DNA of 64,000 nucleotides from an uncultured delta proteobacterium. GTDB taxonomy: Bacteria; Desulfobacterota; Desulfuromonadia; Geobacterales; DSM-12255. The translations under genes and the position numbers were made by a program. The notes under the pieces were generated by a model. It saw only the letters and a list, made by a program, of their open reading frames with translations, searched no databases and had not been told where the DNA came from. Numbering within the stretch: the first letter of the stretch is position 1; the number at the start of each line of letters is the position of its first letter. Positions 1 to 64,000 of this stretch are shown piece by piece. Location of the stretch: NCBI GenBank assembly GCA_963787125.1, contig CAWBBV010000007.1, forward strand, positions 224,001-288,000, read 5' to 3'.

Positions 1-1591
1 AGGCTCGGTGGCGAGCATATGTGTCCCTCAAAGTCACTTCTGGCGGCAATGCTGACTCGAAGCGCTTATCCCAATCATGGCCATAATTTTCGATGAAATA
101 ATGAGCCGCAAATTTCTTCGCATTCTCGTTGTATTCAGCGCGACTCACTACATTTTTAGTCTGCCCGTAGGTGGTGCCTCCGAGATGGTCATAGTGCACC
201 GTATCGCAATAGGCGACCATCCATTTGCCGGTACGGTACAATTTATAGCAGAGTTCATGAATGGAACCCCAAGAGTAGCGAAAATTCGGATTCAGAAACC
301 CTACACTTTTTAGGGCTTCACCGCGCATCATAAAAGATAGGTATTCACACACAGGTACTTTGCGAAAAGTTTGCCCTTTTTGTGGTTTTGAACCCGGATA
401 ATCTCTGCCCTTTTCAATGCTGGTTGGGCTAAGTATTCCTAATTCCGGATGATTATCCATCAGTTGTATCATTATATCCATGGCGTCAGGCTGGTCGTCA
501 TAAAGCAGATCGTTCATCATTACCCAATAATAGCGATAGTCGGCTGTCAAAGCTGCTTGACGAATCCCTACATTATGCCCATAGCATTTGCCCCGGAAAT
601 CCTTGTCTTCGTATTCAATTGTAGTAAAAGGGCTTCGCTCTTCAGGTTCGGAACCTATATCCACGACAAAGATATCGTAACTTAGGTTGTGGGTATTGTT
701 AAAGCTCCCAATTTGTTGACAAAGAGAGTCTGTCAAATCTCGCCTATTACGGTTAACCAGAACAATCGCAAGGTCTTTCTTTGGAGTTGAAGCGAATTCA
801 ATTGGACGAAGCAACCCGCTCGGTTCCCATATTTTTTTCTTAATATCATCCATTGCGGCTTCCTCTGCATCCGTATCATTTTGGTTGGCTACTCTTTTAT
901 AACCCATCCTCACAAGTTCGCTACCGAATGCCTCGTCACATAATGAGAGTTCATGGTAACTCATCTCGTGATAACACCGCTCAGTGGTTCCCTTGTTGAA
1001 GTTCCATGCAGTCTCTTTCAATGCTTCATGTTTTTCGTAAAGCGTACGAAGCTCTTCATCTGTAATCTTAAAGTTGAAAAAACGAGCCATCTTTTCCAGT
1101 ACTTGGATTTTATCATCCATAAAATCTTCGTAACGAATGAATAGTGCCTTCCCGAAAGCTTTCCAGGCGAAATAAGTCTCTATGCTACTGCGAGCGAAAG
1201 AGATTCCATCAGATATTGTTTGGAGCGTCGCAAAGGCTCCTGAAGGATCTAATCCGTTACGAGTTCTTTTTGCATGATCCAATACCGATAAAATAGTATC
1301 ACGAGGGTCGCGAAATGAAAAAGTAGCTCTTGCTTCACCTGCGTCAATCAGCGATTTGATAGCCTTAGTGGGGTGAGAGTGGATTTTTACAACGAAAGGT
1401 CCGTAATTATCACGAACCCTGCGAAGAGTGTCTGCTATGTTGTCATCTATTGTGTCGAGGTAACCTTTGTAGGAGTATTTATTTACTTCTTCAAGTCCGT
1501 TCCTAGGGCTAACACATCGTATCAAGTCTCGTTGATATTGAATAGTCAATGTAGTGCCTGATTTAGGCATTCCCGCATTAATTATTATCAT
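1..1591 (-). CDS. Sulfotransferase domain + GT2 glycosyltransferase fusion (partial, runs off window start)
   Basis: Not in the ORF track because it has no stop in the window. Manual translation from ATG at 1591 (RBS AAGAGGG) gives MIIINAGMPKSGTT (5'-PSB loop), FSFRDPRD (3'-PB) and IRYEDF, then GT2-like LAIVLVNRNR...IFVVDIGS...GHNVGI...WVMMND. The frame is open to position 1. Confidence 0.8.
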   Translation of the reverse strand, partial: MIIINAGMPKSGTTLTIQYQRDLIRCVSPRNGLEEVNKYSYKGYLDTIDDNIADTLRRVRDNYGPFVVKIHSHPTKAIKSLIDAGEARATFSFRDPRDTILSVLDHAKRTRNGLDPSGAFATLQTISDGISFARSSIETYFAWKAFGKALFIRYEDFMDDKIQVLEKMARFFNFKITDEELRTLYEKHEALKETAWNFNKGTTERCYHEMSYHELSLCDEAFGSELVRMGYKRVANQNDTDAEEAAMDDIKKKIWEPSGLLRPIEFASTPKKDLAIVLVNRNRRDLTDSLCQQIGSFNNTHNLSYDIFVVDIGSEPEERSPFTTIEYEDKDFRGKCYGHNVGIRQAALTADYRYYWVMMNDLLYDDQPDAMDIMIQLMDNHPELGILSPTSIEKGRDYPGSKPQKGQTFRKVPVCEYLSFMMRGEALKSVGFLNPNFRYSWGSIHELCYKLYRTGKWMVAYCDTVHYDHLGGTTYGQTKNVVSRAEYNENAKKFAAHYFIENYGHDWDKRFESALPPEVTLRDTYARHRA

Positions 1592-1630
1592 TGCTAGATC
1601 CCTCTTAGACCGTAAATAAAATAAATAAGG

Positions 1631-1996
1631 TCACGGCACATCCTCTTCGCGATGAACCACTTTATTGCCAACACCCATGTCCTTTAGTTGCCGGGCAATT
1701 TCTTCTACGAGAATGTAACTTCGGTGCCGTCCAGAATTGCACCCAAAAGCAAAAACCTGAGTTTGGTCAAGAGGCGCCAACATTTTGATGAGAGGTACAA
1801 CATACTTTAGGAATTCGATCACCGGGGGCTGCTCAAGAACAAATGCGCGCATTTCTGAATCGGGCCTTGAAAAGAAGCTCCACTTGGGATCACGAGCAGG
1901 ATTCTTAATAAAACCAACATCAAAATAGTAATTCGCATTTGGTATACCGTATTTGAATCCGAAAGACATCAGTTTTACATTCTGCTTTCTCGTCAT
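1631..1996 (-). CDS. Stand-alone RapZ C-terminal-domain protein
   Basis: KLMSFGFKYGIP...DVGFIKNP...FGCNSGRHRS...VVHRE match RapZ/YvcJ C-terminal motifs; no N-terminal P-loop domain. Start could be 2014. Confidence 0.75.
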   Translation of the reverse strand: MTRKQNVKLMSFGFKYGIPNANYYFDVGFIKNPARDPKWSFFSRPDSEMRAFVLEQPPVIEFLKYVVPLIKMLAPLDQTQVFAFGCNSGRHRSYILVEEIARQLKDMGVGNKVVHREEDVP

Positions 1997-2038
1997 TAGA
2001 CATCCTTTGTCCATTGGATTAAAGAATCACTTGGTAAT

Positions 2039-2740
2039 CTATTTTAATTTTACTGCTCTGATTAGGATGTTGTATGGATAAACATCATCTTTAGTATTAA
2101 GATCACTCTCAGAAAAATCTTCTGCAACCATTCCCATCAAGCTACCGGTACTAACCATGCAATTTCCACCATAGCTTATCTGTTCTAGGTAAAATCCAGC
2201 ATCTTCAAGAATGAGACGACATCCATCAAGTGTAAATCTGCGATAGTCGCTTGGGCACCCATGCACATTATTGATGAATGGAGCTGTAAACAAAAGAATC
2301 CCATTGTCTTTTAACATGAAAAATAAAGATTTTGCAGCGCTCTCGGGGTATTTTAAATGCTCAAACACTTGGGTACATACAATACAATCGAATTTTTTGT
2401 TTGGTAGTTCATTCATATTATGTATGTCAGCAATATATGTAATCCCCGGCTCATTCGATACAGATATTGTTTCATAAGATTCAAATCCATTGAAAAATTT
2501 CTTGTATCTTGCAGAGGCACCAAACTCAAGAATATCTCCATGTATATTATTACCATTCGATTTTACAAACTGTTCAACATAGTATCTGCCAACAGGAGTA
2601 CCTCTTTCTACGCCAAAATTGCGACTGAGTGGCAGTATATTTAATTTGTGTAGATGTCTATGTAATGCACAATAAATCTTAAGAAAGATAATGTTTATCA
2701 TTGGAGTAAACTCACTATTTACAGTTTTATTGTATACCAA
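2039..2740 (-). CDS. Class I SAM-dependent methyltransferase
   Basis: ILEFGA, FDCIVCTQVFEHL, LKDNGILLFTAPF, DYRRFT motifs. Confidence 0.8.
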   Translation of the reverse strand: MVYNKTVNSEFTPMINIIFLKIYCALHRHLHKLNILPLSRNFGVERGTPVGRYYVEQFVKSNGNNIHGDILEFGASARYKKFFNGFESYETISVSNEPGITYIADIHNMNELPNKKFDCIVCTQVFEHLKYPESAAKSLFFMLKDNGILLFTAPFINNVHGCPSDYRRFTLDGCRLILEDAGFYLEQISYGGNCMVSTGSLMGMVAEDFSESDLNTKDDVYPYNILIRAVKLK

Positions 2741-2751
2741 TTTATATAGTA

Positions 2752-4089
2752 TCAGGGAGTCAGATAGATATTCTTAACAGTGACCTTCGGCTCCAAGTTT
2801 ACAATCGAACGCTTTAAAGCATTACTTTCCCCAACGACAACAAAATGAATATGATCTGGCAGTTCGTCAAAATCCTCTTCTTTGTTGGCCGCCCTAAATG
2901 TTAGAAAATAGTCTCCAGGTGCAAGCCACATCCTCAAGTAAACTCTCCCCTCAACCACACTCCCTCTTTTTTGTGGATTTATAGCAACTTTTTGAATATC
3001 ACTATTAGTTGAAAATAGAAACAAACCCATTGCATTAGTTATTGGATATCCAACATGGAGTTTATCTATGTCGACATAAGTGAGTATTTTAGTGAAAAAG
3101 GTGTAATGTTTACCTGATTCTAGGATGGTAGTTCTGTTCCCGTCATTATCAGTTATCCCACAATCAATGATCTCTGCTTTTTTCTGACCATCCCAGGTTG
3201 TTAATTTAGCTTCAACCTGCTTTTTCAGCTTTTCATTGTTATGGATTACTCCAACTTGATTCTTGCTTGTTTCTGAAAGACATTCGGATGTGTCTGATAA
3301 TTCGTCGTCAAAAGAATTCATTGTTCTATCTTTTACCATCACATGATCTAGCATTAGTCTTTGATAAACTCTTGTGACGTTTTTAGGTATCCCATGTTCT
3401 ATAACTTTACCGCCACTCAATAGATAAGCATAATCGCACAGAATATTTACTGAATCCAACCCATGTGAAACAAACAGTATAGTTTTGTTGCTTTCATGAA
3501 ATGATTCAAGCTTTGCGTAACACTTTCGTTGGAATCTTATATCTCCAACAGCAAGAGCTTCGTCAACAATGAGAATATCCGCATCAACGTTTATTGCAAC
3601 GGCAAATGCAAGTCTTATGAACATGCCACTAGAATAAATCTTTACTGGTTGATAAATAAAGTCTCCGATATCAGCGAAAGAAAGTATATCGTCTAGTTTT
3701 TCGTCGATTTCTACTCTGGAATGCCCCATAAGTGTGCCATTAAAATAAACATTCTCAAGCCCGGTCAACTCGGGGTTAAACCCTGCACCAAGTTCTAATA
3801 GTGCCGAGACTTTACCGTTTACTATAACACTCCCGCTTGTAGGAGTCAGGATGCCGGTTATTGCTTTCAGTAGTGTAGATTTACCAGAACCGTTCATTCC
3901 AATGATACCAACGGTCTCTCCTCTCCTTATCTCAAAGCTAACATCATCAAGTGCATGGAAATCTCGATGATATTTTATCCCGAAAGGATTCAACGACTCC
4001 TTGAAACGGTCCAGAATTGAATCATAAAGTTTATAAGTTTTTGTGAGATTATTTATTTTAACTGCCACTTCCCCAGTCATTAACTGCAA
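2752..4089 (-). CDS. wzt: Polysaccharide ABC exporter ATP-binding subunit with Wzt C-terminal domain
   Basis: Walker A GMNGSGKST, YSSGMFIRLAF signature, ILIVDEAL Walker B, long C-terminal extension. Confidence 0.9.
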   Translation of the reverse strand: MQLMTGEVAVKINNLTKTYKLYDSILDRFKESLNPFGIKYHRDFHALDDVSFEIRRGETVGIIGMNGSGKSTLLKAITGILTPTSGSVIVNGKVSALLELGAGFNPELTGLENVYFNGTLMGHSRVEIDEKLDDILSFADIGDFIYQPVKIYSSGMFIRLAFAVAINVDADILIVDEALAVGDIRFQRKCYAKLESFHESNKTILFVSHGLDSVNILCDYAYLLSGGKVIEHGIPKNVTRVYQRLMLDHVMVKDRTMNSFDDELSDTSECLSETSKNQVGVIHNNEKLKKQVEAKLTTWDGQKKAEIIDCGITDNDGNRTTILESGKHYTFFTKILTYVDIDKLHVGYPITNAMGLFLFSTNSDIQKVAINPQKRGSVVEGRVYLRMWLAPGDYFLTFRAANKEEDFDELPDHIHFVVVGESNALKRSIVNLEPKVTVKNIYLTP

Positions 4090-4160
4090 CCCCCAGCATC
4101 AATTATATTGAAACTTACATTTCAAAGATGTTGACATCATAACGTTGTGAAAGCCTAAGT

Positions 4161-5204
4161 TCAACATTTTAACTTAATCAACCCGCCATATTCCTCTAAC
4201 TTCTTTGGTCTATTCATGTATCCTGCCCAGCCGTTGGCCAAACATGTTTTGCACATAGAAGAATTTAGTTGCTTGAATTTACTGATATCATCAGGGGTCA
4301 TAGATAGAAACTCAACGCTTTGTTTGTAAAAGTCGTAACAAGAACAGCAAAAAACAAGTGTAGCATCCGCATCAATAACAAGGAACTCAGACTGTTTGCA
4401 TGTTTGAGCATTTGCGTTCAGTTGGAGCGCTTGCAAAATAAATTCGGTAAAAACTGAATTATCTACAAAGCTTTTGATGGGCTCTTCTAAGCAGTTATTG
4501 CACCAATCGCGAATTGCTTCAATAGATCCAAGGTGCCCGTAATATGGTATTATCCCAATTCCGAGTTCATTGCAGAGGGTCTTAGCTGATTCGTATTGAA
4601 ACTCGTTGTGGCGATAACGGTGCCATCGAATCGCCACATTCAATGGCCTAATCTGGTTATGGGCTAACATTGCTAAACTCTTTAGATTTCTAATAACCAG
4701 GTTAAAATCACCTTTCCTATGGCTCAGGTTGTAAATGCCCTGCGTAATGCCGGAGATTGACACCTGAACGAAATCAAGACCCGATCTTGCAATTTCAGAC
4801 ATATCACAATCAACCGATAGTGAAGTAGAAATACCTATTTCCTCTAACCCAGACTCCCTTGCAATCTTCACAATCGCTGAAAACTGAGGATGCAATAAGG
4901 GTTCTCCCCAATTGCCCATTATCAGGGTTTTGATGTGAAATTCTTCGCGAATTTTTACAAAGCATTTACGCGCAGTTTCCAAATCTAATACAGTTGTTGG
5001 ATGCTGAGTAACTGTATTTCTTCCAACAGGACAAGGAATGCATTTTACCGGACATCCACTCACAGTTTCTAGGTAAGCAAACGTATATTGGTTAACTATT
5101 TCAATTGCATTATTATCGTTTTTTTCCCGTAAAGCACTCTTTGAAGATTTCCCGAATAATTTTTGCACTACATTAAATATTTTGCGAGTCTCATTTCGAA
5201 TCAT
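4161..5204 (-). CDS. Radical SAM protein with C-terminal twitch/SPASM-like cysteines
   Basis: CPVKCIPC (CxxxCxxC), NWGEPLLHP, C-terminal C...CCSC...CKTC. Confidence 0.8.
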   Translation of the reverse strand: MIRNETRKIFNVVQKLFGKSSKSALREKNDNNAIEIVNQYTFAYLETVSGCPVKCIPCPVGRNTVTQHPTTVLDLETARKCFVKIREEFHIKTLIMGNWGEPLLHPQFSAIVKIARESGLEEIGISTSLSVDCDMSEIARSGLDFVQVSISGITQGIYNLSHRKGDFNLVIRNLKSLAMLAHNQIRPLNVAIRWHRYRHNEFQYESAKTLCNELGIGIIPYYGHLGSIEAIRDWCNNCLEEPIKSFVDNSVFTEFILQALQLNANAQTCKQSEFLVIDADATLVFCCSCYDFYKQSVEFLSMTPDDISKFKQLNSSMCKTCLANGWAGYMNRPKKLEEYGGLIKLKC

Positions 5205-5244
5205 TTAAGCTCCATACTTAATATTGAATGCGTAATAAATAAGA

Positions 5245-5281
5245 AGAGGCGATTACATTCTTAGATGTAAACGCCTCCTTT
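5245..5281 (-). terminator. Hairpin, probable terminator after the secreted protein gene
   Basis: GAGGCG-ATTACA...TGTAA-A-CGCCTC inverted repeat with a T-rich tail on the minus strand. Confidence 0.55.
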
Positions 5282-5321
5282 GCAATTAGCATATGCTTGA
5301 ATTTACACTTTAAATTTATAC

Positions 5322-6062
5322 TTAGTAAGCTGTAAAGCTAGTCCTTTTCCATGAATTTGTTGCTGAACATACATACAAGAAGCCATTCGGAGCATCAAGA
5401 ATCAGGTCACCAACCGTACACGTTGCGTTATTTGCTGGGGCTGCAGGGTGATTTGAAAGACGTAGGCGACCATCACTCGCAATTCTCATGCGTTCAAGTT
5501 TTACATTCTGGTTAGCACCGGTCCAAAAATTGATATTCATTGGAGCATTACCTTGAGAATATGTTCCGGGATCAAGAGTAAAAATTAAGCTAGCACTAGC
5601 AGTATAACCGCCGCTATTTGCTATATCAATATTGCCGTCATATGCTAGTGCGTGGAATGCACCTATATTTGCGCCAGAGCCTGGAACGCCGGGAGCTGCT
5701 TCAGTTCCAGACGCTTTTTTAATATTAATAATTGCAGCAGCTCCACCAGCAGCATACTGACTGATTGTAAGACCACGGTCAAATGGTGCCGTTGGTTCTG
5801 AAATATGTAACGAAGTAAGTGGATTGGTGGTTCCAAATCCGAATTTTTTTGTTGCGGGCTTAAACATGAGGTTTGACGCAGACATTTGACCGTCCGCAGC
5901 AATTGTTAAACCTGGTGTCGTGACAACGCCTGTATCGCTGACCTTAAATACATCCGCTGTTCCACCTGCATTCTTCACAATCAACTTATCCGCACCCATC
6001 GCCGGAACCGCGAGAGCAACAACCGCTGCTGCTGCCAGCATTACTTTACAAATCTTCTTCAT
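5322..6062 (-). CDS. Secreted protein with tail-fibre/beta-rich-like motifs
   Basis: AGGAGG RBS, Sec signal peptide (MKKICKVMLAAAAVVALAVPAMG-A), FGFGTTNP..LHI, ERMRIASDG, C-terminal GDLILD..FLYVCSATNSWKR. Confidence 0.7.
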   Translation of the reverse strand: MKKICKVMLAAAAVVALAVPAMGADKLIVKNAGGTADVFKVSDTGVVTTPGLTIAADGQMSASNLMFKPATKKFGFGTTNPLTSLHISEPTAPFDRGLTISQYAAGGAAAIINIKKASGTEAAPGVPGSGANIGAFHALAYDGNIDIANSGGYTASASLIFTLDPGTYSQGNAPMNINFWTGANQNVKLERMRIASDGRLRLSNHPAAPANNATCTVGDLILDAPNGFLYVCSATNSWKRTSFTAY

Positions 6063-6159
6063 AACCATCCTCCTAGTTTTTGTTAAGAGTTATCGGGCTC
6101 TATTTAGTTTTAACGCCGTTATTTAACAACCATAGCCTTTATTTCACGTAATGCTTGAG

Positions 6160-6188
6160 ACTTTATCAGGAAATTATGCCCAATGCAA
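6160..6188 (-). promoter_or_regulatory. Sigma70-type promoter, copy 1 (upstream of the secreted protein gene)
   Basis: Minus strand TTGCAT-17 bp-TAAAGT with extended -10 TG; both boxes are conserved in the duplicate at 8867-8895. Confidence 0.6.
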
Positions 6189-6313
6189 ATAGCTATTTTT
6201 CAAAGGAAACGTTTAATAGGTCATGGGCTGACGAGAGTATCTTGCATTGTTAATGCCGAAGTGGAGGGGAGGGGGCAGAATCGTTTATGGATGAAACAAA
6301 GTCTTTCTCTTTA

Positions 6314-7063
6314 GCCACGGATGTCACGGATGTTCACGGATAAAACCTTTAGAATCTTCTTGGTTAAAACCTTATTGGTTAGCCTTACATCCGTGTTAAT
6401 CCGTGTAATCCGTGGCAAAGAATTTTTTCTGAAGACCTTTAGCCACGGATGTCACGGATGTTCACGGATAAAACCTTTAGAATCTTCTTGGTTAAAACCT
6501 TATTGGTTAGCCTTACATCCGTGTTAATCCGTGTAATCCGTGGCAAAGAATTTTTTCTGAAGACCTTTAGCCACGGATGTCACGGATGTTCACGGATAAA
6601 ACCTTTAGAATCTTCTTGGTTAAAACCTTATTGGTTGGCCTTACATCGGTGCTAATCCGTGTAATCCGTGGCAAATGCCTTTTTTCTGAAGACCTTTAGC
6701 CACGGATGTCACGGATGTTCACGGATAAAATCTTTAGAATCTTCTTGGTTAAAACCTTATTGGTTGGCCTTACATCGGTGCTAATCCGTGTAATCCGTGG
6801 CAAATGCCTTTTTTATCTGAAAACCTTTAGCCACGGATGTCACGGATGTTCACGGATAAAATCTTTAGAATCTTTTTGGTTAAAACCTTTATTGGTTAGC
6901 CTTACATCCGTGCTAATCCGTGTAATCCGTGGCAGAAAGCCTTAATTCTCTAAATCTTTAGCCACTGATGTCACGGATGTTCACGGATAAAGTCTTTAGA
7001 ATCTTCTTGGTTAAAACCTTCTGGGTTGGCCTTTCATCAGTGTAAATCCGTGTAATCCGTGGC
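6314..7063. repeat. Palindromic repeat array block 1 (6 units, about 128-131 bp period)
   Basis: Unit is GCCACGGATGTCACGGATGTTCACGGAT, an AT-rich loop, then ATCCGTGTTAATCCGTGTAATCCGTGGC. Left arms at about 6314, 6442, 6570, 6699, 6830, 6961. Confidence 0.95.
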
Positions 7064-7079
7064 AGAGAATTTTTTCTGC

Positions 7080-7457
7080 TTATAATACGAATCGTTTAAA
7101 TTCAGCACGTTCACTGCCGAAATTTACCAAGAGGCCAACCTGGATTCCAGTGGCTTTCAAGTAGTTTATCAACTGTGCCTGATGTACCGGCTTCAGGGAA
7201 TCCACTGCCTTCAACTCAACGATAACCTGATTCTCAACCAGAATATCTGGATAATAAAGCCCAACATCTTCACCCTTGTAGATGACATGCAGCTCCTTCT
7301 GCTCTTCCAACAGCGAGCCTCTCAGTTGAAGCTCCCTTACCAGTGCCTTCTGATAGACTGCTTCAAGAAAGCCCGGTCCGAGAATAGAATGAACCTCATA
7401 AATTGCTCCGATTATCCTGGAGGTAAGCTCTTCAGCGATCAAATTCGTGCAATTCAT
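7080..7457 (-). CDS. GxxExxY protein (PD-(D/E)XK nuclease-like)
   Basis: LGPGFLEAVY, PDILVENQVIVELKA, QLINYLKATG..GLLVNFG. Confidence 0.92.
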   Translation of the reverse strand: MNCTNLIAEELTSRIIGAIYEVHSILGPGFLEAVYQKALVRELQLRGSLLEEQKELHVIYKGEDVGLYYPDILVENQVIVELKAVDSLKPVHQAQLINYLKATGIQVGLLVNFGSERAEFKRFVL

Positions 7458-7484
7458 TGAATAAACCTCTTCTTAAAACCCTTA

Positions 7485-8037
7485 GCCACGGATGTCACGG
7501 ATTAACACGGATAAAGTCTTTAGAATCTTCTTGGTTAAAACCTTATTGGTTAGCCTTTCATCAGTGTAAATCCGTGTAATCCGTGGCAAAAAAGCCTTTG
7601 ACTAAAAATCCTTAGCCACGGATGTCACGGATTAACACGGATAAAACCTTTTGAAATCTTTTTTTGGTTAAACACTTTATATTCTGTTTTTCATCGGTGT
7701 AAATCCGTGTAATCCGTGGATAAAGGCCTTTGACTTAAAACCCTTGGCCACGGATGTCACGGATGAACACGGAAAGAACCTTTTGACATCTTTTTTTGGT
7801 TAAACACTTTAGATTCTGTTTTTCATCGGTGTAAATCCGTGTAATCCGTGGATAAAGGCCTTTGACTTAAAACCCTTGGCCACGGATGTCACGGATGAAC
7901 ACGGAAAGAACCTTTTGACATCTTTTTTTGGTTAAACACTTTAGATTCTGTTTTTCATCGGTGTAAATCCGTGTAATCCGTGGTTAAAAGCATTTGACTT
8001 AAAACACTTATCCACGTATGTCACGGATGCCCACGGT
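7485..8037. repeat. Palindromic repeat array block 2 (4 units plus a lone left arm abutting the HEPN stop)
   Basis: Left arms at about 7485, 7615, 7747, 7879; half unit TCCACGTATGTCACGGATGCCCACGG at about 8011. Confidence 0.93.
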
Positions 8038-8039
8038 GA

Positions 8040-8510
8040 TCACAAGATTGTTTCATCAGTTGTGAACTTTCCGGCATAAGTGTTGATTCGCTTCACACTA
8101 TCGAAAAGAAGTGGCGTCGTCCGCAGACTCTCGATATAAATGTTCGTGATATCTTCCTCTGACTCGGCGTATTCATGGGCAATTCTGTTTCGAAGCATGC
8201 GAATCTGAGCAAACTGTTGTGCTGATGAGATGAGCCCTTTTTTCTCGGCACGATTTATGGCATCACGGATGGTTTCAGGAGCTTCATCAAGATCCAGAAT
8301 ATCAATCAGCTTGATAGCCTGTTTAATAATAAGGTCGGACAACCTGGCATACTTGGAGGTCAATGATTCGAAGCGGTCTTGCTCCTCCCGATCATATTCA
8401 CCTTTGATTCCGATCGAGAGGCACTTTTCATATGAGTATTCCAGCGTTTCATCTGCTTTACGCAATCGGTCCAGCAGCTCTTTTAAATATGCGCTCTCTT
8501 CTTTTCCCAT
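8040..8510 (-). CDS. HEPN-domain RNase toxin (HepT-like)
   Basis: RNRIAHEY matches the RX4HXY motif; overlaps the upstream MNT gene. Confidence 0.82.
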   Translation of the reverse strand: MGKEESAYLKELLDRLRKADETLEYSYEKCLSIGIKGEYDREEQDRFESLTSKYARLSDLIIKQAIKLIDILDLDEAPETIRDAINRAEKKGLISSAQQFAQIRMLRNRIAHEYAESEEDITNIYIESLRTTPLLFDSVKRINTYAGKFTTDETIL

Positions 8511-8794
8511 AATTTAACCGTCCCCTTTGCCAGCACCATCCGGACAAAAGTATTTTTAAGTTCACTTCCGGTCAGAACAAAGTCAAGCTTCTGCTCGTCA
8601 ATATGTTGAAACAACTCCTCCTCTATAAGGAAAAGCATGTTTTTATCCACGACATCCGATTTAATAAGGATATCGATATCGCCCCCCCTTTTGGAGTCAT
8701 CGAGCCTTGATCCGAACAGGTGAATTTCGGCGTTTTCATCGAACATGAGGATTGCGTTTATTATAGCATGCCGCTCTTCTTCAGAAATCCTCAT
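8483..8794 (-). CDS. Minimal nucleotidyltransferase antitoxin (MntA-like)
   Basis: LFGSRLDDSKRGGDIDILI (GSx10DxD), 103 aa. Confidence 0.85.
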   Translation of the reverse strand: MRISEEERHAIINAILMFDENAEIHLFGSRLDDSKRGGDIDILIKSDVVDKNMLFLIEEELFQHIDEQKLDFVLTGSELKNTFVRMVLAKGTVKLWEKKRAHI

Positions 8795-8848
8795 TTAATT
8801 GCCCCTTGCTGTAAATACTTTTTGGGTTTAAAACCTTCTCGCATTGCC

Positions 8849-9010
8849 TTTCACGTAATGCTTAAAACTTTATCAGGAAAATTCACCCGATGCAAATAGC
8901 GATTTTATCAAAGGAAACGTTTAATAGGTCATGGGCTGACGAGAGTATCTGGCATTGTTAATGCCGAAGTGTGGGGGGATCGTTTATGGAAAAACAAGTC
9001 TTTCTTTTTA
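8849..9010 (-). repeat. Direct duplicate of 6142-6313, including sigma70 promoter copy 2 (8867-8895)
   Basis: Shared TTCACGTAATGCTT...CAAAGGAAACGTTTAATAGGTCATGGGCTGACGAGAGTATCT...TTGTTAATGCCGAAGTG. Confidence 0.9.
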
Positions 9011-9770
9011 GCCACGGATGTCACGGATGAACACGGATAAAACCTTTTGAAATCTTTTTTTGGTTAAACACTTTAGATTTTGTTTTTCATCGGTGTAAAT
9101 CCGTGTAATCCGTGGCTAAAGGCCTTTGCCTTAAAACCCTTGGCCACGGATGTCACGGATGTTCACGGATAAAATCCCTATAATCTTCTTGGGGTAAACC
9201 TTCTTTGGTTAGCCTTTCATCAGTGTTAATCCGTGTAATCCGTGGCAAAGGCTTTTTTTCTGAAAACTCTTGGCCACGGATGTCACGGATGAACACGGAT
9301 AGAACCTTTTGAAATCTTTTTTTGGTTAAACACTTTAGATTTTGTTTTTCATCGGTGTAAATCCGTGTAATCCGTGGCTAAAGGCCTTTGACTTAAAACC
9401 CTTGGCCACGGATGTCACGGATGTTCACGGATAAAATCCCTATAATCTTCTTGGGGTAAACCTTCTTTGGTTAGCCTTTCATCAGTGTAAATCCGTGTAA
9501 TCCGTGGCAAATGCTTTTTTTCTGAAAACTCTTGGCCACGGATGTCACGGATGAACACGGATAGAACCTTTTGACATCTTTTTTTGGTTAAACACTTTAG
9601 ATTTTGTTTTTCATCGGTGTAAATCCGTGTAATCCGTGGCTAAAGGCCTTTGACTTAAAACCCTTGGCCACGGATGTCACGGATGTTCACGGATAAAATC
9701 TTTACAATCTTCTTGGGGTAAACCTTTTTCGTTTAGCCTTTCATCCGTGTTAATCCGTGTAATCCGTGGC
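9011..9770. repeat. Palindromic repeat array block 3 (6 units, alternating A/B loops, 262 bp dimer period)
   Basis: Left arms at about 9011, 9143, 9273, 9405, 9535, 9667. Confidence 0.95.
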
Positions 9771-9795
9771 AGAAAGCTTTTCACGTTGCTGTTCC

Positions 9796-11100
9796 TCAAT
9801 CCTTCTTCTGCTTCTCCATTGCATCATCCATAACCTTATAGGCACAGAACTCGCCACACATGGTGCAGGCGCCATGGTCGGCAACCCCAGATTCTGCACG
9901 GAGCTGACGGGCTTTATCCGGGTCGAGCGCCAGGGCGAACTGCCCCTCCCAGTCCAGTTTTTTGCGGCATTTGGCCATGGCGATGTCCTTGTCGATGGCG
10001 CCTTTCACCCCTTTGACGATATCGCCGGCGTGGGCGGCAATGCGGGTGGCGATGACGCCGTCGCGGACATCCTGGACTGACGGGAGTTTCAGGTGTTCGG
10101 CCGGAGTGACATAACAGAGGAAGTCAGCGCCTTCTGCGGCGGCGACTGTGCCGCCGATGGCGCAGGTGATATGGTCGTAGCCGGGGGCAATATCGGTTAC
10201 CAGCGGCCCGAGAACATAAAATGGTGCACCGTGGCAGAGGCGTTTCTGAAGGAGAATGTTGGCTTTTATCTGGTTGAGCGGCATATGACCCGGCCCTTCG
10301 ATCATGACCTGGACACCGGCATCCCAGGCCCGTTGGGTGAGTTCTCCCAGAAGGATAAGCTCCTGGATCTGGGCCCGGTCGGTAGCGTCGGCAAGGCAGC
10401 CGGGACGGAAACCGTCGCCGAGGGAGAGGGTCAGGTCGTACTCCCTGGATATCTGCAGCAGTTTGTCGAAATGCTCGAAGAGCGGGTTTTCAGCGTTATT
10501 GTAGGCCATCCATTCGATGGTGAAGGCGCCGCCACGGGAGACAACATCCATGATCCGCCCTTCGTTCTTCATCCGCTCGACGGTGCTTCTGGTAACTCCG
10601 CAATGCACGGTGATGAAGTCGACACCGTCTTCGGCGTGTTTGATGATGCCGGCGAACATCTCTTCAACCGTCATATCTACAATCGCTTTCTTGCGCACTC
10701 TTACCGCATCGAGGGCCGCCTGGTACAGTGGTACCGAGCCGATGCAGGCGCTTGTTTCGGCAATGATGGCACGGCGGATTTCGTCGACAGGGCCGCCGGT
10801 AGAAAGATCCATGATGGCGTCAGCGCCGTATTTAACAGCAGTCCGCGCTTTTTCAAGCTCTTTGGAGATGTCGAGATCGTCCGAAGATGAGCCGATGTTG
10901 GCATTCACCTTGGTGCGCAGCCCCTTGCCGACCGGGAGCGGCATGCCGTTCAGATGTTTGATGTTGTGGCAGATAATGATATTGCCGGCGGCAATTCCGT
11001 CACGGATAAATTCAGGTGACACCCCTTCAGAGGCGGCGGCAGCGGTCATTTTCTCGGTTATTATTCCTTTGCGGGCGTAGTCAAGCTGGGTTGTTGCCAT
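9796..11100 (-). CDS. thiC: Phosphomethylpyrimidine synthase
   Basis: [32 protein letters not shown] motifs. Confidence 0.97.
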
Positions 11101-11111
11101 TTAATTGCTCC

Positions 11112-12545
11112 TTAAAGTTTCATTTCGTCTGCAGCTGCATAGTGATTCACCGGTCCATGGCCGTTGCCTAGCGGCTCTGCCAGCCGGATTGCTGCGGTTA
11201 TGAACTGTTTGGCTTTCCGGATTGCTTCAGGCAGAGGATATCCCTGAGCTAAAAAAGAGGCGATTGCTGCCGAAAGGGTACAGCCGGTGCCGTGGGTGTT
11301 GGTGGAGATGATTCTTGGTGAGGCAAAGCGGCTGAAAGTGTTGCCGTCAAATAACAGGTCGACAGACTCTTCGCCGGCAGCATGCCCCCCCTTTATCAGG
11401 ATATTGCGTGCTCCCGCCTTATGCAGCGCTCTGGCCGCTGCCTGCATATCCGCAGTAGTGTTGATGCTGATGCCGGTCAGCGCTTCTGCTTCCGGGATGT
11501 TCGGGGTCAGAAGGTACGTCAACGGCAGCAGCCGCTCTTTCAGGGAGGTGACAGCTTCCCTGCCGATCAGGTCTGCGCCCCCCTTGGCAATCATGACCGG
11601 ATCAACGACCAGCAGCTTCTTGTTATAAAAGGAGAGCCTGTCAACAATGACATTGATAATAGCGGCAGAAAAAAGCATGCCGGTCTTTACCACGTCAATC
11701 GGGATGTCTGAGAGGACCGCCTCCAGCTGCGCGGCGACAAACTCCGGCGGAGTCGGCTGAATACCGCTGACGCCGAGACTGTTCTGTGCAGTCAGCGCTG
11801 TGATGACCGATGCGCCGTAGCTCCCCAAAAGGGTTATGGTCTTTAAGTCTGCCTGGATCCCGGCGCCGCCGCCGGAATCACTCCCTGCTATTGTGAGGAC
11901 CGAACCCTTAGGATAGCGCCGGTTGCGGTTGAAGAGCAGCTGCAGTTCTGCCGCGGCAATTGCCGGTTCAAGGTGGGACATGACCGCCGAGATCACCGCG
12001 ATTGCGTCCGCGCCGGCAGCAATGACTGCTGCGGCGTTATCCCGCTCTAGCCCGCCGATGGCGACAATCGGCAGCGTCACTACGGCTCTGGTCCCGGCAA
12101 GCAGCTCAACCCCGGCGAGATGTTTTATCGCTTTACTCGCTGTCGGGAAGATGGCGCCAAAGCCGATATAGTCAGCTCCTGCTGCCTCGGCTTGTGCAGC
12201 CTCTTCCGGGGTGTGAGTCGAAATGCCGATAAGCTTGTCATTGCCGAGAAGCTGCCGCGCCGCCGCAGGGTCGCCGTCCTCCTGGCCGAGATGGACACCG
12301 TCGGCGTTCAGCTCAAGTGCCAGCAGCGGCTCGTCATTGACGATGAAAAGAACTCCGGCTGTGCGGCATAATGTTGCCAGCTCTCGCCCCAGCCGCAGCT
12401 TAGCGGCGCTGTCCAGTTCCTTGGCGCGGAACTGGAGCGCACACGCAGATGGCAACGCCTCGCTGACACGCGCCAGCAAGTTTTCCTTGTCATCGGTGAT
12501 AAGGTAAAGCCCTTTAAGCTGCGCTGTTTTGCTGACTTGCCTCAA
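11112..12545 (-). CDS. thiDE: Bifunctional thiamine-phosphate synthase / HMP(-P) kinase (ThiE-ThiD fusion)
   Basis: ADGVHLGQED (ThiE) then VLTIAGSDSGGGAGIQADLKT and THGTGC (ThiD). Start placed at TTG 12545 after a GGGAG RBS, because the track start lies upstream of the terminator. Confidence 0.92.
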   Translation of the reverse strand: MRQVSKTAQLKGLYLITDDKENLLARVSEALPSACALQFRAKELDSAAKLRLGRELATLCRTAGVLFIVNDEPLLALELNADGVHLGQEDGDPAAARQLLGNDKLIGISTHTPEEAAQAEAAGADYIGFGAIFPTASKAIKHLAGVELLAGTRAVVTLPIVAIGGLERDNAAAVIAAGADAIAVISAVMSHLEPAIAAAELQLLFNRNRRYPKGSVLTIAGSDSGGGAGIQADLKTITLLGSYGASVITALTAQNSLGVSGIQPTPPEFVAAQLEAVLSDIPIDVVKTGMLFSAAIINVIVDRLSFYNKKLLVVDPVMIAKGGADLIGREAVTSLKERLLPLTYLLTPNIPEAEALTGISINTTADMQAAARALHKAGARNILIKGGHAAGEESVDLLFDGNTFSRFASPRIISTNTHGTGCTLSAAIASFLAQGYPLPEAIRKAKQFITAAIRLAEPLGNGHGPVNHYAAADEMKL

Positions 12546-12559
12546 GTTAAAACTCCCGA

Positions 12560-12592
12560 TAAAAAAAGCCGTGACTTCAAGGGTCACGGCTT
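12560..12592 (-). terminator. Intrinsic terminator, riboswitch expression platform
   Basis: Minus strand AAGCCGTGAC-CCTTGAA-GTCACGGCTT followed by a T run. Confidence 0.85.
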
Positions 12593-12621
12593 CCAGAGAG
12601 ATGAGTATCAATAGGTCATTT

Positions 12622-12846
12622 CTGGCCGCTTCCCTACGCCGGCGTTACCCGGATCAGGTGATAGGGGTTCAAGGGGTTAGTTCCAATTCCAAATCAAAGC
12701 GGCATCTTCGTTGGCTCGTCTTCGGCTCCTCAACGTACGATTAGTACGCCTCGTCGCCTCAATCCTCGCCGCCTTGATGTCATCTTTGATTTACAACCGG
12801 AATAAGACATCCCTCATCTCAGCCCTGACAGGCTCCCCCAGCTGGC
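12622..12846 (-). ncRNA. TPP riboswitch with a large internal hairpin insertion
   Basis: Minus strand GGGGGAGCC..GGCTGAGA ... ACCCCTATCACCTGATCCGGGTAACGCCGGCGTAGGGAAG, upstream of thiDE-thiC. Confidence 0.88.
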
Positions 12847-13007
12847 ATATTGTGCGACAAAGTAGAGTAAAACGGCCAGAAAGTCAATTGCTTTGAGATT
12901 TAAGGGCGATATTGATTCATGCTTTACAGGCTCAGTTGTGAATGGTAAAAACTTGAGCGTATTTAACTCCATAGCTGTTGAACGTATTTAAGACTAAAGG
13001 GACTTCA

Positions 13008-14141
13008 ATGTCAGACAGCAGGCCGACAGTCGCTGAGATAGATCTTGCCGCGCTGCGCTATAATTACGGCAGCATAAGGGAATCGTTAAAGCCTGACTGT
13101 GGTCTTTTGGCGATTGTCAAAGCCGATGCTTATGGTCACGGCTTTATGGATGTGGCGCTTGAGCTGGAAAAACTGGGGGTGACCGCCTTTGGGGTGGCTT
13201 TTCTTGCCGAAGGGATCCAGCTGCGTAAGAGCGGTATCGACCGGCCGATTCTGATCCTTGGCGGGATCTATCCGGGGCAGGAGAAGAAGTCAGTCGGCTT
13301 CAACCTATCCATTGCGGTATTCGATCTGCAACAGGCCCTGGCGCTTGATGCGGCGGCCGGGAGGCTTTATCGCAAGGCGAAGCTTCACGTCAAGATCGAT
13401 ACCGGCATGGGGCGGCTCGGAGTCCCGTGCCAGCAGGCAGAGACGTTCTTTGCCGCCCTGAAAGAGCTGAAAAATATCGAGGTCGAAGGGGTAATGTCCC
13501 ACTTCGCTGCGGCTGATGAACTTGACGAATCAGGGCGGGAGTATACGAACCGGCAGGCCGAGCACTTTGCCATGGCGGTTGCCAGCGCCCGCGAGAATGG
13601 CTTTACGCCCCGTTATGTCCACATTGCCAACAGTGCCGCGACTTTTGCGCTTGATCCGGGAGGGTGCAACCTTGTTCGCCCCGGCATAACTCTCTATGGC
13701 GCGCTCCCTTCGGCTGATTTTGCCGGCAAGCTGGATTTAAAGCCGGTTATGGCGCTAAAAAGCAGAATCGCCATGCTCAAGTGGGTTGAGCCCGGCACCA
13801 GTATCAGTTACGCCCGCCGCTACACCACGGGAGCAAAAACTCTGGTCGCCAGTGTGCCGGTCGGTTATGCCGACGGTTACCGGCGCTCACTCACCAACAG
13901 GGGCGAAGTGCTTGTCCGGGGGGTGAGAGCTCCGGTCATTGGCACGGTCTGCATGGACTGGATCATGCTGGATGTAAGCCTGGTGCCTGATGTGGCGACC
14001 GGTGACGAAGTAGTCCTTATGGGGAGCGATGGTGAAGGGCGCTCCATCTGTGCAGAGGAGCTGGCCGAGTGGTCCGGGACGATCCCCTACGAGTTTTTCT
14101 GCGGGATCAGTAAACGGGTGCCGAGAATATATAAGTCATGA
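13008..14141 (+). CDS. alr: Alanine racemase
   Basis: [14 protein letters not shown]-lysine motif, [17 protein letters not shown]. Confidence 0.96.
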
Positions 14142-14208
14142 CAGTACAGTTGGTTACTACTGCTTTGAGATTTTACATTTTGTGAGCAAACTTGAAAATC
14201 CAAAACCG

Positions 14209-14313
14209 CTTAACGCGGATAACTCCGGATAGAATCTGATAAAAATCTGATCATACCCAAAAAAGGCTTAAATCCGCCTTTATCCGAAGTTATCAGATTC
14301 GATCCGTGTGAAA
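14209..14313. repeat. Solitary imperfect palindromic element related to the CGGAT/ATCCG family
   Basis: CGCGGATAACTCCGGATAGAATCTGAT ... ATCCGAAGTTATCAGATTCGATCCGTG. Confidence 0.55.
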
Positions 14314-14387
14314 TAGTTTTTGATTCTTCTTTGTTTGGTTCCGGCTTTGCCGGCTTTTAAGTAAGCTTAAAGGGGAGGTGATCAACG

Positions 14388-15425
14388 GTGACGGCAAAAA
14401 TTAAACTTACTCACCTCGTCAAGGCGGCCGGTTGAGCCGCCAAACTTGGTCCAGCGGGTCTGGACAAAATAATTGAAAATATTGGCATTTCATCTGACCC
14501 GGCGCTGTTGGTTGGGCCTGCCAGCTCGGATGATGCGGGGGTCTACCGGCTTTCAGCTGAACTGGCGCTGGTAGAAACCACGGATGTCATAACCCCTTTG
14601 GTGGACGATCCGTTCACCTTTGGCCGGATAGCTGCGACCAACGCCATCTCGGACGTCTACGCCATGGGGGGGCGGCCGGTGACCGCCATGAATCTGGTTT
14701 TCTTCCCGGCGTGCAGTCTCGGGCAGGAGGTTCTGGCAGAGATATTGCGTGGCGGCCAGTACGCCATGCAGGAGGCCGGTGTCTGCCTTGTCGGCGGCCA
14801 TACTGTCGAAGACGATGAGTTGAAATACGGGTTGGCAGTGACCGGACTGATTCATCCGGAGCGGATTGTCCGCAACAATACCCCTAAAAGCGGCGACAGA
14901 CTGATTCTTACCAAACCGCTCGGCAGCGGCATCATTGCTACGGCCATCAAGGGGGAGTCAGCGGCGGCAACGCAGATAGCCGAAGCCATCAGCTGGATGA
15001 CGCTGCAAAATGGCCGGGCAGCGGCGCTGATGCTTCTGTGCGGGGCTTCGGCGGCAACTGACGTCACCGGCTTCGGTCTGATCGGCCATGCCTGTGAAAT
15101 GGCGAGCGGCGGCGCAGTGACCCTTGCCTTGCGGCTTGACAGCATCCCGCTGATGACAGGGGTTGCCGGACTGGTCGCCGAGGGGATGACCCCTGCCGGT
15201 GCTTACCGGAATCGTGATCATTTCGGCAAAGATGTCGGCGGGATAGTGTCTGTTGATGAACGGCTTCTGCCTCTTTTTGATCCGCAGACATCGGGCGGGC
15301 TACTGATTTCACTACCGCCGGAAGGGGCTGACAGATTTTTGGAGCTGGCAGAGCGGGAACAGCTTTATGCTGTCGAGATAGGTTCAGTCGTGCCAAGAGG
15401 AGATGGCTCAGTTGCGATCATCTGA
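14388..15425 (+). CDS. selD: Selenide, water dikinase, selenocysteine-containing
   Basis: GTG at 14388 after a GGAGG RBS; translation [11 protein letters not shown](TGA 14433)-AAK is in frame with the track ORF ([26 protein letters not shown]). Confidence 0.93.
14436..14468 (+). promoter_or_regulatory. Bacterial SECIS-like hairpin
   Basis: GTCCAG-CGGGT-CTGGAC stem-loop at 14449-14465, just 3' of the in-frame TGA. Confidence 0.7.
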
Positions 15426-16683
15426 AAGATATGCCATTGCCATCGATCTCGGCACGACAACGCTTGCTGCGGCGTTGGTAACGCTGCCGGACGGGAGGCT
15501 GCTCGCCAGAGGGGGGGCGCTCAATCCGCAAAGAGTCCATGGCCTTGATGTTATTGCCCGACTTGAATATGCCGGACGCTCCGCAGAGAACCTGCGCGCG
15601 ATGCAGACCCTTATCAATGCCGAGCTTTCACGGCTTGCCGAACAGCTGCTGACTGAGGCAGGGGTAGCCGCTGACTCGGTTGACAGCGTCTCCATAGCCG
15701 GTAACCCGACCATGAGTCATCTCCTTCTCGGTCTGCCGGTTGACACCTTGGCCCATCCACCCTACAGGCCCCGGATGACGGGGGCTCACAGGCTCCGGAC
15801 CAGGGAGCTGGGGTGGACGATTGATGCCGGGCTGTACGTTTTTCCTTCACCCGGCGGCTTTGTCGGCGGCGATACGCTTGCCTTCCTCTTCGGTTTAGGC
15901 TTTCCGGATGCCGCTGCCCAAATCCCGGATCCCGCTCTTTTTTTAGATTTAGGCACCAACGGCGAAATAGCGCTTGTTGCCGGCGGCCAGCTGTATGCGA
16001 CCTCCGCCGCCGCCGGGCCCGCCTTTGAGGGGGGCAATCTTTCCTGCGGCATGGCGGCTCTGCCCGGGGCGATCTTTTCGGTCAAGGCGCTTGATGGTCG
16101 CCTTGTTACTGAGACTGTTGCCGCTGCCCCGCCAAAAGGGCTCTGCGGTTCCGGCGTTCTTGATACGGTTGCGCTGCTTTTAAACGAGGGTCTGCTGGAT
16201 GCTTCCGGGCAGCTGCTTGATCCCGGCGGGATTTCATCGCCGCTCGGCGGCCGGCTGCAGCATATCGGCGAAGAACGCCACTTCATAATTTATCGTGATG
16301 CAAACGCTCTGGTCTCCCTTTCACAAGGGGATATCAGGCAGATTCAGCTTGCCAAAGGGGCGGTCAGAGGCGCCATGGAGGTTCTCTTTGCCCGGGCGAA
16401 TATAAACGGCGCAGGCCTTCGTCAGATCATTCTTACCGGCTCTTTTGGCGCAGCCATCAGGTTCGAAAGTCTTAAATCACTTGGTGTTCTGACCGAAACC
16501 ATGGTAAAAAACTCGAGTTTTGTCCGCGAAGGGGCGCTTGCCGGCGCGCTGCTTTCTTTGACTGCTGTAGACGCCGGACCGCAGATAGAGCGCCTCTCGG
16601 CGGCGCTGAAGATAATACCGCTTTCAGGGACACCGCTGTTTGAACAGCATTTTATGACACATATTAACTTTCCATCACAATAA
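15403..16683 (+). CDS. ASKHA-domain protein (RACo/DUF4445-like ATPase) without an N-terminal 2Fe-2S domain
   Basis: [40 protein letters not shown]. Confidence 0.85.
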
Positions 16684-16696
16684 AAGGAGTTGTTCC

Positions 16697-18262
16697 ATGG
16701 CTAAAATTACCAGGGCGCTGATCAGCGTCTCCGACAAAACCGGAGTAATCGAATTTTCAAAAGAGCTGGCCCGTTACGGTGTGGAGATCCTTTCCACCGG
16801 CGGCACCGCGAAACTTTTGCGTGACGCTGGCTTGACAGTGAAGGATGTTTCCGATTTTACCGGTTTTCCTGAGATGCTGGACGGCAGGGTAAAGACTCTC
16901 CATCCCAAGGTGCATGGCGGCCTGCTCGGCATGAGAGGGAATCCGGAACATGTGGAAACCATGAAAAAACATGGCATTGAGCCGATCGACATGGTTGTCG
17001 TCAACCTTTACCCGTTCGAGGCCACAGTTGCCAAGCCGGACTGCAGTCTTGAAGATGCCATAGAAAACATCGATATCGGCGGGCCGACCATGCTCCGTTC
17101 CGCAGCCAAGAACAATGCCGATGTGACGGTTCTGGTTGATTGCGCCGATTACCGGACGGTGCTGACGGAGATGGCAGAAAATAGCGGGGTTGTCAGCAAG
17201 AGTACCAATTTCCGCCTGGCAGTAAAGGTGTATCAGCATACTGCCGCCTATGACGGTGCCATCTCCAACTGGCTCGGCTGCAGGCTGGGCGAAGGGGTTG
17301 ATCTGTTTCCTGCGACCATTACCACCCAGTATCAAAAAATCCAGGAGATGCGCTATGGTGAGAATCCCCATCAGTCGGCCGCTTTTTATGTCGAAAAAAA
17401 TGTGCCCGAAGCATCAATCGCAACTGCCCGTCAACTCCAGGGGAAGGAACTCTCCTACAACAACATTGCTGATACTGATGCCGCCCTTGAATGCATCAAG
17501 CAGTTCATGGAAGGACCGGCCTGCGTTATCGTCAAACATGCCAACCCCTGCGGTGTGGCTATCGGCAGCACCGTGCTGGAAGCCTATGAAAAGGCGTACT
17601 CCACCGATACCGAGTCGGCTTTTGGCGGGATAATCGCGGTTAACTGCGAGCTGGACGCGGCAACGGCCCAGGCAATCGTTGACCGGCAGTTTGTTGAAGT
17701 TATCATTGCGCCGAAGGTTCACCAGGACGCTGTTGCCATCGTTGCTGCCAAGAAAAACGTCAGGCTGCTCGAATGCGGTATGTGGCCGGCAAAGAGTGCT
17801 GCCCGGCTGGATTACAAGCGGGTTAACGGCGGCATGCTGGTGCAGGATGCTGACCTGCTGCTCTCTAATGAAATAAAGGTTGTCACCAAAAGAGCGCCGA
17901 CAGATGCGGAGATGCAGGATCTGCTGTTCGCCTGGCGCGTTGCCAAGTTTGTCAAATCCAATGCGATCGTCTACGGGAAAGATCTGATGACCGTCGGTGT
18001 CGGCGCCGGCCAGATGAGCCGCGTCAACTCTGCCCGCATCGCCGCAATCAAGGCAGAGCATGCCGGGCTTGAAGTCAAGGGTGCCGTTATGGCTTCTGAT
18101 GCTTTCTTCCCTTTTCGGGACGGCATCGACAATGCTGCTGCTGTCGGCATTACGGCGGTAATTCAGCCTGGCGGCAGCATGCGTGATGCCGAGACCATTG
18201 CCGCTGCTGATGAACATGGCATGGCGATGGTGTTTACAACAATGCGCCATTTCAGGCATTAA
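16697..18262 (+). CDS. purH: AICAR transformylase / IMP cyclohydrolase
   Basis: [39 protein letters not shown]. Confidence 0.98.
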
Positions 18263-18299
18263 TTCATGTAAGAGCATTAGATAAGAAACGGGAGTTTTT

Positions 18300-19580
18300 A
18301 TGAAGATACTGGTAATAGGCAGTGGCGGGCGTGAGCATGCACTTGTCTGGAAAATAGCGCAGTCGCCGCTGGTAGAGAAGATATACTGTGCACCGGGAAA
18401 TCCAGGCATCGGTTGTATCGCCGAGAACGTCCCCCTTAAGGTTGATGATCTGCCGGGGCTGCTGGCCTTTGCCAGGAAAGAGGGGATAGGTCTTACCGTT
18501 GTCGGCCCGGAGCTGCCGCTGTCTCTCGGGATTGTCGACCTGTTTGAGGAGTATGGTTTTAAAATCTTTGGCGCCCGGCGCAACGCCGCTCTGATTGAGG
18601 CGAGCAAAGCTTTCTCCAAAGACATCATGAAGAAGTACAATGTTCCGACCGCTTTCTACGAAGTTTTTACGGAGATAGCGCCGGCAATAGCCTATATTGA
18701 GCAACATGGCGCGCCGATTGTTGTCAAGGCTGATGGTCTTGCTGCAGGTAAGGGGGTCGTTGTTGCCACTTCACAAGAGGAGGCGATTGCTGCCGTGAAA
18801 GAGATGCTTTCGGGCAACGCTTTTGGTGATGCCGGTTCGCGGGTCGTTATCGAGGAGTTCCTGCGGGGAGAGGAAGCATCTTTCCTTGCCTTTACCGATG
18901 GCAAAAACATCATTCCGCTGGCTAGCGCCCAGGACCACAAGGCGATTTATGACGGCGACAAAGGGCCGAACACCGGCGGTATGGGGGCCTATTCACCGGC
19001 GCCGGTTGTGACCCGGGCGGTTCATGAAAAGGCGATGAACGAGGTAATGCGTCGCACAGTTGACGGCATGGCTGCTGAAGGCCGTCCCTATCGTGGTGTG
19101 CTTTATGCCGGTCTGATGATCGATGGCGATTCCGTCAAAACGCTGGAGTTCAATGCCCGCTTCGGTGATCCGGAATGCCAGCCGCTCTTGATGCGGATGA
19201 AATCAGATATTGTGCCGATCCTTTTGGCAGTTGCGGACGGCGATATTTCCGGGATAACGATCGAGTGGCACGACATGGCAGCTGTCTGCGTTGTCATGGC
19301 TGCTGCCGGCTATCCAGGTGATTATCCGAAAGGTGACGTGATCTCAGGGCTTGGTGCAGCTGCAGAAATAGCTGATCTCTTCGTTTATCACGCCGGGACA
19401 GGGGAAAAGGACGGCAGCTTTGTCACAAACGGCGGCAGGGTTCTGGGTGTGACCGGCCGTGGCGTAACAGTTGCTGAAGCGATAAAAAAGGCTTATGAAG
19501 GGGTGGCGGCGATAAGCTGGAATGGCGCCCAGTATCGGACCGATATAGGCAACAAGGCGCTGGGAAAGACAAGCTGTTGA
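18300..19580 (+). CDS. purD: Phosphoribosylamine-glycine ligase
   Basis: GSGGREHAL, KADGLAAGKGV, GPNTGGMG, EFNARFGDPE. Confidence 0.98.
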   Translation: MKILVIGSGGREHALVWKIAQSPLVEKIYCAPGNPGIGCIAENVPLKVDDLPGLLAFARKEGIGLTVVGPELPLSLGIVDLFEEYGFKIFGARRNAALIEASKAFSKDIMKKYNVPTAFYEVFTEIAPAIAYIEQHGAPIVVKADGLAAGKGVVVATSQEEAIAAVKEMLSGNAFGDAGSRVVIEEFLRGEEASFLAFTDGKNIIPLASAQDHKAIYDGDKGPNTGGMGAYSPAPVVTRAVHEKAMNEVMRRTVDGMAAEGRPYRGVLYAGLMIDGDSVKTLEFNARFGDPECQPLLMRMKSDIVPILLAVADGDISGITIEWHDMAAVCVVMAAAGYPGDYPKGDVISGLGAAAEIADLFVYHAGTGEKDGSFVTNGGRVLGVTGRGVTVAEAIKKAYEGVAAISWNGAQYRTDIGNKALGKTSC

Positions 19581-19597
19581 ACGGGTGAGGCATATTA

Positions 19598-20341
19598 ATG
19601 CTTAACGGTAAAAAAATAGTTGTAGTGCTGCCCGCTTACAATGCTTCCAAAACACTGGAAAAGACCTACGGCGAGATCCCTTTCGAGTTTGTGGATGATG
19701 TGGTGCTGGTCGATGATGCCAGTCGTGACGATACGGCTGAAGTTGCCAGGAAGCTTGGCATCCACACAATCGTTCACGAAAAGAACAAAGGTTATGGCGG
19801 CAATCAGAAAACCTGCTACCAGACGGCTCTTGGTCTCGGAGCGGATATTGTTGTCATGCTCCACCCTGACTATCAATATACACCGCGGTTGATAACGGCG
19901 ATTGCGGCAATGATCGCTTATGGTGAGTTTGATGCGGTCCTCGCCTCCAGAATTCTTGGGGTCGGGGCGCTTAAAGGTGGGATGCCGCTCTACAAGTACA
20001 TTGCCAACCGCTTTTTGACGCTGTTTGAAAACATCCTTCTTGGTCATAAACTCTCCGAGTATCACAGCGGCTACCGCGCTTTTTCCGGAGAGGTTCTAAG
20101 GCGCTTGCCGCTTGCCGATAATTCCGATGATTTTGTCTTTGATAATCAGATGCTGGCGCAGGTTGTCTGGGCTGATTTCCGGATTGGCGAGGTAAGTTGC
20201 CCGACAAAATATTTTGCCGAAGCTTCTTCAATAAACTTCAGCCGGAGTGTGAAGTACGGTTTTGGTGTGCTGGGAACCGCACTGAAGTTCCGGTTGGCAA
20301 AGTTGGGGATTTTTTCCTCATCAATATTCAGATTTAAGTAA
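19598..20341 (+). CDS. GT2 glycosyltransferase (polyprenol-phosphate sugar transferase-like)
   Basis: VVLPAYN, VDDASRD, NKGYGG, HPDYQY. Confidence 0.85.
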
Positions 20342-20352
20342 GAGGTGTTTTT

Positions 20353-20862
20353 ATGGTAGCTGAAGTGTTGATCCTCATGGGGAGTGATTCGGACCTCCCA
20401 GTCATGCAAGAAGCGGCGGCTGTGCTGAAGGAGTTCGGTATCGGTTTTGAGATGCATATCTCGTCGGCGCACAGATCTCCCCGGAAAACGGCTGAGTTGG
20501 CTTCAGGGGCAGCGGCGCGGGGCATCAAGGTTGTCATTGCCGGAGCAGGCATGGCTGCCCATCTTGCGGGGGTGGTGGCAGCAGAGACCGTGCTGCCGGT
20601 CATAGCTGTCCCTTTACCGGGCGGGGCACTAAATGGAGTTGATGCCCTTTATGCCATGGTGCAGATGCCGGGCGGGATCCCGGTCGCAACAATGGCCATC
20701 GGCAAGGCCGGGGCGAAAAATGCCGGACTTTTTGCGGTGCAGATTCTCTCAATAGCAACTCCGGATCTTGGGAACAAACTGCTGGAGCACCGGGTGAGGA
20801 TGGCAGCGGAAGTGGCAGAAAAAGACGCTGCTCTGCAAGCCAGTCTGCAGGCTGCGGGCTGA
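20353..20862 (+). CDS. purE: N5-CAIR mutase
   Basis: MGSDSD, SAHRSP, AGMAAHL, VQMPGGIPVAT. Confidence 0.97.
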   Translation: MVAEVLILMGSDSDLPVMQEAAAVLKEFGIGFEMHISSAHRSPRKTAELASGAAARGIKVVIAGAGMAAHLAGVVAAETVLPVIAVPLPGGALNGVDALYAMVQMPGGIPVATMAIGKAGAKNAGLFAVQILSIATPDLGNKLLEHRVRMAAEVAEKDAALQASLQAAG

Positions 20863-20936
20863 CTTTTTGCTTGACTTGACTTTGGTAATGAATTAGATTT
20901 TCACAACGTTAATCAAAAAGGATTAGGAGAAAACTG

Positions 20937-21194
20937 ATGAAAAAAATTATTGCAGCATTTTTTCTTGTAGCGTTTGCAGGGACAGCATTTGCCGCAGATG
21001 TGATCGAAATGAAAAGAAACGTAAAATTCAACCACAAAGCTCACCAGGCAACTGTCGGTGACTGCAAGAAGTGTCACGAGAAAGGCCCGGGCAAGATTGA
21101 AGGTTTTGGCAAGGACTTTGCCCATAAGGTCTGCAAAGGTTGCCATGCTGACCTGAAGAAAGGGCCTACTGCTTGCAAAGAGTGCCACAAGTAA
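20937..21194 (+). CDS. ppcA: Periplasmic triheme cytochrome c7
   Basis: Signal peptide, VKFNHKAH, CKKCH/CKGCH/CKECH, GKIEGFGK; located between purE and resB. Confidence 0.92.
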   Translation: MKKIIAAFFLVAFAGTAFAADVIEMKRNVKFNHKAHQATVGDCKKCHEKGPGKIEGFGKDFAHKVCKGCHADLKKGPTACKECHK

Positions 21195-21216
21195 TCAGTT
21201 CCTAAAGCTATTTAAT

Positions 21217-21253
21217 AAAAAAGGGGTGACGGATTGACCGTCACCCCTTTTTT
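21217..21253 (+). terminator. Intrinsic (possibly bidirectional) terminator after ppcA
   Basis: AAAAAAGGGGTGACGG-ATTGA-CCGTCACCCCTTTTTT. Confidence 0.9.
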
Positions 21254-21359
21254 ATATACAGATAATAGAACGATAAATAGAAAAACTACTTTTTTTGAAA
21301 TCTCTTTTTATATATAATAAAAAACTTGAATAAAAACCAACCCCGATCAGGAGTCTGTC

Positions 21360-22709
21360 TTGTCAACGAACAAACCAAGCTTTATCGAGTCAGTCTGGGA
21401 TTTTTTCTGCTCCCTTAAACTCTCTATCTCCCTGCTCATAGCTCTTGCGCTAACATCAATCATCGGCACTATCGTGCCCCAGGGGAATATCCCCCCTGAG
21501 TATCTCCAGAAAATAAGTGAGGCCAAGTTCAAACTCTACCAGAGTCTCAGTTTCTTCGATATGTACCACTCCTGGTGGTTCATGCTCCTTCTTTACCTGC
21601 TGACGGTAAACCTTGTCTGCTGTTCCATAAAACGTCTCCCACGTGTCTGGAAAATTGTTTCCGAGCCTGTGCTTGTCATGGATGAGCGCTTCGAAAAATC
21701 TCTCTCCCTGACCCACGAAGTCAAGGTGTCAGGTGATGCTGTTGCCAAGATGCAGGCTTTCCTTCAAGGAATCATGGGTAAGCCGGTCGTCACAGAAAAG
21801 GATGGGGTAACTTATCTCTTTGCGCAGAAAACCCCATGGTGCCGTCTCGGGGTTTATGTTGTTCACCTGAGCATAATAATCATTTTTATCGGCGCCCTGA
21901 TCGGCTCTTTTTTCGGCTATAAAGCTTTTGTCAATATTGTCGAAGGGACAAGTGTTGATACTGTCTTTACGCAGAAAGAAAAGGAGATCAAGCTTGGCTT
22001 TGGGGTAAAATGTGAAAGTTTCGCCGTCACCTATTACAATACCGGTGCGCCGAAAGAATTCAAGAGCATCCTGACTATTCTTGAGAACGGGCAACCGGTA
22101 AAGGGGTATGATAAGATTCCCGTAATCGTGAACGATCCGCTTTCCTACAAGGGGATTACTTTCTACCAGTCAAGTTATGGTCAGGCAGGCGATGGTGCGG
22201 CTTACCACTTTAATGTGGCTCGCAGGGGGGGCGGTGAGACCGTCCATCTTGACCTCAAAAAAGGCGAAGAAGTTACTCTTGGCGGTGGCATAAAACTTCA
22301 AGTGCTTGAATCTACACAGGATGTCAGGCAATACATGCCGGAATTCTCCGGCCCTGCCGCAAAAGTACAACTGACAATGCCGGGCAAGAAGTCCGAAGCA
22401 TTCATAGTTTTCAAGAATCATCCTGAAATTGAAGAACAGCGAAAAGGTGAACTTGTCCTCCAGTATGCCGGCGCTGATGAGAAGCTGTATACCGGTCTGC
22501 AAGTTGCCAAAGATCCCGGAGTAGAGATCGTCTGGTTTGGCTGCACTCTGATGACCATCGGCATCTATATGGCGTTTTTCCTTTCCCATAATCGCCTCTG
22601 GATCAGGATCTCAGGCGGTCGCGCTGTTATGGGTGGTTCTGCCAGCAAGAATCCTGCTGCCTTTGAAACAAAGTTCGAACAGTATGTTGAGAAGCTGAAA
22701 CAGATTTAA
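21360..22709 (+). CDS. resB: Cytochrome c biogenesis protein ResB/CcsB (system II)
   Basis: SIIGTIVPQ, DMYHSWWF, HLSIIII, VNDPL, YQSSY, TGLQVAKDPG. Confidence 0.93.
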   Translation: MSTNKPSFIESVWDFFCSLKLSISLLIALALTSIIGTIVPQGNIPPEYLQKISEAKFKLYQSLSFFDMYHSWWFMLLLYLLTVNLVCCSIKRLPRVWKIVSEPVLVMDERFEKSLSLTHEVKVSGDAVAKMQAFLQGIMGKPVVTEKDGVTYLFAQKTPWCRLGVYVVHLSIIIIFIGALIGSFFGYKAFVNIVEGTSVDTVFTQKEKEIKLGFGVKCESFAVTYYNTGAPKEFKSILTILENGQPVKGYDKIPVIVNDPLSYKGITFYQSSYGQAGDGAAYHFNVARRGGGETVHLDLKKGEEVTLGGGIKLQVLESTQDVRQYMPEFSGPAAKVQLTMPGKKSEAFIVFKNHPEIEEQRKGELVLQYAGADEKLYTGLQVAKDPGVEIVWFGCTLMTIGIYMAFFLSHNRLWIRISGGRAVMGGSASKNPAAFETKFEQYVEKLKQI

Positions 22710-22767
22710 AAAACTGTAGAGACGCAGGGTGTTATGTCCCTGCCTAAAATTTTGAGGAGATTACAAA

Positions 22768-23628
22768 ATGACGAGTTCGCTCATGTTTAACATTACAACA
22801 ATTCTTTTCCTTGTATCGACACTGCTCTTTTTTGTCTTTCTTGTGTCGAGAAACAGCAGCATTGGCCTTGGTGCCAGTCTCGCTGCCTTTGTCGGCTGGG
22901 GTGTTGAAACAGTCGCCATTATACTGCGCTGGAAAGAGTCCTATGACATGGGCCATGGCCATGCGCCGCTTTCAAACCTGTATGAATCAGTGGTCTTCTT
23001 CGCCTGGACGATCATTTTGATCTACGGAATCATCGAAATGAAGTATAAGTATCGCGTTGTCGGTGCTTTTGTCCTTCCTTTTGCGCTGCTCGGTATGGCC
23101 TGGGCACAGCTTGGACTTCATAGCGGTATTGAGCCGCTTGTGCCGGCGTTGCAGAGTAACTGGCTCCTGTATCACGTCATCACTTGCTTCCTCGGTTATG
23201 CAGCCTTTGCGGTTGCCTGCGGCATTTCGATCATGTACCTGATAAAAGCAAAAGCTGAAGGTGACACCGCCACAACTGTTGCCGCCGGGAGTGTCATCGG
23301 CATGTTCCCGTCAATCCGCATTCTTGACGACCTCAACTACAAGGCGATCATGATAGGCTTTCCGCTCTTGACTCTAGGTATTGTCACCGGTGCTGCCTGG
23401 GCAAACTACGCCTGGGGAACATACTGGAGCTGGGATCCTAAAGAGACCTGGTCGCTTATCGTCTGGTTTGTCTATGCGGCTTTTCTTCATGCCCGTATTA
23501 CACGCGGCTGGGTTGGCAAGCGTGCCGCCTGGCTTTCGATCATCGGCTTTGCCGCGACGATCTTTTGCTATCTGGGCGTAAACCTCTTTCTTTCCGGTCT
23601 CCACAGCTACGGCGGCGGCATGAAGTAG
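22768..23628 (+). CDS. resC: Cytochrome c biogenesis protein ResC/CcsA
   Basis: WWD domain WANYAWGTYWSWDPKETW, GLHSYG. Confidence 0.95.
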   Translation: MTSSLMFNITTILFLVSTLLFFVFLVSRNSSIGLGASLAAFVGWGVETVAIILRWKESYDMGHGHAPLSNLYESVVFFAWTIILIYGIIEMKYKYRVVGAFVLPFALLGMAWAQLGLHSGIEPLVPALQSNWLLYHVITCFLGYAAFAVACGISIMYLIKAKAEGDTATTVAAGSVIGMFPSIRILDDLNYKAIMIGFPLLTLGIVTGAAWANYAWGTYWSWDPKETWSLIVWFVYAAFLHARITRGWVGKRAAWLSIIGFAATIFCYLGVNLFLSGLHSYGGGMK

Positions 23629-23632
23629 TGAC

Positions 23633-24670
23633 TTGATTCAAGAGGCCTTATTCCGGATGCAAACCACTGGCTCTTTTTTACCAAAACTGATCTTCGGGGG
23701 AGGTGTTCTCCTCCCCCTTCTTCTCATCACTATGCCTGCGACTGCTGCTGTACAGCTTATCTACCCGGAACCGTCCAGTTTTGTTACTCAATCCCGTCAT
23801 CTTATTCTTAAGCTCAACACTGTTGATGTCACTACCGTTGTGGTCACAGTCAATGAGGTCGTCACCGACCCATTGGCGGTTGGGGCGGCCGAGTACAAGC
23901 GCGCTTTCAGAGATTTTCTGATTCTGCAGCCGCTCTGGGACAAAGGGAAAAATCAGCTGACAGTAGATATCTTTGTTGGCGAGAAAAAAATTGAGAGCTT
24001 CAAGGCCGAGATATACTATGCACCGTTTACTGCCGGCAGTGATATTCCGAAGGAGTTCAAGCCGACTTCACTGCATCGGCCGGCGACTGAAGATTTCTGC
24101 ATCCCCTGTCACAACATGAGGCCTACGGCAAAGCAGGTAACAGATGTCCCGGATAAAGACAATGCTTGTTACACCTGTCATAAACGAATGGGTAATCAAA
24201 AATTCGTACACGGCCCCGTGAGCACATACTCCTGTGTTCCTTGCCATCCTCTCCAGTCTACCCCAAAATATGCTGTAGTTAACCGGGAGCCAAAGCTCTG
24301 TTTTGACTGCCATGCTGAAAAACAGAAGGAGTTTAAGGGGTTCAAGGTTGTTCATGGGCCTGTTGCTGCCGACATGTGTGAGATTTGCCATGACCCTCAC
24401 TACAGTGACTATTCAGATCAGCTGCGCCAGCCGATCAACAAGCTTTGTCTCTCCTGTCATGAGTCGATTGATAAAGGTATTCATGTTCTGGCGCTGGGTG
24501 ATGGCACCGGGCACCCCATCACTGAAAAAACTGACCCCTCTGATCGCGGCAAAGGTCGTGAACTTTCCTGTATCTCCTGCCACGACCCTCATGGCGGGAA
24601 GGGCCGTTATTACTTTGTCACCGGAAGTGATAGCAAAATGGATCTTTGTCAGATGTGCCACAAGAAGTAG
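23633..24670 (+). CDS. Multiheme cytochrome c (8 CxxCH)
   Basis: CIPCH, CYTCH, CVPCH, CFDCH, CEICH, CLSCH, CISCH, CQMCH; N-terminal hydrophobic segment; start uncertain. Confidence 0.9.
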   Translation: MIQEALFRMQTTGSFLPKLIFGGGVLLPLLLITMPATAAVQLIYPEPSSFVTQSRHLILKLNTVDVTTVVVTVNEVVTDPLAVGAAEYKRAFRDFLILQPLWDKGKNQLTVDIFVGEKKIESFKAEIYYAPFTAGSDIPKEFKPTSLHRPATEDFCIPCHNMRPTAKQVTDVPDKDNACYTCHKRMGNQKFVHGPVSTYSCVPCHPLQSTPKYAVVNREPKLCFDCHAEKQKEFKGFKVVHGPVAADMCEICHDPHYSDYSDQLRQPINKLCLSCHESIDKGIHVLALGDGTGHPITEKTDPSDRGKGRELSCISCHDPHGGKGRYYFVTGSDSKMDLCQMCHKK

Positions 24671-24711
24671 ACGACAATTTTTGAGCTGGATTCTAAATGG
24701 AGGTATTGTAA

Positions 24712-25803
24712 ATGAAACTCAATTTTCTCAAAAGTCTTGTAATGTGCATCACTGTCACCGGCTTTCTTCTGAGTGGTTGCGCCACTAACCAGCCACAATC
24801 ATCAAGGCGCTACGTTTGGCCACGGCCACCTGATGAGCCGAAAATAGAATGGATAAAATCCTATTACGGCCAGAACGATTTCCCTAAAAGTGGTTTTTCC
24901 GTGTTTCTCGAAACACTTTTCGGCGGAGAGGAAGGGCATATCTTTGAAAAACCTATTGATGTTAAATCGAACGGTAAAGGGGTGGTATATGTAACTGATG
25001 TGGCCATCCCGGGGATCTTCCGCTTTGATTTGCTGAATCAAAAGGTAGATTTATGGGAACGTGGTTCAGACCCTGACACAACTCTTGCCCTGGTCCCGTA
25101 CTTTATCGCCCTGGACGACAAAGATAACGTTTATGCTGTCGGCAGTGGCAGCACTAATATTTATGTAGTGGACAGTAACGGCACCTTTCTCAGGAAAATT
25201 GATTTTAAGGGGAAGGTGAAATCTGCAGGCGGGATCCTTGTTGATAGTGAAAAAAAGCGGATTTTTCTGGTAGATAACGTTGAATCCAAAGTAGCCATAT
25301 TTGATCTTGATGGCAAATATATCTCCTCCTTTGGCAAGAAGGGTGAAGATAAAGGCGAATTCAACCGGCCCTCACCAATCGTGATGAACCGTCTGGGCGA
25401 GATAATCATTGGTGATGTAATGAATGGGAGGATTCAGATCTTTGACCGCGAGGGAAAATTCTTGCGAATGTTTGGCCAAAGAGGTGATGGCAGTGCGGAT
25501 TTTCAGGTCATGAAAGGGGTTGCTGTTGATACGGACAATAATGTCTACGTCACTGATGGCAAGGCCAACCAGATAAAGATATTCAGCAAGACAGGTGATT
25601 ACCTGATGAGTTTCGGCACCGCCTACTCGGTTACCAAAACCATGAAAGAGTCTCCGGGCGGATTTCTTCTCCCCCAGGGTATTTTTATTGATGGTAGCGA
25701 TACGATTTATGTTGCTGACCAGGCCAATATGCGTTTTCAGGTTTTTAAATATCTGAAAGGTGAAGTAAAGAAAGATGCTGGTCAGCTAAAGGGTGGTAAG
25801 TAG
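24712..25803 (+). CDS. NHL-repeat beta-propeller lipoprotein
   Basis: Lipobox LSGC, WPRPPDEPKI, repeated P.GIAVD..D.VYV.D / RIQIFD..GK..FG. Confidence 0.88.
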   Translation: MKLNFLKSLVMCITVTGFLLSGCATNQPQSSRRYVWPRPPDEPKIEWIKSYYGQNDFPKSGFSVFLETLFGGEEGHIFEKPIDVKSNGKGVVYVTDVAIPGIFRFDLLNQKVDLWERGSDPDTTLALVPYFIALDDKDNVYAVGSGSTNIYVVDSNGTFLRKIDFKGKVKSAGGILVDSEKKRIFLVDNVESKVAIFDLDGKYISSFGKKGEDKGEFNRPSPIVMNRLGEIIIGDVMNGRIQIFDREGKFLRMFGQRGDGSADFQVMKGVAVDTDNNVYVTDGKANQIKIFSKTGDYLMSFGTAYSVTKTMKESPGGFLLPQGIFIDGSDTIYVADQANMRFQVFKYLKGEVKKDAGQLKGGK

Positions 25804-25980
25804 GAGTGCAGGTATTGTGTGGGCGATGCCGTTATTTGACAGCTGTGATGCCGTGTATTAGCGAACATTGAAACTTCGTTCTACTGGTTATTAGGCTGTG
25901 GCTCAGCTGAACTCTGACAAGGCGTCCGGCTTGGGCTTGAATAGGGCCTCTGCTGAGTTTATGAATGTTGCCGGCAAAAT

Positions 25981-25996
25981 TGGCACAGTAGCTGCT
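25981..25996 (+). promoter_or_regulatory. Sigma54 -24/-12 promoter upstream of the omcE-like gene
   Basis: TGGCACAGTAGCTGCT, GG-N10-GC spacing. Confidence 0.65.
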
Positions 25997-26063
25997 AGAA
26001 TATCTATAATTAATATTACTAACTATCCTGCCTGGCAGGAAAATCACAAAAAGGAGAATGTAT

Positions 26064-26846
26064 ATGAAAAAAGTATTAGCACTTGTAGCAGCAGCTGGCA
26101 TTATGTCAGTCGCCACACTGGCATCAGCTACAACAATCGTTGGCAGCCCACATGATATGACACTCAGGGGTGCAACAGGCAGTACACAGATCTGCGTTTA
26201 CTGTCACGCACCGCACAACGCGATTCAGTCACTGCCACTCTGGAACCGTATCAACCCAGCAGGCTCCGCATTTACCCTTTATTCAGGCCTTAACATGTCG
26301 AACGTTTCTTTCAAGTCCGGTTTCACTGCAGATAGTACCTCCCTGTTTTGCATGAGTTGTCACGACGGTCAGACCAGTATCAGCGCCATTCACAACGCCG
26401 GCAGAGTCGACGGTGGAACTGTTCAGGGTAACGCTACCCACATCAACACCGGCGCATTTTCTAACGGCCCGATAGCAAACAGCACCAATATTGCCGGTAA
26501 TCTTACTCGCGATCTTTCTAAAACTCACCCGATCAACTTCCCGGTAGTTTCCAACGCAACAGGCGACCTGAACACACCAAGTCTGACAAGCGGCACCATG
26601 GGTCCTATGAATGCTACTACTGCTGGTACAGCTATGATGCTTGGCATATCAGGTACAGAGCCCACAGCAATTACTGCTACTTTCCCGCTCTTCAAAACAA
26701 CAGACCCTCTTAACCCACTTCGTGCCACTGTGAATCGTTCGCTTGAGTGCGGCAGCTGTCACGCTGTTCACGACTACAAGTTTGTTCCGTTCCTGCGTAC
26801 AACTCTTGGTGGTTCTGCACTCTGCCTCGGTTGCCACAACAAGTAA
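26064..26846 (+). CDS. omcE: Extracellular tetraheme cytochrome c, OmcE-like
   Basis: Signal peptide, IVGSPHD, CVYCH/CMSCH/CGSCH/CLGCH, PLWNR, HPI; ppcA-resBC-cytochrome-NHL context as I recall it for the G. sulfurreducens omcE locus. Confidence 0.78.
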   Translation: MKKVLALVAAAGIMSVATLASATTIVGSPHDMTLRGATGSTQICVYCHAPHNAIQSLPLWNRINPAGSAFTLYSGLNMSNVSFKSGFTADSTSLFCMSCHDGQTSISAIHNAGRVDGGTVQGNATHINTGAFSNGPIANSTNIAGNLTRDLSKTHPINFPVVSNATGDLNTPSLTSGTMGPMNATTAGTAMMLGISGTEPTAITATFPLFKTTDPLNPLRATVNRSLECGSCHAVHDYKFVPFLRTTLGGSALCLGCHNK

Positions 26847-26875
26847 GACTAGTTTTTACAGGCAGTAACGTATAA

Positions 26876-26905
26876 GGACGGGAGAGGGCGACCTCTCCCG
26901 TTCCT
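26876..26905 (+). terminator. Hairpin after the omcE-like gene
   Basis: ACGGGAGAGG-GCGA-CCTCTCCCGT; poor U tract. Confidence 0.55.
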
Positions 26906-27074
26906 GCGTCTAAAACCCCTTCATAATATGCCATCATGCTGGCCATATAACTACTCCCAGCTGCTAATTAGCGCAAAATTTGAACAGCTGCTCCTAATGA
27001 TCATAAATAAATCTGTTTAAGCCGAAATATCAGCAGGTTACGCCAATAGCTGCGACTGCTTTGCCGGCGCTGCA

Positions 27075-27090
27075 AGGCACGCTAATTGCA
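27075..27090 (+). promoter_or_regulatory. Sigma54 -24/-12 promoter upstream of the beta-barrel gene
   Basis: AGGCACGCTAATTGCA, GG-N10-GC spacing. Confidence 0.65.
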
Positions 27091-27132
27091 CTAATGAGAG
27101 AAGCGGTTTATATCTGCTCCGGATGTGACTTT

Positions 27133-29292
27133 GTGAAAAAGGGATTTACCGACATATCAGTTTACCTCTGCCTGCTGCTTGCTGCGCTGCTTTATGGTGA
27201 GGCAGAGGCAAGAACCTATCTGTCCGGGATGGCGGAGCTTAATTACGTAAAGTACGATGCCAAGCAGTCCGGTGCTGATCCGCTTACCGGTCAAGATGTG
27301 GAAAAGAAATTCTCCGGCAATTCTCTCGCCCAGACATACTCAGTTACCTGGTCAGCCTCCAACTATCTTTATGCAACTCAGCCAAAATATTACGATGTCT
27401 CCCTGGGGTACGACTGGCTTACATACAATACAAAAACATCAGACGGGACCGAAAATAGTACCTTTAAGGACACCTTTGGCAAGTTCCGCTACAACGGCAA
27501 ATTTGGTCTGAATCCTGCTGATCTCCCCATCAACTTTAGCGCCTATGCTTATGATGCACATACGCTCTCTTTTTCCAGGAATCTGGGTGGGCAAGCTATT
27601 ATGGATAGTTTCCTTACGACTGAGATTGCCGGAAAGTTTGTTAGCGAAGGTTATGGCTTCACGTTCAATTTTGAACCGGAAAGAGCAAGAAAAGATTCTT
27701 TCCGTGGCCTGCCCCGCTTATACCTGGTTTACAACGACACTTCCAATAGATCAATCGTCAGCACTTATAATGTTGATAACAGGACAAAGGAGCTTGCAGT
27801 TGCCGGCCTTAACCAGGGAAATAACTGGATTAATTACAAAAGTACAAGTTATGAGGATAATCTTAACAGCCAAAATAATTACGTTAATCAAGAATTTCAA
27901 ATAGGGCATATTGATCAGATGGGGCGCCGGCTCTGGTCTCCGTTAGTAAACTGGATTGAAGTTTCCGCAGATGGAAAATTCAGCAACAAGAGAACCCCTG
28001 CCGGAGATACCGACAGCTATGATGTTAATTTCATGGCAATCGCTGACAGGCGTGCATGGACAGTCAGAACATTCATGAACTATAACCGGATAACTTCCAT
28101 GACAGCGCTCGAAAATAGTCAGACTGAAAACACCAAAGTTCCTATTTATATCAAAGGTATCTACGGTAGAGATACCAACTGGTTTTTGACCCTTTCCGCC
28201 GAGAACGGCAAGCAGACTCTTTATAATGCCGCCAGAAATGAAACCACGTATTCTAACCGGGTAGCGCTTGGAGCAACAACCTTTACACAGTCAAAGTTCA
28301 CACTTTCACCTTCAGCAGCTGTTGCTATCACCAAAGGTTTCGGTGGATTCGATTCTTTGACCTTGGACGGAGCCCTGGAGACAAACAGCACTGCAAGGTT
28401 CAGTAACAAACTCGGACTGGCCGCAAGGCTAAGTCTGCACTATCTGGATGACGGCACGAACTCCTTGACCAGTAAGAGTTGGGTAAATATTCTTAAACTT
28501 AAAGCTAACTATAATCCTGATACAAAGCTGGCTTACAGCTTTACAGAAGAGTTGACCTCCGGCAATGAAACTCCGGCCGTGGCGATCCTGAATTACCCGG
28601 GAAATGAGAACTATTTTAAATCATCCACGTCAGCATCTGCAACCTGGACACCTAACGCCGAATTTACTACATCCATGGATGCTACCTACGATATACGTTT
28701 AAACGAGAACCGTTCTGGTACGAATTATACCCATTTGGCGTGGAGAGCTTCATACGTTCGGGAAAAAATCAAATATCTGCTGGATGCAAGTTTGGATCAG
28801 AAGTCTGATGGTTATGTTGGCTTTAATCAAGTCATCAAAGGCTTTGCAGAAGCAGAGTACAGACCTGACAGGTATAATGACGGGAGTATCCGCTTAAATT
28901 ACACTAGAACAGAAACAGATGTTGGTCTCATCTCGCAAATAGATGTGCTCGAAAAATACAGCTACAATTTCTTCACCAGAAAAGGGGTGATAAGGAATCT
29001 TGCCACAATCTCGCAGGAGTTTTCCTATCTAGGTACGGAGAGTGAAAGCCGGAAGCAATATAGCTATTATTCGACGATTTCCGGACGCTACTCTCCGACA
29101 TCAAGGCTTTCGCTATCGGGTTATGTCAAATACGTGAACGGAAATGGTGGCAAGTCGACAGTTTATTATAACGTCGGCGTGAATAATGACTTCAAACTGC
29201 TCACCTCTTCACTAGATTATACATATGCTAAAAGGGAAGCTGATAACAGGATTGAAAAGCGGCTTAACGCCACAGTCAGAAGAACTTTCTAA
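27133..29292 (+). CDS. Outer-membrane beta-barrel protein
   Basis: Signal peptide ending AEA, Y/N/S/T-rich alternating strands, C-terminal Phe (ATVRRTF); start moved to GTG 27133, downstream of the sigma54 site. Confidence 0.75.
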   Translation: MKKGFTDISVYLCLLLAALLYGEAEARTYLSGMAELNYVKYDAKQSGADPLTGQDVEKKFSGNSLAQTYSVTWSASNYLYATQPKYYDVSLGYDWLTYNTKTSDGTENSTFKDTFGKFRYNGKFGLNPADLPINFSAYAYDAHTLSFSRNLGGQAIMDSFLTTEIAGKFVSEGYGFTFNFEPERARKDSFRGLPRLYLVYNDTSNRSIVSTYNVDNRTKELAVAGLNQGNNWINYKSTSYEDNLNSQNNYVNQEFQIGHIDQMGRRLWSPLVNWIEVSADGKFSNKRTPAGDTDSYDVNFMAIADRRAWTVRTFMNYNRITSMTALENSQTENTKVPIYIKGIYGRDTNWFLTLSAENGKQTLYNAARNETTYSNRVALGATTFTQSKFTLSPSAAVAITKGFGGFDSLTLDGALETNSTARFSNKLGLAARLSLHYLDDGTNSLTSKSWVNILKLKANYNPDTKLAYSFTEELTSGNETPAVAILNYPGNENYFKSSTSASATWTPNAEFTTSMDATYDIRLNENRSGTNYTHLAWRASYVREKIKYLLDASLDQKSDGYVGFNQVIKGFAEAEYRPDRYNDGSIRLNYTRTETDVGLISQIDVLEKYSYNFFTRKGVIRNLATISQEFSYLGTESESRKQYSYYSTISGRYSPTSRLSLSGYVKYVNGNGGKSTVYYNVGVNNDFKLLTSSLDYTYAKREADNRIEKRLNATVRRTF

Positions 29293-29330
29293 GCTTTACA
29301 ACTACAGTCATTCTCAAGTATTATCCTCAA

Positions 29331-30143
29331 ATGAACTACCTCCGGATATTTGTACTTTTCTTAAAAGACCTCTTCCTGCGTCGCAACATGATTATCGAAC
29401 TGGCGAAGCAGGACTTCCGCAGTAAGTACCTCGGCTCTTATCTTGGCATTCTTTGGGCGTTCATTCATCCGACAATCTATGTGTCAATTCTGTGGGTAGT
29501 GTTTCAGGTCGGTTTCAAGTCTCAACCGGCCGGAGATGTGCCATTTGTGCTCTGGATGCTTTGCGGCATAATTCCCTGGTTTTTCTTCAGTGAATCTCTC
29601 AACAGTGCCACAAGCTCAATTCTCGACAACTCATTTTTGTTAAAGAAAGTCAATTTTAGCGTTGGGATGCTGCCGATCGTCAAGATACTTTCTGCGCTTG
29701 TCCTGCATGCCTTTTTCATTCTGGTTATTTTTAGCATGTTTCTTATCTACCGAACTCCGGTTACGCTGCACTGTCTCCAGGTTTTCTATTATCTTTTCTG
29801 CACCATAATCCTTTTGTTAGGTCTTTCCTGGTTGACATCGTCAGTTATAATATTCTTTCGTGACATGGGCCAGATAGTCAATATGGTTCTCCAATTCCTC
29901 TTCTGGATGACCCCCATCTTCTGGTCTGCCAAGATACTCCCCCCTAAATATCTCAACATGGTCAAGCTTAATCCCGTCTATTATATCGTTGAAGGTTATC
30001 GGGAAAGCTTTATCTATCATGTCTGGTTCTGGAACGGTCATTATGAGCTTACTGCTTACTTCTGGCTGGTGACCGGAGCCATATTCGTCAGTGGTGCAGT
30101 TGTTTTCAGAAGGCTCAGACCACACTTCGCAGATGTGCTCTAG
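29331..30143 (+). CDS. wzm: Polysaccharide ABC exporter permease
   Basis: FRSKYLGSYLGILW, PWFFF, FRD..Q, TPIFW, LNP..YIVEGYR, HFADVL. Confidence 0.9.
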   Translation: MNYLRIFVLFLKDLFLRRNMIIELAKQDFRSKYLGSYLGILWAFIHPTIYVSILWVVFQVGFKSQPAGDVPFVLWMLCGIIPWFFFSESLNSATSSILDNSFLLKKVNFSVGMLPIVKILSALVLHAFFILVIFSMFLIYRTPVTLHCLQVFYYLFCTIILLLGLSWLTSSVIIFFRDMGQIVNMVLQFLFWMTPIFWSAKILPPKYLNMVKLNPVYYIVEGYRESFIYHVWFWNGHYELTAYFWLVTGAIFVSGAVVFRRLRPHFADVL

Positions 30144-30287
30144 GTTGATTTAGCGGGCTTGAGGGAGAATGTCGTTGACTTGGCTGACATTATTACGGTA
30201 ATACTCTACGGTTACCTTTGGCTAAAAATGAGTTAACAGCAGCAGTGTAATTATAAATTGTGACAACCCAGTACAGAATAATTTCAA

Positions 30288-30363
30288 GCCATCTTAGCTC
30301 AGTTGGTAGAGCAATTGATTCGTAATCAATAGGTCGACGGTTCGACTCCGTTAGATGGCTCCA
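30288..30363 (+). tRNA. tRNA-Thr(CGT)
   Basis: GCCATCT/AGATGGC acceptor stem, anticodon loop TT-CGT-AA, GGTTCGACTCC T arm, encoded CCA. Confidence 0.95.
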
Positions 30364-30368
30364 GTATT

Positions 30369-30403
30369 AAAGCGGGTCCAGCAATAAAGCTGGCCCGCTT
30401 TTT
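30369..30403 (+). terminator. Intrinsic terminator after the tRNA
   Basis: AAAGCGGGTCCAGC-AATAAA-GCTGGCCCGCTTTTT. Confidence 0.85.
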
Positions 30404-30544
30404 ATTATGTTTATGTAGATTCTGACGCAGGTGTATTGGTGCTAAGCCGTTGGAACAAAATCACGGTTACAACTATCAAGGCAAGAACGGCATAAGGAGC
30501 CGTAACGAAACAACAGAAATGTAACAGATATTTCGTAACGGCTC

Positions 30545-31891
30545 CTAAAAGTTAAAATGCCCAGGCGTGCGCGGGCAGGGGACAACGTCTCTGATGTTTT
30601 CCATTCCGGTTACAAGCATAAGGAGCCGCTCGAAGCCGAGGCCAAAACCGGCATGAGGGGTTGTGCCCCAGCGTCTGGTGTCAAGATACCATGACAGTGC
30701 TCCTTCGTTTATGCCGGCGGCGACCATCATTGCAAGCAGAACGTCGAGGCGTTCTTCACGCTGGCTGCCGCCAACAAGTTCTCCGATACCAGGCAAGAGC
30801 AGATCGACTGCGGCGACCGTTTTTTCGTCCGGATTGGTGCGCATATAAAATGGCTTGATATTTTTAGGATAGTCGGTGACGAAGAGCGGGCCACCAACAA
30901 GTTTCTCGGCAAGATAACGCTCATGCTCGGTCTGCAGGTCGCAGCCCCATGACGGTTGGTAGTTGAACGACTGGTTCGAGTTGAGCAACTGTTCAATTGC
31001 CTCAGTGTAGGTCATGCGGGAGAATCCGCTAGTAAGAAGTTGTCCGAGGCGGGTGACAAGCCCTTTTGAGACGTGTTGATCAAAAAAAGCCAGGTCGTCG
31101 GTACATTCATCCAGAGCAGCATTAATCAGGTGCCGAATAAAGGTTTCAATGAGTTCGATATTGTCGTCAAGATTTGCAAATGCCACTTCGGGTTCGACCA
31201 TCCAGAATTCTGCGGCGTGGCGACTGGTGTTGCTGTTTTCGGCCCTGAATGTCGGACCGAAGGTATAAACGCGCGACAGTGCCTGCGCGAAAGCTTCAGC
31301 TTCAAGTTGCCCGCTGACGGTCAGTCCGGTCGGTTGGCTGAAAAATTCGCGGTCGCTGGTTGCTCTGGCGCTGACGCGAAAAAGCTCTCCGGCCCCTTCG
31401 CAGTCATTGGCGGTGATAATAGGAGTGTGTAGATACTGAAACCCCTGTTTTTGAAAGAACTGATGGATTGAATGTGCCATGGCTGAGCGCACCCGGAATA
31501 CTGCACCGAAAGTGTTGGTTCTGGCCCGTAAATGGCCAATAGTCCGAAGATATTCAAAGGAGTGACGCTTATTCTGCACCGGATACTGCTCATCGGATAC
31601 GCCCACTAGTTCAAGCGCTGTCACCTTTAACTCTCCGGTCTGCCCTGTGGCCGGTGACTGCTGCCAGATGCCACGGGCTGAAATGGCACAACCGGTAGTG
31701 AGTCGGTCGGCTGTCTCCTTGAGTATTGAGCCCGCTTCTACTACCAACTGCAGGCCGGAGATGTCGGAGCCGTCGTTGACTGTCACGAATGTCACTGATT
31801 GCTGGCTCCGGACGCTTCTCACCCAGCCACGAACCAACTGTTCGCTGCTGAATTCTTTACCCTTTATTTCGTTAATAAGTGGTGGCAGCAT
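30545..31891 (-). CDS. asnS: Asparagine-tRNA ligase
   Basis: RGWVRS, DCEGAGELF, TVSGQL, GPTFRAENSNTSRHAAEFWMVEPE, GGSQREER. Confidence 0.95.
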   Translation of the reverse strand: MLPPLINEIKGKEFSSEQLVRGWVRSVRSQQSVTFVTVNDGSDISGLQLVVEAGSILKETADRLTTGCAISARGIWQQSPATGQTGELKVTALELVGVSDEQYPVQNKRHSFEYLRTIGHLRARTNTFGAVFRVRSAMAHSIHQFFQKQGFQYLHTPIITANDCEGAGELFRVSARATSDREFFSQPTGLTVSGQLEAEAFAQALSRVYTFGPTFRAENSNTSRHAAEFWMVEPEVAFANLDDNIELIETFIRHLINAALDECTDDLAFFDQHVSKGLVTRLGQLLTSGFSRMTYTEAIEQLLNSNQSFNYQPSWGCDLQTEHERYLAEKLVGGPLFVTDYPKNIKPFYMRTNPDEKTVAAVDLLLPGIGELVGGSQREERLDVLLAMMVAAGINEGALSWYLDTRRWGTTPHAGFGLGFERLLMLVTGMENIRDVVPCPRTPGHFNF

Positions 31892-32129
31892 ATGCAGGTG
31901 TCTCCCGTAGTAGAAAATTATGAACTAGATACAATTTGCTTATTTGGCACATAAGCAAGCAAGGCGTAGTTGATGCTTTTTGTACGGAAACGGAAAACTG
32001 ACTGTGCCGGCTATGGAAAGCAGGGGAGGCGGCATCGGCAGCAGTAATTTATTCTTGATTTAGCGACTTTACAGGGCTATATCTAACACCAGAGTTTAAA
32101 GACCTCCTCATTGATGGAGACAATATCTG

Positions 32130-32888
32130 ATGAATATCAGGGTTCTCGGTTGCGCCGGCACAGTATCGACAGAGTCCAAAACATCGGCATTCCTCATTAA
32201 TGATAACATCCTGCTGGACGGTGGCACAATCTGCTCGTCCCTGTCCCTTGAAGAGCTACAAGCGCTTAAACATATTTTCATATCACATCCCCACTTCGAT
32301 CACATCAAGGGACTCCCTTCGCTGGCGGAGACGCTTGTTTTCATGGATGAGCCGCTGCCAATCACCATACACGCTTCCGCAATGGCGATAAAGTCGATTC
32401 GCGAGCATATAATGAACGGCATAATCTGGCCGGACTTCTCAAAATTGCCGAGTGAGAGCGCCCCGGTGATCAAGTACAATTGCCTGGCCGAGGGGAATCC
32501 CGTCAGGGTTGATGGACTTGCCGTCACACCTTTCTTTCTCTATCACAACTATTCGGATTTTGGCTATCTGCTTGACGACGGCAAAAGTTCACTTCTTTAC
32601 ACGAGTGATATCGGGCCTGATGCCGAGCTCAGCACAAACGGGCTGGTGCCTGATTCGCTGATAATTGAGGTCTCCTTCCCGAATGAGAACGAGGAACTTG
32701 CCCTGCGTACCGGGCATCTTACACCAATATTACTGATGGATATGCTTAAACGTCTCCCAACCTTGCCACGCAACATCTATGTTTCGCATCTCAAAACCTA
32801 CTTCAAGGATAAGATAGTACGACAGCTTACGTCACTCGGTCTGTCGAACCTGACTGTGTTGAATGATGGCGATATCCTGGAACTCTGA
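32130..32888 (+). CDS. MBL-fold metallohydrolase (class II cyclic-nucleotide phosphodiesterase-like)
   Basis: SHPHFDHIKG, IWPDF, IIEVSFPN, GHLTP. Confidence 0.8.
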   Translation: MNIRVLGCAGTVSTESKTSAFLINDNILLDGGTICSSLSLEELQALKHIFISHPHFDHIKGLPSLAETLVFMDEPLPITIHASAMAIKSIREHIMNGIIWPDFSKLPSESAPVIKYNCLAEGNPVRVDGLAVTPFFLYHNYSDFGYLLDDGKSSLLYTSDIGPDAELSTNGLVPDSLIIEVSFPNENEELALRTGHLTPILLMDMLKRLPTLPRNIYVSHLKTYFKDKIVRQLTSLGLSNLTVLNDGDILEL

Positions 32889-32902
32889 ACGTACCAAAAA
32901 AA

Positions 32903-33700
32903 TCAGCTCAGCATTATGAATCCTGCCTGTCTCCCCGTCTCACCTGCATCACGGCGATAAGAGAAAAACCAATCGTGCTGACAGCAGACGCACTGGGGGG
33001 TCGTCTCAATATGCTCATCTTGAATCCCGGCGGCCAGCAGCTGCTGCCTGTTTGCAGCGGCAAGATCAAGTTTCCATTTGCCGTTGCCACTCTCCTCTGC
33101 ACAGTAGCCCCACTCGATACCACTCTCTGAAAACGCCTTCATTACCGGCTCGTCTACTTCATAGCAACATCCTTTGATCGCCGGGCCGAGCGCCGCCAGA
33201 ATATGGCTGGAGTTTGAGCCGAAAATCTTTACAAGAGTTTCGACACCTTTGGCGGCGATGTTAGCGGCAGTTCCTTTCCAGCCGGCATGGAGAGCGGCAG
33301 CAACCCCTTTAACCGGGTCAAGAAGAAGGAGCGGCAGGCAGTCTGCCACGCCGACAGCAATCATTATTCCCGGTTGGTTGGTAACAATACCGTCACACTG
33401 CAACCGCTGGAAGTGTGCATAATCTGGGTTTGGCTCATCTATAACGAGAATGTCGGTACCGTGGCATTGGTTGACCATTACCAGTTTTTCAACTCGTGTA
33501 CCGAATGTTCTGGTTAGAAGGCTCCTGTTACCCTGGACATTATGGGGCGAATCAAATGTGTTGGCACCGAGATTAAGTGAGTTGTACGGCGCCCTGGAAA
33601 CCCCTTCGTGGCGGGTGGTGAACCCCTGGACAGAAACCTGACGCTCAGCCATATGAGCAGGTTCAAGGTAGTGGATATTATTTTTACGTATTATCTCCAT
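32903..33700 (-). CDS. pgeF: YfiH/PgeF-family protein
   Basis: SLNLG, NQCHG, ADCLP, HAGWKG, FFSYRR; downstream of rluD. Confidence 0.92.
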   Translation of the reverse strand: MEIIRKNNIHYLEPAHMAERQVSVQGFTTRHEGVSRAPYNSLNLGANTFDSPHNVQGNRSLLTRTFGTRVEKLVMVNQCHGTDILVIDEPNPDYAHFQRLQCDGIVTNQPGIMIAVGVADCLPLLLLDPVKGVAAALHAGWKGTAANIAAKGVETLVKIFGSNSSHILAALGPAIKGCCYEVDEPVMKAFSESGIEWGYCAEESGNGKWKLDLAAANRQQLLAAGIQDEHIETTPQCVCCQHDWFFSYRRDAGETGRQAGFIMLS

Positions 33701-33730
33701 AAAATACTCCTAATTTTATTGCTCAAATTC

Positions 33731-34687
33731 TCAACATTCAACAGATTTATCAAGGTAATCCAGAATGCGCTGCATATCTTCCGGAAGTTCAGAGTCAAAC
33801 TCCACATATTCACCTTTAACGGGGTGGATAAATCCGAGGGTCTTTGCATGAAGGGCCTGACGGCCAAGCTCTTTGACGAGAGATTTAAGTTTAGCATCTT
33901 TGATGTTCCCCAAACGGGCGTCGCCACCATAGACAGAATCACCGAGAAGAGGATGTTTTGCTTCAGACAGGTGAACTCTGATCTGGTGTGTCCGTCCGGT
34001 TTCGAGTCTCAATTGGAGCAGGCTGACTCCGGGGTAGCGAGCCAGGACCTTCCAGTGAGTGACTGCATGCCTGCCATGCTTTGAGTTACCGGACATCTTT
34101 TTCCGTTCTACAGGGTGACGACCGATGTCGCCTTCTATGCGGCCCTTGTCGGTTTTCGGTGAGCCGAAAACTAGGGCAAGGTAGACCCGTTTTACTGTAT
34201 GCTGGCTGAATTGGGCCGCAAGCCCCTGATGGGCTGCATCATTTTTGGCAACGACCAGAATTCCAGTGGTGTCTTTGTCTATCCTGTGCACTATGCCGGG
34301 TCTTACCTCGCCGCCGATGCCGGAGAGGTCGGTACAGTGGGCGAGCAGGCCGTTGACAAGCGTACCGCTGGGTGCGCCTGCTCCGGGGTGAACGGTAAGC
34401 CCTGCCGGTTTATTGACAACAATAACATCAGCATCCTCAAAGAGAATGTCGAGCTGCATTACTTCAGGCAGCGCTGTTGAGGGTGCGGGTGGAGGGACAC
34501 AGATCGTGATCACTTCCCCCTCAGAGATTTTGTGGGACGATTTCACGGCTATCCCGTTAACCAGGATCTGCCCTTGCTCTACCAACCGCTGAACGGCCGA
34601 GCGAGTGAGTTCCTCAAGTGAAGCTGCAATGAATGCATCGAGTCTCTCTCCGCACTGTTCTGCCGTTACTATAATTGATTCGTCCAT
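33731..34687 (-). CDS. rluD: 23S rRNA pseudouridine synthase
   Basis: S4 domain, VNKPAGL, HRIDKDTTG, TGRTHQIRVH. Confidence 0.92.
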   Translation of the reverse strand: MDESIIVTAEQCGERLDAFIAASLEELTRSAVQRLVEQGQILVNGIAVKSSHKISEGEVITICVPPPAPSTALPEVMQLDILFEDADVIVVNKPAGLTVHPGAGAPSGTLVNGLLAHCTDLSGIGGEVRPGIVHRIDKDTTGILVVAKNDAAHQGLAAQFSQHTVKRVYLALVFGSPKTDKGRIEGDIGRHPVERKKMSGNSKHGRHAVTHWKVLARYPGVSLLQLRLETGRTHQIRVHLSEAKHPLLGDSVYGGDARLGNIKDAKLKSLVKELGRQALHAKTLGFIHPVKGEYVEFDSELPEDMQRILDYLDKSVEC

Positions 34688-34842
34688 TTACCCCGCCAAA
34701 AAAGTAAAGGCGCGATTGGTCAAAAACCGCGCCCCGCTTTACCGTTAGCTGCTATTTAAGTAAGTAGAAAGTTACTTTCTGCACGTTTCAGGGAGAAAAT
34801 AACTTCATCAACACACTTATCCTGTCTGTCAAAGGTCCGGGA

Positions 34843-35106
34843 TCACCAGATTCTGGACTCGATCTTGCCGGCCCGCTTTACCAGCACATCAACTATGGCC
34901 AGGTCAAAGAAGTTTGTTCCGGAGAGCTCTGGTGAGACACGAGAGTTATAATGCTGTCTCCCTTCTTCCAGCTCGTCAGTAAGAATGTCAAACAGAGTGT
35001 CGTTCTTTATGCCGTCTTCAACTTTTTCACGATTGTAAATCGCAACATCAGAAAGGATTGCCCGTGCCAATCTTCTGGCCTGGTCAGGATTTTCGATAAA
35101 ATTCAT
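34843..35106 (-). CDS. Small hypothetical protein
   Basis: 87-aa ORF (ARRLARAILSDVAIYN) with a GGGGAAG RBS, co-oriented between the protease and rluD. Confidence 0.65.
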   Translation of the reverse strand: MNFIENPDQARRLARAILSDVAIYNREKVEDGIKNDTLFDILTDELEEGRQHYNSRVSPELSGTNFFDLAIVDVLVKRAGKIESRIW

Positions 35107-35173
35107 GAAGCTTCCCCCGTTGCGCTGCAAGCTTGCAAATAATTACTGATTATACTGAAAATTTCATCTCTTG

Positions 35174-36601
35174 CTACCTTAATTTTAAGGCAAAGTAGAT
35201 ACTTGCATTTCCGCGCCGTACAAGCAGAGCCACACTGCCCCGTTTTTCCGCAGACTTCATGGCTGTTTCATACTCCGCAAGAGTGGCAGTTCTGTTTTGA
35301 TTTACCGAAATAATTATGTCACCGCGTTGGATGCCACTTTCAGCGGCGCTGCTCTCCGGCTCGACTGCAGTGACTATTACCCCGGCAATCCCTCCTCTAG
35401 CCTTGCTGCGCGGAAGTTCATCGACATCAAGTCCTAACCAGGCTGCCACTGCCTTTGTCGGCCTGGGTTTCTTTGCCTCGGCGCTCTCGCCGCTGGCAAG
35501 TTGCAGACTGATCTTCAGCTGCTTGCCGTCACGGAAAATTTCGGCAATAATCTCTTTACCGATTGCGGCTTCGGCAACTGCGAGCTGAAGCTGGCGGGCG
35601 TCCTTGATCTCTTTGCCGTCAAAAGTGACCAGAATGTCCCCCTGCTTAAGTCCGGCTTTTTCAGCCGGGCTGCCGGTCATGACGTCAGAAATCAGGGCAC
35701 CCTTGACTCTTTGCAGCCCAAATGAGGCGGCAATATCTTCTGTAACCGGCTGAATGGCAACTCCGAGCCAGGCTCTTGTCACACTCCCTTTTTTTATCAG
35801 CTGCTCAACGACCTTTTTGGCCATGTTGACAGGTATTGCAAAACCTATCCCCTGTCCGGCAGCGACAATCGCGGTATTTATGCCGATAACTTCACCGTTC
35901 ACATTGAGTAAGGGCCCGCCTGAATTGCCAGGATTAATGGAGGCATCGGTCTGGATAAAGTTCTCAAAGGTCTCGATCCCCATGTTAGAGCGACCGGTTG
36001 CCGAGACAACACCGACAGTGACCGTGCGGTCGAGTCCGAACGGATTGCCGATGGCTATCGCCCACTGCCCGACTAAAAGTTTGTCCGAGTCCCCGAGCAC
36101 TGCCACGGGGAGCGGTTCCTTGGCGTTTATTTTGATAACGGCAATATCAGATTTCGGGTCACTGCCGACGACTTTAGCGTCATAAATTGTTTCATTGGAG
36201 AGTTTCACCTGAATACTCTCGGCATCCCGCACAACATGGTCATTAGTGATGATGTAGCCATCCTTGTTGATGATAAAACCGGAACCAAGGCTCGACTCCT
36301 TCCGGTAACGGGGCTTGGATGGCATCTCTTCAAAAAGATCACCGAAGAATGGGGCAATCTCGATAAACGGTTGTACAACCTTTTTTTTGCTGACTGTAGA
36401 GATGTTGACGACTGACGGGGTGACCACTTTAACAAGATTGGTGAACGCCTGCTGGGTAGCCAGAATGTCCTTCGGCACTTCCTTTACCGGTGAATCAACT
36501 TTGCCGGTTTCGTAAAAGATGTTTTTCTCTTTTTCTTTACCACAGGCAGAAAGAGAGAATAGAAGGGCTGTCAGCAATATAAACAGACGTTTAAGTAGCA
36601 T
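35174..36601 (-). CDS. degP: Do/DegP-family serine protease with two PDZ domains
   Basis: GSGFII, TNDHVV, IQTDASINPGNSGGP; lipobox LSAC. Confidence 0.92.
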   Translation of the reverse strand: MLLKRLFILLTALLFSLSACGKEKEKNIFYETGKVDSPVKEVPKDILATQQAFTNLVKVVTPSVVNISTVSKKKVVQPFIEIAPFFGDLFEEMPSKPRYRKESSLGSGFIINKDGYIITNDHVVRDAESIQVKLSNETIYDAKVVGSDPKSDIAVIKINAKEPLPVAVLGDSDKLLVGQWAIAIGNPFGLDRTVTVGVVSATGRSNMGIETFENFIQTDASINPGNSGGPLLNVNGEVIGINTAIVAAGQGIGFAIPVNMAKKVVEQLIKKGSVTRAWLGVAIQPVTEDIAASFGLQRVKGALISDVMTGSPAEKAGLKQGDILVTFDGKEIKDARQLQLAVAEAAIGKEIIAEIFRDGKQLKISLQLASGESAEAKKPRPTKAVAAWLGLDVDELPRSKARGGIAGVIVTAVEPESSAAESGIQRGDIIISVNQNRTATLAEYETAMKSAEKRGSVALLVRRGNASIYFALKLR

Positions 36602-36819
36602 GGCTCAGGTACCTCGAATGGTGTATGAAGCTGTTGCAAGGGTAGTCAAATGCAGGTGACTTGTCAACCTGCTCCGGTTTTAGCAATGCCGGTTTTGCAG
36701 TCTGTCTTTCCTGATTGTCCGGTTTAATTGACATTTTGCAGATTTATTCTTGCACAAAATAATATCAAATGAAAGAATGTCAAGGTTTTGAGAAAGCTGG
36801 TTACCTGGAGCGGTAAATT

Positions 36820-37713
36820 ATGGATACACTAGATATCCTGGAAAACGAATCAATCCGGATCATCCGCGAAGCGGTAGCGCAAGCTGAAAAACCGGCAATG
36901 CTCTATTCTATCGGCAAAGACTCTTCTGTGATGCTTCATCTGGCGCTGAAGGCGTTCTACCCGCTGAAACCGCCCTTGCCGCTGGTACATGTGGACACAA
37001 CCTGGAAATTCAAAGAGATGATAACCTTTCGCGACGAGACTGTTGCCCGGCTCGGTCTGGAGTTGATAACCTATACGAATGAAGAGGGGGTCGCGCAAGG
37101 GATCTCGCCATTCACCCATGGCAGCAAAGTCTACACTGATATCATGAAAACCGAGGCGCTGCGTAAAGTGCTGGATATGTTCCGTTTTGACATGATTTTC
37201 GGTGGTGCGCGCCGGGACGAGGAGAAGAGCCGGGCCAAGGAGCGGGTCTTCTCCTTTCGCGATGCGGGGCACAGGTGGGAGCCGCGCGGGCAGCGGCCCG
37301 AACTCTGGTCGATCCCGAATCTGCGCAAAAAGAAGGACGAGAGTTTCCGGGTTTTCCCGCTGTCGAACTGGACTGAACTTGATGTCTGGCGATATATTCA
37401 GCGCGAAAATATTCCGACCGTCCCGCTCTATTTTGCGGCAAAACGCCCGGTGGTAAAGCGTGACGGCCAGTGGCTGCTGCTCGATGACGAACGGCTGAAA
37501 CTTTTGCCGGGAGAAATGGCTGAAATGAGAATGATCCGTTTCCGAACTCTTGGTTGCTATCCGCTCACCGCCGGGGTCGAATCAACTGCTGCTACGGTCG
37601 CCGAAATAGTTGCCGAACTGGAAGCTGCCGACACCTCCGAGCGCTGTGGCCGGCTGATTGATTTTGATCAGGCGGGCAGCATGGAGAAAAAGAAGCAGGA
37701 GGGGTATTTCTGA
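36820..37713 (+). CDS. cysD: Sulfate adenylyltransferase subunit 2
   Basis: [35 protein letters not shown]. Confidence 0.97.
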
Positions 37714-39623
37714 TGAGCGGCGAAGTGCTGAAATTTCTCACTTGCGGCAGTGTCGATGACGGCAAATCAACCTTGATAGGACACCTGCTTTACCTGACGG
37801 GCAATATCCCTGTTGATCAGCTGCAAACTCTTGAGAGTGAAAGCGCCAGAATCGGCACCGCTGGAGGGGCCATGGACTATTCGCTGCTTCTTGACGGCCT
37901 GATGGCTGAGCGGGAGCAGGGGATTACCATAGATGTTGCTTATCGCTATTTCAACGCTTGCGGTCGCAAATTCATTGTTGCTGATACGCCGGGGCATGAA
38001 CAGTACACCCGCAACATGGCGACCGGTGCGTCTCAGTGTGATGCTGCGCTGATATTGGTGGATGTCCAGCAGGGGATCCTCCCCCAGACGCGGCGCCATG
38101 CTCTTATCTGCGGCTTGATGGGGATAACCCGTTTGCTCTTTGTCATCAACAAAATGGATCGTGTTGGCTTTGATGAAGTGGCCTACCGACGGGTGGAGAC
38201 CCAGAAGACAGCACTGCTTGCCGACCTTGAGAGTTTCGGTCTGAACCTTGTCGAATCAGCGGTCATACCGGTTTCCGCCCTGACCGGAGACAATCTGGCA
38301 ACAGTTTCCGCCAACATGGCCTGGTACTCCGGCGCAACGCTTCTTGAATGGCTTGCTGCTGTCGAACCGGGGTCGTGGCGGGATGCTGCAGCGCTCCGCT
38401 TGCCGGTGCAGTATGTCATCAAGGGGCAACGGGGCGGCGAGGGGTGGCAGCATACTGCTGCAGCTGAGCTAAAGAATGCTGTCGGCGGAACTTTTCGTGC
38501 CTATGCCGGCACTGTGACTTCAGGGTCGATTGCCTGCGGCGATGAGCTGATCTCTCTGCCGGCGGGACTGCCGGTAAAAGTCGCTTCAATACTGGCCGGT
38601 GACCGGCAGGTAGAGTCGGCGTCAGCCGGTATGGCTGTTGCGGTGACACTGACGGGGGAACACGATATTGTCAGCGGTGACCTGTTGGTTCCGTTACGAG
38701 AACGGCCTGAGGTTGCCGACCAGTTCAAGGTGCGACTAATCTGGATGGATGAAAGTCCGCTTTTTGCCGGTCGCCAGTACGACCTGCATGGCGCTGCCGG
38801 TGTTGCCAAGGCAGAAATAATGCGGCTGCGCAACCGGATAGAGCCGGAATCACTCCGGCGGCTGGCGACCCACAACCTTGCCAAGAACGATATTGCTGAA
38901 GCCGAAATTCACCTTTCCAGGCCGATCCCCTTCGACCCTTATGCCAAAAATCGCGAAACCGGCGCATTCATCCTTGTCGACCGCCTGACCAATGCCACTG
39001 CCTGCTGCGGCATGATTCTCCATTCACTGCGCAAAGGGGAAAACGTCCACTGGCAGCCGGAAACAGTCAGCCGTCAGACCCGCAGCGGCATCAAGGGGCA
39101 TGCCCCAATGGTTGTCTGGTTTACCGGGCTATCAGGTTCCGGCAAATCAACTGTCGCCAACGCCCTGGAGTCAAGGCTCAATGCCATGGGACGCCATACC
39201 ATGCTCCTGGACGGGGACAATATCCGCCACGGTCTTAACCGCGACCTTGGCTTTACCGAGACTGACCGGATCGAAAACGTCCGCCGCATCGGTGAAGTTG
39301 CCAAGTTGATGACAGATGCCGGCCTGATTGTTATTACAGCATTTATCTCCCCCTTCAGAGCGGAGCGGAATCTGGTTCGGGAGATGCTGCCCGAAGCAGA
39401 ATTCATCGAAATCTTTGTTGATACCCCGCTGGAAATCTGCGAACAGCGAGACCCCAAGGGGCTCTACAAAAAGGCGCGGCTGGGGCAGTTACCCAACTTC
39501 ACCGGCATCAGCTCTCCTTATGAAGCGCCACTCGATCCGGAGCTGGTAGTTGACACCACGACTGTTTCGCTTGAGGAAAGCGTGGAGAGGATACTGCACT
39601 TAATTGAAAGGCAGGGTAGATAG
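37713..39623 (+). CDS. cysNC: Sulfate adenylyltransferase subunit 1 / APS kinase fusion (NodQ-like)
   Basis: [49 protein letters not shown]. Confidence 0.96.
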
Positions 39624-39625
39624 CC

Positions 39626-39710
39626 ATGATTGATTGCCCTAAAATTTCCATTGTCACCCCTCCTTCAATCAGGGGGAGTTCCTGGAAAAGACCATTCTTT
39701 TCGGTAGTTA
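39626..39710 (+). pseudogene. 5' fragment copy 1 of the GT2 gene at 41429
   Basis: [27 protein letters not shown] with one base missing in a C run; similarity ends before the MNT gene. Confidence 0.75.
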
Positions 39711-39738
39711 TTGAATCCGAATTTCGGAGATATACCAT

Positions 39739-40008
39739 ATGGCAATGAACAATGAGCAACTCGAAATAGTTAAAAAAATGGTCATTGAGTATGGCGCAAG
39801 TCGTCTGATCCTTTTTGGTAGCATGCTTGACAATCCGACAGAGGCTAGAGACATCGATCTCGCTTGTGACGGTGTCTCCGGCTGGAAGCTGTTTGAGTTG
39901 GCTGCACGATTGGAAGAAGCGCTACACACGCCACTTGATCTTGTCCCTTTAACACCAGCAAGCAGATTTACCCGATTAATAGAAGAAAGGGGACAACGAT
40001 TACTATGA
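39739..40008 (+). CDS. Minimal nucleotidyltransferase antitoxin
   Basis: LILFGS...RDIDLA...LDLVP, 89 aa. Confidence 0.85.
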   Translation: MAMNNEQLEIVKKMVIEYGASRLILFGSMLDNPTEARDIDLACDGVSGWKLFELAARLEEALHTPLDLVPLTPASRFTRLIEERGQRLL

Positions 40009-40466
40009 CTTCAGCTCAACTGCGAGAAGAGATTGACATTGAAATGGACTGTCTCAGCACATTGGCGCAGGAGATTAACTCGCTACAAAAGGATGTAGAA
40101 GGACGTGAAGCTACTGTCCGGGAAAGGACCGCTGCGGCGGCATTTCTTGCCCAGTTCTATGGAGGGATTGAAAACATACTTAAGCGAATCCATCGTTACT
40201 ATGGACTGGACCTCCCGACAGGTGACACCTGGCACCTTGATTTATTTAGAAGGTTTTGTTCGCCTGCCCATGAATTAATGCCCCTGCTTTTTGAGGCGCA
40301 ACTTGCAATGGAGCTTTCACCTTTCAGGAAGTTTCGTCATGTTGTACACCATGGTTATGGATTTCAGGTTGAGTGGGAAAGGATCATTGCAGGGATTGAG
40401 TCTGTTGAGGGCGTTTTTGCCGCTTTCAGGGTCTCAGTGAACCGATTTGTAGACGATTTAAAGTGA
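40005..40466 (+). CDS. HEPN-domain RNase toxin (HepT-like)
   Basis: [25 protein letters not shown] (RX4HXY); ATGA overlap with the MNT gene. Confidence 0.85.
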
Positions 40467-40473
40467 GGTTGTC

Positions 40474-40614
40474 ATGACTACCCTCCCCAAAATATCCATA
40501 GTTACCCCCTCCTTCAACCAGGGGAAGTTTCTCGAAAAGACCATTCTCTCCGTGCTTGAGCAGGGATACCCCAATCTTGAGTACATCGTCATCGACGGCG
40601 GCAGTAATGTCTAA
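40474..40614 (+). pseudogene. 5' fragment copy 2 (46 codons) of the GT2 gene at 41429
   Basis: [46 protein letters not shown], nearly identical to the N-terminus of 41429-42391. Confidence 0.85.
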
Positions 40615-40650
40615 AGTCATTTTAAGCGCGGAGTTGCAGAGGCATAGAGG

Positions 40651-41049
40651 GTGAGGCGTATGCATTTGAATGAAATTTCCAAATGTATTGTGGATGCAGC
40701 AATTGAAGTTCATAGGAATCTTGGTGGGCCAGGTCTTCTTGAAAATGTTTATGAAGAGGCATTGGCTTGGGAGTTGCTTCAGCGCGGTTTTATAGTTGAA
40801 AGGCAGCTTCTTGTGCCGATATTTTACAAAGGCAATGAACTGGGATCGCCACTTAAGCTTGATTTGTTGATTGAAAAACGCATTATCGTCGAAGTGAAAG
40901 CAACCTCGAATTATAACCCGATATTTGAAGCTCAGATTCTTACCTACCTCCGCATGATGGATCTCAAGGTTGGATTAGTCATCAATTTTGGTGAGAAATA
41001 TGTTAAAGATGGCATCCGGCGGGTGGTAAGCGGACTTATTGAACCGTAA
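40651..41049 (+). CDS. GxxExxY protein (PD-(D/E)XK nuclease-like)
   Basis: GPGLLENVY, LDLLIE..IIVEVKA, QILTYL, GLVINFG; likely start is ATG 40660. Confidence 0.92.
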   Translation: MRRMHLNEISKCIVDAAIEVHRNLGGPGLLENVYEEALAWELLQRGFIVERQLLVPIFYKGNELGSPLKLDLLIEKRIIVEVKATSNYNPIFEAQILTYLRMMDLKVGLVINFGEKYVKDGIRRVVSGLIEP

Positions 41050-41063
41050 ATTCAAAAACAATT

Positions 41064-41446
41064 TTTAACGCAGAGCCGCAGAGGCACAGAGGAAAACAAA
41101 AATCCCAACAATGGGTTTCTATTTACTATGATTATTTGTTTATATAGTGGTTTTCACCGCGTCTCTGCGTCTTGTGTTAAATACAGGTTTTAAAAAGGTG
41201 TCAAGATGGGCGTAGAAGCTATCTGCCAAAAATTTTTATCGTTACGCCGTCCTACGAAATGGTGGCAGTAATGTCTAAAGTCATTTTAAACGCAGAGCCG
41301 CAGAGGCACAGAGGAAAACAAAAATCCCAACAATGGGTTTCTATTTACTATGATTATTTGTTTATTTAGTGGTTTTCTCCGCGTCTCTGCGTCTCTGTGT
41401 TAAATACAGGTTTTAAAAAGGTGTCAAGATGGGCGTAGAAGCTATC
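41064..41446. repeat. Two palindromic units (CGCAGAG family) within an ~160 bp direct duplication, separated by degenerate GT2 5' fragment copy 3 (from 41206)
   Basis: AACGCAGAGCCGCAGAGGCACAGAGG ... CTCCGCGTCTCTGCGTCTCTGTGTT; 41064-41224 matches 41286-41446; lone left arm at 40624-40650. Confidence 0.88.
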
Positions 41447-42391
41447 CTACCCAAAATATCTATAGTTACCCCCTCCTTCAACCAGGGTAAGTTCCTCGAA
41501 AAGACTATCCTCTCCGTGCTGGAGCAGGGATACCCCAATCTTGAATATATAATTATCGACGGCGGCAGTACGGACGAGTCGGTGGATATTATCAAAAAGT
41601 ACGCAGACCGTTTGACTTATTGGGTCAGCGAGCCGGATCGGGGCCAGAGTCACGCCATCAATAAGGGCTTTGAGCGGGCTACGGGGGAGATCTTCGGCTG
41701 GTTGAATTCGGATGACTGGTATCATCCGGGGGCGCTGCAAGCGGTGGCTGAGGCTTTTGCCGCCAATCCTGAGGCCGGGGCGGTGGTTGGGGCTGGGGAG
41801 ATGCTGTTTGAATCAACCAGAGACGTCATCCTGGTTGAACCTTTTTCAGTGAATTTAACGACTTTGTATGGTGCTGTTGACAAGTTTTTCATGCAACCTT
41901 CCTGTTTGTTTACTCACACTGCATGGCTTGAGTGTGGTCCTCTTGATGAAAATTTGCACCTTGCAATGGATCTGGATCTCTGGTTGCGGGTTGCAAAAAA
42001 ATATCGATTTGCTTTGACAGATATGAACCTTTCCACAAGTCTGGTTCATCCTTCAGCAAAAACAAAGGCATTGGCTGCGCAATCTTTAGTAGATGCATGT
42101 CTTGTTATTATGCGACATGGGGGAGTCAATGAAGGTAGAGGACGGCTGGTTAAATTCGTCGAAGAACTGTACGAAACAAGAGACAGACTGATTGCGGCTA
42201 ATGATAATATTGAATTTATAGCCAAGGAAATTGCTGAAATCAATACAGTAAAGTCTGCAAAAGAAAGCTTTGTTGAGAAGCTGCAAGAAGAGTTGGCGGC
42301 GAAAGATGCCCGTTTAACAGCCATGGAAAACTCTTTAAGTTGGAGAATTACAGATCCATTCAGAAAGATAGCGAACAAAATTATGTCCTGA
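41429..42391 (+). CDS. GT2 glycosyltransferase with C-terminal coiled coil
   Basis: [24 protein letters not shown]; tail SLSWRITDPFR. Confidence 0.9.
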   Translation: MGVEAILPKISIVTPSFNQGKFLEKTILSVLEQGYPNLEYIIIDGGSTDESVDIIKKYADRLTYWVSEPDRGQSHAINKGFERATGEIFGWLNSDDWYHPGALQAVAEAFAANPEAGAVVGAGEMLFESTRDVILVEPFSVNLTTLYGAVDKFFMQPSCLFTHTAWLECGPLDENLHLAMDLDLWLRVAKKYRFALTDMNLSTSLVHPSAKTKALAAQSLVDACLVIMRHGGVNEGRGRLVKFVEELYETRDRLIAANDNIEFIAKEIAEINTVKSAKESFVEKLQEELAAKDARLTAMENSLSWRITDPFRKIANKIMS

Positions 42392-42447
42392 CCCTGAGCT
42401 TGATTTAACGCGATGCAAAAATATCATAACTGCTTCAGTAGCTGGAT

Positions 42448-45400
42448 GTGCGAATGAAAACTATATCGATAGCTGACAATATCAACAACAAAATTAAAGT
42501 TCTTTATCTGTCCCACTCTGCTGAACTATCTGGTGGCGGAGAAATATGTCTTTTAACCCTGTTGCGGCATCTGGATAGGGAGAGCATTGAACCGATCGTG
42601 TTATTCCCGACCGATGGGCCGTTCAAGGACGCTGTCGAGCGACTGTTAATCAAAACCTATATCGTGCCGATGGAATGGTGGGTGGAGACAGAATATGGCA
42701 TCCCTTTTCAGGATGAGAGTTTTGCTGAACGTGTCGGACTCATTGGCGAGATAATTGCGCAAGAGCAACCTGACATAATTCACACAAATACATCGGTGCT
42801 CTGGGAAGGGGCTGTTGCGGCAAGAATTCATAATGTCCGTCATGTCTGGCACATCCATGAAGTCTTGGCAGGGCACCCGAGTCTTACTCCAGTATTGCCA
42901 CTTTCACTGCTATACTTTGTTATTGAGACATTTACAGACAGAGTTGTTGCTGTGTCTGATACGGAAAAACGTGAGCTGACCAGATATATTTCCCCGGACA
43001 AAATTACTACAATTCATAACGGGGTTGAAGCGCGGCAATTTTCTCCGGAAACTGGAATTTCTCTCAGGGAAGAGTTGGGTATAGCTGCTGGAGATGCAAT
43101 CGCTCTGACTTTAGCTTCACTTGCCAGGTTCAAAGGGATTGACACACTGCTCGATGCGGCACTGCTTGTAAAAGAGAATAACGATAAGATCAGATTTGTT
43201 CTTGCCGGCAGCGGGACAGATGATGCTATTGAAGCACTGAACAAAAAGATTGCCCGGCTTGGTTTGGTGGATGTTATCCACTACCTCGGTTTTCGCAGTG
43301 ATGTCGAACATCTCCTGGCGGCAGCAAATTTTCTGGTGGTTTCCTCCATTAACGAATCCTTTTCACTGGTAACAGCAGAGGCGATGGCCGCTGGTAAGAC
43401 GGTCATAACAACGGATTGCGGTGGCCCTGCTGAACTGGTTATTGATGGTGAAACCGGATTTATTGTGCCTGTAGGTGATGCTTCGTTATTGCGAGAGAAA
43501 ATGCTTCAACTGACAGCAGATGAGCAGATGATGAAGACTATGGGCAATAACGGGCGTAAGCGGTTTATGGAATGTTTTACGGCTGACATTTATGCAGAGA
43601 AGTTCCTGCTTTTATATAAAGAAATTAGTCGTTTTCCTGGGCTGCCTACGCTAACTGGTAGCGAAAGCAGGTTGATTCAGGACGCGGCTTCTTTTTACCA
43701 GAACCATCTGGAAAAGATGAAGAAACTTCTTGCCCAAGAGAGGATAATCGCAGAAAAAAATTATCAGATCGCAGAGCGAAACCAACAGATCGAACTAAGA
43801 GATAATGAAATAAAATATCAAATAGAAGTCGGAAAGCAGAATGTTGCAGGGCTTGAGTATCGTCTGAATCAGCAGCTTGCCGAGCTGGAGTATCGTCTGA
43901 AACAGCAGCTTGTAGAGTTGGAACATCAACTGGCTTCGCGTGATTTAGAGATTCAAAATCTTGACGCACAACTCCAGCAGCGGGAGGAGCTGTTAGGGCA
44001 CAAAACACAGCAGTTGCGGCATAAGGATGAACTGCTGAACGCCACCTATGATTCCCTTTCCTGGCGGGTTACCAAGCCGCTCCGCAAGTCGCATGCCTTT
44101 ATTATGAGGTCGCTGATCTCTCTTGAAGGAGGAAAGCGCCAAGCTCCTTCAGTACAGATGCTGCCAGAGAAAGAACTGCTTATCCATGAACAGTTGCTCG
44201 GTGAACTGCGGACCGGTAAAGGCTCGACATTTGATGTCATCGTCTTTCCGGTTATCGACTGGCATTTTCGTATCCAGCGTCCCCAGCATCTAGCCATGAG
44301 TCTGGCGCGGGAGGGTCACCGCACTTTCTATCTGACAATAGATTTTATTGTGAGCGGTGAGCCGGGGTTTCAGCTTGTCGAGAACCCGGCTGAAAATGTG
44401 TTTATAGTGAGACTCGTCTGTTCGGCTCATCGCTCGCTCAATGTCTATCAGGACGTTATCGGCAAGGAGCAGCGCCAGTCGCTCGTGGCCTCGCTTCTGT
44501 CGTTATTCGATAGTTGTGGAGTGACAGATCTGGTTTCGATTATAGATTTACCTTTCTGGCAATCGGTGGCGACAGCACTTCCCGGCAATCTGGTAGTCTA
44601 TGACTGTATGGATCATCATGCCGGTTTTGCCACCAACTCCAATCGCATGCTCCGGGAGGAGCAGCAGCTTCTGGCCGGTGCCGATCTGGTTATTACAACA
44701 TCAGAGCGGTTGTCTCAGATTGTCGCCAAGAAGGCGGCGAATATTATCATCCGCAACGGCGCCGAGGTTGACTTTTTCTCCAAACGACCGCAAGAGCTGC
44801 AAATTTCGCAGGGGAAGCCGGTAGTCGGCTATTACGGAGCAATTGCAGAATGGTTCGATATTGATTTGGTCATCGCAGCTGCCAGGGCCTGTCCGGACTG
44901 GGAGTTCGTTCTGATTGGCTCCACTGCCGGTTGTGAAACCCGCGAAGCTCGTAACCTTGCCAATATCACCTTTATCGGTGAAGTTCCCTATGGAAGTCTG
45001 CCGGGCTACCTGTACGCCTTCGATGTCTGCATGATTCCTTTCAAGGTTATCGAGCTGACACTCTGTACCAATCCGGTGAAGGTGTACGAGTACCTGAGTG
45101 CCGGCAAGCCGGTGGTATCGACTGCACTGCCGGAAGTTCAACTCATGGGCGATGTGGTTCACTGTGCTTCATCCACGCCCCAGTTTATCACTGCGCTGCA
45201 GGTTGCCATGCTGGAGAGCAGCGACACAGAGCTTGCCCGTCGCCGGGCAACCTGGGCTCAGCAGCATGATTGGCGTGAGCGGGCGCGGCAGTTGACCCAG
45301 ACGCTGCATGGGCTTTTTCCGAAAGTGAGTGTGGTGGTTCTTACCTACAATAACCTGGACCTGACCAAAGAGTGTCTCGCCAGCCTGCTGACAGAATCCG

Positions 45401-46080
45401 TTTATCCGGAGTGGGAGCTGATCATTGTTGACAACGCCTCCAGCGACGGCTCGCGGGAGTATCTGACGGAGTTTGCGCAACTGCATCCCCAGACTAAATT
45501 GATCCTCAATGATAAAAATCTCGGCTTTGCCGCGGGTAATAATGTGGGTCTCAAGGTTGCCACCGGGGATTATCTGGTCATCCTCAACAACGATACCAGG
45601 GTGACGCCGGGGTGGATGACCGATCTTGTCCGTCATCTGCGCCGGAATGAGCATCTGGGTCTGGTCGGGCCGGTGACTAACAGCATCGGTAACGAGGCGC
45701 AGATTGCCATTGTCTACCACAAAATAGAGGAGATGCGGACAAAGGCGGCGGAATATACCTCCAGTCACGCACGCAAGCGAATTGATGTCGAGACCGTAGC
45801 TTTCTTTTGTGTGGCCATGCGCCGTTCCACCTGGGAAAAGGTTGGGCCGCTTGATGAGGCGTTCACGGTAGGCTTTTTCGAGGATGACGATTACTGCCGG
45901 CGGGTTGCGCAGGCGGGGCTGAAGGTCGCCATTGCCGAGGATGTCTTTGTCCATCACCAGCATTCGGCTTCATTCAATATTCTGCCGCCGGAAGAAAAAC
46001 AGGCAATCTTTGAGCGCAACAAGCAGGTCTTCGAAGCAAAGTGGGGGAAGTGGATTCCTCATGCCTACCGCAGTAAATGA
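42448..46080 (+). CDS. Multidomain glycosyltransferase (GT4, coiled coil, GT-B, GT2)
   Basis: ESFSLVTAEAMAAG; Q/E/L-rich coil; QRPQHLA..NPVKVYEYLSAGKPVV; VVLTYNN..VDNASSD..LNND. Confidence 0.9.
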   Translation: MRMKTISIADNINNKIKVLYLSHSAELSGGGEICLLTLLRHLDRESIEPIVLFPTDGPFKDAVERLLIKTYIVPMEWWVETEYGIPFQDESFAERVGLIGEIIAQEQPDIIHTNTSVLWEGAVAARIHNVRHVWHIHEVLAGHPSLTPVLPLSLLYFVIETFTDRVVAVSDTEKRELTRYISPDKITTIHNGVEARQFSPETGISLREELGIAAGDAIALTLASLARFKGIDTLLDAALLVKENNDKIRFVLAGSGTDDAIEALNKKIARLGLVDVIHYLGFRSDVEHLLAAANFLVVSSINESFSLVTAEAMAAGKTVITTDCGGPAELVIDGETGFIVPVGDASLLREKMLQLTADEQMMKTMGNNGRKRFMECFTADIYAEKFLLLYKEISRFPGLPTLTGSESRLIQDAASFYQNHLEKMKKLLAQERIIAEKNYQIAERNQQIELRDNEIKYQIEVGKQNVAGLEYRLNQQLAELEYRLKQQLVELEHQLASRDLEIQNLDAQLQQREELLGHKTQQLRHKDELLNATYDSLSWRVTKPLRKSHAFIMRSLISLEGGKRQAPSVQMLPEKELLIHEQLLGELRTGKGSTFDVIVFPVIDWHFRIQRPQHLAMSLAREGHRTFYLTIDFIVSGEPGFQLVENPAENVFIVRLVCSAHRSLNVYQDVIGKEQRQSLVASLLSLFDSCGVTDLVSIIDLPFWQSVATALPGNLVVYDCMDHHAGFATNSNRMLREEQQLLAGADLVITTSERLSQIVAKKAANIIIRNGAEVDFFSKRPQELQISQGKPVVGYYGAIAEWFDIDLVIAAARACPDWEFVLIGSTAGCETREARNLANITFIGEVPYGSLPGYLYAFDVCMIPFKVIELTLCTNPVKVYEYLSAGKPVVSTALPEVQLMGDVVHCASSTPQFITALQVAMLESSDTELARRRATWAQQHDWRERARQLTQTLHGLFPKVSVVVLTYNNLDLTKECLASLLTESVYPEWELIIVDNASSDGSREYLTEFAQLHPQTKLILNDKNLGFAAGNNVGLKVATGDYLVILNNDTRVTPGWMTDLVRHLRRNEHLGLVGPVTNSIGNEAQIAIVYHKIEEMRTKAAEYTSSHARKRIDVETVAFFCVAMRRSTWEKVGPLDEAFTVGFFEDDDYCRRVAQAGLKVAIAEDVFVHHQHSASFNILPPEEKQAIFERNKQVFEAKWGKWIPHAYRSK

Positions 46081-46098
46081 CCAGTTATTTACAGATTC

Positions 46099-46944
46099 AT
46101 GCACATTCTTAAACTATTCGGGAGCAGTATGTGGCCATTTGGGCAGTTATCTAGTAACCGCCGGCAAGAGTCGCTGTATCAGCGGATACAGAATCTGCCC
46201 GGATGGTTTAAGTGGACGGAGCGCCGCGCGCGCTATCGTGAGATTGTCTCCGGCGCTGAACCGTATCATGGCAGACCACACACGGTAATCCTCGATCTCA
46301 CCTCACGCTGCAACCTGCGCTGCGCCATGTGTTTTCAGTCTCTCCACGCCAAAGGCAGCTTTGTCACAAGTGATCTCAGTGACGACTGCCTGGAGCATTC
46401 ACTCAGCTTTACAGCATCTGCGTCGCAGGTTAATCTTTTCGGCACGGGCGAGCCGTTTCTGGCGAAAAAACTGGAAGAGGTAGTCACGACTCTCCATTCG
46501 AGTGTAGACGAGATCGTGATCAGCACGAACGGCACGATTTACAATGAGAGGATTACCCGCTCACTAGGCAAGGTGACCCGTTTGATTTTCAGTATCGACA
46601 GTGCTGACGCGGAGCAATTCGAGCGGATCAGGGTTGGTGCACGGTTCGAAAATGTCTTGGATAATATTCAGGTCATCAGGCGAGACTTCCCGAAACTTTA
46701 TCTTTCGTTCGCGGTGACTGTTGCCCGTTACAATCTGCAGGAATGCGCCGCAATTATGGAGTTAGCTGCTTCTTTGGGGGTGAATCACATCCAGTATCAT
46801 AGAATGAGTGCCATCGGTGAGGCGATGCAGCAGGAGGAGTTGAACGGCAGTGATGCCCTTGTCGTTGCCGATGTTTACCGTGAATTGAGTGCCATGGCAG
46901 AGCGCACGGGCGTTACTTTTAGCTGGGGTGTCATATGCCGATGA
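46099..46944 (+). CDS. Radical SAM core protein
   Basis: CNLRCAMC, GTGEPF, STNG, SIDS. Confidence 0.87.
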   Translation: MHILKLFGSSMWPFGQLSSNRRQESLYQRIQNLPGWFKWTERRARYREIVSGAEPYHGRPHTVILDLTSRCNLRCAMCFQSLHAKGSFVTSDLSDDCLEHSLSFTASASQVNLFGTGEPFLAKKLEEVVTTLHSSVDEIVISTNGTIYNERITRSLGKVTRLIFSIDSADAEQFERIRVGARFENVLDNIQVIRRDFPKLYLSFAVTVARYNLQECAAIMELAASLGVNHIQYHRMSAIGEAMQQEELNGSDALVVADVYRELSAMAERTGVTFSWGVICR

Positions 46945-48149
46945 GGAATGTTGATTGGAGTTTGCTCGGGGTTAAACTGCCCTACTGTCTGGCTCCCTGG
47001 ATGGTTGCCTACATCCAGTCTGACGGTCTGGTTCGGCCCTGTTGCATCCATCCTCCAACACTGGGCAATACGAATGTCAATACTATGGAGGAGATCTGGA
47101 ACGCACCCTCTTTTGCCGGATTGCGACAGTCTATGCTTGGTCGGGCACCTCTACCAGAAATATGTACAACATGCAATGATGGCTTGCGCTATGTAAATGT
47201 GGATGAATATGTATTATTCCAGATGGAGGAGATGTGTGCACGAAATGAATCCGATAAGGTTCTGCGGCTATTTGAAACTCTGGCACAGCAAAATGTTCTC
47301 ATAGAAGGTGCTATTCCGATTATTGCCCTGCTGTTGGAGGACATGAGATCTAACGGCGAACTCTTAGAGGCTTTGAGATTCTTTGAATCTCTGGTGAAGC
47401 ATAAAGTGCTGCTTATCGAAGCCATGCCTATAATTGCTCTTCTCTTGGAAGATTTGAGCGCAACCGGTGAAATTCATAAGGTTTTGCGATTGTTTGAATC
47501 TCTGGTGCAGCATAATGTTGTAATTGTAGAAGCTTTTCCGCTTATAAGTAAGTTGCTGGAACAGATGTATGCTCAAGGTGAAGCAGAAGAGGCCAGGCGG
47601 CTGTTCACTAATCTGGTGCAGCATAATGTAGTGATCGTTGAAGCTTTTCCTCTTATCAGCAGGTTGTTAAAGAAGATGTGTGCTGAGGGTGAAATCGAAG
47701 AGGCCAAACGCCTGTTCACTGATCTGGTGCTGAATAAAGTGATCATCTTTAAAGCGGTACGGTTTATGGCGCCACTTTTTGGCACCCATTATTTTTATTG
47801 GTGCTCGTTTATTCCTCCTCAAAGAGCTTTACTCTGGAAGGTTTGGTATGTTGGCTATCTTGTCCAACTATTTTTTGCCGGGGAAAGGTTGCAGGGGGCG
47901 CCGTTCAGCTTCGATCCCATGTTTTGGTGGCATGTTTCCGGAAAGTTTCCCGAAGTCGCTGATAGACTTAAAAAACTGGTCGGGATCTGTTACTCTTCTG
48001 AAGAAGAATTGTTTCAAGCAGTTGGGCATTGCATTGGTGCTGAACTAACGGAAGAGTGCCGACCGTTGCTCGAAGCCGAGCTGGTAATGATTCGTGACCC
48101 GCGAAGACTGGGGAGAGAGTTGTTGCGGCGTCTGGTGACGCGGCAATAA
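46935..48149 (+). CDS. SPASM/twitch domain followed by five 37-aa helical repeats
   Basis: CLAPW..DGLVRPCC..LGN..EEIWN..CTTC, then repeats such as LLEQMYAQGEAEEARRLFTNLVQHNVVIVEAFPLISR. Confidence 0.75.
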   Translation: MPMRNVDWSLLGVKLPYCLAPWMVAYIQSDGLVRPCCIHPPTLGNTNVNTMEEIWNAPSFAGLRQSMLGRAPLPEICTTCNDGLRYVNVDEYVLFQMEEMCARNESDKVLRLFETLAQQNVLIEGAIPIIALLLEDMRSNGELLEALRFFESLVKHKVLLIEAMPIIALLLEDLSATGEIHKVLRLFESLVQHNVVIVEAFPLISKLLEQMYAQGEAEEARRLFTNLVQHNVVIVEAFPLISRLLKKMCAEGEIEEAKRLFTDLVLNKVIIFKAVRFMAPLFGTHYFYWCSFIPPQRALLWKVWYVGYLVQLFFAGERLQGAPFSFDPMFWWHVSGKFPEVADRLKKLVGICYSSEEELFQAVGHCIGAELTEECRPLLEAELVMIRDPRRLGRELLRRLVTRQ

Positions 48150-48188
48150 TAGTCTGAAGCGATAGGCTGAATTACTTCAAGAGGGTAC

Positions 48189-48949
48189 ATGGAGCTGTCA
48201 TTATTATTCAAATTTATTAGAAATATGAAATGGCATTGTCTCGGAAAATGTACGGTCTGTGGTAGACGCAGCTTATTTCTGTGTCTGTATGATCAGGTTG
48301 ATGCCCAAAACCAGATGAGCTGTATTTTCTGTCATAGCTCTTCACGAAAAAGGCACGTGGCAAAAATTATCAGAGATATTTTTTGTTTCAATGCACCATT
48401 CAAACATATCACCAGTACCGGCATATCCATTTATAACACCGAAAGGAAAACATTTTCAGTCACTATCATGCAGGCTATGAAGGCTATCACTGTTCGAGTT
48501 ATTGGCCGGATGTTTTGCCGGGCAAGGAAATCAGTAAGAATGTATCCTGTCAGGACTTGCAGCAGTTCAGCTTCCCGGACGAAAAATTTGATTTGGTAAT
48601 CACAGAGGATGTTCTTGAGCATGTACGGGATGATGCGGCTGCTTTCGGGGAGATTTACCGGGTACTTAAACCGGGCGGGCGGCATGTGTTTACAATTCCT
48701 TTCCTGTTGGACATGCCAACGTTAACCAGGATCGATACTTCAACGCATGAAGACCTGATGCTGTTGCCGCCCGAATGCCATGGGGATTCTCTTCGGGGGC
48801 AGATTATCACCTATAGAACCTATGGGAACGATCTTTTCGCAGAACTGGAAAAGGTCGGGTTCAACACCAGCATGTTCATATCCCGCTATGAAGATCTCAG
48901 TTATGGCATCGTCGACAGTTATGTATTTGTATCGATTAAAGAAAGGTGA
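48189..48949 (+). pseudogene. Class I methyltransferase with N-terminal CxxC/CxxC, frameshifted near 48445
   Basis: CTVCG..CIFC in one frame continues in another frame as ..YHCSSYWPD..QDLQQFSFPDEKFDLVITEDVLEHV; may be a sequencing indel. Confidence 0.75.
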
Positions 48950-48955
48950 AATTAT

Positions 48956-50449
48956 ATGGATAAGTTAAAAAGTAACTGTATGTCAGAATTCAACCTTTCT
49001 ACCGATACGACCTTTGTCATACGGAATATATCCCGGATTCACTCCCTAAAGAGCTTGGTCAGTGCCTTACTCCATCCGCGAGCGTTGCTAAATAGACTGT
49101 TAGCCTCTAGAAGTATGTCTCCCTGGATTGAAACTGTTCATACTACTCCTTCGCGCTTAGGACTGGTTTTGTTGGCAGGAAATGAGTCTGTTTTTCCGAA
49201 TGTAAAAGTTGGTGAAAATTACAGGCTGTTCATCTGTTTTGGGAGTGGACTGCCAGAAATCAGCAAAGATGGTCTCGGGGTAATTATCAAGTTCTTGGAA
49301 ATTAATAAAGAACCGCGAGCCATTTGGTCGTACCATCTTCCGTCAGCAACAGTTGGCGCAACATTCCTCGAGTTAGAAATTGATATCGGATTCTTATGTA
49401 ATTGTGTCGGCAGGTTCTCAGTAGAATGCAACCCTGGTCCGGAGTCAGATCCGAGGGCTGATTGGTTGGCAGTATACGAACTGGTGGGTTGTCATTCAAA
49501 GAGAGTTAGTCTAATGCGGGCTCGAGCATTTCAAGATATCAGGATAAAAAATGAGCTGGCTCATTTTGAACATGTCTACAGTCACGATATGTATAAATCT
49601 GATACCAAGCCTGAAATAGCGCTCCCAAAGTTAAATCCGTATAATTTCGCTCACGAGCTCATGAGAAAAGGGGTAGCGAAAAATCCGCCTGATTTTCACA
49701 AAAGATTTGCCGAAAAAGCAGTAGGTGCAAACTTCCAGGTATTGTCGTTATGTTGCGGTGCCGCCAGATTCGAAGCATCTTTTGCACAGACTACTACAGC
49801 AGCAATCGAAATTACTCTTTTTGATCTGAATGAAAAGCTGCTTGTTGATGCGAAATCTAAATTTCCTGGGAATTGCACGGTCGAAACGGTATGCGGCAAT
49901 ATTAATGACATATCAGGTTGGGGTAAAAAGTATGACGTGATCATCTGCATATCTGCGCTTCATCATGTTGTTGAACTGGAGAAACTGTTTTGCTTTATCG
50001 ACAGTGCGTTAAAGCCGGAGGGTGAATTCTGGGTGATAGGAGAATATATCGGCAAGAATGGTAACAGGTTATGGCCGGAGGCATATACTGTCGCCAACAA
50101 TTACTTTAAGTCGCTGCCGGAAAAATATCGAATCAATCATTGTGCTTATGGTACCCCTCAGGTTGATAGTGAACTTCCAAATGTAGATTGTTCTATTAAA
50201 ACATTTGAGGGGATCCGCAGCCAGGATATCGAAGGATGCTTGTCTGATTATTTCGAAGAAGTATATTCATTAAAAGAAGACTGCTTTTTATGGAGATTAT
50301 TCGATCTTTCATACTACGAAAATTTTACAGAAGACAATGAGGACGTCAAAAACTATATTCGTGAAGCTGTCTCATTGGAACTGCAATTTTATAATGCTGG
50401 CGGGAAGCCTACTACCCTGAACGGTATATACAAAGCAAAAAGGCGGTAG
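48956..50449 (+). CDS. Protein with a C-terminal class I SAM-dependent methyltransferase domain
   Basis: VLSLCCGAA, YDVIICISALHHV, LKPEG, FEGIRSQDI. Confidence 0.78.
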   Translation: MDKLKSNCMSEFNLSTDTTFVIRNISRIHSLKSLVSALLHPRALLNRLLASRSMSPWIETVHTTPSRLGLVLLAGNESVFPNVKVGENYRLFICFGSGLPEISKDGLGVIIKFLEINKEPRAIWSYHLPSATVGATFLELEIDIGFLCNCVGRFSVECNPGPESDPRADWLAVYELVGCHSKRVSLMRARAFQDIRIKNELAHFEHVYSHDMYKSDTKPEIALPKLNPYNFAHELMRKGVAKNPPDFHKRFAEKAVGANFQVLSLCCGAARFEASFAQTTTAAIEITLFDLNEKLLVDAKSKFPGNCTVETVCGNINDISGWGKKYDVIICISALHHVVELEKLFCFIDSALKPEGEFWVIGEYIGKNGNRLWPEAYTVANNYFKSLPEKYRINHCAYGTPQVDSELPNVDCSIKTFEGIRSQDIEGCLSDYFEEVYSLKEDCFLWRLFDLSYYENFTEDNEDVKNYIREAVSLELQFYNAGGKPTTLNGIYKAKRR

Positions 50450-50550
50450 GCGAAGTTGTCAGTCTTGCCAATTGTAGTTCTGGATGTTTGAATCCCGAAA
50501 CCTCAGGTAGAAACAAACCCTGGTTAAGAGATCATGAAGACACTTTATAA

Positions 50551-53031
50551 TTGTTGTTGGAAAATCGATATAGATTAGGAGTATTGATGAACCGTATTAC
50601 GACACTTTTATTGTTACTCCTTTTTGCTTTAGGATCTGCATTAACCATTTTTGGGCTGAGCCATCTGGCCTTTCCTGAAGCGCTGTCATTAAGCTTTGCT
50701 GGAGTTCTAATCTATATTGGATCGTTGGTTTTCTGTGCGGTCCTCGTTTTGATGGGGGCTAAGTGGAGTCGGCGCAACCCGATGATTATCGGGGGGAGTA
50801 TCATTGTCGGACTTGCTCTGTTATCCGGTGCAATATGGCCACTTATGGTCACTCTGTGGTTTGCTATTGCCTCAACTCTTCTTGGACGAACCATTCTTGC
50901 AGCGTTCAGGTTTAAAACAAATGACATTGATTGGACGGTAAGCTTTCTTGTCGGTGCCGGTGTGTATGGAAGCGCAGTAGGGTTGTTTGCACATTTCCCG
51001 GTCAACTATCCTGGTGTTTATGGTGTGCTGCTTGCTCTGCCACTGATACTGGAGCGGCGTTTGCTTTTGGATTTGATAGAGTCGATAGGCAAAACCCTTG
51101 CTCAGGGCAATCCGCCAGAAGAACGAACCGCTTGGCTCGAAGTATTAATCGCAGTAGCTGCACTGGTTCACTTTGCTGTAGCCCTTATGCCAGAGGTTGG
51201 CCATGACGCTCTGGCCATGCATCTGTTTATTCCAGCTCATCTGTCATTGCGCCATCAATGGGGCTTTGATGTCAGTACCTACGTTTGGGCAGCCATGCCG
51301 ATGCTGGGTGACTGGATCTTCTCTCTTTGCTATATGCTGGCAGGTGAGACGGCAGCGCGACTGATTAACGTAGGGTTTATTTTTGTTCTGGCAAAGTTGA
51401 TTCGCGATCTTGTCGTCTGGGCGGGCGGGACCTCTGCCGGAGCAAGGTGGGCGGTTCTCATCTTCTTGTCGACACCCCTTACTTTTACCGAAAGCAGCAG
51501 CCTGTTTATCGAGTCGGTCTGGGCAGCGTTTGTTGTCGCCGGGACACTTGCGTTGCTACGAACATGTGCGGCGAGCGATAGTCGTAAAATTGATCTGCCT
51601 CTTGCCGGGATCCTGTTGGGATCTGCTCTGGCTGCTAAAGCAGTAACCTTAACGATACTTCCCGTTTTACTATTATTAGTTATTTGGCGGTACAAAGTCT
51701 TGTTGAGAGCGGAGTACTATCGTGGCTTGGTGCTTGGCCTGGGCGTTTTTATGCTGCTGGGACTGATCCCCTACGTAACGTCTTACACGCTAACAGGTAA
51801 TCCGGTGTTTCCTTTTTACAACAATCTGTTTCAGTCACCGTATTACCCGGCTGTCAAATTCGAAGGCCCGTCAATATTTGGCAAGGGGGTAACGTGGGAT
51901 GTGTTGTATCAGGCGACGTTCCATTCTGAAAAGTATCTGGAGAGCAAACCGGGCGCTGCGGGTTTTCAGTGGCTATTATTGTTTGTGCCGGCAGTTGCAG
52001 CTTTAACTGTTGGTCGGCAGCGCAGAGGCTTGGCGCTGGTGCTCATCGGTGTGTCCTTCGTCGTAATTACTTTTCAGCCGATGAGTTACTTGCGCTATGT
52101 TTTCCCGTCATTTGCCATCTTTGCTGCGGTTATGGGGCTTGCCTTCTCAGAGGGGTGGGGGGGCAAACAATCTTTGCAAAGGGTTGGTTGTATTACCGGT
52201 TGTATTGTTGTCGTGCTCAATCTGCTGTTCCTCCGGGCCGGTACTTACTATGGTGATTTTTCACTCAAGGCGTTGATGAGCGAGGCTGGTCGCGAGGCTT
52301 ATCTACAAGAACGACTGCCGATCAGAAACGCGATTAAAGTCGTCAATCAGCTGAACATGGGACGAACCCCTGTGGCTGTCTTATCGTCGCCCCTCACTGC
52401 CGGTCTGGCAGCAGACGGGCTTTATCCCAGCTGGTACAACCACAAGTTTCAAACCCTTATAAACACGGCAAATACTGACCGTGAAGTTGCCAAGGTTTTG
52501 CTGGGTAAAGGCGTTGATTTTGTCATACTGGATACAAGTTGGGGCGATGCCCAAAAACGATCGCTGATAGAAAATGCTACTGAAAAAATCTCTGACCTTG
52601 GTTCAGTTTCTGTCCGGTCTTTGCGCAAGGAGTATCTGTTCAAGACGGAATTATTGAAAAATACCGGCACTTTTGACACTGAGGCCTGGTCAAGGGCAGA
52701 AGGGGTAGTTATGACGCCAACAGGTGAAGCTGTTGTCACTGTTACGTCAACAGCTACGCAGATAGTACCCGTTACACAGGGTCACCGCTATCTCAATGCC
52801 AACGTGGCGTTGTGCAAGGATCAACCTGCCCAGGGGCGCTTACAAGTCAATTGGCTTGATGCCAAGGCTCAATTTGTCAGTACAGATATTCGCCTGTTCG
52901 ATTGCACAAATTTACCGGTCAAACACTCCATGGAGGTGATTGCGCCACCCAAATCGGCGTTTGCAGCTGTCTATGTCTCCGGGCATACTTCTATCCCCTT
53001 GGTGTTTAAGGAGGTCTCATTTTTGCAATGA
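50551..53031 (+). CDS. Polytopic membrane protein, GT-C-like, with a C-terminal soluble domain
   Basis: Many TM segments, HDALAMHL loop, TGNPVFPF motif; next to a GtrB-like GT2; start may be 50587. Confidence 0.65.
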   Translation: MLLENRYRLGVLMNRITTLLLLLLFALGSALTIFGLSHLAFPEALSLSFAGVLIYIGSLVFCAVLVLMGAKWSRRNPMIIGGSIIVGLALLSGAIWPLMVTLWFAIASTLLGRTILAAFRFKTNDIDWTVSFLVGAGVYGSAVGLFAHFPVNYPGVYGVLLALPLILERRLLLDLIESIGKTLAQGNPPEERTAWLEVLIAVAALVHFAVALMPEVGHDALAMHLFIPAHLSLRHQWGFDVSTYVWAAMPMLGDWIFSLCYMLAGETAARLINVGFIFVLAKLIRDLVVWAGGTSAGARWAVLIFLSTPLTFTESSSLFIESVWAAFVVAGTLALLRTCAASDSRKIDLPLAGILLGSALAAKAVTLTILPVLLLLVIWRYKVLLRAEYYRGLVLGLGVFMLLGLIPYVTSYTLTGNPVFPFYNNLFQSPYYPAVKFEGPSIFGKGVTWDVLYQATFHSEKYLESKPGAAGFQWLLLFVPAVAALTVGRQRRGLALVLIGVSFVVITFQPMSYLRYVFPSFAIFAAVMGLAFSEGWGGKQSLQRVGCITGCIVVVLNLLFLRAGTYYGDFSLKALMSEAGREAYLQERLPIRNAIKVVNQLNMGRTPVAVLSSPLTAGLAADGLYPSWYNHKFQTLINTANTDREVAKVLLGKGVDFVILDTSWGDAQKRSLIENATEKISDLGSVSVRSLRKEYLFKTELLKNTGTFDTEAWSRAEGVVMTPTGEAVVTVTSTATQIVPVTQGHRYLNANVALCKDQPAQGRLQVNWLDAKAQFVSTDIRLFDCTNLPVKHSMEVIAPPKSAFAAVYVSGHTSIPLVFKEVSFLQ

Positions 53032-54047
53032 ATAGTCAAAGATGCAGCGAGGCTGAATTCACTCATAGTGGTCGTATTGCTGTCGTAATACCTGCGTACA
53101 GGGTCACTCGACATGTTTTAACGGTTGTTACACAGATGCCTGCAGAAGTATGGCGAATTTATGTAATCGATGATGCTTGCCCTGACGGCTCAGGTAAAAT
53201 TGTTGAGTCTCAAGTCAGCGATCTTCGCGTTCGTGTGGTCTATCACCAAATAAATCAGGGCGTTGGCGGAGCAGTAATGACCGGTTACCGTGCCGCCATT
53301 GCTGATGGGGCCGAAGTCATCGTCAAAGTGGATGGTGACGGGCAGATGGATCCAAGCTTGATCTTCAATTTTGCTGAACCGATTCTTGCCGGCGAAGCCG
53401 ATTATACTAAGGGGAACAGGTTTTTTGACCTTGAAAGTGTCCGCGCCATGCCAGGAATCCGGATTTTTGGCAATGCGGTGCTTTCTTTAATGTCCAAACT
53501 CTCTACAGGCTATTGGGATTTATTCGACCCGACCAACGGCTATACCGCTGTTCATGCAAAAGTTGCCGGTCAGCTCCCTTTTGATAAGATCAGCCGGCGC
53601 TATTTTTTTGAAACCGACATCCTTTTCAGGCTTAACACTATTCGTGCAAAGGTGATCGATGTGCCGATGGCAGCAAAGTATGTAGACGAAGTCAGTAATC
53701 TGAAGATTTCAAAAATTTTCGGTGAGTTTCTTGTTAAGCATTTGCGGAATTTCCTGAAACGAATTCTCTATAATTACTATCTGCGGGACTTATCGCTAGC
53801 TTCTCTGGAGTTACCCCTGGGCTTGTTCTTATTGCTATTCGGAGCTGTTTACGGTTGCTACCATTGGTTTGTTTCTGCTCGTGCCGGTGTAACTACTCCG
53901 GCCGGTACAGTTATGCTTGCTGCTCTGCCTGTTCTTATGGGGCTCCAATTTGTGATGGCTTTTCTTGGTTATGACATTGAGTCTGTTCCCCGGCGTTCAA
54001 GGCATACTACGTTATGCTCTAAACGGATGCTGAAAATTGAGGGATAA
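53028..54047 (+). CDS. GT2 polyprenol-phosphate glycosyltransferase (GtrB/DPM-like)
   Basis: VVIPAY, IDDACPD, NQGVGGA, VDGDGQMDP, two C-terminal TM helices. Confidence 0.87.
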   Translation: MNSQRCSEAEFTHSGRIAVVIPAYRVTRHVLTVVTQMPAEVWRIYVIDDACPDGSGKIVESQVSDLRVRVVYHQINQGVGGAVMTGYRAAIADGAEVIVKVDGDGQMDPSLIFNFAEPILAGEADYTKGNRFFDLESVRAMPGIRIFGNAVLSLMSKLSTGYWDLFDPTNGYTAVHAKVAGQLPFDKISRRYFFETDILFRLNTIRAKVIDVPMAAKYVDEVSNLKISKIFGEFLVKHLRNFLKRILYNYYLRDLSLASLELPLGLFLLLFGAVYGCYHWFVSARAGVTTPAGTVMLAALPVLMGLQFVMAFLGYDIESVPRRSRHTTLCSKRMLKIEG

Positions 54048-54773
54048 GTGATGAACGATCATGATATTAATCAACCACATAAAAAAATAGCTGCCCATCC
54101 GGATCACAAAGCTTACCTGCAGCAGTGGGCTGAGCTCTACGAAGGGAATAACTATGATTCGGGGTTGACCGGCTACTTCCTTAAAAAGAGTCACGAATGG
54201 TCTGAATTGCGATTCGGGCCTGATGCTCACTTTGCGAAGGTACTCGAAGTCGGGGCGGGCACCGGGATGCACCTCAAATATGTTCGCCACTCCTTTGACC
54301 AATACGTTTTGACAGACCTTAACCCGCCGCTGATGGATAAGATTGAACTCCCGGAATCTACCCGAGATTCAGGAAAAGTTGTAATTTCCACTGAGGATGC
54401 GACGAAACTTTCCTTTCCGGATAACACGTTTGATCGTGTGATTGCGGCCCACGTACTGGAGCACTTGTACCGCCCGCACGAAGTATTGCTTGAATGGGGA
54501 CGGGTTTTGAAGCCTGGCGGAATACTGACCCTGGTTCTGCCCTGTGACCCAGGTGTTCTTTGGCGTTTAGGCCGTTTTGCAGTTGCACGCGGGAAGTTCA
54601 TTGCTGCTGGTTTGCAATACGATTATTGGATGGCCCGAGAACATGTAAATCCGATTAACGTACTCGAAGCATTTATTCACCACTACTTTTCAGATGTTAG
54701 CGAAGAGTGGCTGCCCATGCGTATTCCGTCAATTGATTGCAATCTCTTTTACATTGCCCACGTAAAAGTTTGA
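54048..54773 (+). CDS. Class I SAM-dependent methyltransferase
   Basis: VLEVGAGTG, FDRVIAAHVLEHL, RVLKPGG. Confidence 0.87.
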   Translation: MMNDHDINQPHKKIAAHPDHKAYLQQWAELYEGNNYDSGLTGYFLKKSHEWSELRFGPDAHFAKVLEVGAGTGMHLKYVRHSFDQYVLTDLNPPLMDKIELPESTRDSGKVVISTEDATKLSFPDNTFDRVIAAHVLEHLYRPHEVLLEWGRVLKPGGILTLVLPCDPGVLWRLGRFAVARGKFIAAGLQYDYWMAREHVNPINVLEAFIHHYFSDVSEEWLPMRIPSIDCNLFYIAHVKV

Positions 54774-54807
54774 TGCAAAATATTTATCTTATTTATCAGG
54801 CGCCTGA

Positions 54808-55928
54808 ATGAAAAAAATCCTCATAACCTTCGGCACCCGCCCTGAAGCTATCAAGATGGCTCCGGTAGTAGAGGTGCTTAAAAAAGAGCGCCGCTTCGAT
54901 GTGAAAGTCTGCGTCACGGCCCAGCACCGGCAGATGCTTGATCAGGTGCTGGAGCTGTTTGCGATCACACCGGATTTCGACCTGAACCTGATGAAGCCGG
55001 GGCAGGATCTGACGGACATTACCAGTAATGTGCTGCTCGGGATGCGCGGCGTGCTGCGAGAGTGGCGGCCGGACTGGCTGCTGGTGCATGGCGACACGAC
55101 CACGACCTTTGCTGCCGCCCTGGCAGCCTACTACGAAAAGGTGGCGGTGGGGCATGTGGAGGCTGGGCTGCGGACCGGCAACATTTACTCCCCCTGGCCG
55201 GAGGAGATGAACCGCCGCCTCGCCGGGGCGATTACTGCGCTCCATTTCGCCCCTACTGAACTGGCGCGGCAAAACCTGCTGCGGGAAGGGGTTGCCCCTG
55301 AATGCAGTCCACGTTACCGGTAACACGGTAATTGATGCCCTGCTGGAGGTGGTGGCGCGTATCAGGAACGATGCGGAATTAAAGGCTCGCTTTGCCCGGC
55401 AGTTCGACTTTCTTTCTCCAGGTAAGCGGCTGGTGCTGGTAACCGGCCACCGGCGGGAGAACTTTGGCGCCGGTTTCGAGCGGATCTGCAGCGCCCTGAA
55501 GAGCCTTGGTGGAACGGAATGATGTGGAGATCGTCTATCCGGTGCACTTGAATCCGAATGTGCAGGAGCCGGTGCGGCGGATTCTTGGAGCTGCGCCACG
55601 GGTGCACCTGATCGAGCCGCTCGATTATCTGCCTTTTGTGTATCTGATGGAGCGCTCAACCTTGATTATTACCGATTCGGGAGGGGTACAGGAAGAGGCG
55701 CCATCTCTGGGGAAGCCGGTACTGGTCATGCGCGATACCACCGAGCGGCCCGAGGCTGTGGTTGCCGGAACCGTAAAGCTGGTCGGTACGGACGAAGCGG
55801 CCATTGTCCGGGAGGCTGCCCTGCTACTTGATGATCAAGGAGCCTACCAGCGGATGGCACAGGCCCATAACCCCTATGGCGACGGTTTGGCTTGCGGGCG
55901 GATCGCCGGCATTCTCGGACAGGTATGA
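54808..55928 (+). pseudogene. wecB: UDP-GlcNAc 2-epimerase with two frameshifts (about 55300 and 55506)
   Basis: [19 protein letters not shown] / [14 protein letters not shown] / [17 protein letters not shown] are spread over three frames; probably sequencing indels. Confidence 0.88.
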
Positions 55929-57040
55929 AGAAAATACTTTATCTGATGCACCTCCCCTGGGACTGGATCAAGCAGCGCCCCCATTTTCTTGCCGAGGAGC
56001 TGGGGCGTTTTGCTGATGTCTCGGTCGTCTATCGCTATTACCGGATACCGTTTTCCGGGCAGATGGTGGGGAATCCGGTGGCCCCCTGGATAAAGGTCCG
56101 CCCCCTGGTAATTCTGCCGTTCAACCGCTTTGCCTGGGTGGCCAGAATCAACGGAGCGATCATCCGCTCCTATCTGCGCCGGGCGCTGCAGGAGTGCGAT
56201 ATTGTCTGGGTTACCCATCCAGAAATGTTTATTGCCATCAAAGATGTAATTCCGGCTTCAGTGCAAGTGGTTTACGACTGCATGGACAACCAGAAGTTCT
56301 TTAAGTCGGTTGTTGAACGCAGCGGCCAGGCAGAGCGGGTTGATCTTTGGGAACGGGCGCTTTTGCAGCGCTGCGACCGGGTATTTACGTCGTCGGCGTA
56401 TCTGGCGCAGATGCTGCGGGACGACTATAATTATTGCGGCGAGTTGACGGTAGTTAATAACGGCATCTCTTTGAATTTTGCTCCGGAAGGCTCACCGCTT
56501 GATGAACCGTTTACGGCGGCTTTCTCCGGCCACGGCTTCAAGCTGACCTTTGTCGGCGCCATTGACAGCTGGGTGGATTTTCCGCTGCTTGAAAGGGCGC
56601 TGGCGGTCTATCCAAAGCTGACCATCAATCTGGTTGGCCCTAACATTGTCCCCGTCCCTTTGATCGACCGGCTGCGCCATCTCGGCCCAATCCCTCATCA
56701 CCTGCTGGCCGAGGTTATGGGGCGCTCCGATGCGCTGGTCATGCCATTTAAGGTGAGCACTCTGGTTGAGGCAATGGACCCGGTCAAACTTTACGAATAT
56801 GCCTGGAGCGGTAAGCCTGCCCTTGCCAGTTATTATGGTGAGACGCGCAAGTTCGCTGAGTTTATCCAGCTATACCGGGATGCCGATGAATTTATAGCCC
56901 TTTTAGGGCGGATTATGACAGGTGAATGCCGCCCACGGCCCGCAAGTGACTGTACTGCCTTTGGTGAGGCTCATTCCTGGACGCGGCGTGCCCAGGTCAT
57001 GGCTGCTCATCTCGGGCTTGATTTGAGCGGAAACGGTTAA
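55925..57040 (+). CDS. GT-B glycosyltransferase (TuaH-like)
   Basis: [23 protein letters not shown]. Confidence 0.82.
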
Positions 57041-57045
57041 ACGAA

Positions 57046-57915
57046 ATGTCAGCACCTGCTACCGCCAGTATCCTTGCCATTATCGTTGTTTACGGAAAGT
57101 CCCTCAGGGAGTCGGCCACCTTTCAGTCCCTGGCTGCCTCCTTGTGGCAGGCGGATGCTCTCCTTGATATGTTTGTTTACGACAACAGTCCGGAACCGAT
57201 GCTGACAGAGCCGATCGCGATTGACGGGCCGTTCCGGCTAACTTTTCATCATGACCCGGCTAATGCCGGAATCAGCGCTGCCTACAATGTCGGGGCTCTC
57301 CTGGCGCGAAAAATGGGAAAAAAATGGCTGCTGCTGCTGGATCAGGACACAAACTTTCCTCCCGAGGCGGTAGCGACTTACGCCAAAGCGGTGAGCAAAT
57401 CCGGCGATGTGACTCTGTTTGCACCACGGCTTGTGGCCGGCGACAAACTTCTCTCCCCTTGCGGTTACCTGGCGGGCATCGGCTATCACCTGGGTCAAGT
57501 CCCTACAGGCGCCTTGGCGCTCACGAACAGAGCTGTTTTCAATAGCGGCATCCTGGTCCAGCTGGCAGCTTTTGAGGCGTGTGGCGGCTATGATGAAAGG
57601 GTCAGGGTGGATTTTGCAGATTTTGCTTTCATGAATCGTTTCCGCCAACGCTATCAGGAGGTCATGGTGTTGGATCTGATCTGCGAACATGGGTTTTCCA
57701 ACCTTGAAGAGATTACTATTGAAGCGGCACTTGGCCGCTTTAACAACTACTGCCTTGATGGCCGGGCTGCCGCCGCCACGCCGCTCCTCAAGCTTACCCA
57801 CGCTTTGCTGGTGCTGCGCCGCAGTCTTGTCCTGACCCTGCGCTATGGTTCGTGCCGCTTTCTTGCCAAGTTGCCGTTATACTTCTCAGGGAGAGAAAGG
57901 ATGATGTCTTCATGA
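57046..57915 (+). CDS. GT2 glycosyltransferase (rhamnosyltransferase-like)
   Basis: YDNSP, NAGISAAYN, LLDQD, NSGIL. Confidence 0.82.
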   Translation: MSAPATASILAIIVVYGKSLRESATFQSLAASLWQADALLDMFVYDNSPEPMLTEPIAIDGPFRLTFHHDPANAGISAAYNVGALLARKMGKKWLLLLDQDTNFPPEAVATYAKAVSKSGDVTLFAPRLVAGDKLLSPCGYLAGIGYHLGQVPTGALALTNRAVFNSGILVQLAAFEACGGYDERVRVDFADFAFMNRFRQRYQEVMVLDLICEHGFSNLEEITIEAALGRFNNYCLDGRAAAATPLLKLTHALLVLRRSLVLTLRYGSCRFLAKLPLYFSGRERMMSS

Positions 57916-58622
57916 TCTCGGTCTGCATGGCTACCTGCAACGGCGAGCGATTCATCCGCCGGCAGCTGGAGAGCATCCTTTCCCAACTGGCTGTTGATGA
58001 TGAACTTGTTATCAGCGATGACTCATCAGCTGACTCAACCCTCGACATCGTTAGCTCTTGCAATGACACCAGAATCAGGCTTTTCCCGAGGCAAGCCTTC
58101 AGATCCCCTGCCCTTAATTTTGAGTTTGCTCTCAAGCAGGCGCGGGGTGAGGTAATCGTGCTTGCTGATCAGGATGATATCTGGCTGCCGAACAAGCTTG
58201 CGGTGGTGAGGAACTTTTTTTTAAATAACCTGAATCGCCCGCTGCTGGTTGTTCTTGACGGGACTGTGGTTGACGGGGAGGAGCAGGAGATCTATCCGTC
58301 GGTGCTGGCAAAACTCAAAGCCGGGCGCGGTTTCTGGAAGAATCTTTATGACAACCGCTATCTCGGCTGCTGCATGGCGTTCAGCAGGGATCTGCTGGAG
58401 CGGGCATTGCCGTTTCCGCGTAATATTCCGATGCATGATATCTGGCTCGGCCAGCTGTGTGAGCGGATTGGCGCCACCGAATTTCTCCCGGTGGTGACGA
58501 TGAAGTACCGCAAACATAGTGCCAGTGTCACTGACTTCAAAATTCAATTTAAACCGCTACTTCAGATCAGGAGGCGATTGATTCTCGCATGGAATCTACT
58601 GCACCGCGCATATCTATCGTAA
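57912..58622 (+). CDS. GT2 glycosyltransferase
   Basis: ISVCMATCNG, SDDSSAD, LADQDDIW, GCCMAF, HDIW. Confidence 0.87.
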   Translation: MISVCMATCNGERFIRRQLESILSQLAVDDELVISDDSSADSTLDIVSSCNDTRIRLFPRQAFRSPALNFEFALKQARGEVIVLADQDDIWLPNKLAVVRNFFLNNLNRPLLVVLDGTVVDGEEQEIYPSVLAKLKAGRGFWKNLYDNRYLGCCMAFSRDLLERALPFPRNIPMHDIWLGQLCERIGATEFLPVVTMKYRKHSASVTDFKIQFKPLLQIRRRLILAWNLLHRAYLS

Positions 58623-59389
58623 TGCCGAGCTTCAATCAGGTGCAGTTCCTGGAAGAGGCTGTCCGCTCGGTGCTTGATCAAAAGGGAGTATCCCTGGAAC
58701 TGCTGGTTATGGACCCCGGCTCAACTGATGGCTCGCGGGAACTGTTGCAGGAGCTGCAGGCGGAGTATGGTGACAGTCTCCGCCTCTTTTTTGAGCCGGA
58801 TAAAGGTCAGTCTGATGCCGTCAACAGGGGGCTGGCAGTGACTAAAGGGGAGCTTTTGGGGTGGCTCAACTCGGACGATCGACTCCGGCCCGGAACATTG
58901 GCACTTGTCGCAGGTCTGCTTGCAGACGACCGTCCTGCCTGGCTTTATGGGCGGTGCGGCATGATTGCTGCTCAGGGTGAAGATGTCACAAGCCTGATCG
59001 TCAGGTACAAGAACTGGCGAGGAGCATCTTTCTCCAGGGCGAAACTGTTGACGGAGAACTTTATTCCCCAGATGGCAGTTTTCTGGAACCGGCAGATGTG
59101 GGAGAGGGGAGGGGGGCTGGAAATAAGCAAGCATCTGGATATGGATTATGACCTCTGGCTCAGGTTCGCTGGAATTGCCGCTCCTATTGTTGTTCGTCGT
59201 GAACTTGCGGATTTCCGGATTCATGGCGAGGCTAAGGGGAGTTTGAAAAGCGGCGAGCAGCTTGAAGCAGCCTACGAAACTGCAAAATACCACGCTGCAG
59301 GGCTTGGGCATAAAGGGAGAGGGGCGCTACTGATACATAGATTGCTTGGGCTCCGGACCAGGCTGCTTTATTTAATCCTGAAACCTTAG
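58589..59389 (+). CDS. GT2 glycosyltransferase
   Basis: ISIVMPSFNQ, DPGSTDG, GWLNSDD, MDYDLWLR. Confidence 0.87.
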   Translation: MESTAPRISIVMPSFNQVQFLEEAVRSVLDQKGVSLELLVMDPGSTDGSRELLQELQAEYGDSLRLFFEPDKGQSDAVNRGLAVTKGELLGWLNSDDRLRPGTLALVAGLLADDRPAWLYGRCGMIAAQGEDVTSLIVRYKNWRGASFSRAKLLTENFIPQMAVFWNRQMWERGGGLEISKHLDMDYDLWLRFAGIAAPIVVRRELADFRIHGEAKGSLKSGEQLEAAYETAKYHAAGLGHKGRGALLIHRLLGLRTRLLYLILKP

Positions 59390-59394
59390 CCGTT

Positions 59395-60264
59395 TTACCC
59401 CAACGCCGCCTTCATCGCCTCGCCCATTTTCGTCGGACTCGCCGCGACGGTTACCCCGCATTCAGTCAGGATCCTTATCTTGTCTTCAGCTTTACCTTTG
59501 CCACCGGTTATGATTGCTCCGGCATGCCCCATTCGTTTGCCGGTCGGGGCGGTAACCCCGGCGATGAAGGCTGCTACCGGTTTTTTCATGTTGGCCCTTG
59601 ATCCAGTATGCAGCATCCTCTTCCGCACCGCCACCGATCTCGCCGATCATGAAGACCGCTTCAGTGTCAGGATCCTTGTTGAAAAGATCGAGGCAGTCGA
59701 TGAATTTCATGCCGCTGATTGGGTCGCCGCCGATGCCGACGCAGGTTGACTGGCCGAGCCCCATGTCTGTCAGCTGTTTGACCGCTTCGTAGGTGAGGGT
59801 GCCGCTGCGGGATACCACGCCGATTTTGCCCGGTTATGGATGTAGCCAGGCATGATGCCGACCTTGCACTCTCCGGGGGTGATGACTCCGGGGCAGTTGG
59901 GCCCGACAAGATTCATCTTCTTGCCGTCAAGAATCCTTCTGGCCAGCACCATGTCTCTGACCGGAATCCCTTCAGTGATGCAGATGGCAAGGGCAATGCC
60001 GGCGTCAGCAGCTTCCAGGATGGCATCGGCCGCCGCCGGAGGTGGTACGAATATCATGGAGACGTCTGCCCTGGTATAGTGAACAGCTTCCTCGACAGTA
60101 TTGAAGACCGGTATCCCCTCGATATGGATGCCGCCTTTGCCAGGGGTGACACCGGCAACGATCTTCGTGCCGTAATCGCGACACTGCTGGGTGTGAAAAA
60201 GACCGCTCCTGCCGGTAATCCCCTGGACGACAATCTTTGAGCTCTTATTGAGAAGTATTGCCAT
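59395..60264 (-). pseudogene. sucD: Succinyl-CoA ligase alpha subunit with two frameshifts (about 59835 and 59595)
   Basis: VQGITG, GPNCPG / [14 protein letters not shown] / RMGHAGA lie in three ORF fragments; the indels sit in short homopolymers. Confidence 0.9.
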
Positions 60265-60289
60265 TTGTTTATCTCCGTTAGGTATCTTT

Positions 60290-61447
60290 TCAGCCGAGCA
60301 TGGAAACAATCTTGGCAGCGCCATCGCCGAGATTATCGCCTATCTGTACATTAAGGCCTGATTCAAGCAGCAGCTTCTTCCCCTCTTCAACCTTGCTGCC
60401 GTCCATCCTGACTACAATCGGCAGAATGCACTGTACTTCCGAGGCGGCTTCTATGATCCCTTGGGCAATTACATCACAGCGCATGATGCCGCCGAAGATA
60501 TTGACAAAAACACCTTTTACATCGCAGTCTTGGAGGATTATCTTGAAAGCTTCTGCAACCTTTTCCCTGGTAGCGCCGCCGCCGACATCGAGAAAGTTGG
60601 CCGGCTGCGCGCCGAACTCTTTGAGGACGTCAAGGGTTGCCATGGCCAAGCCGGCACCGTTAACCATACAGCCGACATTGCCGGTCAGCTTGATATAAGA
60701 GAGGTCATACTTGCCGGCGGTAATCTCTAAAGGATCGAGCTGGGAGTAGTCGAGCATGTCAGGGTATTCGCGATGGCGGAACATGGCGTTGTCATCAAAA
60801 TTTATCTTGGCATCCATTGCCATCAGCCAGCCGGCTTTAGTAATAACCAGCGGGTTTATCTCAACCAGGAAACAGTCCTTCTCCAGCGCACATCTGTAGA
60901 GATTCTGGATAAGCTCGACGCAATCCTCGCAGATAGTGCCAGTAAGGCCAAGCGCAATGGCAATCTTCCGAGCCTGGAATGGTCTGAGGCCGGTAAAGGG
61001 GTCAATATTCAACATATGAATCTTGTCCGGAGAAGCTTTGGCGACCTCCTCGATATCCATGCCGCCTTCGGCGGAAGCGATCAGGCAGTATCTTGATGTT
61101 TCGCGGTCAAGGGTAATTGAGAGGTAAAACTCACGGGAGATTTCAACCGCTTCTTCAATCAGGATCCGGCGAACTCTCAGTCCTTCCGGTCCGGTCTGGG
61201 GGGTGACAAGTTTTTTACCAAAAAGCTCCTTACCAAATTCTTGTGCCTGTTCCGGGTGGTGGACAAGCTTTACACCTCCTGCCTTACCGCGACCACCGGC
61301 ATAAATTTGTGCCTTGACGACACAGCGACCTCCCATCTCTTTGGCAGCCCGTTCAACCTGGTCTGATGTTAAGGCTACCCGCCCTCTCGGGATCGGAATG
61401 GAGTAGCTGTTTAGAATCTCTTTAGCCTGATATTCGTGAATGTTCAT
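60290..61447 (-). CDS. sucC: Succinyl-CoA ligase beta subunit
   Basis: [41 protein letters not shown]. Confidence 0.97.
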
Positions 61448-61577
61448 GGCTTACTCCCTAAACTGAAGAGTGAATATTATTGGTATATTTTAAACATACA
61501 TGTGCAGATTGACAAGGGAATCACAGTTAATATAATTTACAAAAACGATATACGTGAGTAGCGTGCAGGTGGTTTTT

Positions 61578-61593
61578 AGGCACAATGTGTGCA
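61578..61593 (+). promoter_or_regulatory. Possible sigma54 promoter upstream of the giant cytochrome
   Basis: AGGCACAATGTGTGCA, GG-N10-GC spacing, about 200 bp before the ATG. Confidence 0.45.
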
Positions 61594-61799
61594 TGATAGC
61601 TGAAAGGTAAATGAACGCGCTGGCGGATATCTCCTGTTATTAGAGCGTTGTCTTCATTAATTAAATAGTGGTAATGGTCACCCGGACGTGATTTAACGTT
61701 AGAGCCGCTGTTATTTCGCTATGAAATATTTCTGATCTATGAACTAATTTAAATGATAAAAGTTAACTAATAATGTTTAACCACATGGAGGACACAGGC

Positions 61800-64000
61800 A
61801 TGAACAGTAAATTTGCAAAATGGGGCTTGTCACAACTGCTGATGTTAGTGATGCTCGTCGCAGCCGGTTCGGCATTTGCCGCCGCTGGTGATTCACTGCT
61901 TCACAACAGTAACAATCTCGGTACCAAGTATGGGACATGGGGCGTTACTGGTGGAACATACGGTCAATTTTCCTGTGCCACCTGCCATAACAAGACGACT
62001 AACAACGTCAAGCGGGTCGAAGGCTCGATACTTACCAAGTCGGTCACATTTAACAATATGACCGGATTTGGTGATGACTCGATCAGTCGCAGCACTTCAT
62101 TCCGGGTCTGCGAAGTCTGTCACACCCAGACAAAATATCACCAGTACAATAACACCGCTCAGTCTGGCGGCTTGACGCACCCTAACGGCGATTGTACTTC
62201 CTGCCACAAGCATAGCGATGCCTTCAGACCTTCTGCCTGCGATAGCTGCCATGGTCACAATGCTGCCAGCTCAAACCCGATAGTTACCGGACAGCATGCC
62301 GCGCATACTAATAACGTTGCAACCCTTGGCGTTAATTTCAGCTGCGCTGCCTGTCACGCTCCAACTGTCAGTGACGACACGACATTCAGTAATGCAGCCA
62401 ATCATAATAACGGTGTGAAAAACTACGGCGGCACCAACGCCGGTGCTTACACTGCCGGAACCGGCAACTGTACGGCAACCTGCCACACAGATGGCAAAGG
62501 TGGTGTTCCGGCAACTGCTGTCAACTGGAATGCCGGCCCTGCACTTGATTGCAAAGGCTGCCACGGCGGCGGTACCAGTCAGGCCGGTGAACCTGTTTAT
62601 ACCAGTGGCGCAGCCGGCAGCGCCACAGCAAATACCCACCCGAAGCATGTCGGCACAACCGGCGCCAATGCAACCTGTCAAAACTGCCACGGCGCAACCA
62701 TGAGCGGTACCGGTTTGAATGCCAGCGGCAAGCATGCAGATATGACTATCGATGTTGTCCAGGGTAACAGCAAAACATTTACCTACACAGTCGGCACCAA
62801 GACCTGTTCAACATCATCCTGCCACGGCGGTAATGGTATCTTTACTCCAGCAGCAGCCCAGTGGGGCGCCACCCTTAACTGTAACGGTTGCCACGGCGGC
62901 CCTGCAGCTCTCGGCAGCAACATCCTTGCCAGCGGCAAGCACACAGCACATATCAACAACGGCAACCTCGGAGCATTCGGCTGCGTTGAATGTCACGCCA
63001 AGACAGTATCAAGCGATACCGTCATTGGTACACCGGCAATGCACCTTAACAACATCATGAACTACTCCGGCGCCAAAGCCGGTAAGTCAAGCACCTACGC
63101 AGCAGGCAACTGTTCCGCCACCTACTGTCATACTGATGGTAAAGGGACAGCGAAGAGCATGGCTGCCAATCTCTGGACCGGTGCAACCACCCTTGACTGC
63201 AAAGGTTGCCACGGTTCCGACGCCTCCCCGGCCTTCACCAGCGTCGCTGGCGAGCCAAACTACACCAACGCCGGTGCCAACCTGGCTAAATCCAACAGCC
63301 ACCAGAAGCACACCACAGCCGGTGCCAGCAGCTGCGTAAGCTGCCATGGAACCACCGTTGACGCAGCCGGAGCCATTCTTGCCGGCGGCATCCACATTGA
63401 CAAGGCAATCACCGTAGTCCAAGGCGGAACCGCAACCCTGACCTACGGCGCCAACAAAACCTGTTCAACCAGCAGCTGCCACAGCGGCGGCGGCATCGTA
63501 GCATCAGTGGCAGCAGCCCAGTGGGGCGCCACCCTTAACTGTAACGGTTGCCACGGCGGCCCTGCAGCTCTCGGCAGCAACATCCTTGCCAGCGGCAAGC
63601 ACACAGCACATATCAACAACGGCAATCTCGGAGCATTCGGCTGCGTTGAATGTCACGCCAAGACAGTATCAAGCGATACCGTCATTGGTACACCGGCAAT
63701 GCACCTTAACAACATCATGAACTACTCCGGCGCCAAAGCCGGTAAGTCAAGCACCTACGCAGCAGGCAACTGTTCCGCCACCTACTGTCATACTGATGGT
63801 AAAGGGACAGCGAAGAGCATGGCTGCCAATCTCTGGACCGGTGCAACCACCCTTGACTGCAAAGGTTGCCACGGTTCCGACGCCTCCCCGGCCTTCACCA
63901 GCGTCGCTGGCGAGCCAAACTACACCAACGCCGGTGCCAACCTGGCTAAATCCAACAGCCACCAGAAGCACACCACAGCCGGTGCCAGCAGCTGCGTAAG
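61800..64000 (+). CDS. Giant extracellular multiheme cytochrome with CxxCH/CxxxxCH motifs (partial, runs off window end)
   Basis: Not in the ORF track. GGAGG RBS, ATG 61800, signal peptide ending SAFA; manual count of 14 CxxCH, 1 CxxxCH and 4 CxxxxCH within the window. Confidence 0.9.
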   Translation, partial: MNSKFAKWGLSQLLMLVMLVAAGSAFAAAGDSLLHNSNNLGTKYGTWGVTGGTYGQFSCATCHNKTTNNVKRVEGSILTKSVTFNNMTGFGDDSISRSTSFRVCEVCHTQTKYHQYNNTAQSGGLTHPNGDCTSCHKHSDAFRPSACDSCHGHNAASSNPIVTGQHAAHTNNVATLGVNFSCAACHAPTVSDDTTFSNAANHNNGVKNYGGTNAGAYTAGTGNCTATCHTDGKGGVPATAVNWNAGPALDCKGCHGGGTSQAGEPVYTSGAAGSATANTHPKHVGTTGANATCQNCHGATMSGTGLNASGKHADMTIDVVQGNSKTFTYTVGTKTCSTSSCHGGNGIFTPAAAQWGATLNCNGCHGGPAALGSNILASGKHTAHINNGNLGAFGCVECHAKTVSSDTVIGTPAMHLNNIMNYSGAKAGKSSTYAAGNCSATYCHTDGKGTAKSMAANLWTGATTLDCKGCHGSDASPAFTSVAGEPNYTNAGANLAKSNSHQKHTTAGASSCVSCHGTTVDAAGAILAGGIHIDKAITVVQGGTATLTYGANKTCSTSSCHSGGGIVASVAAAQWGATLNCNGCHGGPAALGSNILASGKHTAHINNGNLGAFGCVECHAKTVSSDTVIGTPAMHLNNIMNYSGAKAGKSSTYAAGNCSATYCHTDGKGTAKSMAANLWTGATTLDCKGCHGSDASPAFTSVAGEPNYTNAGANLAKSNSHQKHTTAGASSCV
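62850..64000 (+). repeat. 660-bp in-frame tandem repeat (220 aa, 6 heme motifs per unit)
   Basis: 62850 onward matches 63510 onward; one synonymous difference noticed (62966 C vs 63626 T). Confidence 0.93.

What the first reader, a model, noticed from the sequence alone, without database searches (positions are those of the whole stretch)
6142..9770. Candidate undescribed cassette system: MNT-HEPN-GxxExxY nuclease in palindromic repeat arrays, found twice at the head of glycan regions
Seen: read in the direction of transcription, this locus is array, promoter copy, MNT, HEPN, array, GxxExxY, array, promoter, first gene of the glycan island. A second locus (39626-41446) has the same gene order (MNT, HEPN, GxxExxY). 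Its proteins are clearly divergent, it has a different palindrome family, and it is bracketed by duplications of the downstream gene's start. No transposase, integrase, RAYT or reverse transcriptase is visible in the window. Known: GxxExxY proteins belong to the PD-(D/E)XK superfamily and I know of no assigned function; MNT-HEPN pairs are toxin-antitoxin modules. Inference: GxxExxY may be a repeat-associated nuclease, analogous in role to RAYT with REPs, that recognises its own hairpins and promotes cassette capture or recombination at surface-glycan loci. The TA pair could stabilise the locus or act in defence.
Basis: partly seen in the sequence, partly recalled or inferred. Interest (0 to 1): 0.88.

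Follow-up and report, generated by a model that had tools for sequence, protein, structure and literature searches.

The report
Nuclease-hairpin elements and toxin-antitoxin pairs
Two gene-cluster borders in this bacterium have collected selfish DNA: a small nuclease gene framed by its own hairpin repeats, which looks like an undescribed mobile element, and an unrelated toxin-antitoxin pair that merely shares the same insertion hot spot.

Summary
Both loci carry MNT, HEPN and GxxExxY genes in that order, with hairpin repeats (16 copies at locus 1) and duplicated pieces of the downstream gene's start.

The three-gene "system" is not supported.
- MNT or HEPN lies within 2 kb of GxxExxY in 2 of 80 cross-phylum loci and 1 of 53 gene copies in 30 relatives.
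- Relatives with the orthologous GxxExxY in the same slot carry a Phd-PIN pair or no toxin-antitoxin pair.
- Orthologous MNT-HEPN pairs occur without GxxExxY in 4 of 4 relatives examined.
- One relative (G015) has locus 2's slot empty and locus 1's counterpart slot apparently empty.

The link between GxxExxY and hairpins is strongly supported.
- Flanking inverted arms built of 7-nt boxes were found at 46 of 76 testable genes, against 0 of 375 shifted controls.
- Arm type tracks protein clade.
- Gene-less hairpins sit as insertions inside housekeeping operons.
- RAYT and integron rivals fail their tests.

Cassettes appear to accumulate by homologous recombination on repeated gene-start fragments. 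One junction is shared by three genera.

This scan had already noted GxxExxY-hairpin elements in over 400 other genomes. I found no publication describing them. How the nuclease acts is inferred, not shown.

The parts
9796..11100 (-). thiC, the last conserved gene before the variable region (border of locus 1)
   Evidence: ORF. 74-84% DNA identity in all 30 relatives. The downstream neighbours are not syntenic.
9008..9793 (.). Hairpin array 3: six CACGGAT-type hairpins, as three 262-nt units of two loop subtypes
   Evidence: Fold z -8.4.
8849..9007 (-).
   Evidence: Homology to 6142-6308 runs into the first hairpin.
8483..8794 (-). MNT-type nucleotidyltransferase (antitoxin-like), pair 1
   Evidence: PF01909 24.1 bits against cut-off 21. 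GS...DxD motif is visible. 53-65% identical orthologues in G013 and G008 occur without GxxExxY.
8040..8510 (-). HEPN (HepT-like) toxin-like gene, pair 1; overlaps the MNT gene by 28 nt
   Evidence: PF01934 23.8 bits against cut-off 23.5. RNRIAH motif is visible.
7475..8039 (.). Hairpin array 2: four hairpins plus one degenerate copy
7080..7457 (-). GxxExxY-1 (PD-(D/E)XK), framed by complete hairpins on both sides
   Evidence: PF13366 148.7 bits, TIGR04256 150.7 bits. D71, E81 and K83 are conserved. Flank inverted-repeat score 23.
6309..7079 (.). Hairpin array 1: six hairpins with a 128-131-nt period; the first two units are 100% identical
   Evidence: Fold z -7.4.
6142..6308 (-). Copy A of the p248 5' flank
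   Evidence: No sigma-70-like match.
5322..6068 (-). p248, a signal-peptide protein and first gene of the Wzt-type glycan export cluster
   Evidence: No Pfam family. Homologues follow wzm in relatives. Weak match to a phage tail C-terminus.
39626..39738 (+). GT2 5' fragment A (frameshifted remnant directly after cysNC)
39739..40008 (+). MNT-type gene, pair 2
   Evidence: PF18765 23 bits, below the cut-off of 26.9. NF047752 25.7 bits against 60. GS...DxD motif.
40005..40466 (+). HEPN (HepT-like_2) gene, pair 2
   Evidence: PF20797 85.8 bits. 60-62% identical orthologues in G025 and G026 occur without GxxExxY.
40474..40650 (+). GT2 5' fragment B (codons 1-47), junction sequence and CAGAG-type left arm
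   Evidence: The same break point occurs in G008 and three times in G016.
40651..41049 (+). GxxExxY-2
   Evidence: PF13366 127.2 bits, TIGR04256 132.8 bits. 86-89% identical copies lie in the same slot in G016 and G008.
41064..41404 (.). Two CAGAG-type hairpins (222-nt tandem unit) with GT2 fragment C between them
   Evidence: (z -2.7).
41429..42391 (+). Intact family-2 glycosyltransferase gene whose 5' end is the repeated anchor
   Evidence: PF00535 E 3e-31. It directly follows cysNC in G015.

Best explanation
The two loci are intergenic recombination hot spots at the heads of glycan gene clusters. They have filled with two independent kinds of selfish module. They are not a three-gene system.

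Module 1 is a hairpin-armed GxxExxY element. It is a roughly 125-aa PD-(D/E)XK nuclease gene lying between inverted arms made of two to four 7-nt boxes spaced 8-10 nt apart. Gene-less arm-loop-arm copies also exist. These are scattered through operon spacers and are amplified here into tandem arrays by unequal recombination.

Module 2 is an ordinary MNT-HEPN toxin-antitoxin pair. In relatives it is interchangeable with Phd-PIN and other pairs.

Inferred mechanism:
- The nuclease recognises the boxes in its own arms and cuts or nicks there.
- This promotes copying or retention of the element and its gene-less derivatives, and makes the site recombinogenic.
- Cassettes then accumulate by RecA-type single crossovers on repeated 5' fragments of the downstream gene (Campbell-type integration and excision). 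This leaves a truncated gene start in front of each cassette and an intact gene behind.

Shown: the anatomy, the gene-arm coupling, insertion polymorphism, variable cargo and the shared junction.
Inferred: nuclease activity on the arms, the crossover route, and any link between the two.
For: Gene-arm coupling.
- In this genome, 4 of 6 GxxExxY genes have a flanking inverted-repeat score of 16 or more, each with a different arm family. By eye, the other two have same-family arms on both sides.
- Across phyla, the score is 16 or more at 46 of 76 testable gene hits, against 0 of 375 shifted controls (L057 is counted twice).
- Arm-box type clusters on the protein tree: 19 changes, against a shuffle mean of 23.6 and minimum of 21, with 0 of 500 shuffles at or below the observed value. 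Only 39 of 79 rows could be labelled.
- Per-genome GxxExxY count against CRCGGAT arm-pair count in 31 genomes gives Spearman 0.51.
- D71 is nearly invariant, and E81 and K83 invariant, in 84 sequences.

Gene-less hairpins are insertions.
- The etfB|etfA spacer is 179 nt and holds a hairpin here. It is 10 nt or less at 12 junctions in 10 relatives and in this genome's own paralogue.

Not a trio.
- See.

Hot spots.
- G015 has cysNC and GT2 11 nt apart. Other relatives hold 1 to 12 kb of varied cassettes in that slot.
- The wzm|p248 slot is apparently empty in G015 and variously filled in G003, G007, G008, G009, G012 and G017.

Recombination route.
- The break 'GT2 codon 47 | arm-GxxExxY' is identical in G000, G008 and three copies in G016, which belong to three genera.
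- Serial GT2 fragments flank each cassette.
- A 51-nt direct repeat that is 100% identical flanks hairpin 2.
Against: - No biochemical or read-level evidence for cutting, excision or transposition. No usable sequencing run was found.
- No structure model could be obtained, and there is no sequence match to a solved structure at E<=0.1.
- 30 of 76 cross-phylum genes show no strong flanking repeat.
- G028 has 13 arm pairs and no GxxExxY gene. G024 and G027 have genes but no arms of the type counted.
- The tree signal is modest, and related elements share labels by descent.
- The same mutase|GxxExxY|epimerase slot is occupied in 8 relatives and in this genome. This fits long vertical persistence or domestication as well as it fits mobility.
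- Two of 6 GxxExxY genes lying within 700 nt of an MNT module is unlikely under random placement (P about 9e-4). Some shared insertion preference therefore exists and is explained only by the hot-spot argument.
Confidence: 0.55

Rival explanations
1. One reading: MNT, HEPN and GxxExxY form one cassette system. The nuclease captures cassettes at its hairpins, and the toxin-antitoxin pair stabilises or defends the locus as an integral part.
For: The same gene order occurs twice in one genome with unrelated proteins. Co-location is unlikely under random placement (P about 9e-4). TA-type domains lie near GxxExxY at 7 of 52 loci in relatives. In locus 1 the whole block MNT-HEPN-array-GxxExxY lies between two copies of the same flank, so it may have entered as one piece.
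Against: MNT or HEPN lies within 2 kb in 2 of 80 cross-phylum loci and 1 of 53 copies in relatives. The orthologous GxxExxY sits with Phd-PIN or with no TA pair. Orthologous MNT-HEPN pairs occur without GxxExxY in 4 of 4 relatives. The other 4 GxxExxY genes in this genome sit alone inside housekeeping operons.
Confidence: 0.08
2. The hairpins are REP/REPIN-type elements mobilised in trans by one of the genome's RAYT-like Y1 transposases. GxxExxY is a passenger or an unrelated resident of the loops.
For: The genome has 7 Y1_Tnp genes. The hairpins are intergenic, palindromic and clustered, like REP/BIME elements. G028 keeps 13 arm pairs without any GxxExxY gene.
Against: At least four of the seven Y1_Tnp genes are flanked by their own, different inverted-repeat families (scores 19-32.5; the other three 9-13.5), and the nearest CRCGGAT arm pair to any of the seven is at least 7.4 kb away. 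CGGAT-type arms directly flank two GxxExxY genes at 43 nt. The gene-arm coupling holds in 46 of 76 loci from many phyla.
Confidence: 0.07
3. The hairpins are integron attC sites, and the loci are integrase-less cassette clusters served in trans by the genome's two integron integrases.
For: There are two TIGR02249 matches above the cut-off (341 and 338 bits against 265). The hairpins are 110-130 nt long, the content is rich in TA pairs, and G008 shows a cassette-array look.
Against: The integron on contig C4 has classical attC sites with RYYYAAC/GTTRRRY ends and quite different sequence. The CACGGAT and CAGAG hairpins lack those ends. Single hairpins sit inside housekeeping operons far from any array. 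The same arm build flanks GxxExxY in many phyla; I did not screen those genomes for integrons.
Confidence: 0.04
4. The hairpins act mainly at the RNA level, as processing or stabiliser stems in operon transcripts, like the stems of ORF-bearing 23S rRNA intervening sequences. GxxExxY is a long-resident, possibly domesticated gene expressed by read-through. Mobility is rare or extinct.
For: GxxExxY is co-oriented with its upstream neighbour in 64 of 73 loci, with its downstream neighbour in 57 of 64, and with both in 45 of 58. Median gaps are 88 and 73 nt. The same mutase|epimerase slot is filled in 8 relatives and here, and the CusB|CusA slot recurs. The stems are strongly stable.
Against: Presence and absence vary between close relatives. 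Truncated and stop-bearing copies exist. The arms share sequence boxes, not only pairing. The conserved D-E-K triad suggests a DNA nuclease (recalled knowledge of the superfamily). No Rfam family matches the hairpins.
Confidence: 0.15

Closest known systems
REP/REPIN elements with their RAYT (Y1 HUH) transposases
   Same: A single small gene is framed by inverted copies of the palindromic repeat that it is thought to act on. Many gene-less hairpin copies lie in intergenic spacers and clusters. Protein clade and repeat family co-vary. There are signs of long persistence at fixed sites.
   Different: The protein is a PD-(D/E)XK fold, not an HUH tyrosine enzyme. The arms are built of 2-4 short boxes with a helical-turn period. 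The genome's own RAYT-like genes carry other repeat families. The comparison papers were seen only as search listings and abstracts.
ORF-bearing intervening sequences of 23S rRNA (S23p, four-helix-bundle ORF)
   Same: A small ORF is enclosed by a long stem and inserted in the transcribed orientation within a host transcription unit. A PF05635 gene lies 1.8 kb from a GxxExxY gene in one relative (L139).
   Different: The element lies between protein-coding genes, not in rRNA helices. The protein family differs. Nothing here shows RNase III processing. This comparison rests on recalled knowledge and on earlier notes from this scan.
Integron cassettes and attC sites, including integrase-less clusters
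   Same: Hairpin-forming sites about 110-130 nt long separate small promoter-less cassettes. Many cassettes are toxin-antitoxin pairs. They stack at one spot.
   Different: There is no RYYYAAC/GTTRRRY consensus and no adjacent integrase. The genome's genuine attC sites look different. Duplicated gene-start fragments, not attC sites, bound the locus 2 cassettes.
Type VII toxin-antitoxin pairs MntA-HepT (MNT-HEPN)
   Same: An MNT gene overlaps a downstream HEPN gene. GS...DxD and Rx4H motifs are present. Pfam domain hits are listed.
   Different: Scores are far below the NCBIfam equivalog cut-offs (24-26 bits against 60). HEPN pair 2 belongs to another Pfam family (PF20797). Activity was not tested.
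Campbell-type (single-crossover) insertion-duplication and homology-facilitated recombination at conserved gene ends
   Same: Each cassette is preceded by a truncated copy of the downstream gene's start and followed by an intact or longer copy.
   Different: No circular intermediate has been observed. The first event at locus 2 was an insertion of the GxxExxY element into a GT2 reading frame at codon 47, which homologous recombination alone does not explain.

Membership tests
GxxExxY / PDDEXK_3 (TIGR04256, PF13366) | Profile score above the curated cut-off over the full model | tested here: met
   Gx1: 148.7 and 150.7 bits. Gx2: 127.2 and 132.8 bits. Cut-offs are 22 and 35.
GxxExxY / PDDEXK_3 (TIGR04256, PF13366) | GxxExxY motif and the PD-(D/E)XK catalytic D...ExK triad | tested here: met
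   G29, E32, Y35, E81 and K83 are invariant and D71 is at least 90% conserved in 84 sequences. All are present in both window proteins.
Type VII TA MntA/HepT | NCBIfam equivalog score (NF047751, NF047752) at or above 60 bits | tested here: not met
   HEPN1 24.1 bits and MNT2 25.7 bits. HEPN2 and MNT1 gave no hit.
Type VII TA MntA/HepT | MNT gene directly upstream of, and overlapping, a HEPN gene, with GSx(n)DxD and Rx4-6H motifs | tested here: met
   Overlaps of 28 nt and 4 nt. Motifs read from the translations: LFGS...DID (MNT) in both pairs; RNRIAH in HEPN1 and RHVVHH in HEPN2. Pfam: HEPN1 23.8/23.5, HEPN2 85.8/27, MNT1 24.1/21, MNT2 23/26.9, the last below its cut-off.
Type VII TA MntA/HepT | Toxicity of HEPN and its neutralisation by MNT | not testable with these tools
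   Needs expression assays.
REPIN-RAYT system | A Y1 HUH transposase gene flanked by the repeat family in question | tested here: not met
   Across the 7 Y1_Tnp genes, the nearest CRCGGAT arm pair is at least 7.4 kb away, and their flanks belong to other families.
Integron cassette array / attC | R''/R' ends (RYYYAAC...GTTRRRY) and service by an integron integrase | tested here: not met
   These ends are absent from the CACGGAT and CAGAG hairpins. The integrases lie on other contigs and have different, classical attC sites. Trans-action was not testable.
23S rRNA intervening sequence | Insertion within a 23S rRNA helix | tested here: not met
   All 6 copies in this genome lie between protein-coding genes. 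Rfam found no rRNA in the window.
IS/MITE-type transposable element | Terminal inverted repeats, gene-less derivatives and insertion polymorphism | tested here: met
IS/MITE-type transposable element | Target-site duplications and a recognised transposase family | not tested
   Short target duplications were not analysed. PD-(D/E)XK proteins of this family are not a recognised transposase (recalled).

The most novel reading that the evidence does not exclude
GxxExxY nucleases and their box-built hairpins form an undescribed, integrase-free gene-capture system. The nuclease breaks DNA at its hairpins. Repair at these sites recruits and shuffles foreign cassettes (toxin-antitoxin pairs, defence genes) at the heads of surface-glycan clusters. 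This would be a functional analogue of integrons, driven by a PD-(D/E)XK enzyme.
Probability: 0.12. Interest if true: 0.85.

Novelty: new variant of a known kind. Interest (0 to 1): 0.6.

Why it matters
GxxExxY is a very widespread protein family with no assigned function. Pfam lists it only as a nuclease-superfamily member, and a 2012 survey lists its function as 'Unknown'.

Tying it to a cognate hairpin repeat gives a concrete, testable function: a nuclease partner for a large class of intergenic palindromes. These palindromes also generate spurious ORFs and assembly breaks.

The comparative series at the two slots runs from empty, through a single cassette, to 12 kb of cassettes. It also shows how toxin-antitoxin and other accessory genes pile up at glycan-cluster borders through repeated gene-start fragments. 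That matters for reading variation in surface-polysaccharide loci.

If the nuclease really acts on its hairpins, it would be a new type of element-encoded enzyme alongside RAYTs, integrases and homing endonucleases.

Tried and rejected
- Structure prediction for GxxExxY (84-row alignment A3) was not sent in five tries because the service was busy. No fold comparison was therefore made.
- The protein atlas call did not complete.
- A profile search against solved-structure sequences gave nothing better than E 0.39.
- Sequencing runs: only small shares (0.10 or less) in sediment metagenome contigs, and no RNA holder listed. I did not lay reads.
- Rfam: no family matches the hairpins. The only hits were a tRNA and a TPP riboswitch.
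- PADLOC and PHROGs: no match for GxxExxY. The MNT genes weakly match PDC-S09.
- The sigma-70 scan gave no support for a promoter in the duplicated flank. The totals did not exceed shuffles.
- Two ORFs in L037 with the same lengths as HEPN1 and MNT1 proved unrelated.
- Empty-site search downstream of thiC: the neighbourhood is simply not syntenic in same-genus relatives, so no clean empty site exists there.
- My first inverted-repeat detector missed the window's own hairpins because of their mismatched spacers. Family-specific motif scans replaced it.
- Literature: four searches found no paper linking GxxExxY or PDDEXK_3 to repeats. I read only passages of two papers. Subscription journals are not covered.

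Full report
WHAT IS THERE. The window is contig C7:224001-288000 of a 4.2-Mb, 30-contig genome.

Locus 1 reads as follows on the minus strand: thiC, six hairpins, a 160-nt copy of the flank of the next cluster's first gene, MNT, HEPN, four hairpins, GxxExxY, six hairpins, the original flank, and then a 248-aa signal-peptide gene that I call p248. Behind p248 lie a radical-SAM gene, Wzt, a methyltransferase and a sulfotransferase, which make a glycan export cluster.

Each hairpin has arms of three CACGGAT boxes separated by 2-3 unpaired bases and a loop of about 45 nt. They fold at about -29 to -31 kcal/mol, z -7.4 and -8.4. The first two units are 100% identical, which indicates recent tandem amplification.

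Locus 2 on the plus strand reads: cysNC, a frameshifted GT2 start (fragment A), MNT, HEPN, GT2 codons 1-47 (fragment B), a CAGAG-box arm, GxxExxY, a hairpin, a third GT2 start remnant (fragment C), a second hairpin, and then the intact GT2 gene.

The domain calls hold. The MNT and HEPN scores are weak, except for HEPN2. The two TA pairs are unrelated to each other.

GxxExxY AND HAIRPINS BELONG TOGETHER. The genome has six GxxExxY genes, one of them with an in-frame TAG.
- Each has arms of its own box family on its flanks. Four of six reach my ungapped flank score of 16. For the other two the arms are visible by eye.
- In 80 loci from many phyla, 46 of 76 testable gene hits reach that score, against 0 of 375 shifted control positions. 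The arms are again runs of 7-nt boxes such as CACGGAT, ACAGGAT, CACAGAT and CACGAAT.
- On a tree of the 39 proteins whose arms I could label (40 of 79 were left out as unlabelled), box type changes 19 times. The shuffle mean is 23.6 and no shuffle of 500 reaches 19 or fewer.
- Across this genome and 30 relatives, gene count and CGGAT-type arm count correlate (rho 0.51). G028 is a clear exception, with 13 arm pairs and no gene. Relatives are not independent samples.
- The gene is co-oriented with both neighbours in 45 of 58 loci, with gaps of about 80 nt, so it sits inside operons.

GENE-LESS HAIRPINS ARE INSERTIONS. CACGGAT- and GCGGAT-type hairpins lie in spacers of the etf, trp and hdr-type operons. 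The etfB|etfA spacer is 179 nt with a hairpin here. It is 10 nt or less at 12 junctions in 10 relatives and in this genome's own paralogue.

RIVAL AGENTS. The genome has seven RAYT-like genes, but their flanking repeats where detectable (four score 19 or more) are of other families, and none is within 7 kb of a CGGAT arm pair. It also has two integron integrases, whose attC sites are classical and look different. No Rfam family fits the hairpins.

THE TRIO IS NOT A SYSTEM.
- In the 80 cross-phylum loci, 120 small ORFs lie within 2 kb of GxxExxY. MNT occurs in two loci, and HEPN in one of those two.
- Among 53 full-length GxxExxY genes in 30 relatives (245 neighbouring ORFs, Pfam E<=1e-6, which would miss hits as weak as the window's own), HEPN occurs once. 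Other TA-type domains occur at six more loci.
- Glycan genes neighbour 11 of the 53 genes, and restriction-modification genes neighbour 5.
- Eight copies, plus one in this genome, sit in the same methylmalonyl-CoA mutase|epimerase slot.
- Orthologues of MNT-HEPN pair 1 (G013, G008) and pair 2 (G025, G026) have no GxxExxY or arms within about 4 kb.

THE SLOTS ARE HOT SPOTS. In relatives p248 follows the wzm permease gene. The wzm|p248 spacer takes these states:
- G015: apparently empty. The p248 counterpart there is recognised only by a 75-nt DNA match.
- G009: an 83% identical GxxExxY with hairpins.
- G017: Phd-PIN plus an 82% identical GxxExxY plus hairpins.
- G007: GxxExxY plus a hairpin.
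- G003: a frameshifted GxxExxY.
- G012: several small TA-like ORF pairs (not Pfam-scanned) plus a hairpin.
- G008: hairpins alone.

The cysNC|GT2 junction takes these states:
- G015: 11 nt between the two genes.
- G010: an MNT-HEPN pair alone.
- G008 and G016: about 12 kb of PIN pairs, an IS3 element, ABC genes, and full or truncated GxxExxY copies.

This shared preference explains why 2 of 6 GxxExxY genes lie beside MNT modules here although random placement makes that unlikely (P about 9e-4).

HOW CASSETTES ACCUMULATE. The break 'GT2 ...ATCGACGGCGGNAG | junction + CAGAG arm + GxxExxY' is identical in this genome, in G008 and in three copies in G016. One insertion of the element into a GT2 frame was therefore propagated together with the GT2 fragment. 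In G016 and in this genome every cassette is preceded by a GT2 5' fragment and the intact gene comes last. Hairpin 2 is flanked by a 51-nt perfect direct repeat. In locus 1 the block MNT-HEPN-array-GxxExxY lies between two copies of flank-plus-hairpin. This is the footprint expected from single crossovers of a circle carrying a gene-start fragment, and from excision between such repeats. That route is my inference. No circle was observed.

WHAT IS KNOWN. Four literature searches found no paper linking this family to repeats. A 2012 survey lists PDDEXK_3 as 'Unknown' (passage read). Earlier notes of this scan describe hairpin-armed GxxExxY cassettes in more than 400 other genomes. None of them combines these with MNT-HEPN. 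I re-tested the core claim here and did not rely on those notes.

VERDICT. The nuclease-repeat link is real and, as far as I could search, undescribed. The three-gene system is not supported. The mechanism is inferred. I could not obtain a structure model or any read-level data.

Noticed in passing
own genome C4:161732-162667 and C23:106715-107650 (L120, L121): Two integron integrase genes score above the TIGR02249 cut-off. The C4 copy heads an array of classical attC sites with small cassettes. By eye, a reverse-transcriptase-like ORF sits inside the array (recalled resemblance to group II intron RTs, not tested).
   Followed up: partly
own genome C7:215851-216422 and C7:219811-220382 (4-8 kb before the window start): Two more MNT-HepT pairs have identical Pfam scores and lie 3960 nt apart. 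This points to a duplicated segment, and it means four of the six MNT-HEPN pairs I detected in the genome lie within about 50 kb.
   Followed up: no
own genome C12:217573-218367, C1:404578-405632, C23:102009-103073: RAYT-like Y1_Tnp genes are each framed by their own inverted-repeat family. One of these (GGGGTCAAGTCTCCAAAT type) also occurs as gene-less palindromes on C4 and C9. A classical REPIN-RAYT population therefore coexists with the GxxExxY hairpins.
   Followed up: partly
relatives L133, L137, L138, L140, L145, L150, L153, L154 and own C1:455346-455757: GxxExxY occupies the same spacer between methylmalonyl-CoA mutase and the glyoxalase-type epimerase in nine genomes of three family-level groups. 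This suggests very long persistence at one site.
   Followed up: partly
L118 (G008:C24:29000-35217): A run of small paired ORFs that look like toxin-antitoxin pairs is separated by CACGGAT-type hairpin arms. It looks like a cassette array, with no GxxExxY in the stretch fetched.
   Followed up: no
L123 (G008:C138), reverse-complement coordinates 9743-11411: An IS3-family transposase pair (rve, HTH_Tnp_1) lies between two near-identical CAGAG-type hairpins just after the GxxExxY-2 orthologue.
   Followed up: no
own C8:18729-19076; G019:C208:14722-15060; G021:C42:57783-58127: Three otherwise full-length GxxExxY matches each carry a single in-frame TAG and no other stop. In the C8 copy it falls at a variable position. 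These are probably pseudogenes; TAG read-through was not examined.
   Followed up: partly
window 5322-6068: p248 has no Pfam family. Its last 50 residues weakly match the C-terminus of a phage tail protein family (phrog_17312, E 1.4e-4). Homologues diverge fast (30-45% identity), while the neighbouring GxxExxY stays at 82-83%.
   Followed up: no
window 12614-12849 (-) and 30288-30360 (+): A TPP riboswitch lies ahead of the thiamine operon that ends in thiC. A tRNA gene lies in the middle of the glycan region.
   Followed up: no
window about 14212 (C7:238212): A single arm-like match (2 mismatches) to the box family that flanks the GxxExxY gene on contig C6.
   Followed up: no
own C27:28699-30499 and C5:138381-139830: Two 94% identical copies of the etfB region, both with hairpins, one of them at a contig end. 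This is either a recent duplication or a second strain in the assembly.
   Followed up: no

Follow-up and report, generated by a model that had tools for sequence, protein, structure and literature searches.

A CACGGAT-armed hairpin array with a GxxExxY nuclease gene in a member of the Geobacterales

REP and BIME elements, including those of REPIN-RAYT systems, are intergenic palindromes of E. coli and Pseudomonas that follow genes at their 3' ends or lie within operons, and are rare at promoters. The REP unit is an imperfect palindrome of 20-40 nt with a conserved GTAG-type tetranucleotide, BIMEs are tandem clusters with alternating units, and a single-copy gene is thought to drive REPINs. 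In the foldback (FB) transposons of Drosophila and in MITE-derived satellites of eukaryotes, the terminal inverted repeats are made of short tandem repeats. A coding loop is present in a minority of copies, and the elements tend to form arrays and cause inversions. The genes for Ssn GIY-YIG nucleases are described as flanked on both sides by their own hairpin-forming repeat (NTS/SRM), which is also dispersed as many gene-less copies; the association is cross-phylum, with variant motifs accompanying variant proteins (Chenal et al. 2025, PMC11893778). The 23S rRNA IVS of Coxiella and Leptospira is described as a selfish, horizontally acquired insert within a transcribed essential unit, with a short ORF and inverted ends forming a long stem, for which excision by RNase III was shown (PMC4990558).

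Here we analysed a window of 64,000 nucleotides from an uncultured bacterium of the Geobacterales that contains an array of hairpins and a GxxExxY gene. As in the Ssn/NTS layout, a repeat that is dispersed in the genome borders this gene on either side. Unlike Ssn, the nuclease belongs to PF13366 and has a PD-(D/E)XK rather than a GIY-YIG fold, the arms consist of three phased 7-nt words rather than a single hairpin motif, and the part of PMC11893778 drawn on here does not describe a long tandem array. The likeness to Ssn lies in the gene-repeat layout, and cleavage or binding by the GxxExxY protein of this locus is putative. The element resembles the 23S rRNA IVS in having a short ORF between inverted, stem-forming ends and in lying within transcribed units. 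We rejected this identity because the copies examined all lie between or beside protein-coding genes and not in rRNA, and because the IVS ORF encodes an S23p four-helix bundle; a PF05635 search of this genome gave no match above the cut-off. Like a MITE, the unit is small and non-coding with terminal inverted repeats; its parent element carries a nuclease instead of a known transposase. FB transposons differ in being eukaryotic, much longer and transposase-linked, and the comparison implies no homology.

Anatomy of the array and its genes

The features of the locus, in window coordinates, are as follows.

5322..6068, minus strand: gene whose product has a signal peptide and matches no known family, a conserved cassette neighbour
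6140..6312, no strand assigned: 'leader' copy 1, ~170 bp, abutting block 1 at its first left arm
6309..7078, no strand assigned: block 1, six units (u1-u6) with loop type A
7080..7457, minus strand: GxxExxY / PDDEXK_3 nuclease gene, 125 aa (PF13366, TIGR04256), in the linker position between two complete hairpins
7472..8038, no strand assigned: block 2, four units (u7-u10) and a half unit (8013-8038)
8040..8510, minus strand: HepT/HEPN-like toxin gene, 156 aa (PF01934, marginal)
8483..8794, minus strand: MNT-type nucleotidyltransferase gene, 103 aa, antitoxin partner, overlapping the HEPN gene (PF01909)
8849..9009, no strand assigned: 'leader' copy 2, which forms the region upstream of MNT-HEPN, abutting the first left arm of block 3
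9006..9781, no strand assigned: block 3, six units (u11-u16) with alternating B and A' loops in a 262-bp higher-order repeat
9796..11100, minus strand: thiC, stop codon ~15 nt from the outer flank of u16; one inferred inversion end
29331..30363, plus strand: other inferred inversion end, with Wzm, then TAG-N6-TTAGC, then tRNA-Thr(CGU)

As assembled, the array comprises 16 full units and one half unit, giving 16.5 head-to-tail copies of a ~130-base palindrome over 3.5 kb. Three CACGGAT words make up each arm at intervals of 9-10 nt, a spacing that places the words on one face of B-DNA. The left arm reads CACGGAT N2 CACGGAT N3 CACGGAT and the right arm ATCCGTG N3 ATCCGTG N2 ATCCGTG. An arm scan located 17 left and 16 right arms, with loops of 47-50 nt and linkers of 29-32 nt; the half unit is a left arm truncated by the HEPN gene, into whose stop codon it runs. 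TRF reported arrays at 6309-7078 (period 128, 6.0 copies, 93% matches), 7472-8036 (period 132, 4.3 copies, 90% matches) and 9011-9781 (period 130, 5.8 copies, and also period 262, 2.9 copies, 97%). Allowing at most one mismatch, the triple-word pattern matched the window 32 times and 100 dinucleotide shuffles not once. The array interval (6309-9781) holds 83 of the 478 exact CACGGAT words of the genome.

These results bear out the anatomy given in a preliminary description of the sequence, which had proposed 16.5 units with triple CACGGAT arms, an alternation of two loop types with a 262-bp period in block 3, and arms better conserved than loops. Loops of u1-u7 are of type A, those of u8-u11, u13 and u15 of type B, and those of u12, u14 and u16 of type A'. 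Mean pairwise identity between units is 94% in the arms, 74% in the loop and 67-80% in the outer flanks, supporting the proposal that a palindromic unit was amplified in tandem, with its arms retained and its loops drifting. The interpretation offered with that description was partly supported. 'BIME-like' holds for the tandem layout: arms alternate left and right, and block 3 alternates two loop/linker types at its 262-bp period. It does not hold for the class of element, and REP/BIME-RAYT was rejected because a GTAG-type REP is absent, the arms consist of direct CACGGAT repeats with a TTAGC flank and are not themselves palindromic, and the linked gene encodes a PD-(D/E)XK nuclease. No Y1 transposase link was found either, as none of the seven PF01797 genes of the genome lies within 1.5 kb of a CACGGAT word. 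A CRISPR array was also rejected, given only three loop types and homogeneous linkers; the best CRISPR-DR match scored 17.4 bits against an Rfam threshold of 39. That description had overlooked the GxxExxY gene within the array, the solo copies dispersed elsewhere and the existence of a family that spans phyla.

The protein encoded at 7080-7457 matched PF13366 (E 1.1e-43, 148.7 bits, cut-off 22) and TIGR04256 (150.7 bits, cut-off 35), and contains both the G-x-x-E-x-x-Y motif and the PD...(D/E)xK catalytic core. In an alignment of 39 homologues, G29, E32, Y35, D71 and K83 were invariant and E81 was at least 90% conserved. The AF2 model (pLDDT 94.5) has a restriction-endonuclease-like PD-(D/E)XK fold. 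Foldseek matched this model to lambda exonuclease, Cas4 SSO0001 and Hjc at TM 0.45-0.55, matches that are generic for the fold and uninformative on substrate. The protein is 82-83% identical to those of three relatives (G009, G017 and G021), whose genes have an arm-encoded M-x-T-D start that is missing here. Lying outside a hairpin and without the arm-encoded N-terminus, the gene of the window may be a rearranged passenger.

The other two genes gave weaker matches: the 8040-8510 protein scored 23.8 bits against PF01934 (cut-off 23.5, hence marginal) and 24.1 against NF047751, below the cut-off of 60, and the 8483-8794 protein scored 24.1 bits against PF01909 (cut-off 21). The leader copies are 84% identical and are the only two in the genome. 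Copy 1 faces the 5322-6068 gene on the minus strand, contains the palindrome GCATTGTTAATGC at 6244-6256 and has a candidate minus-strand promoter, TTGCAT-N17-TAAAGT, at 6160-6188. On a metagenome contig (X3, record 14), a hairpin unit is followed by HEPN/MNT (34 differences in 775 nt) and then by the leader core.

Dispersed copies and the GxxExxY family

Among the words of this genome, CACGGAT alone has numerous copies without a gene, with 28 exact triple arms compared to at most two for any other word. At the trpG-trpD junction, the genes overlap (ATGA) in four relatives, while G000 has ~150 extra bases with a hairpin. The solo copies are insertions, since the four relatives lack these ~150 bases; no target-site duplication was readable at three trp junctions. 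The trpG-trpD junction is an insertion hot spot shared with REP elements, being occupied in genus g7 by GTAG-type REP-like elements.

Short-repeat arms or hairpins flank all six of the genome's PF13366 genes, and the word differs from gene to gene. Inverted upstream and downstream arm pairs are clear for the GAGCAAC, CACGGAT and CGCGGAT genes, and for the ACACGAA, AATCTGA and CGCAGAG genes an upstream repeat array is paired with a downstream hairpin. Two of the six arm-flanked genes escaped the IR script. PF13366 is present in 98 of 121 searched genomes of the order, with up to 10 copies per genome, and word-built inverted arms hug the ORF in ~30 of 41 sampled genes, counted by eye. In the protein tree, a clade of 18 rows (support 96/96) uses ...AG words and ...AT words lie outside it, with two exceptions in the clade, one an IR-script mislabel and one an inverted outlier (L194). 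Word type follows protein clade in this tree. Because gene and arms are linked, this is expected from co-inheritance alone and is no proof of recognition.

Exact triple CACGGAT arms occur in at least 121 stretches of the genome collection. Among the matches listed, they were found in Verrucomicrobiota, Acidobacteriota, Planctomycetota, Bacteroidota, Leptospirales, Pseudomonadota and others. Ends of the AAC/GTT type are seen on some of the copies in other phyla. A PF13366 gene lies between or beside the arms in four of the 80 loci taken with flanks among those matches, so most cross-phylum copies in this set sit far from any nuclease gene. The CACGGAT-arm proteins of other phyla are 38-49% identical to the 7080-7457 protein. 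By this measure they are no closer to it than the product of the second GxxExxY gene in the window, a gene with CGCAGAG arms; that product is 40% identical. The words are fixed at ~40% protein identity, whereas spacers and loops are unrelated. This conservation across phyla at the level of the word points to recognition of the words themselves, and we infer that they would be binding or cleavage sites of the resident nuclease.

Locus history and proposed origin

Orthologous cassettes in G009, G017 and G021 contain the GxxExxY gene followed by only 2-3 tandem CACGGAT hairpins. The left arm overlaps the nuclease start codon in all three, as it does in full cassettes. In G009 and G021, the cassette lies directly behind an ABC-2 (wzm) gene, and in G017 a 40%-identical homologue of the 5322-6068 protein, which itself had no Pfam or NCBIfam match, sits between the GxxExxY cassette and Wzt.

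The preliminary description had placed the array immediately downstream of thiC. This is true on the minus strand, on which thiC lies, with ~15 nt between its stop codon and the end of the element, but the adjacency is derived; a tRNA gene follows thiC instead in 11 of 21 relatives. A TPP riboswitch lies at 12614-12849. In G009, N3-TTAGC-CACGGAT comes after the stop codon of the ABC-2 gene and opens the cassette. In the window, the Wzm (ABC-2) gene at 29331-30143, whose product is 63% identical to the G009 protein, is followed by TTAGC without an arm, and then by tRNA-Thr(CGU) at 30288-30363. The breakpoint behind wzm lies exactly at the boundary of TTAGC with the first word. The array probably lies next to thiC because a ~20-kb inversion ends at the array edge, which would make this adjacency secondary.

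Neighbouring units are near-duplicates: u1 and u2, each with its following linker, are exact 128-bp duplicates, u3 and u4 are 99% and u9 and u10 98% identical, and block 3 units of the same phase are 98-99% identical. These identities indicate local duplication of units, and the exact duplication of u1 and u2 means that a short-read assembly could miscount them. Collectively, we consider it probable that gene-less copies of a palindromic selfish element of the 'foldback' type have piled up locally to form the array. In its full form, this element carries a nuclease gene. The full element would have two inverted arms, each of three CACGGAT words one helical turn apart, a short outer flank of the TTAGC/GCTAA type and, between the arms, a GxxExxY PD-(D/E)XK nuclease gene of ~125 aa; after gene loss, copies would persist as intergenic hairpins of ~100-130 bp. 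The locus may have started as an old cassette between wzm and wzt of a polysaccharide cluster and grown from 2-3 hairpins, as in the relatives, to 16.5 units. Unequal recombination or replication slippage between identical 26-bp arms is a likely route, since each arm can pair with either neighbour. The expanding array would also have taken in the HEPN/MNT toxin-antitoxin pair with its upstream region, and one array edge would have turned into the inversion breakpoint. Beyond side effects such as transcription block and rearrangement, the array probably has no host function.

A further-reaching version of this proposal is tentative. The phased words could be the cognate recognition and cutting sites of the resident GxxExxY nuclease, and the elements could form an undescribed, cross-phylum class of nuclease-driven mobile 'foldback' cassettes that copy into gene junctions, shed gene-less hairpins, stack into integrase-free arrays capturing toxin-antitoxin genes and promoters, and break chromosomes exactly between TTAGC and CACGGAT, as here.

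Alternative explanations and significance

The element might instead act at the RNA level, its arms forming a long transcript stem like the RNase III-excised stems of 23S rRNA IVS, although we regard this as unlikely. Such a stem would permit insertion within operons, hide the ribosome-binding site of the gene and stabilise or terminate flanking mRNAs, and the array would be a series of stems downstream of thiC. Each unit folds as a long hairpin (-49.6 kcal/mol, z -8.9, RNA parameters), and on both strands the folding of every unit far exceeds that of shuffles (z -6.9 to -9.9); the shifted register of right arm, linker and next left arm folds nearly as well (-44.1, z -8.4). The placement of copies is also consistent with an RNA stem. 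Solo copies occur within operons, as at three trp junctions in a row, and 56 of 63 classifiable copies lie between tandem or convergent genes compared to seven between divergent ones. The overlap of the left arm with the start codon in full cassettes, T-runs 3' of the right arm on the plus strand, and spacer complementarity of 57.5% in 18 independent hairpins versus 40 +/- 7% in shuffles point the same way. Compensatory changes, to which the preliminary description had looked for an RNA or cruciform stem, lend it little: the inter-word spacers are mismatched in 16 of 16 units, the innermost right word has an uncompensated change in 12 of 16, and flank pairs show no excess of G:T (36) over A:C (52) on either strand. 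No Rfam family reached threshold for the hairpins, and the best bacterial match, TwoAYGGAY RNA (RF01731), was rejected at 23.4 and 21.1 bits against a gathering threshold of 43. A stem alone would also leave unexplained why the same 7-nt word recurs across phyla.

Less probable still is a platform built by insertion, in which a site-specific cut-and-join at the outer edge of the hairpin adds units and cargo one by one. The array would then resemble an integron without an integrase and record serial insertions rather than duplication. Units, 100-130 bp in size with extended palindromic ends of ~31-38 bp, abut almost exactly where these palindromes end, and the linkers equal two outer flanks of the TTAGC/GCTAA type. 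Unequal crossing-over alone does not predict this end-to-end abutment, and end-targeted insertion could account for it. The exact position of the breakpoint after wzm agrees with such a platform, as do tandem hairpins in Verrucomicrobiota and Leptospirales loci (L098, L099) and a cargo between CACGGAT arms that differs by genome, with HEPN/MNT here, an antitoxin-PIN pair in G017 and VapB-PIN in L096. Integron cassette arrays, in which toxin-antitoxin cargo is typical, likewise are rows of ~60-140-bp imperfect palindromes between small promoterless or toxin-antitoxin genes. In contrast to integrons, there are 16.5 hairpins with only three genes, many units are gene-free and solo copies sit in housekeeping operons. 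An integron, which would place an IntI-type tyrosine recombinase and attI beside the array, was rejected because none of the eight tyrosine-recombinase (PF00589) matches of the genome lies on this 605-kb contig (C7). The attC sites of integrons, one per cassette with RYYYAAC ... GTTRRRY cores, were rejected because the genome's copies have TTAGC/GCTAA flanks and no R''/R' GTTRRRY core. We know of no circular or excised forms of the element. Duplication remains the simplest account, because adjacent units are near-identical in loop and linker and the 262-bp dimers repeat at 97-99%.

Very improbably, the host has recruited the array as a protein-binding site, its words serving as operators for a regulator or nucleoid protein (OmpR/PhoB-type or iteron-like phased repeats) or, if transcribed, titrating an RNA-binding protein such as CsrA: the phasing on one helical face, the potentially strong sink of 83 words in 3.5 kb and the match of ACGGAU to the A-N-GGA core of CsrA sites would suit this, but copies lie between unrelated housekeeping genes of many phyla with no shared regulon, divergent promoter regions are depleted of them (7 of 63), the GGA motifs would be paired within the hairpin and, to our knowledge, Bacteroidota have no CsrA yet carry the element.

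The preferred reading, a nuclease-linked selfish element, concerns a family for which we found no paper in the literature; it is widespread and apparently undescribed, and its long tandem array is new. PF13366/GxxExxY is a very common bacterial family, and a survey paper that names it gives its function as 'unknown'. Its role would become testable if the family were linked to a recognisable DNA structure, here inverted arms of phased 7-nt words that occur in many phyla, leave hairpins without a gene in operons and are able to grow into arrays of kilobase size. Such a link would also explain a large class of intergenic palindromes so far only catalogued in genome papers. The array illustrates how such elements reshape a chromosome, by expanding in copy number, by capturing cargo and by an inversion parting wzm from wzt, and is a natural substrate for testing the link between nuclease and word. 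Should each nuclease recognise its own word, the family would amount to a natural collection of small nucleases with varied sequence specificities, as proved to be the case with Ssn.

Anatomy of the hairpin array

TRF resolved the array into three tandem blocks, which are given below with the genes that they enclose or adjoin.

Features of the array (window coordinates)
6309-9781: three tandem blocks (TRF)
7080-7457, minus strand: GxxExxY / PDDEXK_3 nuclease gene (PF13366, E 1.1e-43; TIGR04256, 150.7 bits)
8040-8510, minus strand: HepT/HEPN gene (marginal Pfam match)
8483-8794, minus strand: MNT nucleotidyltransferase gene (Pfam)
9796-11100: thiC, stop codon ~15 nt from the last unit

An arm scan showed 17 left arms (CACGGAT-N2-CACGGAT-N3-CACGGAT) and 16 mirror-image right arms, amounting to 16 full units (u1-u16) and a half unit at 8013-8038. 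Loops were 47-50 nt and linkers 29-32 nt long. The triple-word pattern, allowing at most one mismatch, was matched 32 times in the window compared to none in 100 shuffles, and 83 of the 478 exact words in the genome fall inside the array's 3.5 kb. Loops are of type A in u1-u7, type B in u8-u11, u13 and u15, and type A' in u12, u14 and u16; block 3 is a higher-order repeat of 262 bp (97%). The units fold into long hairpins in both registers, with z of -7 to -10. The preliminary description of 16.5 hairpin units with triple-motif arms and alternating loops was therefore accurate, since the TRF blocks, arm scan, loop types, 262-bp repeat and folds all agree with it. Its claim that arms are better conserved than loops was also borne out, identity between units being 94% in the arms, 74% in the loops and 67-80% in the outer flanks (TTAGC/GCTAA).

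The array lies at the border of a low-GC segment (36-44%) and core DNA (53-60%). No single sequencing run contained more than 0.12 of the sampled words, none of the runs listed with matches was of RNA, and the assemblies of four runs, which gave short metagenome contigs only, held no piece spanning the array. A promoter and terminator scan gave counts not above those of shuffles; the B loops contain candidate promoter-like sites (TTTACA-N18-TAAAGT). Repeated open frames of 68-79 aa at 6321-6945 (e.g. 6321-6527 and 6449-6655) run through the units and were taken as artefacts of the repeat. TRF reported two more tandem repeats in the window, at 43844-43922 (33 bp x 2.4) and 47501-47737 (111 bp x 2.1), which probably sit within coding sequence.

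Every gene between the blocks is on the minus strand, and the HepT/HEPN and MNT genes are a toxin-antitoxin pair. A leader of ~170 bp adjoins the first left arm of block 1 (6140..6312) and of block 3 (8849..9009). The two copies, 84% identical to each other, are the only ones in the genome, where the leader core is not repeated elsewhere; a 43-nt match was found in one of 22 family genomes. In a contig from the metagenome of a different sample (X3, record 14), a hairpin unit is followed by HEPN/MNT, with 34 differences in 775 nt from the window's pair, and then by the leader core. Because these three occur together there, the leader belongs to the toxin-antitoxin module. On the gene strand it carries a conserved candidate promoter, TTGCAT-N17-TAAAGT. 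The other leader copy, that at block 1, now faces gene 5322-6068, and the predicted promoter may drive this gene and those behind it. Two other leader signals were rejected: a sigma-54-like TGGCAT-N5-ATGC in leader 2 (8950-8964), as leader 1 has TTGCAT and the relative G012 lacks the GG, and a hammerhead-like CTGACGAG, for which Rfam gave no support. Locus L173 of G012 (contig C225, 1300-2300) has two leader-like cores (...TGCATTGATAATGCCGAAG...), each placed 25-60 nt before arms that are made of other words (GTGAAAA and CGGATAA-type), with a partial CACGGAT hairpin nested there.

Association with GxxExxY genes and orthologous loci

A collection of one genome per species was scanned for exact triple CACGGAT arms, giving at least 121 stretches. 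The matches listed came from Verrucomicrobiota, Acidobacteriota, Planctomycetota, Bacteroidota, Leptospirales, Pseudomonadota, Omnitrophota and others, and the arms frequently formed an inverted pair with 40-150 nt between them. Eighty of these loci were fetched with flanks, and 48 small ORFs near the arms were searched with Pfam; four were PF13366 genes between or against arms (L037, L064, L089 and L112), and PIN or VapB-PIN modules were found at two of the 80 loci. In the genome that holds the array, all six PF13366 genes have short-repeat arms or hairpins on their flanks, with a different word for each gene. The GAGCAAC, CACGGAT and CGCGGAT genes have clear inverted arm pairs upstream and downstream; the ACACGAA, AATCTGA-type and CGCAGAG genes combine an upstream repeat array with a downstream hairpin. 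Across the order, a profile search found PF13366 in 98 of 121 genomes, and word-built inverted arms surrounded ~30 of 41 sampled genes (counted by eye), beginning a few bases from the start codon and ending within ~20 nt of the stop. Hairpin matches occurred in 4/4 genomes with an orthologue of at least 80% identity compared to 9/36 without, a weak association as all four belong to one genus. No PF05635 (IVS protein) match exceeded the cut-off in the array's genome.

A second GxxExxY gene lies at window ~40660-41050 (PF13366 match 40672-41025; region 40600-41460), with weak word-like repeats upstream and CGCAGAG-word hairpins downstream (41069-41169 and 41291-41399). Because a 26-nt junction motif is present both at 40600 and at 41264, and each side has a copy of the 5' part of a glycosyltransferase gene, this second cassette lies in a tandem duplication of its target gene.

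Orthologous loci were found in G009, G021 and G017, which represent another genus of the same family and whose genes are 82-83% identical to the window's GxxExxY gene. In all three, the left arm and the start codon overlap, and ...ACGGAT thereby encodes T-D of the conserved M-x-T-D start, and only 2-3 tandem hairpins follow the gene. The cassette starts 3 nt past the stop of the ABC-2 (wzm) gene in G009 and G021. One strand of G017 carries, in this order, wzm, an antitoxin-PIN pair bounded by CACGGAT arms, the GxxExxY gene, hairpins, the 5322-6068 homologue and wzt; the window has the matching neighbours 5322-6068 and wzt (2752-4089) on one side. The antitoxin-PIN pair of G017 (L274, contig C10, ~3900-4700, reverse) immediately precedes the GxxExxY cassette. 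It is bounded by a degenerate CACGGAT left arm and the remnant of a right arm, and represents other cargo enclosed by arms of this type. The window's GxxExxY gene has lost its arm-encoded start and now stands between two complete hairpins. Neighbouring units are near-identical, loops and linkers included (u1 = u2; u3/u4 99%; u9/u10 98%; block 3 dimers 98-99%), which marks recent local duplication. The locus of the array is old, unlike its expansion.

Insertion at gene junctions and the thiC border

About nine more solo hairpins in the genome share the arms and outer flanks of the array and have unrelated loops (20-120 nt). Each of them lies between genes, and three occupy consecutive trp operon junctions. 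At trpG-trpD, the genes overlap (ATGA) in G001, G003, G005 and G010; the array's genome has ~150 extra bases containing the hairpin, G006 has a GTGAAAG-word hairpin, and G007, G013, G016 and G020 have GTAG-type REP-like elements. The next two junctions likewise hold other words in relatives (GTTGAGT, CGCAAAG, GTCAG-type, GGGGGAT). This comparison therefore identifies the hairpins as insertions into permissive junctions between genes, and the trp junctions are insertion hot spots common to several palindrome families. Across the loci of relatives (L180-L192 and L228-L246), hairpins of the same design also include the word GGTTAAG, and some relatives have GTAG REP-like elements or nothing at the three junctions. 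An unrelated ~82-bp dispersed repeat adjoins the second trp hairpin (L174 3074-3156; contig C11:69873-69955), with 13 or more other copies (88-95% identity) in the same genome and matches in relatives. Only 7 of 63 hairpin copies lie in divergent promoter regions, which REPs likewise avoid; this avoidance fits either tolerated insertion in transcribed spacers or an RNA role.

The preliminary description placed the array immediately downstream of thiC. The adjacency itself stands, but the arrangement is secondary: thiC is followed by a tRNA gene within ~50-170 nt in 11 of 21 relatives (read by eye). The genome has a single tRNA-Thr(CGU), which lies on the opposite strand at 30288-30363, right after wzm (29331-30143), whose protein is 63% identical to that of G009. 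Inverting the thiC-wzm segment (~20.4 kb; 9796-30363) restores both thiC-tRNA and wzm-cassette-wzt, which points to a ~20.4-kb inversion relative to relatives that parted wzm from wzt and thiC from tRNA-Thr(CGU). Past the wzm stop, the window reads N6-TTAGC and then unrelated sequence, and G009 reads N3-TTAGC-CACGGAT. Because the window's TTAGC lacks the CACGGAT that follows in G009, one breakpoint is placed at the boundary of outer flank and first word; as a single event, this is suggestive only. In the genus of G021 and G009 (L267, L263), a CGCAGAT/CTACGGAT-word hairpin takes the place of the tRNA after thiC, and in G021 a long CACCT microsatellite and then masked bases are also present there.

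Possible recognition of the words, and known families

The compensatory changes proposed as a test in the preliminary description are weak. Spacer complementarity in 18 independent hairpins was only 57.5% compared to 40 +/- 7% in shuffled partners. In the array, spacers are mismatched in 16/16 units while the words stay fixed, the innermost right word has an uncompensated change in 12/16 units, and flank pairs show no excess of G:T over A:C (36 vs 52). These features favour recognition of the words over that of a continuous stem, although some pairing is kept. The 9-10-bp phasing of the words would suit several protomers on one face of duplex DNA. Protein clade tracks word type (...AG vs ...AT words, support 96/96), a pattern that gene-arm linkage alone predicts, so that it fits recognition and co-inheritance alike. 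The GxxExxY model (pLDDT 94.5) has a generic nuclease core of lambda-exonuclease/Cas4/Hjc type, and a PDB sequence search for a solved relative gave no matches.

Among known families, CRISPR was rejected as unique spacers are absent, an integron as the contig lacks a recombinase, and REP/RAYT as GTAG is missing and none of seven Y1 transposase genes lies near words. At gathering thresholds Rfam found only tRNA and the TPP riboswitch, and the array matched no family; at E<=10 it gave only hairpin matches of microRNA type, plus TwoAYGGAY and CRISPR-DR below threshold. Full-text searches by family names, word and related concepts found no published description of the element. A 2012 survey of PD-(D/E)XK families gives the function of PF13366 as 'Unknown' (PMC3424549). 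For Geobacter genomes, 'multicopy nucleotide sequences', some palindromic or direct-repeat, are described without a GxxExxY link in the available portion of PMC2996986, and CACGGAT was absent from 12 of its 15 supplement files. The closest worked-out analogue of the GxxExxY-arm element is the Ssn GIY-YIG nuclease family (PMC11893778), in which each gene has its own hairpin repeat, also dispersed elsewhere, on its flanks, and the nuclease cuts this repeat in single-stranded DNA. For the array, the results establish its anatomy, the link to the nuclease family, the inserted state of the hairpins, the orthologous loci, the expansion and the inversion, and reading of the words by the nuclease is a putative step. 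The array is a real and exceptionally large tandem run of a hairpin element that lacks a gene and is tied to GxxExxY nucleases.

Follow-up and report, generated by a model that had tools for sequence, protein, structure and literature searches.

How does a glycosyltransferase gene come to be preceded by three partial copies of its own start, with small toxin-antitoxin and nuclease genes set between them? The initial annotation of the window (the whole 64,000-nt stretch of DNA analyzed here) had placed three extra GT2-start copies at 39626, 40474 and 41206, and all three are present. They lie between cysNC, a fusion of sulfate adenylyltransferase subunit 1 and APS kinase, and the resident GT2 gene, whose 320-aa frame is open. 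Interleaved with these three relics are a pair of MNT/HepT-like genes, a hairpin-framed gene of the GxxExxY (PD-(D/E)XK) type and a hairpin unit that lacks a gene (Table 1). A whole-genome tblastn search found GT2-start pieces of this type nowhere else in the genome.

Layout of the cysNC-GT2 junction

Table 1. Features of the junction, in window coordinates.
Feature	Coordinates	Strand	Evidence
cysNC	37713..39623	+	PF01583 234.6 bits, PF00009 143.4 bits
GT2-start relic 1	39626..39705	+	81% over 62 nt, E 2e-9 (blastn)
MNT-like nucleotidyltransferase, putative antitoxin	39739..40008	+	Polbeta 23 bits, MntA 25.7 bits
HepT-like HEPN protein, putative toxin	40005..40466	+	PF20797 (HepT-like_2) 85.8 bits
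GT2-start relic 2	40474..40604	+	90% over 129 nt
Hairpin module, left end: AATGTCTAAAGTCATTTTAA + left arm (GCAGAGG words)	40604..40650	+	repeat family D3
GxxExxY / PDDEXK_3 nuclease-fold gene	40651..41049	+	PF13366, TIGR04256
Hairpin unit A	41062..41180	+	RNA fold
GT2-start relic 3	41206..41270	+	18-nt start identical to intact GT2
Hairpin unit B, gene-less module form	41268..41402	+	D1 93%, D3 89%, RNA fold
51-nt exact repeat, copy 2 (copy 1 = 41173-41223)	41396..41446	+	family D5, 100% identity
Intact GT2 glycosyltransferase	41429..42391	+	PF00535 109.1 bits

Relic 1, whose ATG lies 2 nt past the cysNC stop, covers GT2 nt ~22–83 with a one-base deletion within a C run. It occupies the position of the GT2 start in the empty allele, as in G015 and G010b, where the GT2 start comes directly after cysNC, and we propose it as the oldest layer. 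Relic 2 (40478–40606 aligned to the gene start at 41442–41570; blastn E 3e-45) begins with a start codon of its own (MTTLPKIS...), corresponds to GT2 nt 14–142 and ends in GGCGGCAGTA; its ORF at 40474–40614 scores 38.6 bits against PF00535. Relic 3 is exact over its first 18 nt and then ~70% identical over ~34 nt, and is not significant on its own (tblastn E 0.16). It lies in register inside a 222-nt tandem repeat (41046–41223 against 41268–41446, 93–100% identical), where the 18-nt start is followed by diverged GT2 nt 19–52 (LPKIFIVTPSYE, out of frame) and then by GGTGGCAGTA of the hairpin module's left end. The 51-nt exact repeat, which forms the module's right end, spans the ribosome-binding region together with GT2 nt 1–18. 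Different N-termini had been ascribed to the copies; there are three among the four starts, but relic 3 and the intact gene both begin MGVEAI.

As the initial annotation had it, the copies are different alleles, and the differences between relics and resident gene are mostly synonymous. Against the resident start, relic 2 has 10 synonymous differences and 1 non-synonymous (pS 0.36, pN 0.011), relic 1 has 11 synonymous and 3 non-synonymous codon differences, and relic 3 has 6 and 3, respectively. A synonymous bias was also seen in the relics of G016, G008 and G022 (pN/pS 0.03–0.2). Mostly synonymous differences indicate an origin in working genes, and the relics are therefore former functional alleles of other origin, not decayed local duplicates.

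The HEPN start and the MNT stop overlap by 4 nt (40005–40008). The HEPN match exceeds its cut-off of 27 bits, and both matches of the MNT-like protein are sub-threshold (cut-offs of 26.9 bits for Polbeta and 60 bits for MntA). RHVVHH can be read in the HEPN translation and a GS..DID motif, GSMLDNPTEARDID, in the MNT translation; we take Rx4-6H and GS...DxD to be the catalytic motifs of HEPN and MNT proteins, respectively. The two genes were paired in all 10 further loci found (L048–L057), which come from 9 other genomes, and no GT2 relics lie beside these window-type homologues within ~1.5 kb on each side (L057 being limited by a contig end). The HEPN gene was found in none of the 22 other genomes of the family and in 9 of the 98 genomes of the order's other families (at most 63% aa identity), which marks the cassette in the window as foreign to the family. 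PADLOC gave weak PDC-S09 matches for MNT alone and none for HEPN or GxxExxY. Scans of 39400–41600 returned four promoter-like sites (3.2 expected) and three terminator-like sites (2.1 expected).

The GxxExxY protein scores 127.2 bits against PF13366 (cut-off 22) and 132.8 bits against TIGR04256 (cut-off 35). Arms of short repeated words lie at 40627–40650, 41062–41092 and 41150–41180. In hairpin unit A the left arm recurs in direct orientation, with a loop of ~55 nt between it and the inverted right arm, and the segment 41046–41188 folds at −38.4 kcal/mol (z −4.1, with 0 of 200 shuffles as good). Hairpin unit B has the junction string and the arms without the nuclease gene, and folds at −42.7 kcal/mol (z −4.8). 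We considered the hairpin unit as a dispersed repeat or genome-wide MITE and rejected this: across the whole genome, 41268–41428 matched three local copies only, all other matches having E ≥ 0.013.

The junction of GGCAGT with AATGTCTAAAGTCATTTT reported after both copies 2 and 3 is present at each (family D3, 89%). In comparison with relatives, GGYGGCAGYA followed by AATGTCT.AAGTCATTTT proved to be the left end of the hairpin/GxxExxY module: G008 has the module's junction string at two places, one of them ahead of a gene-less hairpin, and G016 has it, shortened, at three. Before the gene-less hairpin of G008, GGTGGCAGCA and the junction follow DNA of unrelated sequence, which shows that the module itself brings the GT2 letters. 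Copies 2 and 3 had been thought to be broken independently at the DGGS codons; their shared break is instead the left end that the module carries with it. The window's GxxExxY copy is bounded on the left by a GT2 relic with the fixed junction string and on the right by a GT2 start. At the protein level it is 89% identical to the copy in G008 and 86% identical to that in G016, with the upstream GT2 relic aligned contiguously, and the relic-linked form of the module is common to three genera. GxxExxY as a GT2-specific homing element was rejected as a general rule, given GT2 pieces in just 2 of 80 related loci.

Variation of the junction among relatives

Variable cassette content had been expected at cysNC-GT2 junctions, and a survey of relatives (Geobacteraceae) revealed empty, alternative and much longer versions. 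The conserved upstream flank is cysNC in genera g1 and g4, and cysNC orthologues adjoin GT2 in G015, G010 and G007. G015 has an empty junction, with 14 nt separating the two genes, and G010 has a single cassette, in the order cysNC, NTase and HEPN, GT2; the gap measures 1.8 kb in G000 and 3.2 kb in G007. Within genus g7, the distance from wzm to GT2 is 1.0 kb in G013, 1.7 kb in G020 and 7.4 kb in G016.

Similar arrays were found in five genomes. G022 carries five toxin-antitoxin cassettes (three PIN pairs, MazF and MNT/HepT), each followed by a GT2-start relic, and at least eight GT2 pieces. G016 carries at least nine GT2 pieces and at least seven cassettes (UPF0175/DUF3368, MazF, DUF433/DUF5615, PIN, DUF4160/DUF2442 and three GxxExxY). 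Some of its members are eroded: one antitoxin gene of 65 aa is an orphan, and two of the GxxExxY copies are incomplete. Its duplicates comprise three relic-junction-GxxExxY units and two units that begin at GT2 nt 121, whose left flanks are identical over 40 nt. Cassettes are followed by the next GT2 start after 0–10 nt and preceded by a relic at 5–47 nt, and relics within one array are 97% identical to each other in G016 and 95% in G022. An antitoxin gene is common to G016 and G022 (89% identity). Alongside the structures, the allele differences and this variation, one before/after pair was observed. G016 and G020 share an 800-nt PIN cassette together with the first 45 nt of GT2, 91.6% identical; in G020 this unit continues into an intact GT2, and in G016 it ends at GT2 nt 62 and ~4.4 kb of further cassettes follow.

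GT2 itself is conserved from nt ~18 to 380 and variable among relatives in its remainder. The first ~380 nt show 77–84% conservation across genera, blastn similarity ends at nt 371–384 in six of nine orthologues, and GT2 identity to G007 is 57% overall and 93% across the initial 120 aa. All detected relics fall inside nt 1–380, which is partly a consequence of the method, since the query was this genome's GT2 and pieces of variable 3′ regions would escape it. A shared breakpoint at the DGGS codons does not hold as a general rule, other relics ending at many positions from nt 62 to 357. The gene after GT2 has a best match of at most 29% in the loci of relatives. Together with the end of similarity at nt ~375, this only implies swapping of the downstream locus; the layers, which had been taken as a record of glycan-locus swapping, are toxin-antitoxin and nuclease cassettes and hold no direct record of it.

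Origin of the stack

The arrays stand where conserved genes (cysDNC here, wzm in another genus) give way to a variable locus for glycan synthesis. The proposal that insertions arrived one after another, with the conserved GT2 start as their anchor, proved the best reading, because that start is the element common to all versions of the junction. We therefore lean, by no wide measure of confidence, towards a hot spot of cassette accretion formed by sequential displacement. We infer from end states how the DNA recombined, what part addiction played and in which order events followed. An incoming cassette, either a toxin-antitoxin pair or a hairpin-framed GxxExxY gene, would lie directly ahead of a GT2 start of its own. 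The incoming DNA would recombine homologously inside the GT2 anchor, and its other end would join non-homologously in the 5′ part of the resident GT2 (homology-facilitated illegitimate recombination), so that the resident start is severed and shifted upstream and the GT2 gene remains intact with a new start. Older cassettes might persist where loss of a toxin-antitoxin pair is penalized, and deletions would whittle away unprotected DNA, relics included. The relic-cassette-GT2 start module could spread by double crossover, with arms from nt 1 to the break and from the break to nt ~380, and unequal crossover would be a second way of copying it. In the window, relic 1 would be the original start after cysNC, followed by the arrival of MNT/HepT with relic 2, then of the GxxExxY hairpin module with relic 3, and then of the gene-less hairpin module with the present start.

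Some observations sit less easily with this scheme. The tight packing of cassettes argues against random illegitimate joins without later trimming, and a precise mechanism would likewise produce it. The eroded members of the G016 array indicate that addiction is not the sole retaining force; GxxExxY is not known to cause addiction. Relics are most like the GT2 found in the same genome or genus (91% for relic 2, 92–94% in G016) and less like the relic on the same GxxExxY module in other genera (82–83%). This own-genome likeness counts against sequential displacement unless crossovers near the junction, or gene conversion, are assumed as a hypothetical addition.

An alternative that we consider unlikely is that the array works as a pseudo-integron: cassettes would loop out as circles between GT2 relics and re-enter at any GT2 5′ segment by a single RecA-dependent (Campbell type) crossover. 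Re-entry would duplicate the homologous segment, and the relics would be working recombination sites, not scars. Such a process would account for the within-array duplicates of G016 (the three relic-junction-GxxExxY units and the two nt-121 units) and for the tight packing, the high relic identity within the arrays of G016 and G022 fits ongoing exchange, and the 222-nt tandem repeat of the window is compatible with it. However, it predicts equal flanking segments, and the relic ends are very unequal, with many internal deletions; the synonymous divergence between relics and resident gene would in any case require outside donor alleles. Contigs of run X2, at 85% likeness, contain joints from 40390 to 41450, from 41436 back to 40480, and others. 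These are ambiguous as signs of looping out, because the GT2 start is itself repeated, and they could be variant arrays in relatives.

Repeated site-specific insertion, with the GxxExxY nuclease or the hairpin targeting the DGGS codons of GT2 (GGCGGCAGT), would explain why copies 2 and 3 break identically. The same junction follows GT2 nt 140–142 twice in G000, twice in G008 and three times in G016, and nuclease-bearing arrays occupy four of the surveyed junctions in relatives (G000, G008, G016 and, with another subfamily, G013). Yet a GT2 piece lies near only 2 of the 80 loci of GxxExxY relatives (61–89% aa identity) and near none of the five other GxxExxY genes of this genome, the arrays of G022, G020 and G010 have no GxxExxY, and the gene-less hairpin of G008 has the GT2 letters as part of the module. 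Simple insertion also predicts that the element is followed by GT2 from nt 143 onward, but it precedes a complete new GT2 start. We regard this explanation as improbable.

There is little to recommend local tandem duplication of the GT2 start, by slippage or unequal crossover, with neutral decay and independent insertion of the cassettes. A true tandem repeat is present, the 222-nt one, and the closest likeness of the relics is the GT2 of their own genome. Neutral decay, however, predicts roughly equal change per site class, against a pN/pS of 0.03 for relic 2 and the similarly low values in relatives; the N-termini differ between relics in a cassette-specific manner, and the cassette-plus-start unit of G016 and G020 is common to two species.

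Among sequencing runs, the best shares of sampled words from the stretch were 0.15 and 0.06, none reaching half of the stretch, and X1 contigs, possibly from the source sample itself, matched 40499–40666 (across the copy-2 junction) and 41000–41194 with 0 mismatches. We give almost no credence to an assembly artefact in which variants of the locus from different strains would have been joined up through their common GT2 start: the region does hold repeats, including the 51-nt exact one, and no run exceeded that share of 0.15, but the relic-to-cassette joints are unique sequence rather than shared k-mers, that of relic 2 with GxxExxY is conserved at 81–83% identity in two other genera and is spanned by the X1 contigs, and similar arrays exist in five genomes.

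Sequential displacement, if it is the mechanism, would extend the logic of toxin-immunity loci to housekeeping-type genes. Small selfish cassettes could pile up at one chromosomal point without a dedicated recombinase, it being enough for them to ride on the conserved part of a neighboring gene. As a tentative extension, which we hold to be possible but doubtful, the first ~380 nt of GT2 in Geobacteraceae may act as a portable, recombinase-free attachment site, at which host homologous recombination would capture and stack toxin-antitoxin and nuclease cassettes carrying a copy of it, shuffle them and transfer them from one species to another. Addiction would then serve as a growth-only ratchet, the stack might stabilize the linked glycan locus, and the whole would be integron-like without integrase or attC. 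Surface-glycan loci are usually under strong phage and environmental selection, and at the edge of one such locus the junction would preserve past insertions in their order and in datable form. Such hot spots could be found elsewhere through synonymously diverged 5′ relics upstream of the same gene, and hairpin-framed GxxExxY cassettes would gain a concrete route of spread.

Comparison with known arrays

Displacement arrays are known from polymorphic toxin loci, where modules are orphaned or displaced; examples are Rhs C-terminal displacement and orphan cdiA-CT/cdiI modules. The effector-immunity arrays of the V. cholerae T6SS have been attributed to sequential displacement with homology-facilitated illegitimate recombination (PMC5361080). 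The GT2 locus resembles the Rhs, CdiA and T6SS orphan arrays in that a conserved stretch of one gene is the recombination anchor, a new module pushes the old one sideways without replacing it, and an ordered pile of truncated anchor-gene pieces and retained small genes results; in both, modules match those of other strains and selective retention of old genes has been proposed. Truncated copies of the conserved part are found next to the intact gene and share its orientation, and the relics are tied to small modules with relatives in other genomes. The anchor of the GT2 locus, however, is the 5′ end of the gene and theirs the 3′ end, which makes the stack grow in the upstream direction; its anchor gene encodes a glycosyltransferase and not a toxin; and old modules would be retained through addiction, not through immunity to neighbors. 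Nor is the displaced module the anchor gene's variable end with an immunity gene: the modules are free-standing and functionally unrelated to the anchor gene. Being independent toxin-antitoxin or nuclease genes upstream of it, they make the locus an analogue of these systems, not a member. By this comparison, the GT2-locus arrays appear to be a variation on the Rhs, CdiA and T6SS orphan-array theme. A literature search on toxin-antitoxin arrays with glycosyltransferase fragments returned no description among the matches listed.

Like integrons and CALIN, the integrase-less cassette arrays, the stack consists of compact one- or two-gene cassettes in one orientation, is rich in toxin-antitoxin genes, has a repeated separator and occupies one chromosomal site that varies among relatives. 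Unlike integrons, it has no integrase beside it: PF00589 (tyrosine recombinase) has no match on the 605-kb contig C7 and eight elsewhere in the genome. The separators are unequal pieces of coding sequence and not attC hairpins, and the 0–10 nt between a cassette's last stop and the GT2 start leave no room for attC downstream of the cassettes.

Toxin-antitoxin islets are said, in the available part of their description (PMC13617665), to spread through homologous recombination in the core genes on either side of them. They share with the GT2 locus small loci without mobility genes between conserved genes, patchy and eroding; the same part of that paper describes no stacking via flanking-gene relics, whereas the GT2 locus duplicates a start with each layer.

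Our literature search found no paper describing hairpin-framed GxxExxY cassettes among the matches listed. The copy in the window resembles other such cassettes in having a nuclease-fold gene between short-word arms with gene-less hairpin copies alongside, and differs from them in its GT2 relic and junction string at the left and GT2 start at the right. By eye, the genome's other five GxxExxY copies also adjoin arms of short repeated words, and one copy sits within a ~1.7-kb array of 128–132-nt hairpin units.

Layout of the cysNC-GT2 interval

The region 38800-42800 was read together with the ORF list and Pfam matches, which placed three truncated starts of a glycosyltransferase gene (GT2), here called relics 1 to 3, and several small genes between cysNC and the intact GT2.

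Features of the interval, the surrounding glycan locus and the other GxxExxY genes of the genome
Feature	Position	Strand	Basis or remark
Wzt	2752-4089		glycan locus in window
Second GxxExxY gene in window	7080-7457	-	PF13366, 148.7 bits
ABC-2 permease	29331-30143		glycan locus in window
cysD	36820-37713	+	PAPS_reduct
cysNC	37713-39623	+	ORF list and Pfam
Relic 1, short GT2-like start	from 39626	+	sequence reading
MNT-like gene	39739-40008	+	overlaps HEPN gene
HepT-like HEPN gene	40005-40466	+	ORF list and Pfam
Relic 2, second GT2 start	40474-40614	+	ORF list
GxxExxY/PDDEXK_3 gene	40651-41049	+	ORF list and Pfam
First hairpin unit (A)	between GxxExxY gene and third GT2 start	+	sequence reading
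Relic 3, third GT2 start, degenerate	from 41206	+	sequence reading
Second hairpin unit (B)	between third GT2 start and intact GT2	+	sequence reading
Intact GT2, 320 aa	41429-42391	+	ORF list and Pfam
Other GxxExxY genes (contig:position)	C1:455355-455705, C8:18729-19076, C24:160905-161243, C6:18326-18664

A repeat finder matched relic 2 to the GT2 start (90% over 129 nt) and found a 47-nt core common to relics 1 and 2 and the GT2 gene (83-87%), a 54-nt junction family at 40597, 41039 and 41261, and a 222-nt tandem repeat (41046-41223 vs 41268-41446, 93-100% identity) with a 51-nt exact stretch inside. RNA folds of both hairpin units were far more stable than those of shuffled sequences (z = -4.1 and -4.8).

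The wider window is an ABC-transporter-type glycan locus, which also carries several GT2 and GT4 genes, methyltransferases and radical-SAM genes. No tyrosine recombinase was found on the contig carrying the window. In genera g1 and g4, the cysD-cysNC pair (PAPS synthesis; 36820-39623) lies directly 5' of the glycan locus, which is a hint of sulfation of the glycan produced here; genus g7 instead has a wzm permease gene ahead of this GT2. The gene after GT2 in the window encodes a 1210-aa GT4-GT2 fusion. Elsewhere in the window, the minus strand at 59492-60324 carries the alpha subunit of succinyl-CoA ligase in two overlapping frames (CoA_binding 59770-60324 and Ligase_CoA 59492-59818), with an apparent frame shift near 59835 that is either real or a base-calling error.

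Relics of the GT2 start and the junction in relatives

Compared codon by codon with the resident start, relic 2 showed 10 synonymous and 1 non-synonymous differences (pS 0.36, pN 0.011), relic 1 showed 11 and 3, plus a one-base deletion, and relic 3 showed 6 and 3; as a yardstick, pS for the same segment between this genome and its congener G007 was 0.63. Because neutral drift of a truncated copy predicts about equal per-site change of both kinds, these differences arose while each copy belonged to a working gene, and the relics are old alleles, not decayed duplicates. The codons ahead of the conserved PKISIVTPS read MIDC in relic 1, MTTL in relic 2 and MGVEAIL in relic 3 and the GT2 gene; the different N-termini and synonymous differences reported in the initial annotation hold, with three N-termini among four starts. 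These variable codons go with the cassette ahead, an MTxLPK form following many cassettes in relatives.

The GT2 protein was searched against 40 relatives and nine regions were fetched. A survey of cysNC-GT2 junctions, as the initial annotation had proposed, revealed variable cassette content: genome G015 carries an empty allele, with 14 nt from cysNC stop to GT2 start; G010 has on contig C200 a single, different NTase and HEPN pair between cysNC and GT2, without a relic, and on contig C220 a stop-ridden GT2 piece (nt 22-154) immediately after cysNC; and in G007 the gap reaches 3.2 kb. In G022, a row of five toxin-antitoxin cassettes (three PIN pairs, DUF2281+MazF and MNT+HepT) has a GT2-start relic after each, the last (nt 20-80) lying directly against an unrelated GT2. 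The wzm-GT2 gap in genus g7 measures 1.0 kb in G013, 1.7 kb in G020 and about 7.4 kb in G016, where at least nine GT2 pieces lie between cassettes (UPF0175/DUF3368, DUF2281+MazF, DUF433/DUF5615, DUF2281+PIN, DUF4160/DUF2442, an orphan antitoxin and three GxxExxY copies, one of them whole).

G016 and G020 share 800 nt at 91.6% identity, comprising a PIN cassette and the first 45 nt of GT2. This stretch runs into the intact GT2 in G020, whereas in G016 GT2 homology ends at nt 62, with additional cassettes between that point and the intact gene; the pair shows a before and an after state.

Among the matches listed in a census of 23 family genomes (a further 104 rows were weaker), short high-identity GT2-start pieces occurred in at least five (G000, G008, G010, G016 and G022). 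When 121 genomes sampled from the order were searched with a 42-aa query, short-frame matches were again restricted to this family, with a weaker one in G020; the sole candidate outside it was one match at a contig end in G116.

Two further features of the relatives were seen. The anchor-bearing GT2 of G016 (locus L036, G016:C39, 2135-4348, minus strand) forms the N-terminal portion of an open frame of 737 aa, where it is fused to a further domain. Two genera share a 65-aa putative antitoxin gene at 89% identity (L036, 5152-5365 of the oriented copy; L037 of G022, 7509-7722); a PIN toxin gene comes next in G022, and a GT2 relic in G016, where the toxin is missing, a case of toxin loss leaving an orphan antitoxin.

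The GxxExxY module and the shared break

Relic 2, the junction string, left arm, GxxExxY gene and next arm aligned unbroken to G008 (626 nt, 82.7%) and G016 (558 nt, 80.8%), genomes of two other genera; their GxxExxY proteins share 89% and 86% identity, respectively, with the one encoded here. A second hairpin in G008, lacking the gene, follows GGTGGCAGCA and the same junction string, with unrelated DNA upstream, and in G016 the junction is present three times in shortened form. Since the cross-genus alignment is unbroken and the gene-less hairpin of G008 has these letters after unrelated DNA, GGCAGT and the junction string are the left end of a module and are carried with it; the right end of this module consists of the hairpin, ribosome-binding region and GT2 start. 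The break shared by relics 2 and 3 was correctly noted, in that the same string follows both, but the string is the left end of the module, recurring in G008 and G016. Unit B is the same module minus its nuclease gene; recombination between the left arm and its direct copy would yield exactly this form.

The genome holds six GxxExxY copies, and no GT2 pieces were found near the other five (0/5). Around the second copy in the window lies a tandem array of about 1.7 kb (6309-8036) of some ten 128-132-nt hairpin units with CACGGAT-type words; seven of them occupy one side and extend across the gene, and the other side has three. Judged by eye, each of the GxxExxY copies on C1, C8, C24 and C6 is accompanied by its own family-specific arms, built from short repeated words; the C8 copy contains a TAG in frame, and on C6 an arm-loop-arm lies 5' of the gene and the first arm recurs in direct orientation 3' of it, mirroring the 40604-41180 layout.

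Proposed displacement at the GT2 5' end

All detected relics map within GT2 nt 1-380, although with this genome's GT2 as query, parts from variable 3' regions would escape detection. Nucleotide similarity of full-length orthologues stops at nt 371-384 in six of nine and extends to nt 574-723 in G010a, G013 and G020; the G007 protein is 93% identical in its first 120 residues and 57% overall. The gene downstream of GT2 finds best matches of at most 29% in relatives' loci. With similarity ending near nt 380 and the next gene poorly matched, the 5' third of GT2 forms the last conserved DNA ahead of the variable glycan region and is a natural crossover point.

The simplest account of the locus is sequential displacement. 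The published effector-immunity array model brings together a homologous anchor on one side, an illegitimate join on the other and the keeping of old small genes (PMC5361080). Here the anchor would be the GT2 5' segment. If the resident toxin-antitoxin pair is to survive, the illegitimate join has to lie inside the GT2 5' part, after the resident cassette ends and before the crossover, and a GT2 relic would thus be left behind each time. Later deletions could have produced the tight packing, relics with internal starts (nt 88, 97, 121 and 205), eroded cassettes and composite relics with internal gaps (G016, G022 and relic 3). A finished module of relic, cassette and start would have homology on both sides and could move by ordinary double crossover. 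The relic could in this way take up the local allele with the junction left conserved, matching the observed pattern; gene conversion is an alternative. Toxin-antitoxin islets in general are described as spreading via homologous recombination at flanking core genes (PMC13617665).

A recombinase-free "pseudo-integron", in which cassette circles enter by single crossovers, would fit the within-array duplicates and misfits the unequal relic ends; we regard it as improbable. Site-specific insertion by a GxxExxY element is quite doubtful: the shared junction fits, but the structure after the element does not, and GT2 pieces were present in only 2/80 loci with relatives of the nuclease (61-89% aa, many phyla), for which reason a nuclease family targeting GT2 as such was also rejected. 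Local duplication of the GT2 start followed by decay is very improbable, being contradicted by the synonymous/non-synonymous comparison. An assembly artefact is unlikely, given that the joints consist of unique sequence, the one at relic 2 is kept across genera, and contigs of sequencing run X1, possibly the source sample, span that joint with 0 mismatches.

A literature search found no account of toxin-antitoxin or nuclease cassettes piled between relics of a neighboring gene's start. The stack at the GT2 start follows the same logic as known orphan-module arrays, and we therefore rate it, by analogy, as a variant of them.
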